A DNA stretch of 63,978 nt, the filler included, from Lenisia limosa (lineage: Eukaryota > Protista > Breviatea): NCBI GenBank assembly GCA_001655205.1. It is 16 parts of 16 records of this genome, joined end to end, with 100 filler letters (N's around TTAATTAATTAA, not from the genome) between each part and the next. Parts side by side here need not be neighbours in the genome. Positions count along the whole stretch, not along the records: positions 15,139 to 17,660 come from LPNZ01001164.1; 15 more parts are not named here. One strand, 5' to 3'. The position numbers were made by a program, and so were the translations under genes. The notes below the pieces were generated by a model. That model was not told where the DNA came from. It searched no databases and saw only the letters and a program-made list of their open reading frames with translations. Of the stretch, positions 1 through 63,978 are shown in pieces. Every line of letters begins with the position of its first letter. Position 1 is the stretch's first letter.

Positions 1-78
1 CATTATAGTATGATATGATATGTACAATGAGTGTATATGCATATAGCTATGTATATATGCATAATAAATCCTGATAGG

Positions 79-3000
79 ATATTGAGCTTCTCTTTAGCCA
101 ATCATGTAAGGACTTTCTTGGATCCTCACTTGTTCAGATGACTGGAGTCAATTACGGTGTTATGACGCTTGGGACTGTGTCTAGTTTTAATGTAGGCCGT
201 GTAATTTATGATGGAGGTGGGGGGCTGGCTTTTTTATTGGGATGTCAACATCAATGAGGGCAGGTGCTGGTTTGTTATTGTAGCTTTGAGACGACTCACC
301 CCCTTAGCTTGAATCACTTAACAAGTGTTAAGATTTGAAAAAAGGAGTGAAAAAAAAAGTTTTTATAACCCTCTAGAACTTCAACATCACTGCCGATATA
401 ACAGCGTTCTACATTACTTACGGCTCTTCATTTGCTATGAACAATGGAGAAATGAAGTTTGCCAGCTCTGGACTGTGAGCTGGATTTGAATAGTGTTGAA
501 CTGAGAAAAACTCAATATAGTACTTTCTTTTTCTTTGTTTAAAGTGAATTTATGTCTTTTGAACAAGGTTCATTTTCTGTGCTCACAACAAGTATGATAT
601 ACATATATATATATGTATCATTATATGTAAATATGTTCACAAAATAGCAGGAAATTAGTATAAACACGAGTGGTAGTTGATGTATAGTAGAGTAGATTTG
701 GGGGTTCCACTGGCCATATTCAGTATATTGCATCCAAGCAAAACTGTTAAATTTCTACTGGCTTTGACATCCCCCTCTTTCAGAATGCTTTGTCAACAGA
801 GTTGATTTTGGGCTTCTTTCATAAATCTACAATATTAGCCCACCCCATAGTACATGNNNNNNNNNNNNNNNNNNNNNNNNNNNNNNNNNNNNNNNNNNNN
901 NNNNNNNNNNNNNNNNNNNNNNNNNNNNNNNNNNNNNNNNNNNNNNNNNNNNNNNNNNNNNNNNNNNNNNNNNNNNNNAGACGTTCATTGGGTCATCGGC
1001 GAGCTCCAAGGCAATGGAAATAGCCCAGGTATGACGAATGGCAGAGATCTGGCAACATATCCATATATTTGGTGGATATTTCTGAGGTATCTCATGTGGA
1101 TGAATACCTTTTGTGGACATCTTTTATCCTTTTAATAAGGCTTCCCTATTGTTCTTCGAAAAAGTCATGAAAATAGTAGTACCATTTCTTGGATATTTAT
1201 CAATATTGAGTCTTCACCGTTTGGGCTCTATGCTCTCTTTCCAAAGCTTTGAATTTCATCGCACTCTGATTGAATATTTGAAAGCTTNNNNNNNNNNNNN
1301 NNNNNNNNNNNNNNNNNNNNNNNNNNNNNNNNNNNNNNNNNNNNNNNNNNNNNNNNNNNNNNNNNNNNNNNNNNNNNNNNNNNNNNNNNNNNNNNNNNNN
1401 NNNNNNNNNNNNNNNNNNNNNNNNNNNNNNNNNNNNNNNNNNNNNNNNNNNNNNNNNNNNNNNNNNNNNNNNNNNNNNNNNNNNNNNNNNNNNNNNNNNN
1501 NNNNNNNNNNNNNNNNNNNNAGTTTCAGATTATTCGGTTCATGATTACTTTCTCGCAAATACTCTTCAATGAAATTTCCTTCGTTTTACTCCCCCCCCCC
1601 GCCCTACGTTCGGGTGATCGAGCGGTGGTGGGACTCTTCAAAGGCTAGCNNNNNNNNNNNNNNNNNNNNNNNNNNNNNNNNNNNNNNNNNNNNNNNNNNN
1701 NNNNNNNNNNNNNNNNNNNNNNNNNNNNNNNNNNNNNNNNNNNNNNNNNNNNNNNNNNNNNNNNNNNNNNNNNNNNNNNNNNNNNNNNNNNNNNNNNNNN
1801 NNNNNNNNNNNNNNNNNNNNNNNNNNNNNNNNNNNNNNNNNNNNNNNNNNNNNNNNNNNNNNNNNNNNNNNNNNNNNNNNNNNNNNNNNNNNNNNNNNNN
1901 NNNNNNNNNNNNNNNCTACGTTTCAGTAAAAGGAGCGTATGTGGGGATTATTAGGGCTTCCCTTCGGTCCCAAAACCGACTCGATAAATCCTCGATAGAT
2001 ATCACTATTTTCTTGTCTTTTTGAATCGTAAAGCCAGATTTTTATACACTAACTGACCGCGATAAGTCATGACACGGATACTGAGCTTAATCTTTAGTCA
2101 ATCTAATCAGGCCTTTTTGCAGTCAGTGTATATGATATACGGTTTACTTTGTCATTTTCCCAACTTAGGGGCTTCCGGTTCGAAAAAGACTAAAAAATTA
2201 TCGATATTTATCGAAGATTTATCGAGAAATTCAGTCTTTTTTTGAACCGAAGTGAAGCCCTAAATACATATGGGGGTCCTCAAAGCTCCGGACACCATTC
2301 AAAATTCACCAAACACATGCAACTCCCGGACAGCTTGAAGTTAACACCTTTTACAGGACATTGTTAGTCTTTTGTGTAAAACTACTTCGACAGATACAGA
2401 GATAAATGGACCTCCTAATGTTCCCCAATATTTTTTTTCAATTTTGAGCAAATGTCAAAATTCCGTGAATTTGGTCTCCTGGGGGTCCTTTTTGCCTTTT
2501 CACAGGATTTTTTCTGAATCTTACCCTCTTTTTAAGAAACAAAAATTTGTACCCCTCGGAGTAATTCGTTCCGGGTTCCCCTCTGCTTTGGCTGAAATTG
2601 GCGTATAATATTAGTTCACCAATCATTTGCCACATAACATGTCAATTGTGTTGACAAACAATATACGTCAAGATAGTAGGTGATGAAGCTACCATCTCTT
2701 CTTTTAAAAAATTTCAATAACATCACTTACATCAATAGGTCTGCCGCATCCCTCACAACAACCATTGTGTTTAACAACATGGCTGGCAAGGCAGTTGAGG
2801 TTTGCGAAACTCTCGTACATTATTTTAAGCCTTGGTTTGGTTTGCGATTGGTCTCTTCAAACTACTCAATCCTTCTACCACACTAACAGTTCTATTTATT
2901 AGCCCATTTTTCAATTCCCTAGGTGTTTCAACAATCTTCATTCACTACCCGCTACATCTTCGTTTATGTGAGTGGAAGCAGAGGGGGTGGGAGCAACAGT

Positions 3001-3992
3001 ACAGTACATCAGATATATCATATCTCAAACGACAAAGTATTTGATTGTAGTAATACTTATCTGGATTTCTTGCAAAATTCGCTTCATTTGGGGACTTTTG
3101 GGATGATCTAACTTGACACTATGTTGTTGTTGTTGTCTGTACTACATCCTACACTACGGCGCATCGACTCAGGATTCTTTTGAAAACGTCGATCCTAACT
3201 ATGCTGTTGCCTTTACTACATCCTACCCGTCATATAACATTTCACAAGTCAGGCCTCTGCTGTCCCTTACTGCGTCTCTGCGGGTGTGGGTTCTTCCTTC
3301 ATTGCTACCACAGCGACTGCAACCGGGTGTACGGCCTTGTGGGGGGGGGGGTGGCTTTATGGAAGAAATATCTCACGAAGAAACCAATTCTCATCTCAAT
3401 TTTTGGGTTAGTATACAGTGACAAGGATAATATGTCAAGGCTTATCCAGGTCACTGAATATAATAAATCATGTTACTTTGTTCATCCCTTGTACGTGTAC
3501 TGTTTTTGATCTTGCTGCATTCTTGAGAATTGAGAAATAAAACAAGGTTTTATCCAGTCAAACCCGACCACACCAGGTATTGTATTATTTGAATTCATCC
3601 ACTCATTTACCTTACAACTCTAGTGCTGAAATTGAGTACCATTCCCACGCCCAGTTTGAAAATACTCCCACTGTAGGAGGGTGGAAATGCTCCCACTGTA
3701 GAGGGGCTGGAAATGCTCCCACTGTATGGTTGGGTGTGTCGGAGGAGAATTGCAACTTGGCATTTAGTATCTACAAACTATGATATAAAACGACATTATT
3801 GAGGGGAAGTGAATTTACTTCTTGTTTTTAATTTTTAATCTTCTGTGTGACTAATACAGATTAATAAACACATGTTCCTGATACCAAATCCCCCAATTCT
3901 CTTTTTCCACCTTGTTACTTTGATTAGGTCGACTTGGTTGCCGACATGGCCCATGTGGTCGTGGATTCTACATCCACAAAGCTCCTTATTTA
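79..3992 (+). CDS. Partial multi-exon gene, unidentified; looks like a secreted glycoprotein
   Basis: AG/GT-bounded blocks read DIELLFSQSCKDFLGSSLVQMTGVNYGVMTLGTVSSFN, then NFNITADITAFYITYGSSFAMNNGEMKFASSGL (phase-compatible), VMKLPSLLLKNFNNITYINRSAASL..., ASAVPYCVSAGVGSSFIATTATATGCTAL and VDLVADMAHVVVDSTSTKLLI*. Several NxS/T sites. Some blocks also have plausible minus-strand splice sites, so strand and extent are uncertain. Confidence 0.4.
2385..2594 (+). repeat. Dispersed repeat family F (~210 bp), copy 1
   Basis: Aligns by eye with few differences to 61814-62035 (CTTCGACAGATACA...GGACCTCCTAATGTTCCC...GTACCCCTCGGAGTAATT...GCTTTGGCT). Confidence 0.85.
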
Positions 3993-4257
3993 GAGTATAA
4001 TCTATTATTTTTGTTATGATGCCATATTATGTATTTTGTATGTCACAAAGAATGGTGGGTGGGTGGTGGGGGTGACAACGATGTAAAAAAAAAGGGGGGG
4101 GGGNNNNNNNNNNNNNNNNNNNNNNNNNNNNNNNNNNNNNNNNNNNNNNNNNNNNNNNNNNNNNNNNNNNNNNNNNNNNNNTATACTTGACATTTATTGA
4201 CACTGACCTAATAAATTTTAATTACAACCTAGTTAGATGTGGCAAGATAAGGTATAC

Positions 4258-7200
4258 CGTAGAAGGTGGAGTTACCCTTTAAGACATCCTGAATATTGGA
4301 GGAAAAGTCTGATAAAGACGGGTGCTCAATACTGACGCCTGCGATTTGAAACACGTCAGTATCTCTGGGAGCATAGTCCTTGCCGCTCACCTGTGGGGGG
4401 TATGAGAGGTTTTAATATGGCTAGCAGTGTCCACACTTTTCGCATATCCCTCTTTCTTCAACACACACACATGATGTTATTATAGTCAATCCTCCCCAAT
4501 CAACCCTTGGTTTTACCCCCTCCCACGTTAATCGACTTAATACCGGTCTTTCCAGAGTTAAAGAAGCCTCTACATTTGAGTGAGAAAGAAAAGGTTGATT
4601 ATGATTGTGAAATTGAGTATCGAATCTCTACACCACCCTGCATACGCGAAAAACGAGTGAGTCTCGCCGGTTTGAGGGCGGTAAAGGATCTTGTCAAGAG
4701 AACCCCATGCCTACGATTGTTAATATAAGTGAGAATGGTAACAGGATTCCCACTTTTGTCAAACTCTATTCTGAATACTATGTTTCACAATGATGTAAAT
4801 TTATTTGGTACTACGATGTAAGGAAATCATTTCATTTATCTCAAGTAATGAACCCGCAGCACCATTTGCTCCGTCATTGTCACCTTGTAGTGGATGTCAA
4901 AACCTCCACTGTGTTCAAGCTTGAGAAATAAGTCGCACTGCCGTTTCGAACCTGATATGTTTTCTAACATTAAAACTATAATCTATTTCATATCATACGC
5001 ACATTTCATTATCTTCAAGTGAGCCTGACAGCTAGCTCATTGCATCACATCAACCCCCCTTACCCAAACAGTCATTTTCTCGTTTGACATAGCCGCAAGC
5101 TGACAACGAGCGTTTTGGTGGGTCTTCATTGCTGACATGGTATACACACTGCGGAAGTTGTACTCCTTTCTGACAGTATTAGGAAGAGGTTTCACGTCAG
5201 TAGGAGTAATAATTGTGAAATTATATTGTTTCAGAGTATTTCACCCTGTATACCCAGATGAAAGGTTTTTCCAGTCCGCATTTGAAGTTGCGACGTAAAC
5301 ACTGTTAGTTTCACCTTCATTGGGACAGACCATCACATCGGAGTTGTCACAAGGGCTATCTGGCATAGGAGATAAAACCAAATTTGCAAGGTAAGGAAAG
5401 GATCACAGAAATTTTAAAAAATCAGTGTTCCACAATCATACCCACCCTTCTCAAGAACAGTATGGTGGAAGGCCTGTGAGTATACCAAGGTGCTGCATGT
5501 GCCGTTGATGGAGCGTGAACGAACCTTAAGGGTCAAATGACAGGTAAAATACTCTTGGACGTAAAATAGAGTAATACATGCAAAAATACAAGGAAAAGAA
5601 ATAATGAATAAAAATGAGAAAATGAGCAGCAATGCGTCATTGACAAAGTCAAATGATTCACCTTTCCCAATTCTAAGAACAATTATTTCCAATATCTCCA
5701 GAATCACCCGCCGCCGCACCTCAAAAACCAGGGAATAAGCCAATGTATGGATTTGTATGCCGATATGATCATGGGGTGGTAGAGTAGATCTACTACCATG
5801 ATATGATCGCTCCGCCCACCACAAGGTCGCGTCCAGCCGAACTCATGGTCACAGACTCTTCATCATAGTTGAGTACTCCTCCGGGGGTAGGGAAGTGCCA
5901 TATTTCAACTGTCAATAAGAACAACAGTAAACACCATATTGGGGAAAACAATTTCAGCTATCAGAAACAATGCAATAGCGAGAGTCAACCACCTGTTTAT
6001 GATCAAATCTAAGCCAAAACCGCCATCCCCTTGCCCACAGTCAACTGTGTCGATTTGAAGGAGTTCATAAGTGCGGTCACCACGCTAAAAAGAGTTATAT
6101 AGAAATGAGAAAAACGGTGTAGTATAATATCATATCTTTTTTAGCATTAATGACTTAAACTTGCACTGTTATCCCAAGTGTACCAGTGAATAAGCTACGG
6201 TAGGGATTTGTAAATGATACGATATGCTTATATTGTATGAGCGATCCACTCTTGGTCAATACAAACCCTGTAGACCACTTTTTCCTTGACAAAATACCTT
6301 CATATGGGATACTCTGAATCAATCCTACCCTCCATAAGTGAAGTGTACTCCCTTTCCTTATAGTTGCCCCCCTACAAGAGCAAGAACAGCCACATGGTCC
6401 CTGTCGTAACTGGGAGATGGAGCTAAGCGGAAGTGAGGAAAAATAGTTTCCATCACTTTGAGGATTGTTTCAAAATATGAGAAGTAGGTTTTCACTGAAT
6501 ATCTCGAGACATCCTCGAAAACTATCTTTTTCGAACCGAAGTGAAACCCTAATGAGAAGTAAAATGCTCGGAATCAAACGTCCCCTTGATAAGTATTATA
6601 TCCCAGCTGTATGTACAGAATTGTAAGGCAAATGATTGGGTAAATTAATATTATTCAATAATTCAATATCTCTAGAAGCGTGAAGGTGACGGCTTTGGCC
6701 AGATAAAACCTTGTTTTTTATTTCTCATTGCTAGATATATAATCCAGCCAACTCCAAGCCTTGATATCCATGATTGTCGATGTAGCCAGTCCCATTTGGA
6801 CAGGGAGAGCACTCCAAATTGCCATCATCCTGGGGGGTGNNNNNNNNNNNNNNNNNNNNNNNNNNNNNNNNNNNNNNNNNNNNNNNNNNNNNNNNNNNNN
6901 NNNNNNNNNNNNNNNNNNNNNNNNNNNNNNNNNNNNNACTGAATTCCCGATAAATCCTCGAAACAAGTTCAACAATGACCAAATAAACCTGAAACGAATA
7001 GAACAAACGCAAATATCTCGTATTCCCTCAAAATTCATCCTCCTCGCTTTTCATATGAATAATATATATCATACCCGAAAACATGTTTTCAATTTGGAAA
7101 TGTCAAGTATCAAGAAGAGGGATAAATTAAAAACAGAAAAAAAACAACAAAGTACCACAGTACCACATGGAGAAGAATAGAGTTGGAAGAGAGAGAGAAA

Positions 7201-7734
7201 GGAAGCAGGCTGGGTAAGTGATAGACATGATCCCTTTGAATCCACCGAGCCAGCGGACTCAATTTTATCCGACCGGACCAGATTCCATTCTTCATCATCA
7301 ATGAGGCGGTAACATGCTCTCAAATCCTATTACTGCCGACGATAGATAATGAATGCGATGTGTATGACCCCGCACTCTGAATTATCGAACTGGTAGAGGA
7401 GATTGGGCCGGCTTTGAGGGGGAATGCCATAGCTAGTACCTGAATGTGTCATGAACCCCATGGAAAATACTGGACAGAGTTACATGCTCAAAGAAAGCCC
7501 ACCGTCAGCGGCCTGGGTGAAGAGACTCATTGAGTTTTCATGGTCAGCGATTCTCCAAGTCTTGTAATCACTGTCAAAGGAGAGAAAATCGCCATTTCTA
7601 CCACTAATGGGGTTAGAATGGATAAGGGAATAGTGGGAAACAAACAACTCAGAGAAGGAGTTCAAGTACAGGCTTATTTGCGATGCCAGCACAGTACTGG
7701 ACAGAAATAAAACAAATCCAATCACAAGTTTCAT
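4258..7734 (-). CDS. Multi-exon secreted or surface protein with signal peptide and Cys-rich motifs; 3' end not resolved
   Basis: ATG at 7734 gives MKLVIGFVLFLSSTVLASQ (signal-peptide-like). Exons include ACYRLIDDEEWNLVRSDK, DDGNLECSPCPNGTGYID, RGDRTYELLQIDTVDCGQGDGG, EIWHFPTPGGVLNYDEE, KGVQLPQCVYHVSNEDPP and VSGKDYAPRDTDVFQIAG, mostly with clear AG/GT boundaries. Confidence 0.55.
6485..6551. mobile_element. hAT-type MITE family A, internally deleted copy
   Basis: Ends TAGGTTTTCAC and GTGAAACCCTA are flanked by a perfect 8-bp TSD, ATGAGAAG (6477-6484 and 6552-6559). Confidence 0.85.
6606..6733 (-). repeat. Dispersed repeat family B (~120 bp, no TIR)
   Basis: Consensus TAGCAATGAGAAATAAAAAACAAGGTTGTATCTGGCCGAAGCCGTCCACACCATCACGCTTATAAGAGATATTG...TTAATTCACCCAATCATTTGC. 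Other full or partial copies at about 3531, 12480(-), 13330(-), 18495, 22195, 23995(-), 26812, 53461, 55006, 62786 and 63741. Confidence 0.85.
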
Positions 7735-8617
7735 TTTGAAAGGAGAAAGGGGGGAAAGCGACAAAATGACTGAAAAGAGAAAAACTAGGATATCTGACTT
7801 AGTATAAGTGTGTGGGCTTCTCACTGGCAACAATTATCATCAGATCATACTGACTGGTTGCCTCTCTACTGACCTCTACACTGACGCACTGGCTGACCTC
7901 ATACTACCCCCTACTACCCTCCTTGAACGTCACAAAACGTCTGTCCGTGCAAGGCAACCCAACAGCTTTGTAGTTTTGAGAGAAATTCCCCTCCTCTCCC
8001 TCTTAATTACCATGAACAACTTCATGAACAACAATCTGATTGAATTCTACCACTTTTAGAACAAAAAGTAAGGTGGGCTATGGGAAATTTTGTATATCAA
8101 ATTACCACGGGTAGAACATTCATAGATTTTACTTTCGCATTTCTACAGTGAATAAATATAGATATACATATTATTGATAGATATCATGATGTGTATTTAT
8201 ATATTCATTTCATATCTCTTTTTGGGTCATTTTTATGCTTGTGAGGGTTTACCCACGCAGTGAGGCAATACCTCATTGGCACCCCTATAATAATTGACGA
8301 ACACGTCTCAATGAGGCTCTGATACACCCATGATACACCATGATAAACCCTCATGATATCTTTATTCACCATTTCGACTCGAGAGTCGTTCATATGATCA
8401 TATTACTATTGAATACGGGTTATAATATTTCTAGATTGCAACAAATGAAAAAGGAAGAATATTTTCCATTACACTCTTTTTTACATTTTTCTTAGCCGGT
8501 GTTATTCAGAAAGACACCATGGAGGCGAACCACTATGATAATGCTGGTGACACGCCTAATGAGACTTTGGTTAGGGGGGGGCATAAAACTCTGAAAAAAC
8601 AGGTTGTCAGCCCCAGA

Positions 8618-8717
8618 NNNNNNNNNNNNNNNNNNNNNNNNNNNNNNNNNNNNNNNNNNNNTTAATTAATTAANNNNNNNNNNNNNNNNNNNNNNNNNNN
8701 NNNNNNNNNNNNNNNNN
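8618..8717. other. Artificial scaffold spacer: 44 N + TTAATTAATTAA (six-frame stop) + 44 N; first of 15
   Basis: The same 100-bp structure has its linker at 8662, 15083, 17705, 19918, 21909, 23765, 26036, 32576, 37491, 39865, 44692, 49459, 52082, 54670 and 62653. Confidence 0.97.
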
Positions 8718-9013
8718 GATAAAATTGGCACTAACGAACCGAATAATCTCAAACTCAACAGGGACTGGAACATATGCAAAACAATAATAAAAAACTAAGC
8801 CACAAGCGTGATTAATCTATTAATTAATTCTATTACGGAACAAGGTTCATGTATACAGTAACCGGAATATCCCTGCGAAATCACATTTCAAATCGGCCAA
8901 AACTTATTCCAGTCACTGGATATAAAGTCAAGTATTATTGAATGGCACAGTTTTTTGAATACCAATTCACAACAATGACAGAAGGCACACTATTCATCCC
9001 AGTTCATAACAAT

Positions 9014-9113
9014 TATGGTTTCACTTCGGTTCGAAAAAGACCGGTAAAATATCGACAATTTTCGAAGATTTATCGACAAATTCAGTCTTTTTTCGAACCA
9101 AAGTGAAGCCCTA
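9014..9113. mobile_element. hAT-type MITE family A (100 bp)
   Basis: TIRs TATGGTTTCACTTCGGTTCGAAAAA and TTTTTCGAACCAAAGTGAAGCCCTA, with a perfect 8-bp TSD ATAACAAT (9006-9013, 9114-9121). Over 20 full or partial copies in the window, e.g. 1951, 2166, 11123, 22446, 31406, 36099, 37221, 42734, 44952, 49232, 50249, 51060, 55288, 59770. Confidence 0.9.
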
Positions 9114-10287
9114 ATAACAATAAACAGAAATGTCAGTAACATACCTCCTTGTTTTCGAATCACGTTCAAAAGTTCACGCTGAATTATTGTCTCAAAGTTA
9201 TCGCCACCAACGGTTAGTGTATCCACTAAAATGAATCAGAGCCAATATTATGCGGGATTCGAAAGGAACTCTTATCCTATGGGTGATGAATACTAATAAA
9301 CATGGTGATTGAATGGTGTGTTCAGAGTTGTGCATGATGGTTAATCATTGGATGGAAGCTGCTATGTCAAAGATCTCGGGTCTAAAAATACAGGTAAAAT
9401 AACCTAGTTTCTTGATAAATCATCAATATAGTACGATAGTTTACCGATCTTTTTCGACCAAAGTGGAGCCTTATATATTGTACAAGTGAAAATATGTGTA
9501 ATCAGAAAAGAGGGAGTTTTACAAAAGATTCTTGAGAATCATGAAAGATTTGATGACAGACAAAAATAGCAGTATCTTCCACACGATCATATTTAAATGA
9601 ACCCAATATTATCCACCACAATACGCTAAAGAAGGAGCATCACAACGTTTATACATGATAAAGATAAGTATCCTTGATTGCCAAATACTAAGTTGTGCGT
9701 GTGTCAAAAAGATAATTATTCCAACCTGCAACATTGCCAGCTTGAAGATCGCCCTAAAAACATTATTATTTGCTCTTAATATGAAAATCAGGCTAATTCA
9801 AAGTTCGCATTGCAAAACGTAAGATTCAAGGTGAGGAGTAAAGGGTGATCCCCTCATACAATGGTGGCTTTGCCCACAGTATCCCTAAACAAGTAAGAGG
9901 AAGAGAGATGATGACAAGACAAGAAGCTCAGTATCCGTCACTGAGCCAACATTTTAAAGCAAGACGCAGTCAAAGCGAGCAGCGAGATGAACAACAGATG
10001 GAGGGGGACCATGACTGTCATATCAAAGCCCTCTTTCAGAGAAAACGGTATTTGCTTTTTGTTTATGTAATCTATCTCCAATTATGTTCCCAACGTGCAG
10101 GGGAAATCTGAGGGAAACGAGAAGGTTTGGAGAACTGCGCTTTTCTACCAATGCAAGGGGGGGTATTATACAATGAGCTTTTAGCTCATTTTGCAGAAAT
10201 CAAGCCCTCTTTCTCACTTTGACAGCGTGCTTGGTGTGTTACTTGATCTAGAGTGTCTGAATCTGCGATCTTCCTCAAAGTTTAAAA

Positions 10288-13200
10288 ATGTCTGAGACCC
10301 CCAAAGTGCCTCCACCTACAGATTGCCCTTATTTGGAGTTTCTAAATGGCAAAAGCCTTCATTTCGAGGTCAAAGCCACGTTTGCGGGGTTATCATTCGC
10401 TTCATATGATCAAGTTCTATTCTAATCCGGTCAAGAGGCAAACAAGAGGTCCCCAAGAAGCTATATGGGATGACTTTGAGACGTATTAAGGATAGATAAC
10501 TGTAACTAATTCTTTCAGATGTGGAAGAGCAAGATCGTCTGTTCTGACCCTTCCCCATGCCCAAGTTCAAACTCCTGTTTTCATGCCTGTTGGAACCAAT
10601 GTGGGGGGCGGGGGGGGGGGGGGGGNNNNNNNNNNNNNNNNNNNNNNNNNNNNNNNNNNNNNNNNNNNNNNNNNNNNNNNNNNNNNNNNNNNNNNNNNNN
10701 NNNNNNNNNNNNNNNNNNNNNNNNNNNNNNNNNNNNNNNNNNNNNNNNNNNNNCTAGGTATTATTATTGGAAATATCCTAGGATCGTGAAAATGACTCAA
10801 ATAATGGATAAATCGAACATTTGCTCTTCTTTTTTAGAAACGGCATTGCTTTGTATCGCTGTTTATTGACATTTCTTTCATATTAACATTAAAATATCTT
10901 TTTTTTCTTTCTTTATTATTCACATTGATATTGGCATAATAAATGGTTGTTTTTGTCATGATACATGGTTGTTTATTATTGATATTGTCTTGTGATGCAC
11001 CGTTTCTTAACCTCGGACAGGGAGCGATGAAAGGTCTCACCCCCGACCAAATGGAGAGCTTAGGGTGCAAGTTACTCCTTGGCAACACTTATCATATTGG
11101 AAGCAGGTAAAAGGGAGGTGGGGATCCGAAAAAGGCCGTTAAAATATCGATGGTTTTCGAGGATTTCTCGATCAATCTTTTTTTTCGGACCGAAGTGAAG
11201 CCATCGGTGGAGGATAGCATACTGCAAGCAGCTGGGAGGCTTTGAATCGGTTTATTATATAGAGCTTCTATAATCTGTTTCTCAATTGTTGGACATTTTT
11301 CCTGTACTTGTTCTTTTCAACACTTTGAGATGATTACACCTCTAATCACTATTAAAGTCCAAAATTCCATTGATGCCCTTTGGCCGTCTTTATTCGTTCT
11401 TGGGACCCCTGTTGGACTAAATATCCTTTGGGTCTACTAGGACCTCCCTCAGTACGAAATATATAGGGAAACTTTCGAAATATTTCGAGAATTTATCGAG
11501 AAATTCCGACATTCTCGGAGTGACGCCATTTAGTATGGGTTTGAAGCACATACATGTAATACATATCATGTATGATATGTCTGTTGTGAAATAATGTTGA
11601 AATGAGGCAATCCTCATGTTATCTTGATACACTTTAGTTTCAATGTGGTTTTATGAAACTTGAAATCGATAAAATGCACTTGTGTGATGTTAGCAATCTT
11701 TCACTCAAAAAAAATAACCTGCCACCAAACACTCTCAACAGATGCTCATTTCATTAAATATTGTGACAGGTTTGGAGCCGAATACTTCGAATATGGACAG
11801 AATGACCTTCACCATTTTGAGAATTGGAAAAACAACATTTTAACTGGTATGCTACATTCTTTTCTGTGATGTTATTTTTTTTATATATTGAAGGGACATC
11901 ATTTATAAGCGTGTTTTTGAGTTGCTCCTTCATACATCACATCATATTATTTTACTCTATTTTTCAGATCAAATAAAAATATCATACGTATCACTGATTT
12001 GATAAGTCCACACAGATACACCCTTATGATTTCCCTAAGAAAATCGGTCAAGACTACCATGGTTACATGTAATATAGTAATATGTGAAATACAGTTTGTC
12101 TTTCACATATCACCATAATTCCGCGCCCAGAACAATTTACTTTTGGCCATATCCACTTGTCAGTGGATCCCAGCGATCTTTCAGTCAAACAAATAAAGTA
12201 ATATATGATCATCCCAAGCTGAATGAGCCAACTAAAGTTCTGACTAACATAGATTCGGGAGGATTCCAAATGGTCTCCCTTTTGAAGCTATGTCGTACCA
12301 CTGAGGAAGGAGGTTGGTTTGGCATTTTTTTTGTGTTTTTTTTTTGAACAGGAGAAATAATAGACATTAGAAATTTAGGGAAACAAATAAATACATAGGG
12401 ATACCAAAAGACAAATTACCATAATTTCATGACCACCCTCCTTTGGATTCTATAATTGCGGAGAGGCACGCAGAAAGCTGTGTGCACCGAGTTGTGTAGC
12501 AAATGATTGGGTGAATTAAGATAATCCTTTATCTCTTAAATAAACATTATAGTGTTGGGTTCTTTGGCCAAATACAACCTTTTTTATTTCTCTTCTCAAC
12601 ATATACCCTTGATTATGTTGAAATTGCCTCTTGACTAGCCTTCATGGTCATGTTGAAATTGCCTGATATTGAATAGCCTTAATGATTGTTGATTTTGTGT
12701 GAATAGTTTCTCATGATATTCTTATCACAATTGTGTTTCCTGTGTCACAGTGTACTCTACTCTGTACTCTGTACTCCACAGCCCAAACTAGGGTTAGTTC
12801 CTAGTCTAATTTTTTTCAGTTGAGTCCCCCAATCCCTTCTTTAATTTCTTAGTTGTATTCCAGCATCCCCACAACGGGTCTGAGCTGCTGCTTACTCCTG
12901 AACATTCTATCGAGCTTCAAAACTCTATTGGAGCTGATATTATGATGTGAGAAGGGAAAGGGTATCAAGTTTTTTTGCAGTAAAATCTCCATTGAAACAA
13001 GGGTCATTAAGATACGGAGGTTAAACTATACACTGATGACACTATCAATCATTGAATTCAGGTATTTTCAAAATTTCTACTTTTTGTAATTGGACCTGGG
13101 TTTATCATAAACCTTTTGGTGGGAATGGCACTCTCTATGCTAGCGACTGGCCTGGGCTTTGTTTGTTGTTCAACCCTCGTGTGTTGCTTGCCAACAGAGT

Positions 13201-15023
13201 TGATTTCAACTGTATAATTTTCTCAGCAAATCGAGATGATTTGGGCTTTTTTTGTTTTATAAATTGTCCATTTTTACTCCCCCTCCACTTTCGAATATAA
13301 ATGTGTAAATTTCATCATGCAGGCCAATAGGGAATATGATATAAAATTCAATATCTCAAATAAGCGTGATGGTGTGGACGNNNNNNNNNNNNNNNNNNNN
13401 NNNNNNNNNNNNNNNNNNNNNNNNNNNNNNNNNNNNNNNNNNNATGTCGTGTCATCATTAACCACGGGTCCAAGGGTGGAGGAGGCCATGCACAGGACGT
13501 TGAGGTGGATCGACAGGTGTATTGCGGCACATAAGCACCCTGAAACTCAGGTGGGGGGAACAAGGATTTGCGTTTTGAGAAATATCGATTTTCAGGTGTT
13601 TAGTCTGATGAATATTATATCGAAATATGAGATTTAACTACGGTATCTGGTTGAAATCATCACCCTTCTCTGTGATATTGGATTATATTTAATTTTAATT
13701 CACAAATACTACTGTTAATGCTGTTTTAAAATATATTTTTTTGTTTCATATACTTATTTTCCAATTGTATCCCCCTCCTTCAATACCCCGTCACGCCCTA
13801 GAATCTTTTCGGAATTGTACAGGGTGGGCTTCAGGAGGATTTACGTCGATACTGCACAGCAGAACTGGCCAAAAGAGACCTCCCAGGATATGCAATTGGC
13901 GGTGTGTGGGGCAAATGTAGTGCTTTACGCCGTTACGACAAAGACCGGTAAAATATCGATATTTTTAGAAGATAATATTTCTTTTGTCAACGTTATCATC
14001 ATCACAAAATTATACCACACTACGGCGCATCGGCTTATATTCCCATGCAGTTTTTTTGAATCCCATAAATTTCTTGAGATTTTCGTAGCATTCCATGGGA
14101 TTCCCGTATAAATAATGCGTATCCCTATCGTTATCATAATACATCATAACGTATTATCATCTCGAATTACCAACATGTACAATCATTACATTGTCAACAT
14201 TCTTCATCACCATCACAGGGCTATCCGGTGGAGAGAGTAAACATGAGTTCTGGAAGATGATCAAGGTTTCAGCAGAGGGACTTCCTGCAAACAAGCCTCG
14301 GTGGGAAGGGTTAGAGCTTCACCTTGGTTGGGAAAATGACGGAATTAGTATTATTAATACAAGTAACATTACTAACCATCTTAACTAACACTCTAACTAA
14401 CATGGGGATGGTGGCTGGTTCCGCTGAACCCTCTTTACATTGTCAATTTATTTACTCTCTTTTAATAATACTGACATTATTAGTGCTATTATGAACTTTA
14501 TTAACATTGTCAACATTCCAGCTAGCCATGGAAGTTGGCTACGCTTAATTCTTTGTACACTATTAACATTGTTAACCTAACATTATTCACGCTGATGATC
14601 ATTATCAATTATATTAACTATCTTTTTATAATACTTACATTAGTAACATTGTAGCTATGCTATGGGAGTTGGCTACGCTGAAGACCTCGTAGTCTGCGTC
14701 GCATTGGGGGTGGACATGTTCGATTGCGTATTTCCCACCAGGACAGCAAGGTATTTAAGGCGTTTAGGAAGATGTATTTACGGAGTTGTAAGGCAGATGA
14801 TTAAGTCAGGATTCCGTGTTTACGCCAATATTTCATCGAAATTTCCTTCGTTGTACTTACAGAGTTGATTTTGGGCATTTTGTTTCATATATTCCAATTT
14901 CACCCCCCTACCCCCCAGATTTGGAACCGCTTTAAGGCGTCAAGGATCCCTCAACCTCAAAAACAGGAGTTTCCAGTCGGACCTGTCTCCAATTGATGAC
15001 ACTTGTCAATGCTACTGCTGCAA
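10288..15023 (+). CDS. QTRT1: Queuine tRNA-ribosyltransferase catalytic subunit; 11 exons visible, 3' end cut by spacer
   Basis: Exons 10288-10379, 10519-10600, 11021-11106, 11770-11846, 12253-12312, 12853-12946, (gap)-13550, 13802-13901, 14219-14300, 14655-14750 and 14919-15023 are phase-consistent wherever both ends are visible. They give [62 protein letters not shown] and the Zn-binding CQCYCC. Confidence 0.97.
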
Positions 15024-15711
15024 GTGGGCCGGCGGGGGNNNNNNNNNNNNNNNNNNNNNNNNNNNNNNNNNNNNNNNNNNNNTTAATTAATTAANNNNNN
15101 NNNNNNNNNNNNNNNNNNNNNNNNNNNNNNNNNNNNNNCAATCTGACTGACAAAGAGGGATTAATGAAACAAAGGGTATAAAAAGGGTATAAATGGGGAC
15201 AGTTATAAGCTCTAAAGTGACTTGGTAGAAGGTATACTACAGACGGGACACTCGGCCGTTTCAGGGCTTCATGGAGGTTGTTGAATCAATTATAGTCGCT
15301 ACAACATTTATATAGATATAGTGTAATACATATTATATCATATCATCATATATACTAGTACATATTATTATACAAAGCGTGGAAAACGACTGAACACGTA
15401 CCAGTTTGCAGAGAATCAAGATAAGAGGGAGACAGGCCTTCCATTAGCGGAATATCGGTTTCGTTAAATGGCGGATATTCAGAAACATTAATGGGGTAAC
15501 GCTCGGCCTTGATCCACCAAAACAGTCGACGACATAGCTAAATAATGAAACTCGTGATTGTATTTTTTCCCTTTGATTTAAGTCATTTTGTTTTTGGTAT
15601 CTTATCTTTACCTACACTACATAATAGCATATAGTATATCCATTTTAAATTACATGTATTATTGCCTTGCTTGTGCACTAACCTCAACACCAAACGGCCT
15701 GATTGGATAAC

Positions 15712-16470
15712 CATGGGCCCCGTCCCAGTTCGGCTCGGGTACGTCTGTTCCTGTTTCTATCAAAAAGGCAAAAGAGAAAACAGGATTAACATCAAACTGA
15801 TAGGGAAAACTGGGTAAATTTTCACATTGACATTAATACAGGCAGCCACACCTTTAGTCCATCTCCACCAGTCTTCCTCCTCAGCCTTGTGTGATGACCA
15901 GCCTCGGGACATCTGTCAAGGTTAGATCAAAAGATTAATGTCATTTGTGAAATACGGTTATAGCATTCATTTCACCATTCTCCCGGGAGTATCTTTCAAT
16001 TTCAAAACAGGATCTGATTTTACCAAATTGCAAACAGTAACTGTCTTCTGAGGGATATACTCTGTACAGTTTATCACTAAACAGATGCCCTACATACAGC
16101 CAAAAACTCCTCTTTGTTCTGTGCGCCCTCGTCGTCATCATCGTCATTGGACGTGGGCGAGTCTTGCTGGATGGCCCTGATTTTGGAGTCCTTGCCTTGA
16201 TCAGTGAGCATTTAAAATAAGCATTATTCTCCAATTAACCATGTTGAGTTGAATCTGAATACCCTCTACATTCCTCTCCCCTTCCAACCTTCCTCCTATT
16301 CCCCCAGGCTCACTTGATAGTGTGCAGGCCAGCGTCCTAAGTTCCTGATCATCTGCAATTCGCCAGATGTCTGTAAGCTCTTTCATGCCTGTGTGGGATT
16401 ATGCCAAAAGAAGAACAAAGTTCTATCATCCTCCATACTGCGTATCAATGTTGGCCATGAGGAATGTAGG
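15712..16470 (-). CDS. Unidentified multi-exon gene fragment with an acidic stretch
   Basis: Phase-consistent exons give MKELTDIWRIADDQELRTLACTLS then SKDSKIRAIQQDSPTSNDDDDDEGAQNKEEFLAV, with GT-AG boundaries. Confidence 0.45.
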
Positions 16471-16902
16471 GTCATCTTTGCTGGTAGCTTTTATCCAACT
16501 CTTGGCAGGTCTTAGTCTGGTTATGGTTGGGTAGAAGAGAACGCAGAGCAGAAAAGAAGTATGTGACGATTCTTTACAGTGAGGAATGCGTAGGGAATGG
16601 GGAAAACAGGAAGTTGTAAATATGCAAATACTTTTTAAACCGTTCAATGAATTTTCTGAGCGCGCAGAAGCACTAAAAAAGGCATTCAAGGAATGTGAAA
16701 AAGGGCCAAGGGCTAAAATGGCCGCCCGATCCCGAACCGGGTAAGCTCTTGTCACAACAATATTTCAGAAAATCGACCTCTTTCCAAGCGGTTTCTGTCT
16801 GTTTACGTGAGTGTAATTTAAAAACTAAGACTGGCTTGTGGACTTTTTTTCTGAGCGGCAGGTTTTTGGAATACCATCTAAAGACTAACACAACTTTCAA
16901 AA

Positions 16903-17544
16903 ATGGAATTACTCCTCGGACTTCTCATCTATGGATGTGTTGCCGCCTTCCTTATGTCCTACGGACTTGGTAAGTGATTTTTTTTTGGCCGCTTTGTCAA
17001 CTAACCTCCCTTTATTATTTTCTTCAACCAAATAGGAGCCAACGACATCGGTTTGAGGGCCATTGTTATACTTTTCAAACAGATTTCTTTTACTGCTGTT
17101 ATAGTTCTTCTTTTTAAGAACCAGTTTGACTTTTTCTTTAGGAAACAGTGAGTGGATCAGGCACCGTCTTCTTTGAGCTTCTCAAACAGTTGTCAATCCT
17201 CTCTCTAGTTTGAATACTTGGCTTGTTCCCATTAATTACACTAATATTGCCTTGAAATGCCCATTATTTTGACCATTTTTGCCACTAACCACTTATATCC
17301 CCTCTCTTCAACCATTTCTCAACTCTACAGCTTGTAAGTGGGGTGGCTGACGGAATATTGATAATCTTGGTGTTAATATTGCTTTTTGAAGCTAGATGAG
17401 GCAGAACTCAACAGTTCAACATGGATCAACATTGTCTTTAAAATGGTTCTCGATCATTCGCGTGACAGCCGATCCCCCTGGCAATAATTTGACCGAAGTT
17501 TAGTGGGAACTGCTGTCGGATCCGGCGCTCTGTCAATCAATCAG
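16903..17544 (+). CDS. Inorganic phosphate transporter of the PiT/PHO4 (SLC20) family, 5' part with microexons
   Basis: Exons 16903-16969, 17036-17050 (15 nt), 17142-17147 (6 nt), 17331-17333 (3 nt) and 17504-17544 join to MELLLGLLIYGCVAAFLMSYGLGANDIGNTLGTAVGSGALSINQ. This matches the PiT N-terminal signature GANDxxNxxGTAVGSG. Confidence 0.88.
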
Positions 17545-17814
17545 GTGAGAAGTCTTTTGTTGTCAGCAGTCTGATATTTTCGCGGCTTTGTTGCAGTGGG
17601 CAAAATAGGCCTTGTGGATTTCGCTGGAAGAGATGGCTGGATAGCTGGGGTTTTAGCGGGNNNNNNNNNNNNNNNNNNNNNNNNNNNNNNNNNNNNNNNN
17701 NNNNTTAATTAATTAANNNNNNNNNNNNNNNNNNNNNNNNNNNNNNNNNNNNNNNNNNNNATATCGTATGAATAAAGGGGATAAATGATGGAGGTGTATA
17801 GAGCCCCCCCTTAC

Positions 17815-19691
17815 CTGAGCAAGTTGAGTCAGAACAGTATGTCCGTCAAAAGGCACCTTTTTAGTGATCAACTCGGCAAATAAACAGCCCACGGACCAGA
17901 GGTCCACAGCTTGCGTACTGGGATGTCAGTGGAAGGGTACCGGGGAGTGGTGTGGTGTGGGAATGTTCAAAGAAACATAGATAAAATATTGCATAAAGAC
18001 ACCCCCCCCCCCCAANNNNNNNNNNNNNNNNNNNNNNNNNNNNNNNNNNNNNNNNNNNNNNNNNNNNNNNNNNNNNNNNNNNNNNNNNNNNNNNNNNNNN
18101 NNNNNNNNNNNNNNNNNNNNNNNNNNNNNNNNNNNNNATAACAATATAGATAACTCATATCATCACTATTTTGCCTCAGCAGCAGATCCGTGTCATAACA
18201 CAAGCATGTGACAATGAGGTCAGATAATAAGAAAATGAATCCTGCCCAAGCCGACCTATACCACAGGGTTTGTACCAGTGTAGTGTACTTTCCATGGGGG
18301 TCCTCATATTCTCGGGCCATGCCAAAATCGGCTACCTTAAGAATCCCGTCTTTGCTGATGAGGAGATTGGCTGCTTTCAGATCCCTGGAGGTTTTGAGAA
18401 TTGGTCATGAATTGGTTATATGTTGTTATGTGAAAAAAAAAAATAGGTTCTCTATCCCATTGAATGATAATATGTAGGGATGAAAATAGGTGATCTCGGC
18501 CAAAACCGTCCACACCATCGAATTGTTTGTTTTATACTATCGCTTATAAAATATGATGATGGTGTGGATGATTTCGGTACTCGGTTTCTCATTTCAGTGT
18601 ATCAGATATCAATATCAACATGCAATAAAACACAACAACCAATACCAATAATGATAGAATAGGGCTTGCCATTCTTTTGAAATATATAACAAAAATATGT
18701 TACTCACCTGTGAAGAACCCAGTTGGAGTGCATGTGGTCAACTGCTAGGAGAATTTGGTAGAGGAGGGACTGGATTGTGAATATCGCATAATTTGGTGAG
18801 AAGTACTCCGATATCTTTTCATTCCAAATCCTCCCNNNNNNNNNNNNNNNNNNNNNNNNNNNNNNNNNNNNNNNNNNNNNNNNNNNNNNNNNNNNNNNNN
18901 NNNNNNNNNNNNNNNNNNNNNNNNNNNNNNNNNNNNNNNNNNNNNNNNNNNNNNNNNNNNNNNNNAAGTCATACTCCACAAACTCCATCACCATGAAAAT
19001 CTGATCCATGGTATCTCCCAGGACTACTTCTTCAACCTGAGGGGGTTATAAGATGGATTGGGGAATAAGCGGGTGAACTACTTCATTATTGGAGTGAAGA
19101 AATGATATCCCTATGTATGTATTTGTTTCCCAGATTTTTAATGTACATATATTATTTCTCTTGTTCAAAAAAAAAAAAACGCGGGGGGAGGGGGTAAACT
19201 GGAAGTATTACATGTAGTATCATATACATGTATATCATCAAAAATATTACACACCTTATTACTCAATATATTAGTATGTGTATCATTGCACCCATATTCA
19301 GCAGCATACCTCCACCACATTGGGGTGTCGGCATTTCATGAGGGTGTAGATTTCTCTCAGGGATGTGATGGGAAAGCCTGCGGAGGGGTAAATAAATGCA
19401 TGAATAGTAATTATAATAAAACACCCAGAATCAACTCTGTTGGTTAAACATCCGTGTAACACACAGGATTTCAAACAACAAAACAAACGGAGGGGTCTGG
19501 GGAAATCTGCAAGCTATGAACAATAAAATGATGGGGAAGCCCTGAGAGACCAAAATCAACTCTGTTGCGAGGGTACAGAACTCAGGCCAACCTTCTTGCT
19601 CCTTCTTGAGTTTGATTTTCTTGAGGGCCACGATTTTACCCGTCCTTGTGTCTGTGGCTCTGTACACAATTCCGTAGGTACCTTCGTTCAC
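17815..19691 (-). CDS. CDK11: PITSLRE-type cyclin-dependent kinase (CDK11-like), kinase domain fragment
   Basis: Exons 19592-19691 ([11 protein letters not shown]...VALKKIK), 19310-19377 (GFPITSLRE), from 19036 ([11 protein letters not shown]), 18708-18769 (VLHR), 18256-18384 (DLKAANLL...VADFGMARE...TLWYR) and 17815-17917 ([13 protein letters not shown]). Confidence 0.9.
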
Positions 19692-19973
19692 CTGGGGTGT
19701 GAGGACGGGAGTACTGTTTAAGAGTGTGCGTGGAGGGAAAGGGGATTTATGAAACACAAATATAAATATAAAATAACAACCGAGAGACATTTCATCATCA
19801 GTTGAATGCACACTAATAAACAACCTTTTTCTGATCACAAGAAATTTATTTCTCAGATTTTCTTACCCCCCCTNNNNNNNNNNNNNNNNNNNNNNNNNNN
19901 NNNNNNNNNNNNNNNNNTTAATTAATTAANNNNNNNNNNNNNNNNNNNNNNNNNNNNNNNNNNNNNNNNNNNN

Positions 19974-21860
19974 AACTAAATTGGGTCAGAACGGCCTGTA
20001 ACGTATCACTGTCGAAGGGCAAGCTTTCTAAGCTGTCACAAGCACGACACATTTCCTGGATGGATGCGATGACCGTGTCCCTCTGAGATTCCGGGATGGT
20101 TGCAACGAATGAGTCGAAGGACGACAGGCTTGGCGGCGCAGAGTGAGGGTCACAGGAAAACGGCAACTGAATAGTTAAGACAAAATTATGTCTTATTTTG
20201 CGTCGGTTTAAACTCACAGTGAAGACCGGCGCGGGCTCATCATCTTCGGCTTCCATCGGAGAGGGCTGCGGGAGTTAAGTGTCAGTGGGCTGAGAAGGGT
20301 TGAGATACTTACAATTTTAACGCTAATCACTCCCAAAGCCCGAGNNNNNNNNNNNNNNNNNNNNNNNNNNNNNNNNNNNNNNNNNNNNNNNNNNNNNNNN
20401 NNNNNNNNNNNNNNNNNNNNNNNNNNNNNNNNNNNNNNNNNNNNNNNNNNNNNNNNNNNNNNNNNNNNNNNNNNNNNNNNNNNNATTGCAAAACTCCGAA
20501 CTCCGACTTCAGGCCCAAAAATCCGAGTTAGGATTCTGGTCCCCTCCCCCCTCATGTCCCCACAAACCTGCGAGGGCTTAAGGGCAGGCATTTGGACCGG
20601 CGGCACCGCACTGGGTTTTGGTTGAGTGGCAGCAGTAACCCGAGAGGGGGAGGGAGGGAGAGTTCTGGAGGAGGGGGGATGAAATTTACACTGAAAAAAC
20701 AACTTTGATTTGAATACTCCAAAAAACACAAGAGTAATAATGGATAGAGCTGATGTATTTTGTTACCGTAAAACAATCACTGTCAGAAACAACCCTTAAA
20801 ACCTCCGACGTCATATGGACACCCTTATTAATACCCTACAAACCTTATTCTTGGCGACATGTCCGGGTCTGACACTTGTCGGCGAATGGGTGTTGTGGGA
20901 TGGTCGGAGGACTTGGGGGACTGAGGAGGGAGTTCACTCGAAGCAGTCTACATGGTAAGTTCGTCGTTTTCATAATACAAATGGCCAGTGGAGGAGCAGG
21001 ATATCAACAAGTAAGAAGAGAATTCAATTTAATTCCCTTTTTACTTTGGTTAACCCAATGACTGAAGCAAACATGCAACATTACCCGACCATAACATTTA
21101 ATTATATGGTTAGGTCGTTGAGAATACAGACTACACGGCTGTCAGCAACACCCCAATTTGTTAGATGCGGTGCTGCAGAAGTGACGGGCCTTGACCCCCC
21201 CCCCTTTTTTTTTTATCATGGTTCCACGACTCCGCCACTGTTTTATACCCCCCCCTACGAGTGGATTAGGCGGCATGGACGCAGATCTCGACCGGGGACC
21301 CATATCCGTCGGTAACGTGCTCGGGTCAAATTGCGGTGAAGACGCGGATGATTCGAGACTGCGGGGGAGGGGGAGGGGGGTAAACGGGAACATTTTATGA
21401 AACAATAAAGCCTAAAATAAACTCTGTTGGCTGATAACACACGAGGGATGATAGCAAAAGCCCAACAGTCAACTCTGTTGGTTAGCAACACAGTAAGAAG
21501 TGGGAGGGGGGGGGGGGGNNNNNNNNNNNNNNNNNNNNNNNNNNNNNNNNNNNNNNNNNNNNNNNNNNNNNNNNNNNNNNNNNNNNNNNNNNNNNNNNNN
21601 NNNNNNNNNNNNNNNNNNNCCCAAAAACATCCCAAGAGATTCGCTCGGGTACAACAATAAATTCAATGATACAAAAATTCAACCGTTTTCTGGCTCGAAG
21701 TGTAGCCTTTGATATCCTCATAAGAGCCTCACATTATCAGCTCCAAAAAGAAAAATCGTGATATCTTCGATAACTATCGATATTTCACACGGCTAATGAA
21801 CCGAAAGTATAGCACCACCATGGAACAGCCGCAAACGTGCCAGGAGATGGCGGCAGCGGA
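19974..21860 (-). CDS. Pro/Ser-rich multi-exon coding fragment; either the N-terminal extension of the kinase or a separate gene
   Basis: GT-AG-bounded blocks at 21255-21356, about 20880-20950 (TASSELPPQSP), about 20215-20260 (MEAEDDEPAPVF) and 19974-20150 (LSSFDSFVATIPESQRDTVIASIQEMCRACD). A spacer separates it from the kinase. Confidence 0.4.
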
Positions 21861-21964
21861 AGAGNNNNNNNNNNNNNNNNNNNNNNNNNNNNNNNNNNNN
21901 NNNNNNNNTTAATTAATTAANNNNNNNNNNNNNNNNNNNNNNNNNNNNNNNNNNNNNNNNNNNN

Positions 21965-23479
21965 ATTTTCGGTGAAGCAGAGAGCCGTCTCAGACCAGGC
22001 CTCCTCCACTGCGCGTAAGTGACCCTCAACCTCCGCCTCTCTATGGCGGAATTATTGCGCGGACGTGTAATAAGAGTTAAAACAGGCAGTAGTTCTAAAA
22101 CCTGGCTTGTTCGAAGAGCAAAAATAATCTTAACTCAGTACAACTTGCGTGAGATTTACTGAATTATACTACATACTATGTCATATACAAGCTATGAGAA
22201 ATAAAAAACAAGGTTGTATCTGATCGAAGTCCTCCATCACGCTTATGAGAGATATTGAATTATTGTATTATATTAATATAATTATAGACATAAGAGAATA
22301 ACCCTTTGAAAATTTTATGTGAAAAAAGAAAAAGATAATGAAAAAGTTAATGTCACTGTTGTTTGTGTTCGAATGCCCGCTACAATTTTCTGGTATTATA
22401 CCCTACTTTCACGCACTGAAAAGAAAACCAAATTAGGTTAACAAATAGGGGTTCACTTCGGTTCGAAAAAGACCGGCAAATATCGATAGTTTTCGAGGAT
22501 TTATCGAGAAGTTCAGTCTTTTTTCGAACCGAAGTGAAGCCCTAGGTATCACAAAATATACAAAATACAGCCCACATTCACATCACCCCCCCAACCTTCG
22601 CGCTTCTGCCACGATTTTCTCCACCCCTTCCTGGTAGTCCATCAGGCGACTGTCCTTCNNNNNNNNNNNNNNNNNNNNNNNNNNNNNNNNNNNNNNNNNN
22701 NNNNNNNNNNNNNNNNNNNNNNNNNNNNNNNNNNNNNNNNNNNNNNNNNNNNNNNNNNNNNNNNNNNNNNNNNNNNNNNGAAACAAAAGAAGCCCAAATT
22801 CGTTAGTACATATCGATATGGTATACACTATAATAATAGGTGCGGGATGTGGGGTGTGGGGTAACTCAAGAAAGGGAGCATCAGACTGAAGCCGTAAGCA
22901 GGGGATACTGGATTATTGTATCTCTCGAAGCCGTTCACAGCATCAGGCATTATTAATTGTAAGGCAAAGGGGAGAATTCAAACTGTTATCTTGATAAGAG
23001 ATTATATTAACCTTAATATATCTGCTATGTTATCGTCAAATGACATTAATTTTCCTTTTTTACTGTGATTGTGAGCCATATCTTACCAAAACGTGACCAA
23101 AAGTCAATGATTGAGGGTCCAGACCGAATGACTTGCTAGTTAAAGCCATAAACTGGGGGGTTAGGGGGGGAGTAAAATGAGAAAATTTATATATATAAAA
23201 AAAAAGCCCGTATCAACTCTGTTTGCAAGATAAGAGCTGTGAAGAGTAAACCAGGTCAACAATGGAATGAGCAATTAGAGTGAATGAAAGCAAGCACGTT
23301 ATCAAGATAAATTTGACAAATTCCTTTTATGCGTTAACTTCACCACATCTCATCCCGTCCAGCCCACCTTGAGCCAATGACGGGTCTTGATTGCAGGCCC
23401 CTTGAGAAGACGGATAAGCGGCACGGATCCGACCAAAGTGTCGACCATCGTGCTTATCTCGACGTAAACAGGCCAATCA
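21965..23479 (-). CDS. Dynein heavy chain fragment (DHC_N2/linker region)
   Basis: Exons DWPVYVEISTMVDTLVGSVPLIRLLKGPAIKTRHWLK (resembles dynein PLIxxLxNPxxxxRHW), FMALTSKSFGLDPQSLTFGHVL, DSRLMDYQEGVEKIVAEAR and HLRAVEEAWSETALCFTE. Confidence 0.82.
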
Positions 23480-23504
23480 CTAAATGACTACAAAACGTCA
23501 GTGA

Positions 23505-23590
23505 TCATATCATATCATATCATATCATGTCATATCATACCATATCATATTATATCATATCATATCATATCATATCATATCATATCATAC
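23505..23590. repeat. (CATAT)n pentanucleotide microsatellite, about 17 units
   Basis: Directly visible. Decayed ATCAT runs also occur in many other introns. Confidence 0.95.
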
Positions 23591-24141
23591 TGTATAACAC
23601 CCTCTCTCATAGAAGCATATCCCCCACCCACAACCTATCATATACTTGTATAATATAATATATGACATGCAATATACTATGCTTGAATATCTGCATTAGG
23701 TCCCCCAACCTGGCTTAACCNNNNNNNNNNNNNNNNNNNNNNNNNNNNNNNNNNNNNNNNNNNNTTAATTAATTAANNNNNNNNNNNNNNNNNNNNNNNN
23801 NNNNNNNNNNNNNNNNNNNNGTAACTCGCCATACCAACCCAAGAGTTTCAATATTGTAAGGGGGTAGTTATGCGTCTGGGTGCTGAAATCACGTTGTAAA
23901 ATGGTGATATTGTCAAGCACAAATGCCTCACAAAGTTCCCAAAATACTTCTACTTTCTTTAAGCAATATTCAATCGGTTTAGATGAAACCCTAGGTTGTA
24001 TGGCAAATGATTGGGTGAATTAATATTATACTATCATTCAATATCTCTTATAAACGTGATGGTGTGGATGGCTTCGGCCAGATAAAACCTTTTTTTATTT
24101 CTCATTGCTATGTGATGTGATATATTATATCATGCTTCCAG

Positions 24142-25386
24142 CCTCAAAGAGACGAGGTGGAGACAGAAGATACATCGCCATATGTCGAATCCGCTTCCGA
24201 GTCGGACGCTCTTCAAACTGAAGATTTCAGGTCGGTGGTAGCTATGACAGCAGGTTACGGACAAGGCTTGAGCACAACAAGGAAGCAAACTAACGGGGCG
24301 CAGGGTTCGGTCTACTCCCCTGGGTACGCCAATCACCAGCCGGCCTCACTCCCGCATTGCTATCAGAGGCGCCAATGAGAATATCGACAGCCAAGATTCA
24401 CGTAGGCGAGGGTCTGTCTTTTCCTTGTTTTTATTTTGGAAAGAATGCAGAAAAAAGGTTGCTTTATATAATGTAATACTATATCATATGTAGTATGATA
24501 AGTACAACGTTTTTCTCTCATATGTAATATGATATGTATGATATGAATATTAACACTTTCCCGCAAAATGAAGTTTTTCTAACTCTCAGCTACTGAGTCT
24601 GATACGGATGCTGAAGCCGAGGCTCTTTCGGCTCCTCAGTGGGGGCGGAATTATGTCTTTTTTGAAGCGCTGTTGCAAGGAAATATTATGATGTTATATT
24701 CTTGGGATATAATGTTCATAGGCCAAGAAAGAAATGCCGATTTCGCTTTGTCCCCTCACTTCTCACTTCCCCCTTCAGAGAGTCTGCCATATCCCAGGAC
24801 CTTTTCCTTGCTGGCCGATATGCTGCTCAGGTTAGTTTATAGTGTGGATAGATTGCTGTTTTTAGTCAAATTTTACTCGGATGGGGGAGGGGGATGTTTA
24901 CCGATGCAATTCATTATGCATTACCCATTTTACCTTGCCTAGTTTGTGGATGCGCCGCGTCGAGAGGCATTTATGTCCGAGGTTTTTGCCTTCTTCAACT
25001 CGGCTGTTCAAGGATCGGAGGTGGGAATTGCAATGAATAAAATACACTTGTTCCATTAGAGTAAATAGAATATGATGTTTATTATTATTTCTACTCAATA
25101 GTCCCGCCATTTAAGGTGAAAATCTTCAGATAAATACCAATTATTTCTCTACATACCACTCACCTCACAGTCAATGGACCAAGTCGTAGAGCCAGCAACA
25201 GCAGATAGACTGAATTTAGACAACGACAACGAAGAGGTCTGTAGATCATTGTTTGATTGGCTGACATTTCCAATCCATTACTCCATTTTGACAAGAGTCC
25301 AGGAGGAGCAAAACGAGGCAACAGAGGCGTTTAGAGACCAAATGGGCCCATCAGCTGGTGACGCACCTCTTCTCATCCTGCATCAT
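24142..25386 (+). CDS. Unidentified acidic multi-exon protein fragment
   Basis: Exons PQRDEVETEDTSPYVESASESDALQTEDF, ATESDTDAEAEALSAP, ESAISQDLFLAGRYAAQ, FVDAPRREAFMSEVFAFFNSAVQGSE, SMDQVVEPATADRLNLDNDNEE and EEQNEATEAFRDQMGP, with GT-AG boundaries. Confidence 0.6.
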
Positions 25387-26459
25387 GTTGGTTTAGCCTT
25401 TGTCATGTCTCACAGTGACCGGGATACGTCTTGATCAATTTGCTATGTGATTTACCAAGGATTTATCCCGGTCACTGTTTATCTACTTNNNNNNNNNNNN
25501 NNNNNNNNNNNNNNNNNNNNNNNNNNNNNNNNNNNNNNNNNNNNNNNNNNNNNNNNNNNNNNNNNNNNNNNNNNNNNNNNNNNNNNNNNNNNNNNNNNNN
25601 NNNNNNNNNNNNTTTAAGGTGGTTCAGTGTATAAACAGCCCTGAAATAGAAATTCAAAAAATGGATGAAAATTGCCTGGGATGGCCTAACCGATGCTATA
25701 TGAAGAATGTGTAGGTGTTTTGTGTTGTCAGTTAAATTATTCAAATTTTTCAAATATCGTGTTTAAACCCCAAAAAGTGGAAAATAGCGAAGCCCAAAAA
25801 CGTCTAAAATTGGAACAACCTCAGAAGTAGGGAAAATGGGCATTTTTACGTTTTTCTACCCGAAGCTCATACGAAAAATAACCCTGCAAAATTATCCCTA
25901 AGGGTCTTTTTAATTACTTACCACACTTTTATTACTATTTTCCATATAAAAAAGGACTGAACTACCGTAAAGCGAGATGTGCATCGAACTTNNNNNNNNN
26001 NNNNNNNNNNNNNNNNNNNNNNNNNNNNNNNNNNNTTAATTAATTAANNNNNNNNNNNNNNNNNNNNNNNNNNNNNNNNNNNNNNNNNNNNTATGGAGGG
26101 GGTATTAGAGTGTTGGAGGGGATACGGTGGGATGTATTCGGTTGAAGTGGGTGTTTTGATTATTATTTCTTTTTCCTTTATCTTATCAGAGTTTCTTTGC
26201 ACCTTTTCGTTTGAAGGGCTTTGTTTTTTATACAGTTAGTTCATTATTATTATTCTTTTTGTTATTGTCTTGTTTCATGCACTCTTACGTTCAAACATTC
26301 AAGCCAGGTACTGGTAACAAATACGTTTCAGAAAAAAAACCCCATTTAAGAGTAATTATAAATTTTTCTCTTCCGAATTCAGCGTTTGTATTATATTTAG
26401 AAATAGAGAATAGATACACTGGCTATTACATTGATGATTCTGTGTTTGTTAATAACAAG

Positions 26460-27490
26460 ATGAGAACTTACTGCAGATAAAGCGAGTGACGAAACCATTT
26501 GACACCTTTGGTATCTTCAGTTGTCTTCTGGTTCGTTCACAATACGGATTGTCCAAAAAATAAAACCTTTTTTTTTTATCTGGATCTCTCCCAACTTGGC
26601 TTTCTAATACCTCGTCATATCTGTGCATATGGGTTGTCAATGGATAATTTGGTGAACGTATTTTGAAACTTTGCATTTGTTTCCAAAGTATTTTCTTTCT
26701 ATTTGTGGGGGCTATACGTGAATATTTTAGAAGCAATATCAAAAAGGATATTTTTGTAAAATTAGGCGAATTTTAATAGTTTAAGAAATAAGAGGTTATC
26801 AAACACAGAATGAATTCACCCAATCATTTGCACACACCTGTAGTAAAAGACATAGTTATATAATTATGATTCTACATGTTAGTAGATTGTCATTATGTTT
26901 ATGTTTGTCATCTTCTCAACATCATCTTTTGGCCTTGTTGGAATGATTGAACAGTCCTAAAATATTAATTTCGGTTTTTACTATCAATCAAAACACTCCT
27001 CCTCTGGAGTTTTACCAAGCTGAACAAGCTCAAACCCCGGCTTCCTCATCCACAATTATAACAGCATGAACACTTTCAATCAGCCCAAGGTTTGAATGAC
27101 AGAGGAGTTGCCCAAGAATGTGGTCCTTAGCGTGAGCACATTAGATGATATGAAGAAAAATCTATTGTACCACCAGCCGAGGATGGCCAGCATCTCCTCA
27201 TCCTATTATGGTTATTAAAGAGTGGGTGTAAGAGAACAAAACAAAATATTTTGTTGATTTAAGGGGAGCAAAAAAAGCGTTATACAGGAAGGTGGCAGGC
27301 AGCTTGTTTTGATTGTCGTTGATTATCTGAATATTAACCTTGTTTGCGAATTGCTCAACTGTAGCTGAAGACAGTACTTGTCCTTTGACGTTGATTCCAG
27401 TAATTGCAAATGGGTCAACGAGGGGAAGGTTGTTGGTGTTTAACTCAATCAGAGAAAAGATCCTGTCTTCGTAGCTTGAGCAGAGAAAAG
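26460..27490 (-). CDS. Unidentified multi-exon gene fragment
   Basis: Open blocks SYEDRIFSLIELNTNNLPLVDPFAITGINVKGQ..., DHILGQLLCHSNLGLIESVHAVIIVDEEAG and RQLKIPKVSNGFVTRFIC (followed by GTAAGT). Confidence 0.35.
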
Positions 27491-27789
27491 ATAACATCTT
27501 CTATAGTTGCTCATTCTGACCAATAATTACCTTTTTCTTTCTGAAGTTTCAAGTTTCTTCTTAAGAATAGGAAACATACCTCGTCTTGTTGTACTACGTA
27601 TTATTAACAGTTGAAAATTCGCCACACCTTTGCGCCTAAATAGGTTGACTTATGACAGGTAGAACGACCTCAAATAGATAGATCATTTAGACTGCGGCAG
27701 GTGTCACAACGACAGCATCTTTGATTAATTTGGGCTTTTTTTTTTTGCTTCAAATTTTTCCAATTTACTCCCCCTCCCCCACTCCCCCC

Positions 27790-27854
27790 GTGATTAGTAC
27801 CAATTCGCCATTATTCTTCATCGAAATTTCCTTCGTTTACCCCCCTCCCCTCAG
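27790..27854 (+). repeat. Splice-site-associated repeat family E (~80 bp)
   Basis: Approximate consensus TTTCAGATTATCCGGTTCGTGATTAGTACCTTTACGCCAATATTCTTCATCGAAATTTCCTTCGTTTACCCCC. Here it runs into the AG at 27853-27854. Other copies at about 1521-1600, 14790-14855, 36268-36330(-), 48275-48345 and 48590-48645. Confidence 0.75.
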
Positions 27855-30800
27855 TGACGACGATGCCATGACGGAAATTGATGACGTCATCTCCCTGGCG
27901 TCAGGCCCGTCTATCCAGCAGTCATGGCTGCCGTCTCACGTCTTGAAGGTTGGCGTCGGGGGGGGGGGGGNNNNNNNNNNNNNNNNNNNNNNNNNNNNNN
28001 NNNNNNNNNNNNNNNNNNNNNNNNNNNNNNNNNNNNNNNNNNNNNNNNNNNNNNNNNNNTTGATTTACAATTCCTTATCTCTAACTTTATTGTTCACAAT
28101 TCCTCATCTCCAACTTTGCTTTTCACAATTTCTCAATTTTCAGGCTCCCTCCACCCGGCTGTCCACCCGCTCAGTTCTCTCCAACTGCTCCCTCGAAGAT
28201 GCGAGAACAATTCAGGCAAGCAAGTAGGCGGGCTGCTCACTACACACGTTAAATAGTCTACACTAGTCATGTAAAATATAATGTATGTAATATACACTGG
28301 TTAGACATAGAGATAATATCAAAACCTAATAGTTGTGGGGGGGATACTAGGCATCAAAATGGGCAAAGAGTTGATTCGGGCTTTTTTTTTATTAAATTTT
28401 CCAATTTTACTCCTCCCAGGGAATGGGCAGCTGTTTGCCTGTGCCTTTTGGCGAAGCACCAACTCCCGGCTGCACAGGAGGTTTCGCAGATCCTTAACCA
28501 GGAAAACGTCATGTTCGGTTGGTTACGATATATTAGATAAACACTGGGTTACAAAATAAGTAGATTAGATAATTACAACATAATGGTATATTAGATAAAT
28601 CATAGGGTACAAGACAACTAAATGAGATCATTACAACATGATATTCTATTTCATAAATTATAGGGTACACAAAATGTATCATATTATATTATAGTATTTG
28701 TATTTATACAATACTTATACTATGTAATATTTACTTCTTACTAAGAATCTCACCTAGTAGAGAATTTGCCAATCACACACATGTTTTAATACAAAGCTGA
28801 GTCATTGAATATATACAGTACATATCATATCATATGAATTACCGAAAAAACCAGAATTTTGGGTTAGAACTGAACTGAGCCGAAGTAAAGCATTAAGGAT
28901 AAGTCTTCCGATTTTCCTTGGGAAATCATAACCCCAAATGGGTCAAGACTTAACCCGGTCACTGTACATATATTTTTACTCCTATGAATCTAACGGAGTA
29001 GAGAATATGCCCATCACCCGTCCTGGAATGAACGCCCCTCTCCAGCACTCTGTTTTCATGGACTTGGTTGGAGGAGGGGGGGGGNNNNNNNNNNNNNNNN
29101 NNNNNNNNNNNNNNNNNNNNNNNNNNNNNNNNNNNNNNNNNNNNNNNNNNNNNNNNNNNNNNNNNNNNNNNNNNNNNNNNNNNNNNNNNNNNNNTCAAGA
29201 CTGTAGTTTTTTTACATGGGATATATCGCATTAAAGACATTATTTTTTCACTATTTAGTAAGCATTTGAAATGTTAGTTTTATCTGGAATTCGTACGGAA
29301 TATTTATTGTAATTGTTTGAATTCCCTCTATTTACGTTTCTATTAAAATCGGTGCCAAATACATACATGTGGATACAGATTTTCTTAGCCTACTAACCAA
29401 ATAAGGCTGTTACATGTCTGTCAAGTGAAGCCACTTCAGTAGCAATTACCAGCGCCGCCGCCATTGTCAATGCTTGGAATGAAGGTTGTGGGGGTCAGGG
29501 GTCAGAATTTAAAGTAACCATTGAGTCTTGGCTGGTTTTCCTTCAATAAATTTCTTAAATTAGAAATATAAGAATATGAAACGGATCTCTCTTTCAGTAT
29601 GACCCATTTCAAGTTTTGAAACTAATTTCTCAACTAATTCGTTTCAAATATAGACTTCTCGATATAATATCAATGTCTTTTTCGAACCGAGTGAAGTCCT
29701 TTTTGCATCTCAGGATTTGCTCAGTCTTCTTTTGTTTCGGAACTAGAAATAGTACTTTTAGTCAATGGAAAATATATTGAAACAAATTAAACTGTTCCCA
29801 GGCCTAATCTACTCGATTATTAAAAAATGAAAAACCTATTGAAACAAATTAACCTTATTCTCAGGCCTGATCCACTCGATTCCCGCAATCCAACCCGCCA
29901 TTATCGCTAACACTCTCTCTATCCTGGCAAATTCAACCTCAGAGGGTAGGAGGTTGAGTATGTAATATCCTTCTGACCAGCTAACCTCGGCTATTATTTA
30001 TATTATGTTTAATATGCCATTGATTTAATATCCCAGATCAGTACTTTCTATGGATTTACTATCACCCAAATTCGATTATTTCTATGGATTTTACCATAGC
30101 CAGATTCTCACATTTCTTCGGATTTTACAAGAGCCAGATTCGCACATTTCTGTGGATGAAATCACGACGAGTCTCAAAGCCGTTGCGATCATGTCCCTCA
30201 ATCGTGGGTATTTGGTAAATCTTCTCATTTGGTCCCAAAAATACTGACTGTTCGATAATGCTCAATAAATACTTAATAAATCTATTTTCCTCGTACAAGG
30301 TTTAAGGAAATAAGTAATGTTTGTTGCGGTGCTTATACATAGTATGCCATTAATAAGGATTATTTTTTCACCGTTTCATTCTTAACCTTTCCATTCTTCA
30401 CCTTTTAAGCCTTCAACGCTCGGTCAGTTGTTAGAGTGGCGGCAGTTAGATGCTTCATTAAGTTCCTTACGGTTGATCAACCCGTGGTATGTGTGAAATT
30501 AAATTATTATGGATGTATTGTGGTCATCGAATACATATGATATATCATATTAAATCATATGATCATATGATAATATATTATGATAACATGAAATATGTTA
30601 AAACGTGTATATTATAGTATATCATATTCTTTGTATAATACTGATATATTACAGCGATAAAACATACATGTACATATTACATATATTAGCCTGATTGATT
30701 CTCCCACCCTTCTAGCAACTTTTTACGAAGATATCCACACTTCTTACCCACTTTTTGCAAAGATTCCCCACCTTCTGACTATCTTTTTACAGTGCCTTGT

Positions 30801-32282
30801 GGAGGGAATTTGCAGTGTCCTTGCACCCGCGGTTAGAGACCCCAAGGCAAGANNNNNNNNNNNNNNNNNNNNNNNNNNNNNNNNNNNNNNNNNNNNNNNN
30901 NNNNNNNNNNNNNNNNNNNNNNNNNNNNNNNNNNNNNNNNNNNNNNNNNNNNNNNNNNNNNNNNNNNNNNNNNNNNNNNNNNNNNNNNNNNNNNNNNNNN
31001 NNNNNNNNNNNNNNNNNNNNNNNNNNNNNNNNNNNNNNNNNNNNNNNNNNCACCAGTAGGGGATGATGATGTGGGTTACTCTTGTACTCTTCTTTTTTGG
31101 AGGGAGTGATTGATGACTTCTCTAGCTATTTCCTTTTAAGGCAATCTCCCCTTCTTTCCTCTTTAGGTAACTCGTTTATTTCCTTTTTAGGCTTCCCATT
31201 CCGCCTTGCTGAGCTGGTTGCTTCTGACACTGAGGTTTCTTCTGTTGCCACCGCCACTCTTGCCCCTGTATGGGGGGGGGGGGGTAGAANNNNNNNNNNN
31301 NNNNNNNNNNNNNNNNNNNNNNNNNNNNNNNNNNNNNNNNNNNNNNNNNNNNNNNNNNAAATTTCCTATAAATCCCTGAATAAAATTGTCGATATTGCTT
31401 GGAATTAGGGATTCACTTCGGTTCGAAAAGAAAGACTGAATTTCTCGATATATATTCTAAAAATATCGACATTTTACTAGTGTTTTTTGAACCGAAGCGA
31501 AGCCCTATGAAACTGATAATTGACCTTCCAGTGGCTGGCAGACCCTCGCGAAGCCAGATACCTTGTCAAAGCAGGTTGGCTGACATCATATGGAGAGAGT
31601 TTTGTACAACTCCCAAAAGAAAATTTACATTTTGCCTGTTTTGGGCATTATGTCACTTCCGTTTACAAAAAATGACGGAATCCTCGATAAATGTCGATAG
31701 ATATCGATATTGTTTTCTTTGTCACGGCAATATCAGAATCAGTTTAGAGGAGGAGTGGGTCATTTTGTAGGACTTGTTGCTCCCATTACTGCGTACATTC
31801 TGAAGCGATCCATGCAGAAGCGGAAGGCCGGCTTTGAAAGTGGGCGACTTCTTCATGTATAATATATGATGTATGTAATATAAGAAGTGCGATGTACTAA
31901 GTGCGGACTATGGTGCAGGAATCTAATCACCACGTTCCTCATCACCGTTTCAGACACGGCCGCACAGGAGCTTGAGCCCCTTATTTCCGGACTTGCCAGT
32001 TCACATGTCGAAGTTCGCTACTAAACATTTTTATATAGGACTATCTAAACAGTACTATTATTCCTAGGACTCTCTGAAAATATATTTGTTTTATTTTGGG
32101 CCTTTCTTTTGTTGTTGTTTCATAAATTGTCCGATTTTACCCCCCCCCCCCACTAGGTCCGCACAGCGCTTTCCCTCGCAATCCGGACCTGTGTCAGCCA
32201 ATGGCGTCCCGGGGCCCTCGCAGTGGTCTCGTCGTTGGACCTTCTTAATGCCGTTCTTGATGCCGGCCTGGATAGATCCAGG
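27855..32282 (+). CDS. Large helical protein fragment (possibly HEAT/ARM-like), at least 12 exons
   Basis: GT-AG exons include DDDAMTEIDDVISLASGPSIQQSWLPSHVLK, EWAAVCLCLLAKHQLPAAQE, AVTCLSSEATSVAITSAAAIVNAWNE, PSTLGQLLEWRQLDASL, WLADPREARYLVKA, DTAAQELEPLISGLASSHVE and VRTALSLAIRTCVSQWRPGALAVV. The fold assignment rests on Leu/Ala amphipathic character only. Confidence 0.65.
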
Positions 32283-32733
32283 GTGAGTGGTTTGATGTGT
32301 GTACACTGACCGGGATAAGTTTTGAACGATTTGCTATTTGTTTCAATGAAAATCGGTCAAGCCTAATCCCGGCCACTCACTCTATGTTCATAATACAAGT
32401 CTTGGCCTATCTTCCTTGGGAAATCTCCTGTGTTGATTTTGTGTTATTCCCCCTTAATGTCCCTTTTAGACTGGACTTGGCTTTGTTTGTTTTGTTGATA
32501 TCAACCCTTGTGTGCTGTCAGCCAACAGAGTNNNNNNNNNNNNNNNNNNNNNNNNNNNNNNNNNNNNNNNNNNNNTTAATTAATTAANNNNNNNNNNNNN
32601 NNNNNNNNNNNNNNNNNNNNNNNNNNNNNNNGCACACCCCTCTAATTGTCCATCGTCCACCTCAAGCTCGTTTGCTTCTTGTCCTCTCCGCCTCTCAAGG
32701 GGGTCACTCCCCACAATGTGTTCACCACCGTCC

Positions 32734-32947
32734 ACCGTACACCGCCACTATAAAAAACACGAAAACCGTACACCGCCACTGTTTTTCGGAACCCTCCTGT
32801 GTGCTGTCTGAGGGAGATGGATTGTTGTTATTTTGGGTGTTTTTTTTTTCTTTTTTCTGGGATAAGAGATGGACAAAATACGCCAAAAATACGCTGTACA
32901 CCGTACACCGCCACTGAAAAATACTTTGAACACCGTACACCGCCACT
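32734..32947 (+). repeat. Four exact copies of the 16-mer ACCGTACACCGCCACT, arranged in two pairs
   Basis: Copies at 32734, 32765, 32900 and 32932 (periods 31 and 32 nt within pairs). Confidence 0.95.
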
Positions 32948-34539
32948 TTTATCAACCATCAGAGTGGAGGTGAACATATTTTGGGGAGTGACACCCCCTT
33001 TGCCGCCTCCAAGCCCTCCCGCCCTCCTGTGTAGAGGGGAAGCTGAATGAAGCATGAACCTCCTCGAGCACGGTGGATAGTTTCCTCGGATAGTTTATTA
33101 CCGTGGTACTCCCTATCATGCAATCTTGTCGATATGGTGACCATGGTGTTTAAAGAGAATGCAAGAAACAAGCAAGAAATAAGGATTAAAAGATCAATCA
33201 AGAACTGACAATTGAATTGAACCAGGGATTTTTCGTGAGAAACGTGAGGAAACAATATATTAATGAAATAGCACAACACAAATAATAATAATACCCTATC
33301 ATACATGAAACAAAATTACCTAGGTAGAATGCGGGGATAGCTCGGGATTTAGTACAGCCTCATCCTCATCCTCCTCTTTAACCCTGCCGATCGTGGATTC
33401 CCTATGTGAAAGGACAGCCGCTCGCAGAATGGCACCTACTGCGTGAAACGGATGCATTTAATATCTATGGATAATAATAAAATAAAAGAGGACGGAAACC
33501 AGCTCAGATTGCTTAATTACCAAAGCAAGTTGCCTGACAGTCCCCAGTTTGAACCTTAGGCTGGTTCAGAGGAGAGTAGTGGTTTGTTGAATGGGGGGGG
33601 GGGGCAAACCTTCACGGAGCATTGNNNNNNNNNNNNNNNNNNNNNNNNNNNNNNNNNNNNNNNNNNNNNNNNNNNNNNNNNNNNNNNNNNNNNNTTTTGG
33701 ATCAGACGCCGTCTCAACCTCGTCTCTATTTCCATTACAGCAAAGTCCATAGTAGTTTGTTTTTATTCCCCTTTTTTATTTTCAAGACTGTATTTTCCTC
33801 AAAACAAATTTCAAAAATAACAACATGGGGCAACATCAATCATTCTTGTAACGCATTACAATTAATTACTACTACTATGGTGAAGCTAAATGTAAAGTGA
33901 ACGGGATCGGTCTTGAACGATTTGCTATATGATTTCTCAAGGAAAATATGCCAAGACTTATCCCGGTCACAGTATATCTTATGGTGTTAAACCCCCCTCA
34001 CAGAGACTGACGAAGCACTCGGTCATCTTTGAGGTGGCGTGTCACAGCACTTGCCTGTCCTGATAGGGACGGAGGAAGGGAAGTTACAATACAGTCCACC
34101 ATAGACTCCTTCCATTTGTAGCACTGCTCTCCCCTACAATGTGACTGTGATCATTGGCCATCCCTCCAATAAGTGATTTTATAGTATCATACTAATTCAA
34201 TCATTTGCCTTACAACTCTGTGCCTCCCCAAGGTTATAAATACTACTTCATTTCAGACTACATGAAACAAAGGAGCAAAGACCCACATCATTCCCTCATT
34301 GATCATTTGGGATCTGATTGTTGGAACCTAAATCGGTGAGCAAATCGAAGGATAATCATCAACAAATCTATCCTACTAGAATATGGCTGAAACACTATCA
34401 TAAAACGCATACTCAGAGAGTCTTCTCAAAAGCATAAGACCGACATACTTTGGGCTTAGGGTTTCTGACGAAAGTTATTCGGGCAAGATTCGCAGAGGGG
34501 CCAAGGTTCAACTACTCCAGGTTAATTCATCAGTTCCAG

Positions 34540-37135
34540 AGCCTTTACGTTGTATTGTGTTCGGAATACTGGAAGCTCTCAATATGGGCATGGTTCCTAA
34601 TTTTGATTTTATATAATTATGAAAAATGAAACGACCTCTTACCGCAGTTGGCCGCGGGCTCTCGTATTCGCTCAAATTTGACGGTGACCGTGCAAGTTGA
34701 TGGGGTTCCTGCATCGAAAGGGCAGGTTGCAGGATGGGGGATTGCTAGAGGGGATAAGACAACAGCGGCATCAAATCAATACAGGGGTGATGGGATGGGA
34801 TAAGGGGGTATGGGGGGTGGGTGATTAATATCGGGGAAACTAAAAGGAAGCCGTAACTTACATTCCGTATCATTTCAAATATTCAGCTAGCATAATTGAT
34901 TTTTGGGTTTGTTAGTACGCCCACATACGCTAGATGTGGCAGAGGAGAGGGGGTTGGAGTGGGCAGAGAGCGGCTGAAGACCACCCCCTCCTGGGCCCTT
35001 GAGGTGGGAGTCTGTGGTGTCATGGTATGGATAATGAGGATAATGAAGACTTCTCTGGAGTCCGAGAAAGATCGGTTTTATATCAACATTTATTGAGGAT
35101 TTATCGAGAAATTCAGTAGTTTTTGGACCAATGTGAAGTCCTAAGGATTGAAATGAGCCGATTCTGCAGGACAAGAAGGGGTAGACAAAGTCTAGATGAT
35201 GTATGATATTGCCTACATTGTGCTTTTCATATTTTGAGAAGAGTTTATCATAGTCTACTGTAACTCGGTTCACATCATTTCAATCAAATAAGAAATAATA
35301 ATAATAATAAAACAAATCAAATTGAATATCATATTATATTTTCCTTTCTGAAGAGTCAAGAGGAATTTATCCCTCCAAAGATACCCTATTTCCACCCACC
35401 TAGGCTCAATGGAGGAACGGAAGGTGTTGATGTTGCCATTGTCATTGTTTCATCATCTTCAAGAATGACTGCGGGCTACAGAGGTAACTTGACGAAATGG
35501 TGCTGAGTTCCTATAAATACATACAATGTAACATGGATGATCTTGCTGATTCAGCCAGTTTCCAAAATAACCACCAATTTTTAGAGAAGCCATATTATGG
35601 ACAACCATCCCATACCATGGCGGGGTGCGGAGAAGAGTTGGAGTAGCTTTCATCCCCCATTCGGCTTGACCCCGATGCCGCTCTTGTCAATGCTGGAACG
35701 TGAGCGTCTTCAGAATTATCGCTTCGTAAGTGTTTTTTTAATGAAACACTTTGGGAAAAATATCCACTAAAATGTTTTGTCGATATGTATTATTGTGAAG
35801 CCCTACTTAAACTATATCATTAAAGATTCCTTTGATACGAATAGCGACCCACCATGCTGGGTGTGAATAGTGTCAGAGCTGGTTGAGTATGAGCGAAGGC
35901 CTCCTAGAGCGTGAAGAAAGCTGTCAAAAAGAGTAAAAACCCCATTTTCTACCTCCTCCACCAATCAACCAAATTCAGACCCCTCTCACCACCGTCTGTT
36001 TTGCGCGATCGTAAAAGGAATGGTGAATTACTTACCTGGATGGTGTGAAAAAACAAAACAAATTGAATCAACATAGGGAAGAAAGCAATGTGCACAATTA
36101 GGGCTTCACTTCGGTTCGAAAAAAAGACTGAATTTCTCGATAAATCCTCGAACACTATCGCTATTTTACTGGTATTTTTCGAACCGAAGTATACACCACT
36201 CAACTTCATTTTCGAAAGACGTGAAAGGGAATCGGTCCATCGAATTGATACGCGACGACATGCCGCTCTAATGGGGTAAACGAAGGAAGCTTCGATGAAG
36301 AATGTATTATTGGACAATATTTGTACGAAACATAATAAGCACAAAATTTACTCTGTTGGCTGACAGCACTTAAATGGAAAAAAGGGAGAGAGGGTTATAA
36401 CTTCACTATAGCAGGACCTCTCACGGCCAAAATCTAAAGTGTAATATCACGCCCCTCTTGGGACAAAAACACACAACCCACCGGGATAACATTGAAGGTT
36501 GGCGGCACCAACGCTACATCGGATTTGTAGATTGTAGCGGTGAATAACGAAGTCGACAGTTTAGTAGCCACTTCATCAGTGGTGGAGACTGTATCAGGTG
36601 ATGCGTGGGCTTGGCAGGTTGCCGCTGAATGTCAGAGAAAACGACAGGGGCAAGAGCGAGACAAAACTGTGGTTACAAAAAACTGAATTCTCTATATAAT
36701 ATCTTCTTTAACTATCGATATTTTACTCATTTCAGTCTAACAAAGGAAGGGAGTTCATTATTCCATACTGTTGCATCCTATGGTGTAGTGATCACTGGAA
36801 TACTGAGTATAGTATGATAATAGTTCGCAATTGTTGTCAGTATTGCCTGAAATAACAACTGAAAGTGAGCAAAACGTCAGAGGTGTCTATGTTACAAGCA
36901 ACAAATAGAGTAAGGGGTTGTAACAATGAAACGGAGTAACCAGTGTTCTTGCCAATCCAAATGAGACAATAACCAGAATGAGCAACGAACCATAATTAAT
37001 AAAATAATTTGCCATTGTAGCGACGGCAATGACATGCCCCTTGCCTACCAGTTTGAAGAACACCAACAGGTCCCGGGGGGTCCCATAGAAGGTAAGAGTG
37101 CTGCTGAATGCCGACGACACCGCCGACCACCGGAC
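34540..37135 (-). CDS. Membrane protein fragment with a long Ser-rich region
   Basis: Exons VRWSAVSSAFSSTLTFYGTPRDLLVFFKL, LILVIVSFGLARTL, ...STTDEVATKLSTSLFTATIYKSD, SGMSSRINSMDRFPFTSFENE, DAHVPALTRAASGSSRMGDESYS and EPHQLARSPSNLSEYESPRPTA. Confidence 0.5.
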
Positions 37136-37719
37136 CTGTTTTGTTACAAGATTACAAGATCAAGTTATGATTTGATAGAAGACCGTTATCCAATAAGGCT
37201 ATGATCTGCTTTGACGTAAGTAGGGGTTCCAACAGTCCGAAAAAGACATCGATATTTATTGAGGATTAATCGAGAAATTCAGTTTTTTGAGGGACCGAAG
37301 GGAAACCATAGTCAGAAATGATAGAAATGTGGAAGTAAATTGAAAGGGGATGAGGTGGCGGTAAAACAATAGGCCAATTTACTTTCGAAAGGCATAAAAT
37401 ATCAAAAGGTGACGTAAAGCGGCAATCATTTCGAGATAGCACGAAANNNNNNNNNNNNNNNNNNNNNNNNNNNNNNNNNNNNNNNNNNNNTTAATTAATT
37501 AANNNNNNNNNNNNNNNNNNNNNNNNNNNNNNNNNNNNNNNNNNNNCCTTTTCATTCCCCTCCTCTCCTAATCTGGCATTTTGATCATCATCTAACATTG
37601 TCATAATTATCCGAAGTTTCAATCCCCCCATCCATATCAATAATCTATTATAATCGCCCTAACATGCCCCGTTATCATACAGAAATAGTGATATCCCTCT
37701 CTTCATAACCTTTGTTTAG

Positions 37720-39820
37720 TCCGGCGTTCTGGGCATCAAAATTAGGGGAAGGCGACTCGAAATCTTTGTGGCCGCTTGCATGCGTTTCATTAGTCTTGTG
37801 ACTCTGGGAATCTGTTACGCTGCAGGAGTGATGGTGGGGGAGGGGATGCGGTGCTGCAGAAGCGNNNNNNNNNNNNNNNNNNNNNNNNNNNNNNNNNNNN
37901 NNNNNNNNNNNNNNNNNNNNNNNNNNNNNNNNNNNNNNNNNNNNNNNNNNNNNNNNNNNNNNNNNNNNNNNNNNNNNNNNNNNNNCAGAGTTGATTTTGG
38001 GCCTTTTTTTTTTGTTTCATAAGTTTTCCAAGTTTACCCCCTCCCATAGATTCGTCTTAACGGGGCTGATGCACGCGGGTGGGTCACTTTGCTCTTCTTC
38101 GTGGGGGTCGCTCCCATTCTTTTTGCCTTCGCGTTTTTCAAGAAGTGGGGAGCGGGGGGGAGTCAATGTTTACTAAGAAATTTGGGTCTTGTGGTGAGGC
38201 ATCGTTTTCTAGCTTCACATTACATCATCACTATTCTCTAACTTTATATAGACCATCATCATTCTCGTGGCTCCCGAGGGAACATGTCTTCAAGAGAGCG
38301 GTTTTCATTGTACGTTTTTAGGCTGATTTCTGATTGTTTAAGATTTATATTTCTGTTTTCTCTTTATTAAGAACAGATTCCCCCTTCATTTTTACCAAAT
38401 TCTCACTTCACAGACGCTTCCGAACCATACCCCGGGAATTTTTGTTGCGTTCATAATGATGAAGACGCTGACTGGGCTTTTCCTTGGGTTTTTTGCAGAG
38501 CCACTACATCGCGCTTTCGCTGTCATCATTGTAGGACTAGGTAAGTGAATGCTAGTAATGTTTTTTTTTGAAAATAACTGAAAAGAAGAACTCGAATGTT
38601 GAACAGTTAGGCTCTCCGCATTTGGTTGAGAAATCAATTTTAAACAATTTATTTTGACCTGTCTTAGCCTTCATAAGAACTGTTGATTTTGTGTTTTTTT
38701 ATTATTATTATTTTTATTATTATTTTTTTTTTGTGTTGTTTTCTTTTCTTCATTAAATATCCATTCCTACTAACCCTAACCAGTTTTCTCATTCACCTCC
38801 TTTCATCACCCCCCCTTCATCTCATAATAACTTAGTCAACAGAGTTGATTTTGGTTTTTTTGGGTGTATGTTGCATAAAATTCTCCAGCTATATTCACAC
38901 ACACACACACACACACACATGCACACACCTTTCTCTTTTAGTCCTGACCTTGCCCCCCCCCCAGTCAGTATTCTCTTAGGGCTGATTGCAGAAGAAGACA
39001 AGTATCAGAAGTGGTGGCAGCTGGTCACGGCTGTTGCGACCTTCCTTATCGCCTTGTTTACTGTTGTGGTTCTGATTAGGTGGGGGGGGGTTATATGTGC
39101 CTGTGATTGTGGGGAAGGAACCTTGCTTATCGCTTTCTTTGCTGTGATTGTGGGGAAGGATTTGCATTGTGGTTTCTTCAGAAAAATCGGTGCGAATTAT
39201 CCCGGTGACTGAAAATTTACCATTCTTATCCCCCACCCTCTTTTGTTGTGATCAACCCTTGTGTGTTGGCAACTAACAGAGTTGATTTGGGATTTTTTTT
39301 TTTTGTTTCATAAATTTTCCAATTTTATTTCCCNNNNNNNNNNNNNNNNNNNNNNNNNNNNNNNNNNNNNNCTAGTTGTATCTGGGATTGCCACTCTGGT
39401 GATTTTCATGATCATTCGACGGGGAAGATCGTTGGTTCCTTCGTTCAACTCCAGAGGTATGTTGGGGAAGAAAGTGATTCGTTTTTTTCCATAACAAAAT
39501 CATTACATTTTCACATTGCTGCATCTACTAATTACATTCACCCATATCATGAGCAAATGACCGCATTTTGAGTCAAAATGATGAATCACGATAACAAGAG
39601 GGTTCTACCATATCATGCGTGAAATATTTTAGTTCACACGTGGAAATGATCCAAAAAGTGGCTTCGCAATCCAGTTGACGTTCACGTTGGCAATACTGCC
39701 CTCCCTTACCCCTCAGCCGTCCACCCGAGTGCAGTTGACCTCTTACATTTACTGGATGCTCCACTTGAAAACCGCAGTACCGTCCAAAGCCTCCCTAGTT
39801 GGTCACTGAGTAGTAGAAAT
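37720..39820 (+). CDS. Multi-pass membrane protein fragment
   Basis: Hydrophobic exons TLPNHTPGIFVAFIMMKTLTGLFLG, EPLHRAFAVIIVGL, VSILLGLIAEEDKYQKWWQLVTAVATFLIALFTVVVLIR and VVSGIATLVIFMIIRRGRSLVPSFNSR, then a phase-compatible VDVHVGNTALPYPSAVHP... tail. Confidence 0.55.
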
Positions 39821-39948
39821 NNNNNNNNNNNNNNNNNNNNNNNNNNNNNNNNNNNNNNNNNNNNTTAATTAATTAANNNNNNNNNNNNNNNNNNNNNNNN
39901 NNNNNNNNNNNNNNNNNNNNCCGTTAGTAACGCTTGAACCGCCCCCAC

Positions 39949-40225
39949 CTCAGCTTGTTCCAATGCTTGATCCTTCTGCTGTTGCCGCCGTGAAGAAGAC
40001 TTCTTTACAAGAGAACGTGCTCTTTCGGCTTCTTGTTGCCGTACCTAGTTGCTATTAAAGACGGCAATCAACTTACATGAATGATCCTCTGCTTTCTTGA
40101 AGAAGAAAGCGCAGAAAGCCGGCGCTGGCTTTCCTCCTCGGGAGACAATCGTAACACTGTAAAACGGTTACTAAAGAGAAGAAGATTGCAACGGAGAGAA
40201 GGGAGGTGGCGCGCAAACCTTTCAT
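39949..40225 (-). CDS. CEP295/KIAA1731-like centriolar protein, N-terminus
   Basis: ATGAAAG (40219-40225) plus two exons gives MKVLRLSPEEESQRRLSALSSSRKQRIIHVRQQEAERARSL. This resembles the CEP295 N-terminal motif LRLSPNEE...RRKLRLLQVREQER as I recall it; no database search was run. Confidence 0.6.
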
Positions 40226-40381
40226 AACGGAACTATTTGCATTGAACCTGGATATCTCTTGTCTTCTAAAGCAAACTACCTTATTTTACCAATCTTAAAA
40301 TAAGCAGCAACAAACGCTGAAAAATTAGAAAAATAATGGACAAAAAAGAGGAAGAGGACATCCAAATAAAAGAAAAAAATA

Positions 40382-40453
40382 TGGAAGAGCGGGGAATTGA
40401 ACCCCGGGCTTCTCGCATGCGAAGCGAGCGCTCTACCCCTGAGCTACACTCCC
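40382..40453 (-). tRNA. trnA-CGC: tRNA-Ala(CGC), intronless, 72 nt
   Basis: Reverse complement is GGGAGTGTAGCTCAGGGGTAGAGCGCTCGCTTCGCATGCGAGAAGCCCGGGGTTCAATTCCCCGCTCTTCCA. Anticodon arm CTCGC-TT-CGC-AT-GCGAG, T-loop GTTCAAT and discriminator A are all present. Confidence 0.97.
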
Positions 40454-40807
40454 AGACAAAAACTTTTCCCACCAATTAAGTTTATGATACTAATTATTAT
40501 TAATTGCGTAGACGGTCCCCCAGGAAAATTGGATGTTATATATATAAAACGTTTTTGAAACGGGCCCTCTTTATTCTTCTTTTCCTTTTTAAAAACTAAA
40601 TAAGTAACTGTAAATTAGATAACGGCTGGTTAAGCTCTTTGTTTAAATTTTGCCTGATTTTTCTGACGACCTCTTTTGGAAGGTAAAAATGCTAAATGAC
40701 AGTTCTTCCCCTTAGTTAACAACATATAATTTGAATATATAAATATATAATAAAAAAATAAAGAATAATAGACACATAAAAACACCACTGACGCATTCAG
40801 CATCAGC

Positions 40808-43800
40808 ATGCCCTCAGCTCTGGTGCTCTTTGCGGATGGCAGCGAAGAAATGGAGACGGTCATATGTGTGGATGTCCTGAGAAGAGCCGGCGTGAGCATG
40901 GATGGATCGTTTTTGGGTAGTTTCATGGCAATATTTTCCCCAAAGAGGAATGAATTAGATAGTATCTGGTTGGTGGTTATAATACATATTATGATATAAT
41001 ATATTATAGATAATATACTAGTATTATTATAGATTACGATATTATCATTAGGACTTCACTTCGGTTCGAAAAACCGCGTTAAAATATCGATAGTTTTCGA
41101 GGATTTATCGAGAAACTCAGTCTTTTATCGAACCGAAGTGAAGCCCTAATTACCATATCACCTCTCCCAGCTCCAAAAAGGCCCTCGGCTGAGAATGGGT
41201 GTAGGATAGGCGAGCAATTTAAATAAAGTGTGTTATAAAGTATTACGTTATGCATGCTCTAATTCCTCCTTTGCAAAAAAGCTGCTTTAACGCCCCCTCC
41301 CCCCCCCCCCNNNNNNNNNNNNNNNNNNNNNNNNNNNNNNNNNNNNNNNNNNNNNNNNNNNNNNNNNNNNNNNNNNNNNNNNNNNNNNNNNNNNNNNNNN
41401 NNNNNNNNNNTTGGAGCGACATCCTCAGGTGATTGTTTTTTTTGGGGGGGGGTGATGTTCAAACTTTTAAATGTTTTTTCAATGCGATAGTGGGCTATGT
41501 TGAAATAATTGGCAACTAATTGTAATTGGACTGATTCCTAATTTGTTTCACAGTAATATATTTCCATGTTGTACACTGGAGTGATGGGATGCGGTGTTTG
41601 TTTTGTTTTTATCAACCCTCGTAACAGAGATGATTTTGGGCTTTATTCTTGTTCGTTTTACCACCCCCAGAACACCCCCTCATTTGTTCAAGAGGCGTGC
41701 GGATTCATGCTGACTGCCCTGCCCATCACTGCCATGATTTGTGGGGGGGGGGGGNNNNNNNNNNNNNNNNNNNNNNNNNNNNNNNNNNNNNNNNNNNNNN
41801 NNNNNNNNNNNNNNNNNNNNNNNNNNNNNNNNNNNNNNNNNNNNNNNNNNNNNNNNNNNNNNNNNNNNNNNNNNNNNNNNNNNNNNNNNNNNNNNNNNNN
41901 NNNNNNNNNNNNNNNNNNCACCAGCCGTTATCACGCCGTTATGAGTGTCATTTGTTTTGGGAAGCAAAACAACAGGGGGAAACACCTTCCTTTCACCTTT
42001 TACTACTCCCTCCATTATCATAAATTTGAGCCAAACGGCTCAAAACCAATACAAACAACAGAGGTCAAGGGTGAGAGTGGGAGGATACAAGGGGCAAGAG
42101 AGAAAGGGCAGGGAAGCAGACAACCAAAGCGACAATGCTTCATTTCATTGGCTGGACAAAATCAATGTTGGCTACTACCTACACAGTGATCGTTGAGGAA
42201 GACACAGACACAGACACACGCGAAATTTTAAAAGCAAGCAAACAAAACTCTTCCTTCACAGCTTTTCTTCTTCTTTCCAAGATAACATGAAGAACAAGCC
42301 AGTTTTCGATGTCTCGATATAAATCTCACTAAACTTTCAAAATAAAGATTGAAGCCCCCATCCAATCTTCTTAACCAGACTAAAACTAGACCCTCCAATG
42401 AAAACAAAAGCAATAAACCTTTCTTCTTTCCAAGATAACATGAAGAATAGCTACCTTAATAAAAGCCAGATCTCATTTGTAAAGGGAGAGATAAGAACGA
42501 TTTGAATACCAGCCATACTCAAACAAGCGAGGGTTCAGTTCAGGCACAAATTTAATTTCGATTTCTCTTTCTCCATATTCACTCCAATATTCAACAAAAC
42601 AACAAAACAGCGGCACAATTAACTTTTTATTATATTTAATAGGGGAGGAGCCATTCTCTTTTCTTGTTTGATCTTCCTTTTTGCTTCTCTTTTCCTTTCA
42701 ACGTTCAGATACGACACTTTTCTGTCTGACATCTTGGGCTTCCCTGCGGTTCAAAAAAACTCGGTAAAAAATCGATAATTATCGAGGATTTATCAAGAAA
42801 TTCAGTCTTTTTTGGGACCGGAGGGAAGCCCAAGATGTCAGACAGAAAAGTGTCGTATCTGAACGTTTAACTGACAGAAATGCGAAGTCAATTATTACTT
42901 GAGAACAGAAATTCAGTCTTTTTTGGGACCGGNNNNNNNNNNNNNNNNNNNNNNNNNNNNNNNNNNNNNNNNNNNNNNNNNNNNNNNNNNNNNNNNNNNN
43001 NNNNNNNNNNNNNNNNNNNNNNNNNNNNNNNTGAACAGAGCTCCAAATCCATGAATTTTGGTCAAAAGTAGCCCAAATCCATTTAATAATCCTTACACTC
43101 CGAGGATTCATTCTGATTTAGCGGCTGCTTTAACTGACTGTGCAGATATGACGTTGTTGTGTTACCCGGGGGGCAACCAGGTGCCACCACACTGAGAGAC
43201 TCAAAAATCGTTCAAAAAGTGGGTGTCATTATATTATAATATGATATAGTTTATCTATCGATCTATTATATACTATGTAGATGTATAAATAGAATATCGG
43301 TATTGGGGGGTGGGGGGGGCTGCTAGTCACTCTCGATAATTGCACTTGGTCAATTGTGCATAACTTACATTCAGCTCATCACAAAGCACAATGAAGCCGG
43401 TAAGCTCATCGCTGCCGTAAGGGGGGTGGTGGGGTATGGCTCAGCTCATCTACTATATTGTTAAGCGTGTGTAGCGAGTGATCATGCTTTCGTTTACGTG
43501 TTTTCGATTTCCACGTAAACGTCCCCGCTTTTTCGAGTTAACCTTCCTAGGTCTGTGCGGCACCCATTGTACTTGCCCAAATGTGCCTTTTGAAGGGCCG
43601 AAACGCAACATCGCATCCTTGTGGGTAGTTGGTAGCCAGATGCAACCTTATTTTTTTATTTCTTTGCAATATATCGATATAATAATACGTATCATATTCT
43701 TTCTGTCTCAATTCCTTCCTCATCCTCCAGCTGTTGAGTCAACCTTGGTTGAAGCTGGAGCAACTTACAGCCAAAATCGAGTTGTTAAAGACGGCAACAT

Positions 43801-44266
43801 CATCACTTCAAGAGGACCTGGTTTGGATTTTGGATACAGATCATCAGCTTCAGGGAACTACTTTGTTTTAAAACAAATCTAAAAAATAGAGACACGAAAC
43901 ATCTCGGGATACAAAAATATATGATTATCACCTTGAATGGTTTTTTTTTTATTGTTACCTAAAACAGTACCACCTATGATATCATATAATAATTATCTTT
44001 GACCTCACGGTAAAAAACTAAAGACAGTCACTCTGACTTCCTCTAAATTTGTATCCAATAACAGACCATTCATCATTTTCGTAAATTCTGTGAGCTGTTG
44101 TATGATCAATGTAGAACCAGACTTTTCAAAACTATTTTACAACTATGTTCCACTGACCGGTCTAGGCACATGCTTTGAATTTGCCATTCAAATTGCCTGT
44201 TCACTTAGTGGAGATGACAACTCGGCGGATGTCCACGAAGCTCTCGCCAAACCCATGATGCTCTAA
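40808..44266 (+). CDS. PARK7: DJ-1/PfpI family protein; start to stop present, one exon partly in a gap
   Basis: Exons 40808-40891 (MPSALVLFADGSEEMETVICVDVLRRAG), (gap)-41428, 41671-41740 (HPLICSRGVRIHAD), 43146-43218 (YDVVVLPGG), 43375-43416, 43551-43620 (VCAAP, the nucleophile Cys), 43731-43820 (RVVKDGNIITSRGP) and 44166-44266 (GTCFEFA...PMML*). Phases are consistent. Confidence 0.95.
41049..41148. mobile_element. hAT-type MITE family A in DJ-1 intron 1
   Basis: 100-bp palindromic element with TSD ATTATCAT/ATTACCAT (7 of 8 identical). Confidence 0.88.
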
Positions 44267-44747
44267 CCCCCCATGTACCCGTCTACGCGCTTGGTGGAGT
44301 TGCTCTAGCTTTCTGTGTGTGTGTGTTTCTTTCTTCTCTAATTAATTTACCTGTGATTGCTGCAATGCAAGTCAGTTACCCCCACTTTGAACAAACTCCT
44401 CGCCAGTCCTTCTTTCAAAACTCCTTTCAAAACCCCCCTTCTTTCAAAACTCCACCCCATAAAACCTTCCAGAATACCATCAGTAATACAGCTCTATTAC
44501 TACCCACAACAATAACATAAAACATAAGAAAGAAAGCCCACATAGAAGGGAAGCGGAGGGGAGGAATTAGATCCGATTCTATAGGGTGAGATAAAATGGA
44601 AATTTATGTCACAAAAAAAACAACAGTCGAAACTCTGTTGGCAAACCNNNNNNNNNNNNNNNNNNNNNNNNNNNNNNNNNNNNNNNNNNNNTTAATTAAT
44701 TAANNNNNNNNNNNNNNNNNNNNNNNNNNNNNNNNNNNNNNNNNNNN

Positions 44748-45539
44748 CATCTTCCTCTCTCCGGCCGCCTCTCTCTCGTCTTCATGATCACGGTGATCAC
44801 TCTCGGCCTCCGCAACAAGGTCGACCGGGGTGGCACTTGGGGCCGAGGGGGCTGGCCCGTACTGGAAAAGAGTGATACCAAATTGAGTCAATGTAGCGTC
44901 AAAAAAGGATACGAAATGAGAAATATATGGGATCATGTGATATGTAGTAAGTGGGCTTCACTTCGGTGAGAAAAAAGACTGAAATTCTCAACAAATCCTC
45001 GAAAACTATCGATATTTTCATTTACAACATGTTTACTGTGTAAAGATAACACGCATAAGGATGAGATTGATGAATAAGGACAAAAGCCCCTTTCCACTAA
45101 CCCAGGTAGGCCCTCCTCCCATATACCTCATTATTGCCAGGAGACTCCGACTCCAGAACAGCCACTTCAGGATTGATGGCAGGCTGCTGGACCTGCTTAC
45201 AGTTAATGATAGAAGATGTGGCGATGTTAATGGTGATGTTAATGATGTTAATGATGATGTTAATGATGATGTTGATGGTGATGCTGATAATGATGATGAT
45301 GATGATGTTGATGGTGATGTTACTATTGAAACAGAAGATGAGTTTTTAGGATTAATAACAGAAGATAAGTTTTTAGGGTTAATAACAGAAGATGAGTTTT
45401 TAGGGTTAATAACAGAAGATGTGTTTTTACATACATACATAACCCCACTCCCCACGGTTTCTTCGGTCTGGTACAAGGGGGTGCGGTAGTCGGCAACCGC
45501 GAAGTCTGCGGCAGCGGGATTGGACGCTGGTTGCGCCAT
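44748..45539 (-). CDS. Unidentified gene, 5' end
   Basis: MAQPASNPAAADFAVADYRTPLYQTEET, then VQQPAINPEVAVLESESPGNNE, then YGPAPSAPSATPVDLVAEAESDHRDHEDEREAAGERKM. Intron 1 holds GAT-type and 30-bp tandem repeats (45220-45420). Confidence 0.55.
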
Positions 45540-46730
45540 CGTTGTGTTTGGAGTGTTCGGGTGGTGTTGTTGCCTTTGAAGGTTCGGGTAGCCTGATTAC
45601 TTGTGGCCTTGCTAAGGTTATTAACGCAGAAATTTGTGCATTTTTGAAGAAATTAATGAATAAAATTTAAAATCAAAGTGGATGAAATACAATATGTTTG
45701 ACATATTTATTTCTCAAGTAATTGCACTTTCAAACAATCAGTGGACAGGTTTCGGCCATGTAATACTAACCGAACCCGAATCGAAAAATATGTCTAGCAA
45801 TGAAAAATAAATCTATACAACATCACATTAACACGATACTGTTATTTAGTTTGGTTCAGACTAGATTTAAATGGGTTTACTTGCTGTGAAAATCGGAATT
45901 TATTATTACTCTGTAAAATATGGAATGAGACGCTGTCACGAAAAAGCAATCTCAGACACTTTAATTAAGTCCAGGAATTTAGGAAGCACAACAAGTAGAG
46001 GTTTCTTATGGGGAATTGAAATTACAATATACTATGTCGGGACATATTTGGTCCTCAATATATAACAATTCACATTCGCCACACTAAATAAAGCATTTTC
46101 ACTGCGATTCTCATTTAACTATAACACTGTTTCTTGGATCAGAGTATCAGAAATGAAATAAATAGTGCCCAACAGTCCCATAAATACCAATTATATTGTT
46201 CCACATAATATATTGAGAGAGGCACAAATATCCCCGAATAGAATAGTGTTAAATAGTTAGTTATTGTAGGTTATAGCATGTTACGCATAAAAAGACATTT
46301 CCTAAGATAAACAGCAAACAAGACCATACGTCAGAATCATATATATATATTTATATCCTCGCACACAACAATCTATCCTCGGGGCGAGCCTTCACCGTTA
46401 TTTCTCCCTTGATTTCTTACCTAATCCTTTTTTCAGCCTTTGTCAGAAACGGACGGGCGGGGTTTAGGCGTTCAGCGTCGAGAAAATCCTCAAAACTGTC
46501 GCCACAAATGCCTTTCCTTGATTCCTCTATTATCTTCTTATCCACTTTGACAAACAACCTTCAAATAACCCAAATAATGGATAAAGGTATTTGTCTGTGG
46601 TTCTCCGAAAAGGGCTGTCATGGGGTACGTATAATTCATTATTTCAATGCCCCGCAAGCATGCGTTTTTCAAACTTCCAGACACTTAGTTGCAGTTTACC
46701 CGTAGAGCCATATTAAACAAACAAATTGAA

Positions 46731-49207
46731 ATGAATACCATTAAGTTTGCCGTCTTGGCGGCCCTGCTCTGGTTGGTTTTCATCTTGCAATGCGATTTTG
46801 CCATGTTTCATTCATGATAGATTTACTTCATTACTTCTATAACCGTGTGGATACAGTTGCTGCGTTGTGTTCCTCTTATATTCTTATCATGTACCTTCGG
46901 GACTCTTCACGCACATCTTTTTGGCCTGGTGTAAAACTCTTTTTTTTCCTGCTGTCCTCATGGATATTGTTGTTAATTGTTGTCTAAGTTGAATTTAAGC
47001 AGAATCGGAGGAAAACGTTTGTCGGAGGTTATGTGTCACCAATTTTCCAACCTTTTTTTTAGCTATTATCCCTCCTTCCCCTCTTTCTGTTCTAATTTAG
47101 CAGCATTTGTCAAGCAGTGACACTTGAGTGCCTTTCCGAGACCCTTCTCTACTCCATTGATGACGACTCCACTCTCGCCAAGATTGTTGATTGCTCGAGT
47201 CCTGATGCTGCCTCGGTATGGACCATAAGCCCTTTTCTACAATCATTCGCCTCAACATTGTCATGCACTATGTTGTTTCCTTCTTTGGACGCAGGGACAC
47301 ACCATGTTCAACCCTCCTGATCGATACCCCCCCCCCCAGGCCTTCCGCGGTGCTGTCGATGTCACTCTTNNNNNNNNNNNNNNNNNNNNNNNNNNNNNNN
47401 NNNNNNNNNNNNNNNNNNNNNNNNNNNNNNNNNNNNNNNNNNNNNNNNNNNNNNNNNNNNNNNNNNNNNNNNNNNNNNNNNNNNNNNNNNNNNNNNNNNN
47501 NNNNNNNNNNNNNNNNNNNNNNNNNNNNNNNNNNNNNNNNNNNNNNNTGTCTTTTGTATATGATACCAATATCACCCAATATATCTGGCATATTGGTCAT
47601 CTTCAATATATAAGATATGTTGGTTTGATTTTATGTTCTTATTCTAATGTGCAAGAAGGGACAACTATATTATTCGGGGCTTTTTTTTTGGAAGCAGGTA
47701 AAGTACAACTTTAGTCTTTTCCTCTTAAAATTGTAATATCCTCTTCTGACTCGCAAAAGGAGTACAGCGCTGGTGTCGTTGGGGAGAACATCGAGATTTC
47801 GGGCCTTCCGTCGGGTGCCATGCACAACATTGAAATGAAAGTTTGTGTGGAGTATAATACATAACATTATAACGGGCCCTGCAGACTAAATAAAGTTGTT
47901 ATTCGTTCGTTAGTGGAATGAGTATTATACTTGAAGAATTGATCGGGCAATATCGCAATGTATGTCTTCACACATCATATGATAAATTCTCGATAAATAA
48001 TGAACTACTTTTACGTCACCATTCATGGCACTGAAACCCTCTGATGTAATTCATTTTGCTGAACAAAGCCCTCTTATGAATCTAGATTGCTGATGACGCA
48101 ACGACTCTGATTTTCTCTTTTGATGCGCGCACGTGTGACTCCAACACCCTCCGCTGCCGGGGCGAAACAGTCCTGGAGGTAGGGGGCAAAAAGGAAACAT
48201 TTATGAAACTCTTGAGGTTGAGGGATATAATATCGATATTTGTGTTCCAATTTTACATGTTTTTTATTACTTGGTTTTTTGTTTGTTCGTGATGTGTACC
48301 TTTACACCAATATTTTTCTTCGAAATTACCTTCGTTTAACCCGCTGGGATTCGGTGCTACCGGAGCGACTGGCCTGGGCTTTGTTNNNNNNNNNNNNNNN
48401 NNNNNNNNNNNNNNNNNNNNNNNNNNNNNNNNNNNNNNNNNNNNNNNNNNNNNNNNNNNNNNNNNNNNNNNNNNNNNNNNNNNAACGGCCCGGGTCTCTC
48501 CGAGTGTGGCCGCTGCGCTGACGGGTTCTATGCCGCCGGAGGGGATGATCTTGGCACTTCTGTTTGTACTGGTAGGAAAAGGGTATTGGTGTTTCAGATT
48601 ATCCGGTTCGTGATTAGTACCTTTACACCAATATTCTTCCTTTCTTTGAATACTGGAAAACTCACGGTGTTGATACACGACCGGATAAGTCCTGACCGAT
48701 TTGCTATGTGACTTATCTCAGTCACTGTAAGTTCATATTTATACATGTAATAATACTTCGCAGCCTGTACCGGCACTTGCGACTCGAGTAGTTATCGCAG
48801 CGCTGTTTGCACCCGCACAACTGATGCCGTTTGCACTGGTACGGGGAGGGGAGAGATTTTTGGGAATGTTGAAGGACTAAATGGCGAGGGTTGAGATTAT
48901 TGAGGATGATGAAGGACTAAATGGCGAGGGAGAGATTATTGAGGATGATGAAGGACTAAATGGCGAGGGAGAGATTATTGAGGATGTTTTTCTATAAGTA
49001 GAATCCTCAACACCAATGAAACTTGTCGCAGCTTATTGGTGTGAACGGCTTCGGTCAGATTTTTCTCATCTCTTTCCCATTAAGTGTATGATACTTTTTA
49101 TTATTATTGATTATTCCCCCCTCACCCTCAAGCATGTCGCAGCTCTTGCCCTGCCGGACAGTTCCTTAGCAGCGCCTGCTCCATCAACAACAACCCATCG
49201 TGCCAGG
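46731..49207 (+). CDS. Secreted or surface protein with TNFR-like cysteine-rich repeats; 3' truncated
   Basis: Signal peptide MNTIKFAVLAALLWLVFILQCDFA. Exons SECGRCADGFYAAGG, ACTGTCDSSSYRSAVCTRTTDAVCT and ACRSSCPAGQFLSSACSINNNPSCQ follow a TNFR-like Cys spacing. Confidence 0.72.
48870..48987. repeat. Intronic minisatellite, about 39-40 bp x3
   Basis: GAAGGACTAAATGGCGAGGG(TT)GAGATTATTGAGGATGAT repeated three times. Confidence 0.95.
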
Positions 49208-49618
49208 GTGTGGAGGGTTTATTATACTATATAGGGCTTCATTTTCGGTTCGAAAAAAGACTGAATTTCTTGATAAATCCTCGAAAACTATCGATAGTTT
49301 ACCGATCTTTTTCGAGCCGAAGTGAAGCCCTAATTATATATTCTAATACATTGTTGAAAATGTTTGTTTGTTTTTTTTAGTAATACAATTTTCATTTTTC
49401 ACCCCCCCCCCCCCNNNNNNNNNNNNNNNNNNNNNNNNNNNNNNNNNNNNNNNNNNNNTTAATTAATTAANNNNNNNNNNNNNNNNNNNNNNNNNNNNNN
49501 NNNNNNNNNNNNNNCCCGCCGTTTTATTTAAGTGATATTGAAACATTGGATAAAATTAATTCACCCATTTCCCCCATATATACGAGAAAAAAACATAGAA
49601 CATGTACTATCCCCCCAC

Positions 49619-51796
49619 CTTGAGATCCTGGGTGGCGTTGACCGGCACGGGCAGCAGACTTGCCTTCAGAACCTTGCCATCCAGGAAAATCAGACCGCGG
49701 GCCGCGCTAGTTGCCATTCGCTCAATGTCCGACCTCCACTGGGGGGGGGGGGGGGGGNNNNNNNNNNNNNNNNNNNNNNNNNNNNNNNNNNNNNNNNNNN
49801 NNNNNNNNNNNNNNNNNNNNNNNNNNNNNNNNNNNNNNNNNNNNNNNNNNNNNNNNNNNNNNNNNNNNNNNNNNNNNNNNNNNNNNNNATTATGCAAAAA
49901 GAAAGCCCAAAATCAACTGGTGAGGAGAAGGCGTATGGGGTAAATAGCAAACTAAAAACTAAACTGAAGTGAACTGAACTAACTGAACTGAGCATTTGAC
50001 CCACGTTGCTGAAGGTAGAGAATAGCTTCTTGAAATAGAGCAGGTCGGGCGCCTTGTCGGAAATGGAGTCGACTTTCCATTCGCGAGCAAATTTAAAGAC
50101 CGGGCTGGGGGAGTGAGAGTTGAAAAATGAAAAAGTGGTGACAGATAACAGCAAGTTAAAAAAGGAAAAAGGAGATAGAGAAATAGGGGAGGGGGGTTGT
50201 CTCAAAATGGGGTGGCTCTTGCAAAATCAACTCTTCTGGCTGGCAACAAGGCTTCACTTCGGTTCGAAAAAAGACCTTTATATTATCGATAGTTTTCGAG
50301 GATTTATCGAGATATACTCTTTTTTCTAACCGAAGTGAAGCCCTCATTTCACACTATATCCCATTATACCAACTTGTACCCCCATTATACCCCATTACAC
50401 CCCTACATGAATTCGTTGTAGATTGCGGTGTACTTATCCGCCTCGGCAAACGACCTATCGACAACGCCCAAAATATCGGTCATCACCTGGGTGTAGCCAG
50501 GAAGGCCCTGGAGGAACTGCCTGATATGGTAAAGGAAACCTTCCTAATTTGGTAAAAGAAACCTTCCTAATATGTTTAGAAACACCTTCCAAATAAGGCA
50601 AGCTCACAACATTTAGATATTAAAAAACGGTTTTTGTTTTATATTTTATACCTTAATCCAGGACCGAGAGACAAAAGGGCACGAGGGTCCATGCCAGCAA
50701 GCTTCAGGAACTTGCGGAAGACAGCCTAGGGGAAGGAAGGTTAAAATACCCAGTCCATTTGCTCGAAAATTACCGAGGCCGGGTAAAGTTGGAAAATTTT
50801 GTGAAACGAAATAAAACCCAAAATTAACTCTGTCGGGTTACACACAAGGGTTGAAAAGCATTGGGCAGTCTTATTAATATAACAAAACCGATAGTTTATA
50901 CCGAAAACGATCTTGCTCGATCTTGGCATGATCTTAGGGTGGTCATCCAAACCATCTAGTTTTTTAAAGGGGAGAGGGGGTCCCTCAGCGGGTGAGAAGG
51001 TAGACTGTATGGTTTGGATGACCACCCTTAGGGTCCTTCTAATTTTAGATTGTAATAATTAGGGCTTCACTTCGGTTCGAAAAAAACCGATAAAAAAATC
51101 GATAGTTTTCGAGGATTTATCGAAAAATTCAACCGACGTGAAGCCCTAGGTAATAGTACTACACGATAAAACTGCCACTTTTCCGTGATACGTGGGCACT
51201 TGCCCTTGCCAACATGATGAAGAATACGAGGCAGGCCAGCAAGGGACGAAACAACGTCGTGAAGGGCGTCAGATACGAGAGAACGAATTTCGTCAACTGT
51301 GGGNNNNNNNNNNNNNNNNNNNNNNNNNNNNNNNNNNNNNNNNNNNNNNNNNNNNNNNNNNNNNNNNNNNNNNNNNNNNNNNNNNNNNNNNNNNNNNNNN
51401 NNNNNNNNNNNNNNNNNNNNNNNNNNNNNNNNNNNNNNNNNNNNNTATCACGAACTAATTTAGAACAAAAAAGCACAAAATCAACTCTGTTGACTGACAA
51501 CACACGAGGGTTGATGCTCTGCAGCACCGCATCCCATCACTCAATCGTACGGAAAATTAAAGATTGAGAAAAGGATTCACCCAAAAACAAACCCGCTTAC
51601 AATCGCACCCTCAGAAGTTACGTTAACGTCCACTCGGAAAATGGAAGACCGTCCGCTCGACAGAATCGACAGCCCGACCTATTGGTTAATAATGACGTTT
51701 TCTAGAAGCCTTCCACAACACCGACACCGCATTTCCCCCCTACCAGTAGGTCGGAAAGACAAAGACGGCACAACTCCTCGAGAACCATATAATCCA
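49619..51796 (-). CDS. Axonemal dynein heavy chain fragment (tail region)
   Basis: Exons DYMVLEELCRLCLSDLL, SIFRVDVNVTSEG, DEIRSLVSDALHDVVSSLAGLPRI, VMTDILGVVDRSFAEADKYTAIYNEF, EWKVDSISD and WRSDIERMATSAARGLIFLDGKVLKASLLPVP. These resemble the tail of single-headed axonemal dyneins (xxxDxKxLrxxLlPxP). Confidence 0.75.
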
Positions 51797-52137
51797 CTAC
51801 CGTGTAAAAACAGGACGTAAAATGGTTTCAAATTTGAAACATATATAGTACATATCAGAAGTATCAAGAGAGGAGAAATAAACATGAGGTATTGGTTTAT
51901 CCTCGAAAGTAAGGTATATGGTACCTCTATGTATTTTTGTTGCCCTAGATTTCTAATGTATTTCTCTTGTTCGAAAAAAAAACAATTACCCTATAATTTG
52001 TTCACGTCCTCACAAAAACTCGAGCAAAATGACTTGGNNNNNNNNNNNNNNNNNNNNNNNNNNNNNNNNNNNNNNNNNNNNTTAATTAATTAANNNNNNN
52101 NNNNNNNNNNNNNNNNNNNNNNNNNNNNNNNNNNNNN

Positions 52138-54336
52138 GCAATTCGGGCTGAAGCTGGCTCGGATGAATGGTCCGCCACAGCATCCGAAAAATACTAAATG
52201 TGTCCAAATGGCTGGAGAAATACAGAATGTGTCAATGGTACATACATCATGCCTATAAGAGACATTGCATGTCGGAAATATGTAGAAAATACATCATTGT
52301 ATGTCGGAAATATGTACAAAATATATCTAAAAACAACCCCATATTACCACCCCATTGCTAGATGAGCCAGGACCCCCCCCCCCCNNNNNNNNNNNNNNNN
52401 NNNNNNNNNNNNNNNNNNNNNNNNNNNNNNNNNNNNNNNNNNNNNNNNNNNNNNNNNNNNNNNNNNNNNNNNNNNNNNNNNNNNNNNNNNNNNNNNCGTG
52501 CACGTAATCCTCATCCTTCTCAATGCGCTTACGGAACCTGGGGATATTATGTTCGGTCACGGGAATTAAAAAAATAAACTGTATTTTTGTATCCCCATGT
52601 AATATTATACCCTAGATTTTAACCATGGAGGTCAATTGATCACTAGATTGGAATCCGAGGTGACACTGCCCAAAAAGTTTTGTAGCTACTCTAATTATAA
52701 GAATATTCGAGGATTGGTTGAGAAGTTCCAAGTGTCATCTTTCAACAATCGAGTTTGAGTCCAACTCTGAAGATCATGTCCGTTTGTGATTATTTACAAT
52801 GTTTTATGATGATCCCCAGTGCTCATATACGAAGAGGTCTTTTGTGGAGTGAGTTGTTTTCTTCCTGCCTTTCGGTAGACTAAATAGGCGGTAAAAAATA
52901 GCCGCCTATTTAGTCTAGTCAGTTACCTCGGATCCCCATGTACGAAATTACTTTACTTTACCTCCATGTTTTCACATAATATATTGCATTTCTTGAAACA
53001 CAACTTGGCGATATAACAGTAGCAGCCTCACAATTAACTATTGTTAAGTGTACTCCTTCCCTACCTAAGACATGATATAATTACCCCCCCATACACGATT
53101 ATACATAATACCGCCATCCATTTGGACTTTTTGTTTCATAAATTTTCCAATTTTACCCCCCTTACCTGATTGTGTGGTCAGCCTCCGCAGGGTCCACATC
53201 TTTAGGCCAGCCGCCCTCGTAATGATACACTCCCTGTGACTGCAGTGAATAGCTCTCCGTGTTGACCTGGCAGCGGTTAGGGATTAATGAAAAAAACAAA
53301 AAAGCTAAATGGTCGGTTCTTTTACGTGACACCCCCACCCCAAATCAACTGTTGGCTCAATATACGCAAAACACAGCAAACTAATTAGTCCACCCCCAAT
53401 CATTGCCATGCAACCTTGTACACACGCCATTCTGTTTACAAAACCATTAATATGTTAAGATGATGAGAAATAAAACAAGGTTGTATCAAGCCGAAGTTGT
53501 CCAAGACATCACGTTTATCAGAGATATTGTTGTCATTGTAGTATCCCCCTAGCGAGTAGGCATCGCAATCCTCCATGATGTTAATTTTCGTAGCAATTAG
53601 CAGCCATATTTGAATTTAAACAATATATCCCATTTACGCCGAGAGATGATCAAAAGATCATATCAATGATGACGTGGGAGATGTTAGAGTAAGGCCATGC
53701 GACTAGCTTCGCTTTGGCTTCCATAAGCGGGAAAAATATTGATATTAATCGAGTATTTTATGAAAATCCAGTATTTTTTGAACAAGTGAAGCTTAAGCCA
53801 TGGTAGCAGATTACATCAAGAGAGATACACTATCAGAAAATATCAGAACTTCATTCTTTATAAAAAAATAAATAATGAAGCTCAAGATAGTGCTCATACA
53901 AGAGATTATATTACCCAACCTATGAAATCATTCTCAATAGAGAGCAAGGTTAATGGAATCTATGCTTAGTCCTTCCACATACTTGTGATCAGCAGTAGTT
54001 CCCAAGAAAAAAAGAAACAATCAAAAATTATTGCACCTTCATCAACATCGCATTCCAGCCCCCTTAAACTCTTGAACAGAGCCTATGGTACACAAACAAG
54101 CTGACCGAATGTTCACTCATTTCTGGTGAACTCTGCACCCCAGCAGAGGCGGGCTGTTGGACCACAAAAGACTCCGCTAGCACCGGGTCTGGCTGAATAT
54201 CCACAATGGACATCGGTGCTCTGGAAGAAAGACGATAAGAGGAGGGAGGGGAGGCTTCCTGAGCCTACCTGTCTTGAAAGTTGCACCATCGGCCAAAGTT
54301 GGCCCTTTTACGGGTATAAACGTAGACAACGTCCAT
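52138..54336 (-). CDS. DNAI2: Axonemal outer-arm dynein intermediate chain 2 (IC2/ODA6 orthologue), 5' part
   Basis: Exons 54269-54336 (MDVVYVYTRKRANFGRWCNFQDR), 54106-54220 (APMSIVDIQPDP...EMSEHS), 53166-53266 (VNTE...HYEGGWPKDVDPAEADHTIR), from 52541 (FRKRIEKDEDYVH) and about 52138-52192 (YFSDAVADHSSEPASAR). These match DNAI2 motifs EGGWPKDV and RFRKKVEKDE. Confidence 0.93.
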
Positions 54337-54839
54337 AATAACCGCCAAGGGTTACCTTAACACGCNNNNNNNNNNNNNNNNNNNNNNNNNNNNNNNNNNN
54401 NNNNNNNNNNNNNNNNNNNNNNNNNNNNNNNNNNNNNNNNNNNNNNNNNNNNNNNNNNNNNNNNNNNCTTTATAGATTCCTTAATCAATCAAACATGCCT
54501 CGTTCAGCTTTTTTGCTGTTTTCGGTTTTCCCCAAGTTTTTCATTGCAAAAAAAACTAACCTTCATGGGGGTACTATACGTACTGATTCAATGCACCCAC
54601 CCCGTACCCTCCTGGGGTCCGAGCTNNNNNNNNNNNNNNNNNNNNNNNNNNNNNNNNNNNNNNNNNNNNTTAATTAATTAANNNNNNNNNNNNNNNNNNN
54701 NNNNNNNNNNNNNNNNNNNNNNNNNCGTGGGGGGGGGGGGTCTCTATATTCCTCCTTATGAAAGGAGCATAACGGGGGGTTTTGCACCATATTCCTCCTG
54801 ATGAAAGGAGCATTCTTATCTCTTCCCCCAAATCACTCA

Positions 54840-57555
54840 GCCCCGTTCACCTTGTCAGATCCATGGCTCCCACTCTGCAGATTGCCCTCATGGTCAAAAC
54901 AGCAGTGAGGAGCGTGACAGGTCAATTCCCGCAAGCTTATTGTCTATCTCTTGAGATGCCTTGGGTTATCCTGGCAAGAGATACACAGGTTGATATATAT
55001 ATATAGCAATGAGAAATAAAAAAAATAAGGTTGTACCGGGCCAAAGCCGTCCACACCATCACGCTTAGAAGAGATATTGGATTATAGTAAATATTAATTC
55101 ACCCAATCATTTGTCTTACAACTTTGATTGTATATCCCATCAAGGATAAAAAGTAGGGCTTCACTTTGGTTCGAAAAAGCACTGTAAAATATCGGTAGTG
55201 TCCTAGGATTTCTCGAGAATTCGGCTCTTTTTCTGAACTGAAGTGGAACCTTAATAAAAAGCCTTTCACACTGAAACACATCGTGTATAGGGCTTCACTT
55301 TGGTTAGGAGAAATTATCGAGAGTATTCGAAGATTTATCGAGATATTCAGTCTTTTTTCGAACTGAAGTGAAGCCCTAATCGTTTTTCACCCCATAGATG
55401 GTCGCTGACTTGTGGCGTCATTTGGCTGACAAACCCAACGTGTAAGAGGGCCCTCGATTCAGCTTCAAATACAAGCTCCTCCTTAGCTGCTAGCCACACC
55501 CACATGCGTTATCTCATAGAGGGTGGTCACAAAAATGTCCAGATTTCTCGATTAGCCTCAATAATTTCTCGTCTTTTTCGGACCATATAGACTCCCTATC
55601 CCGATAGCTTGGAGTTTTATGGACTGGTTGACAATTCTCTGCGGTAAACAACACTAGAGAAAAACTAGGTCTCCAACAGAGAAGTCGCTAATGGGAATCT
55701 GTGTGTGCTTTGGATTATACACAGTGACCGGAAAAGTCTTGACCTATTTTCCTTGGGAAATCTTATTGCAAATCGGACAAGACTTATCCCGGTCACTGTG
55801 CACTGTTCATGTATTGTTTTTCTGATATCAAACCAGACGGTTGGTGCATTCCATGATAGAAGTTGTCGATGACGACCTTGAAATGGCACTCTCGATGACA
55901 CGAAGCCCCTTCACAAGGACTCTGGGTTGGTGGGGACAGTGTTGCATTAGAGCCTTTATTACCGACTTATTGAGTTCATGGATTTATATATGTACGTGTT
56001 TTTGATGAATGATATTTACTCTATGACTATCCCAAGCTCCTACCCTGGGTATAACATTTGATACCCTTTCAGACCAAAATATTAAGCCTACCTGGTCGCA
56101 CAAATGAAACTTGATCAATGATATGTCAAGAAATTCCTATCTTATTGAGCTCACCTCCCCCCCTTCCCACCTTTGGCCCGGGCTTTGTTTGTTGTTATCN
56201 NNNNNNNNNNNNNNNNNNNNNNNNNNNNNNNNNNNNNNNNNNNNNNNNNNNNNNNNNNNNNNNNNNNNNNNNNNNNNNNNNNNNNNNNNNNNNNNNNNNN
56301 NNNNNNNNNNNNNNNNNNNNNNNNNNNNNNNNNNNNNNNNNNNNNNNNNNNNNNNNNNNNNNNNNNNNNNNNNNNNNNNNNNNNGCGATTTGTTGCAGCA
56401 ACGTCCCTCCATGTCGACTTGGCTACTGGTGGGCTTGCTGGCGTTCAACACACTTATTCTATCTTGTTCATATTCACTTGATTGCGTTTTGGTTTCAATC
56501 CACGACAAGTGTTTTTATCATGCTTTTAGATTCTCAAGAGAATCCCAACATCATATATTACGACTTTGGCGTCATGGTATGCGGCAATATACAGATAAGA
56601 TGTTGATGTTTACAATTAATTATGTTATTTTGTTCACTTCAGGACCTTTTGTACTTTTATTGTGCCATTTTTTGAATATTATTGTTATATCCACAATCAG
56701 ATAAACAGATCAAGATGACCTTCAATAATAGAAGCAAACACTGATGAAAAGCTGACCCCCTCAGATGGCTCAAACAATGGAGCAGTTCGTTACTGCCAAG
56801 CTCTTTGGAATGACAAAGTTGGTCCATGCCTGGATAATTATGATAGGCACGCATAAAGCTATGTTCACAGATTTGTAAGGCAGAAAATGTGAATCACTAT
56901 TAATCTCTCAAAACAACCTGATAGTGGACATTCGTTATAATTACTCATTTTTGCATAGTATGGGACGATATTCTCGTGTGAATTCAGAACTTGTGAAGGG
57001 GTTATCACAAATTGATGACTCCCATCCAGATTGAACGTCTTCCAAACCATAGCCAATAAAGTCACAATGAAAGCCACTGCATTCTCGTCCGCTGTTTATG
57101 CCAAGTTTACTGAGGAAAACGGGATCGGCCACAGTTCACGGCTCTTCGGTGGGGAAGGGGGCTCTATGCTTTATGTACCCTATTGATTGTTCATCACAAC
57201 GCCTACAGGGACGGATAAGTCTTGACCGATTGTCCTTGGGCAATCATAGAGCAAATCTGTCAAGACTTATCCCGGTCCCTGTAGGCGTTGTAAGCTGGGT
57301 ATATAATTGAAAACAGACCCCTGCAAAACTTGCAGTAATAAGGTTCCCCCCTCACCAGTAAATATCTGCTGTCTGAAAAGAGGGGTTCTTGATAGATCTC
57401 GATGCAATGATAATGATGCAAAACAAAGCTGACGATCACGTCTCAACCTTGTAGAAATTCCAGCCTTTGCTGTGTCTGAGAAGCTGTGTACTTCGCCAAA
57501 CAAAGACGGGCCTTGGGTATGTGATGGGGCATTCAAATCATTGGTGAAAACCATC
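54840..57555 (-). CDS. Unidentified multi-exon coding region; may be a C-terminal continuation of the helicase
   Basis: Blocks MVFTNDLNAPSHTQGPSLFGEVHSFSD, ADPVFLSKLGINSGRECSGFHCDFIGY, VLVKGLRVIESAISRSSSTTSIMECTN and AKEELVFEAESRALLHVGFVSQ with GT-AG ends. Confidence 0.4.
55154..55253. mobile_element. hAT-type MITE family A
   Basis: Perfect 8-bp TSD ATAAAAAG at 55146-55153 and 55254-55261. A second copy follows at 55288-55378 with TSD ATCGTGTA/ATCGTTTT. Confidence 0.9.
57206..57281. mobile_element. Tc1/mariner-type MITE family C (~76 bp)
   Basis: TA|CAGGGACGGATAAGTCTTGAC...GTCAAGACTTATCCCGGTCCCTG|TA, family TIR CAGTGACCGGGATAAGTCTTGAC. Other copies at about 25413, 28897, 32308, 33897, 48677, 55722 and 58849, most with TA on at least one side. 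Confidence 0.85.
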
Positions 57556-58511
57556 ATAAGTGTTACATCGAACCAAGAGTTGAGAGAGTTGATGTCTTTT
57601 TGATGAAGACCTTTTTAGTGATTGATTCACAAATTAGGTCCTGATGGAGTCGAGTGGATCGTTCTATCAGTCCTACAGGGAATGCTCCGTTGTTTTGGGT
57701 GGGTGTCATTTTTACTTTTCAGGTTTTTTTATTTATTTTTGTTCCATCATCGTCAGCTGAGCCACGAATAAAACTTGATTTTTTATGAAGGAGTTAAAAC
57801 TTATTTTTATTCATGTTGATTAGGTACAAAATGCCCGTCTTCTGAAGTATTTGCGGGTGGGGGGGGGGGGGGTTNNNNNNNNNNNNNNNNNNNNNNNNNN
57901 NNNNNNNNNNNNNNNNNNNNNNNNNNNNNNNNNNNNNNNNNNNNNNNNNNNNNNNNNNNNNNNNNNNNNNNNNNNNNNNNNNNNNNNNNNNNNNNNNNNG
58001 CCATTGCTCCTCATGGTTTTAGGCAAGCGTCCCGGTTTTACTGTGTAATTTTATGGTATTTATTCAGGTGTGCAATGGATGTATTGAACCTTCGAAACAC
58101 AAGGCTTCTGAGGAAAAAAGAAAGGGTGTAGAAATTTGAAAAAAAAAAAAAAAGCATGGCTGTCAAATCAGCCAAAAGGTCATTTAGAACGCCTGAGTAA
58201 TGAATTNNNNNNNNNNNNNNNNNNNNNNNNNNNNNNNNNNNNNNNNNNNNNNNNNNNNNNNNNNNNNNNNNNNNNNNNNNNNNNNNNNNNNNNNNNNNNN
58301 NNNNNNNNNNNNNNNNNNNNNNNNNNNNNNNNNNNNNAATAGAGTGCAAAAAAGGACACAGAATTTGAATATTGAAATAGTACTTCTGCCCCCCGGGTCG
58401 TCAATGAAAGCAAAATAGAACTGCCACCCCTTTAAGGAACCCGCAGGTTTTTGTATCTGTTAGATATTGATGCATTCAAGTTCAAGTTCAAGAAAGACAT
58501 GAAATCCCCAC

Positions 58512-61500
58512 CTCAAAAGCAGGGGAAAGCGCCTCAGTTTTATCATCACCATCACTGTCAGGAGGCGACAGGGGAACGTCAAGGTCAGGCCCCAGTGGGT
58601 CAGAAGAGGTTCTTTTCGGCATCTTCTGCTGCTGAAGAAGTGATCGGGGGGGGGGAGAGAAATTGGAAAATTTATGAAAAGAAAAAGCCTCTCAACTCTG
58701 TTGGCTGATAACACACGAGGGTTCATAACAACAAAACAAAAAAAGCCCAGGTCAGTCGCTTCTGCAGCACCGCATCCCATCACTCCAGCGGGGGGTGTGA
58801 AGAATACATATTCAGTGATAATAAAAGCATATCAATATTCTAAAATACAGTGACCAGGAATTCTTGACCGATTTGCTATGTGATTTCCAATGGGAAATCG
58901 GTCAATACTTATCACTGTCAGTGTAGTGTATAAGGAAGGGGCTGAAAAATAAATAGAACAACCATCCTTTCGAAGCTCAGGACCTACAATTCTCTTCACA
59001 TATTCGTCAAGGCTTTCCTCAGGAGGTTTCATTTCCCTCTCGCCGGTTTCCTGCGGGTGAACTGTGTAACGTTTCATTTGACAACATAAGAAAGGAAATG
59101 TCGGACCAACACCGTCCTCACCATCACTTTTTCAAGACATATTGAGTAGTGGATTAATTCACCCAGTCAATTACCCACACAATTGCATCAAGAAAGTAAA
59201 TGTATAATAGATAATAATAATAATAATAATAAGACCATATGCACCATTATAAAAACACATAAGTCCACTCACTATATTATTAAATCATAACCCCAAACAG
59301 CAGATTGATAGAACACTTCCCTCCCCGCTACAGTGTGAAGATAGGCAACAACAAGCTTCTTTGGCATTTCGCGAACAAATCGACTTATTTCCGTCTGTGC
59401 GGATCAGAATTGTAATAGCCCCCCAATGTGTGCTTAGCACATAAAAATGGACTTGTCAACATACATAAGATATATAATATATACCATAGAGCAAGTTAAA
59501 AATATCTTCACTGTGGAGAAAACAACGAAATAACCCAGGTTAATTCCCTTTTATCTCAAGAATGCAAAAACATCTTGATCAATATAATAATACATAAAGG
59601 CCAAGTGTATTGTACAAAGAGGGGCAGACCTGTCCATACTCCTGCGACTTGAGCGTTGACGAGACGAACAGTTTCCTCTTTGGTCTGGTGCATGCCACGT
59701 ACATCAATCGTCGTTCCTCCTCCGCATCAGCCTAATGCTGTTATTGTCTTCAACAAAGTGTGCTGACAATAGGGCTTCACTTCGGTTCGAAAAGACTGAA
59801 CTTTTCAATAAGTCCTCGAACCGAAGTGAGACAGTATAATTAGACAAGACAAAAAAGCTTCATCTTGGCTTAGGAATAACACCAAGCCCAATTTGTTTTT
59901 AAGCCGAGTATCTGTTATCATAGACTTAGAAGTTTAAGACTTCCCAATAGCAAGGCTACTAATCGAAAAATAGATGACTATCGATATGATATTTTGCGGC
60001 CTTTTAGAGAAGTCGACTTATACATATGAGTATGTTGGGAACACCAAGAGTGATAGATTACCTGGGTAACGAATATGGACTCGGGGGTGGGGGTGGCATG
60101 TCTCCGAGCAAACGTCTCGTTGTTTTCATCTGGATTTGTTAGTGTCTTTGAGTTAGCAATGTGGAAATATGCAATTATGTAATATGTAGTTAAATGAGAA
60201 AAGCAATTAGTAAGTATTATATGTATCTTAATATATGATATTATATATTATATAACCGAGAGACTACGATGTTGGTGAACAGTTCAATTTCCCTTGGTGT
60301 AGCAGAGGTGCTAATATTAACTCGTGCCGGCATGTCTTACTCCATTTTTCCTTCCACCCTTAGATATGAAGACCCCCCGCTTGCCTTCGGTATCAAGAGG
60401 AAGTTCCTTCTCATTGACACGAACAACGAACGTCGAGTCAAACTCCAAGCCTGCAATAAAATCACGTGGCTTTCGGTGTAACAAAAAAAGTCCTTTTGTC
60501 CAAAAGTGCCCTGTTCTTCTCGTCCTACAAACCTTTTGATTGATGGATTGTTGATAGGCACACTAGGTTGGGGGAAGGGTTATCCTGAGGAGAATCAAAC
60601 TGGAAAGCGGAACAGTGTTTGATGAACTTGAAATAGTGCGAACAACAAAACAACAATCATATAAATATCATATATACATAAGATTATGTGTGTTTGTAGA
60701 AATGTATCGATGTGAAAACTGTAATAGACAAAAATAGTGTAGAGAGATGAAAATAGATTCATACATTCGGGTGCCAAGGAGCGCGGAATATTGATAATTT
60801 GGATTACGGTGCCCCCTATGGATTTATTTGTTTCTCCAGTAATCTGAATGTGTATCACATGATATTATATCTTTCTAAAAATCATCTGATGATTTAACCA
60901 AAGCCCTACCGGTCTACTGATGTCGGTGTATGCCAGGAACCCTCGTATAATGTCACGACTCTTCCCGTCTTCAATCTGGTTTGTGAAAACAGAGGCAATT
61001 GGGCTGTTTTAGATAGATTTCCATCTGATTGTCTCGTTTTTGCTTCAATAATATGAAAAGAAACGGGTATTATTTGATAAAATAATAATAATAAAACTAA
61101 AAAGCCAGTCCATCCCCACTCCCACCTCAAGAATTCCCTTATTGCGTCTTTTCTGCCCGTACGCTTGAACATGCCCAGCCTGGCGTGAAAGGATAATCAA
61201 ATAAATTCGATGATTTTCTCAAAAAAGCGCTTTGAGGGGTAAATGAGTGTAGGATTATGAGCTTAGACGATATATAACTGAAACCCTATCATATTGATCA
61301 CACACCCGGTTCGAAGTAATAAATAAATACCAAGGGAGAGTTTTGTCAAACTGTAGCGAAAGTGGGTAGTAATATTCATCACAACGGCGGGGAAATCATT
61401 ATTAGTGCTCCGTGCAATTAATTTTCCAAAAGTTGAAGTGAGACATATTTTAATGTAAACTCCATTTCAGACCCTTTAGTTTCAAATTTTGACAATTAAT

Positions 61501-61662
61501 TTCTTCAAAAAATGAATTGCACGGAGTTGTAAAAACTATATCAGTATTTCCAGCCCCCACGGTTTCATTTCGGTCTTTGAAAGCCGACGTCTCTTGCCAT
61601 TTTCGAGCCTCGGTCCTGAGCAGGCTGAATAGCTTGGACTCAACACCTCTTGATAGGCCGTC
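58512..61662 (-). CDS. UvrD/Rep/Srs2-family SF1A DNA helicase, C-terminal half
   Basis: Motif V is VCLSTIHQSK|GLEFDSTFVVRVNEKELP and motif VI is EEERRLMYVACTRPKRKLFVS. They are followed by TEISRFVREMP and an acidic/Pro-rich tail. Confidence 0.88.
58646..58787 (-). mobile_element. Splice-site-associated repeat family D, most complete ungapped copy (142 bp)
   Basis: Approximate family consensus on the sense strand: TGGAGTGATGGGATGCGGTGCTGCAGAAGCGACTGGCCTGGGCTTTGTTTTGTTGTTATCAACCCTCGTGTGCTGTCAGCCAACAGAGTTGATTTTGGGCTTTTTTTGTTTCATAAATTTTCCAATTTTACCCCCC. The C-tail here lies 12 nt before the 3' AG. At least 20 full or partial copies in the window. Mechanism of mobility not established. Confidence 0.8.
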
Positions 61663-61813
61663 CTTGATTGGGGTGAGAAATGAATGTGCTCTGCTTTCGT
61701 GTTGTAGTACTGATACATGCATGTCATATTATATACATGTATGTATGATCGATAAAAAAACACCACAGTATAATATGCCATTATATATTGTATAGGCCAT
61801 TGCTAGTGTTTTT

Positions 61814-62035
61814 TGCTTCGACAGATACATAGAGAAATGGACCTCCTAATGTTCCCTAACTTTTTTTTTTTCAGTTTTGAGCAAATGTCAAAAATCCGTG
61901 AATTTGGTCTCCCTGGGGTCCCCCTTTTGCCTTTTCACAGGATTGTTTTCTGAATCTTACCCTCTTTTAGTGTTAAGAAACAAAAATTTGTACCCCTCGG
62001 AGTAATTGGTTCCGGGTTCCCATTTGCTTTGGCTA
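61814..62035 (+). repeat. Dispersed repeat family F, copy 2
   Basis: Matches 2385-2594. A ~65-bp repeat at 62320-62375(-) also matches 2280-2340(+). Confidence 0.85.
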
Positions 62036-63285
62036 TGTAATGGTGAATATTGAGGAAAAAATGCTAAAAATAGCACTGTCTACAGGGGTAAACTATCCCG
62101 GATAGTTGCCATTTATTCCTTGAATGTGGCCTTTTGTAACGGTTTTTGCTTGTTTTTGACCGTTTTTGGACCGTAAATAGAGAGCTTAGGGACTTAATTT
62201 GGTTTTGACCCGAAAATATGTTAAATTGGGGTTTCATATTTGATTAAGATTGAGATTACTTTTAAAAACAGAAGGGAAATTGGGTTTCTGGGTGGTTTCT
62301 GGTGATTTTGTATGGAAAACTCAAGCTGTCCGGGAGTTTTGATGTGTCCGGGAATTTTGAATGATTTCTGGAGCTTTGACTATACATATATATAGTTAAA
62401 ACCGCGAACATGATTAAAACCGCGAACAAAAAGGAGGCTTTTCTTTCAATTTTTGAGTCAATACGCTCCTTATTTACGCCTCTTTCGCATTTTTTGCAAA
62501 TTATCGCCAGAAACACTCCTGTATACAGGGTTTTATTCATTAGAATAAGCAGGGGTATCAACATACATGCAAAATACCACCTTCATGGTACTTCAATTTT
62601 TCATGCGANNNNNNNNNNNNNNNNNNNNNNNNNNNNNNNNNNNNNNNNNNNNTTAATTAATTAANNNNNNNNNNNNNNNNNNNNNNNNNNNNNNNNNNNN
62701 NNNNNNNNGGGATATCCATTCCCACACCGGCTGGATGATGTGACGAGGATATATATCTATACTATATATGTATATATAATATAGAGATGAGAAATAAAGC
62801 AAGGTTGTTTCTGGCCGAAGTCGTCCACACCATCACGCTTATCAGAGATATTTGATGAGGGTATGAGAATATCCGCTGCATCTGCAAAGCCGTTGACTCC
62901 AGAATACAACGTTCATTCGAGAACAGGAGTAGCTACAGAATACCGAACACAACACATCAATACTGCTCAATTGATTTCGGTAATGTACACATATTATAGT
63001 ATTACATAACATGCACAGACAAATTACTTTTTATACATTAATAAATAATATCAACACATGAACCCAATATCCCTTGTCATCGATGAAAAGCCTGATATGT
63101 AGGGCTCCCGCCCAAAAAGACAGACATAAAGAATATCAACAAGACTTATTTGGACCAAAGAAGCCCAGTAATGAGTATCATATACAACACCCACGGAGAT
63201 CAATGGGTTCCGCTACAGGGGTCGGGTCACTAAAGAGTTAGAAATAGACTGGATTTTCCGAGGGCATGAAAACCAAAAAACATAC

Positions 63286-63978
63286 AGTGGAGGAAGGGCC
63301 ATGGGTTCAGCAGGAGCCGCAGCGGGTGGTGCTGGCGTCATATCCATATTAGGCAAGGCCATGTCCATATTAGGCAAATCAAGAGGAACATTGGCAGGAG
63401 TGGGCTCAACTGCTGCAGGTGCAGGGGGGGTTGGTTCAGGCATTTCCATATTAGGCAAGTCAGCGGGAGGCATTTCCATATTAGGCAATTCAGCGGGAGG
63501 CATTTCCATATTAGGCAATTCAGCGGGAGGCATTTCCATATTAGGCAAGTCCATGGGGGCAGGCATTTCCATATTAGGCAAGTCCATAGCAGGTGGCATG
63601 GCAGGTTCCATTGGGGGTGGCATGGCAACTGGTTCAGGCTCGGGGGCTGGAGCTGCGGAAACATTGTTAATCATAAAACAGAGATTCTAACTGCTCCCCC
63701 TGCAAGACAGAGCGATATTGATTGAGCCTTATATATTATAGCAATGAGACATAAAAAACAAGGTTGCATTTGGACGAAGCCGTCCACACCTTCACGCTTA
63801 TAAGATACTATATTAATGAAATTATTTCACCTAATCATTTGCATTAGAACTATGTGCACACAGTGATCTGCGTGTCTCTATGGAATTGGTGGTGGGGGGC
63901 TTATGCTTGGAATTGCCATTGTACTAGCCTTACCCGGGGGTTCAACCGGCATCACCGGCACTTCGACAGGCTCCGGGC
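63286..63978 (-). CDS. Pro/Met-rich protein fragment with (D/E)LPNM(E/D)M repeats
   Basis: Exon 63286-63652 (CAG...GTATGT) reads APAPEPEPVAMPPPMEPAMPPAMDLPNMEMPAPMDLPNMEMPPAELPNMEMPPAELPNMEMPPADLPNMEMPEP... Upstream exon PEPVEVPVMPVEPP ends in GTAAGG. The core is a 30-bp tandem repeat. Confidence 0.75.

Follow-up and report, generated by a model that had tools for sequence, protein, structure and literature searches.

Phosphate transporters of the PiT family carry the signature GANDVANA, and the Asp of this signature is essential in human PiT2 (PMC3126765). The structure of TmPiT assigns the binding of Na1 and phosphate to N21 and D22 and that of the third sodium to T29 (PMC7413737). Very small exons have been described in other gene families. 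In land plants, 1-nt exons were validated in APC11 and VPS55, and an adjacent pair of 5-nt and 12-nt exons was validated in rice; GTRAGT donors are conserved beside the ultra-short plant exons, and plant microexons have more detained flanking introns, which are spliced after transcription (PMC8831610). A 1-nt exon was also validated in Fusarium CYP621A (PMC12940212). Here we analyze a PiT locus of Lenisia limosa in which the signature appears to be assembled from several exons, two of them only 6 nt and 3 nt long.

The window is the whole stretch of DNA that was analyzed, 63,978 nt, and all positions count along it. On sequence evidence, its part from 15139 to 17660 (LPNZ01001164.1) carries the 5' end of a PiT/PHO4/SLC20 (PF01384-type) phosphate transporter gene. 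We built a local HMM from 177 natural PiT N-termini and scored it against all 190 stop-free six-frame fragments of 15139-17660. The fragment with exon 5 ranked first (E 1.6e-5, HMM positions 32-48), the fragment with exon 1 ranked second (E 4.3e-4, positions 4-23), and the GANDI fragment of the 15-nt exon ranked third (positions 21-27). These three are on one strand and in the correct order. The hydrophobic TM1 encoded by exon 1 directly precedes the signature, as membership in the PiT family requires, and it is 59% identical to TM1 of the Hematodinium PiT transcript P0141 (GEMP01 is given as a Hematodinium accession; PMC6642578). P0141 is the nearest look-alike for TM1, and the marine sequences P0117, P0208 and P0222 are the nearest for the stretch after the motif.

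A profile made of a natural scaffold with exon-1 and exon-5 rows matched a single PDB entry, TmPiT 6L85 (E 1.9e-12). In that alignment, the 15-nt exon falls on N21/D22, the Asn of the 6-nt exon on N25, and the exon-5 Thr on T29. Single fragments are too short for such searches: they had no match in the PDB, and four of them, of 28-48 aa, had no Pfam match even at E 10. The HMM ranking and the 6L85 match thus bear out the initial annotation, which had assigned the locus to a PiT transporter, as the start of a PiT/PHO4-type gene. Only about 45 codons of the transporter are present on the contig, which finishes 20 nt past 17660 in a G-rich tip (..GGGGTGTTAGGGGCTATGGGGGG). PiT proteins also have a C-terminal PD001131 repeat, the second one, with a signature of its own, and PxSxT hairpin motifs, all of which would be encoded beyond this tip. 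For context we used a longer contig from ENA metagenome ERZ3820729 (NODE_842_length_16778_cov_29.3), in which 15139-17660 lies near the end, and analyzed its stretch L074.

The predicted exons and introns of this gene start are as follows.

16903..16969, plus strand: exon 1, 67 nt, with the ATG, TM1 (MELLLGLLIYGCVAAFLMSYGL) and the first base of a Gly codon; donor GTAAGT, phase 1.
16970..17035, plus strand: intron 1, 66 nt, from GTAAGT to AATAG, with CTAAC 31 nt before the 3' splice site.
17036..17050, plus strand: 15-nt exon, AAATAG/GAGCCAACGACATCG/GTTTGA, encoding (G)ANDI(G); its Asn-Asp pair matches the Na1/Pi-binding N21/D22 of TmPiT.
17051..17141, plus strand: intron 2, 91 nt, with the weak donor GTTTGA, TTGAC 12 nt before the 3' splice site, and the acceptor TTTTTCTTTAG.
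17142..17147, plus strand: 6-nt microexon, TTTTTCTTTAG/GAAACA/GTGAGT, with a perfect donor and 12 pyrimidines in the 14 nt upstream; it completes the Gly codon, encodes the second and invariant Asn of GANDxxN, and opens a Thr codon.
17148..17330, plus strand: intron 3, 183 nt, from GTGAGT to CTCTACAG, with CTAAC 42 nt before the 3' splice site.
17331..17333, plus strand: 3-nt microexon, CTCTACAG/CTT/GTAAGT, with a perfect donor and 10 pyrimidines in the 14 nt upstream; it closes the Thr codon (A/CT) and opens a Leu codon (T/TG).
17334..17503, plus strand: intron 4, 170 nt, from GTAAGT to GTTTAG, with TTGAC 11 nt before the 3' splice site.
17504..17544, plus strand: exon 5, 41 nt, GTTTAG/TGGGAACT...ATCAATCAG (ending ATCAG)/GTGAGA, reading (L)GTAVGSGALSINQ; donor phase 0; its Thr corresponds to TmPiT T29.
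17545..17608, plus strand: intron 5 of the likely model, 64 nt, GTGAGA...CTGAT...AAATAG.
17609..17660, plus strand: candidate start of exon 6, which may encode TM2 with its conserved Glu; an in-frame TAG is at 17642, with no donor before it.

There is an in-frame TAA seven codons upstream of exon 1, and every coding piece shares one genomic frame. GANDI and GTAVGSG can be read directly in the DNA, and the complete signature appears only in the spliced model (GANDIGNTLGTAVGSG). The codons across the exon junctions are ..GLGANDIGNTLGTAVGSG.. / GLGANDIGNTLGTAVGSGALSINQ, and path enumeration gives IGNTL as the five residues after GAND. In each of introns 1 to 4, a branch-like YTRAY motif precedes the acceptor by 11-42 nt. 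The microexons have an AG acceptor with a pyrimidine tract, a branch-like motif and GT donors, and their inclusion restores both the frame and conserved residues. The initial annotation was accurate in these particulars. Its coordinates and flanks for the 15-, 6- and 3-nt exons were exact on direct reading and on scripted re-extraction, its joined peptide has the same residues as our codon reading across the junctions, and the strong pyrimidine tracts and consensus donors that it described at the two smallest exons are there (12/14 and 10/14 pyrimidines, perfect GTRAGT).

RNA folding of 17036-17544 found no special structure (z = -0.97). We also observed that the 3' parts of introns 1 and 3 (16980-17030 and 17264-17314) align at a constant offset of 284 nt, with about 38 of 52 bases identical, including TCTTCAACCA and CACTAACC. 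The score of this alignment was equaled or beaten in 31 of 500 shuffles. The intron-to-intron similarity is therefore weak, and it hints only faintly at a common origin of the two 3' parts.

The spacing of the PiT signature is strict. About 500 natural sequences were fetched, and they contain 30 distinct motif strings. All of these read GAND, five residues, and then x-T-x-V-G, and the Asn is always third. The same spacing, again with Asn third, is found in 66 contiguous metagenome PiT genes, mostly prokaryotic, which read GAND(L/V)AN(A/S/P)(M/F)GTSVG(S/T)GA(L/V)..(K/L/R)QV. When the rows from this locus are aligned to the natural scaffold, exactly three columns between GANDIG and GTAVG are empty. 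The family thus requires exactly three more residues at this point, in agreement with the earlier claim that the GANDxxN motif is incomplete if the microexons are left out. The modeled motif is unusual at two positions. It has Gly where 28 of the 30 natural motifs have Ala and the other 2 have Ser, and it has Leu where natural motifs carry F, M, Y or I.

A degenerate exon-5 pattern retrieved 73 metagenome loci and no viral contigs. Prokaryote-type PiT accounted for 65 of the 73, seven were eukaryote-like (L003, L004, L005, L008, L015, L026 and L072), and one, L011, was not PiT. The seven are mostly Oikopleura-like, and none of the 73 loci is from a close relative. Neither GANDIGN nor an intron-split motif was found in the metagenome scan, in a profile search of 1.84 billion representatives, or in profile searches of a set of 5.8 billion, in which hundreds of PiT N-termini were covered, and none of these searches yielded a relative near enough for its intron structure to be compared. 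The 1.84-billion profile combined the natural scaffold with exon-1 and exon-5 rows, and its top matches were saturated by metazoan and Oikopleura SLC20. The 5.8-billion set was searched with a Hematodinium-like scaffold and with a P0222 scaffold. Among the sequences examined, the only other GANDI motif is in the first exon of tandem PHO4 gene fragments on marine (Tara) contigs of an alga-like eukaryote (L075-L080).

We then enumerated every GT-AG route from the Asp codon to the GGA of exon 5, allowing no more than three inner exons and no intron shorter than 35 nt. The five-residue spacing is restored by seven chains, and the number is 10 when GC donors and 20-nt introns are allowed. The chain through the 6-nt and 3-nt exons is the only one with Asn third, and it is also the only one whose inner exons have 6/6 consensus donors. 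The initial annotation had GAAACA and CTT supply the NxL residues, and among the enumerated chains this is indeed the sole well-signaled route that includes the invariant Asn. The 453-nt interval was shuffled 40,000 times, and 1.4% of the shuffles contained a five-residue chain that keeps the frame and has perfect inner donors. Perfect inner donors together with Asn third arose in 0.085%, and adding pyrimidine-rich acceptors reduced this to 0.018%. The patterns AG-N3-GTRAGT and AG-N6-GTRAGT each occur only once across the two strands of the 11.5-kb contig stretch L074 (23 kb in all), and both occurrences are these microexons. Among all AG-N(1-15)-GTRAGT sites on the contig, the upstream flanks at the 6-nt and 3-nt sites are the most pyrimidine rich. 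We therefore favor a model in which the 6-nt and 3-nt exons are probably real and most likely included constitutively, restoring the invariant spacing in TM1 of the PiT gene.

The gene may be followed a short way beyond exon 5. A phase-0 exon 6 (ATAG/GCC..) gives Q/ALWISLEEMAG, which resembles QALIIAAVMEFSG of P0208 and P0222. This candidate, QALWISLEEMAG, contains Glu, but relative to the family register it lacks one residue, and its frame is stopped by the TAG at 17642. The Glu conserved in TM2 of the family is E55 in hPiT2 and E70 in hPiT1. In a different frame, WGFSGVLGAMGG is encoded by the last 35 bases. The TAG may reflect an error at the assembly tip, odd splicing, or gene decay. We considered and dropped frame 1 of exon 6 (AVGKIGLVDFAG) as the true continuation, because it is possible only with a GT..TT intron and because the reading in frame 2 is closer to the relatives. 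As a separate observation, 17609-17660 together with L074:1-72 (minus strand) contains three overlapping codings of the form (E/D/G)(F/M)xG in three frames (VDFAG, EEMAG and GFSG).

The position of intron 5, phase 0 after the Gln of ..LLQ / ..INQ, is matched exactly in the Oikopleura-like PiT loci L005 (700-712), L008, L015 and L072. In L003 (440-455), an intron lies one codon upstream of the intron 1 position. The motif of the Oikopleura-like marine metagenome PiT, GANDVANPFGTSVGSG, is unsplit.

The other genes on the contig are all in short exons with short introns, which marks the host as a compact, intron-rich eukaryote, with about 40% G+C. A head-to-head neighbor gene lies on the minus strand at 15358-16386, about 515 nt from the PiT start codon. 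It has at least five short exons (e.g., ..KELTDIWRIADDQELRTLACTLS, ..LYRVYPSEDSYCLQFGKIRSCFEIERYSRENGEMNAITVF, ..WWIKAERYPINVSEYPPFNETDIPLMEGLSPSYLDSLQTG..*), and no Pfam match was found among its exon ORFs scanned. A Rab18-like GTPase gene of at least five short exons is at L074:9700-11300 (plus strand), and a RecA/Rad51-like exon is at L074:8153-8461 (minus strand). Near the latter, at about L074 8873 (minus strand), CACCCAG/GGTTTCGTAAA/GTGAGT with a pyrimidine-rich upstream flank is a possible 11-nt microexon. Rfam and tRNA scans of the contig were empty. The donors of the Rab18-like gene are GTTTGC, GTATGT, GTGGGG and GTGGGT. With donors as loose as these, the weak GTTTGA that follows the 15-nt exon is nothing unusual in this organism, and the two perfect GTRAGTGG donors of the microexons stand out.

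Several features of the locus count against the microexon model, namely the unusual Gly and Leu in the motif, the weak GTTTGA donor, and the TAG met by exon 6, which could mark a decaying gene copy. If the microexons were unused, either the 15-nt exon would be joined straight to exon 5 (GANDIVGTAVGSG) or the gene would be a decaying pseudogene with look-alike sites that arose by chance. We consider this unlikely. The odd motif residues fit it, as do an exon 6 that reaches TAG with no preceding donor, a gene that is cut by the contig end, and the failure of the metagenome scan and of the searches of the 1.84- and 5.8-billion sets to find relatives with GANDIGN or a split motif. However, the chance of such a chain is only 2e-4 to 9e-4, and a direct join would cost the invariant Asn and shorten by three residues a spacing that is constant across the fetched sequences. 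Exons 1, 2 and 5 are intact and in phase and have good signals, and the TAG is 38 nt from the G-rich contig tip, whose sequence is possibly unreliable. It is less probable still that another splice chain, or noncanonical splicing, supplies the residues. One candidate for this is the nearby string GGCAATAATTTG (17480-17491), which reads G-N-N-L, lies 12 nt before exon 5, and follows the pyrimidine run TCCCCCT. Such a string is found there in 1.2% of shuffles, and exon 6 also hints at odd junctions. However, GGCAATAATTTG does not fit the frame, lacks both a preceding AG and a following GT, and would be usable only with a gap of 12 nt. Its TTTGAC probably serves as the branch site, as the corresponding motifs do in introns 2 and 3, and the string is probably a product of chance plus that branch site. 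The remaining chains have poor donors and lack the Asn.

The microexons could also be real but alternatively included, so that skipping switches the gene to an in-frame inactive or altered transporter. The initial annotation had suggested such a switch, and one part of its proposal stands: exon sizes of 15, 6 and 3 nt preserve the frame, and IGNTL would be replaced by IGNM when CTT is skipped, by IAL when GAAACA is skipped, and by IV in the direct join. The weak donor after the 15-nt exon is consistent with a switch, and regulated microexons are known, for example the 3-bp microexon of Drosophila hth (PMC7392893) and that of Trichoderma Xlr2 (PMC11121469). The other part, a splicing switch on transporter activity, was drawn solely from the sizes being multiples of three and found no further support. 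Coding microexons in one frame, away from a phase change, must sum to a multiple of three anyway. The microexons bear the strongest splice signals on the contig, and such maximal signals are the signature of constitutive exons and argue for constitutive inclusion. No regulatory element was found, and a dead membrane protein would be a costly means of down-regulation. Alternative inclusion is therefore doubtful in our view. We give as little credence to a more specific scheme, in which phosphate-responsive inclusion would set the TM1 register, from the Na1/Pi-binding Asp to the Na-binding Thr, and turn the transporter on or off, or to a recent burst of intron gain that placed five introns in about 130 coding bases.

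Under constitutive inclusion of both microexons, the first 45 or so codons would be distributed over exons of 67, 15, 6, 3 and 41 nt, separated by GT-AG introns of 66-183 nt, and each short intron would be recognized singly, by intron definition. The nine bases of the two microexons would then supply Asn-Thr-Leu between the Asn-Asp pair of the 15-nt exon and the Thr of the G-T-x-V-G in exon 5. Donors perfectly complementary to U1 (GTGAGTGG and GTAAGTGG) and strong pyrimidine tracts may offset the missing exon sequence. On the 3-nt exon, the acceptor AG would overlap the U1 site, and the flanking introns would therefore have to be removed one after the other, not together. The detained introns of plant microexons (PMC8831610) fit such ordered removal. 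The nine bases would set the TM1 register between Asn-Asp and Thr, so any skipped form should be inactive. We infer the actual use of the microexons in the mRNA, their splicing order and their function from the DNA sequence.

If this model is true, the locus is a clear case outside plants and animals of adjacent 6-nt and 3-nt exons that are indispensable for the ion-binding helix of a transporter. Standard gene finders would mis-annotate it, since the direct join yields a plausible-looking protein that is three residues short. It would also provide a data point on the minimum exon length that an intron-definition spliceosome tolerates and on the removal of introns in order. The finding leaves the general understanding of PiT transport and of microexons unchanged. 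Both exons of 1-3 nt and neighboring microexons have precedents in other systems, and this case is a further instance in a known family.

The comparison with known systems also modifies three statements of the initial annotation. It had placed the three consecutive microexons in a catalytic motif. However, the residues that correspond to the TmPiT binders N21, D22 and T29 map to the 15-nt exon and exon 5 (PMC7413737), and the 6-nt and 3-nt exons contribute the spacer that includes the second Asn. It had put 3 nt near the lower limit of exon size, but 1-nt exons are validated in plants and Fusarium (PMC8831610, PMC12940212). The rarity that it claimed for consecutive microexons was overstated, given the adjacent 5-nt and 12-nt exons validated in rice (PMC8831610).

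Compared with PiT/PHO4/SLC20 proteins such as TmPiT (6L85), the locus has the same order of elements: TM1, then GANDxxNxxGTxVGSG, and then, in the candidate exon 6, a putative Q-A-L...E-x-x-G of TM2, with Asn-Asp and Thr aligned to N21, D22 and T29. It differs in reading GANDIGNTL, with Gly for Ala/Ser and Leu for Phe/Met, and in a signature that is split over four exons in our model, whereas the signature is within one exon in all other genomic PiT sequences fetched. The microexons resemble those of land plants (PMC8831610), which are coding, no longer than 15 nt, located in conserved domains, missed by annotation, equipped with strong GTRAGT donors, and sometimes adjacent. RNA-seq and RT-PCR support the plant microexons, which are conserved plant-wide, whereas the present ones belong to a different lineage and gene family and are predicted from DNA. 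The 1-nt exon of Fusarium CYP621A (PMC12940212) is alike in that a tiny exon, deduced from protein conservation, is needed for a conserved protein of a microbial eukaryote. However, it stands alone in a P450 gene and is shared by orthologues, whereas two adjacent exons contribute to a transporter motif here. Drosophila homothorax, with its 3-bp microexon (PMC7392893), and Trichoderma Xlr2 (PMC11121469) also have very small exons, whose inclusion alters protein function. Alternative use was shown experimentally in those two genes, whereas at the PiT locus the splice signals are maximal and nothing points to alternative use.
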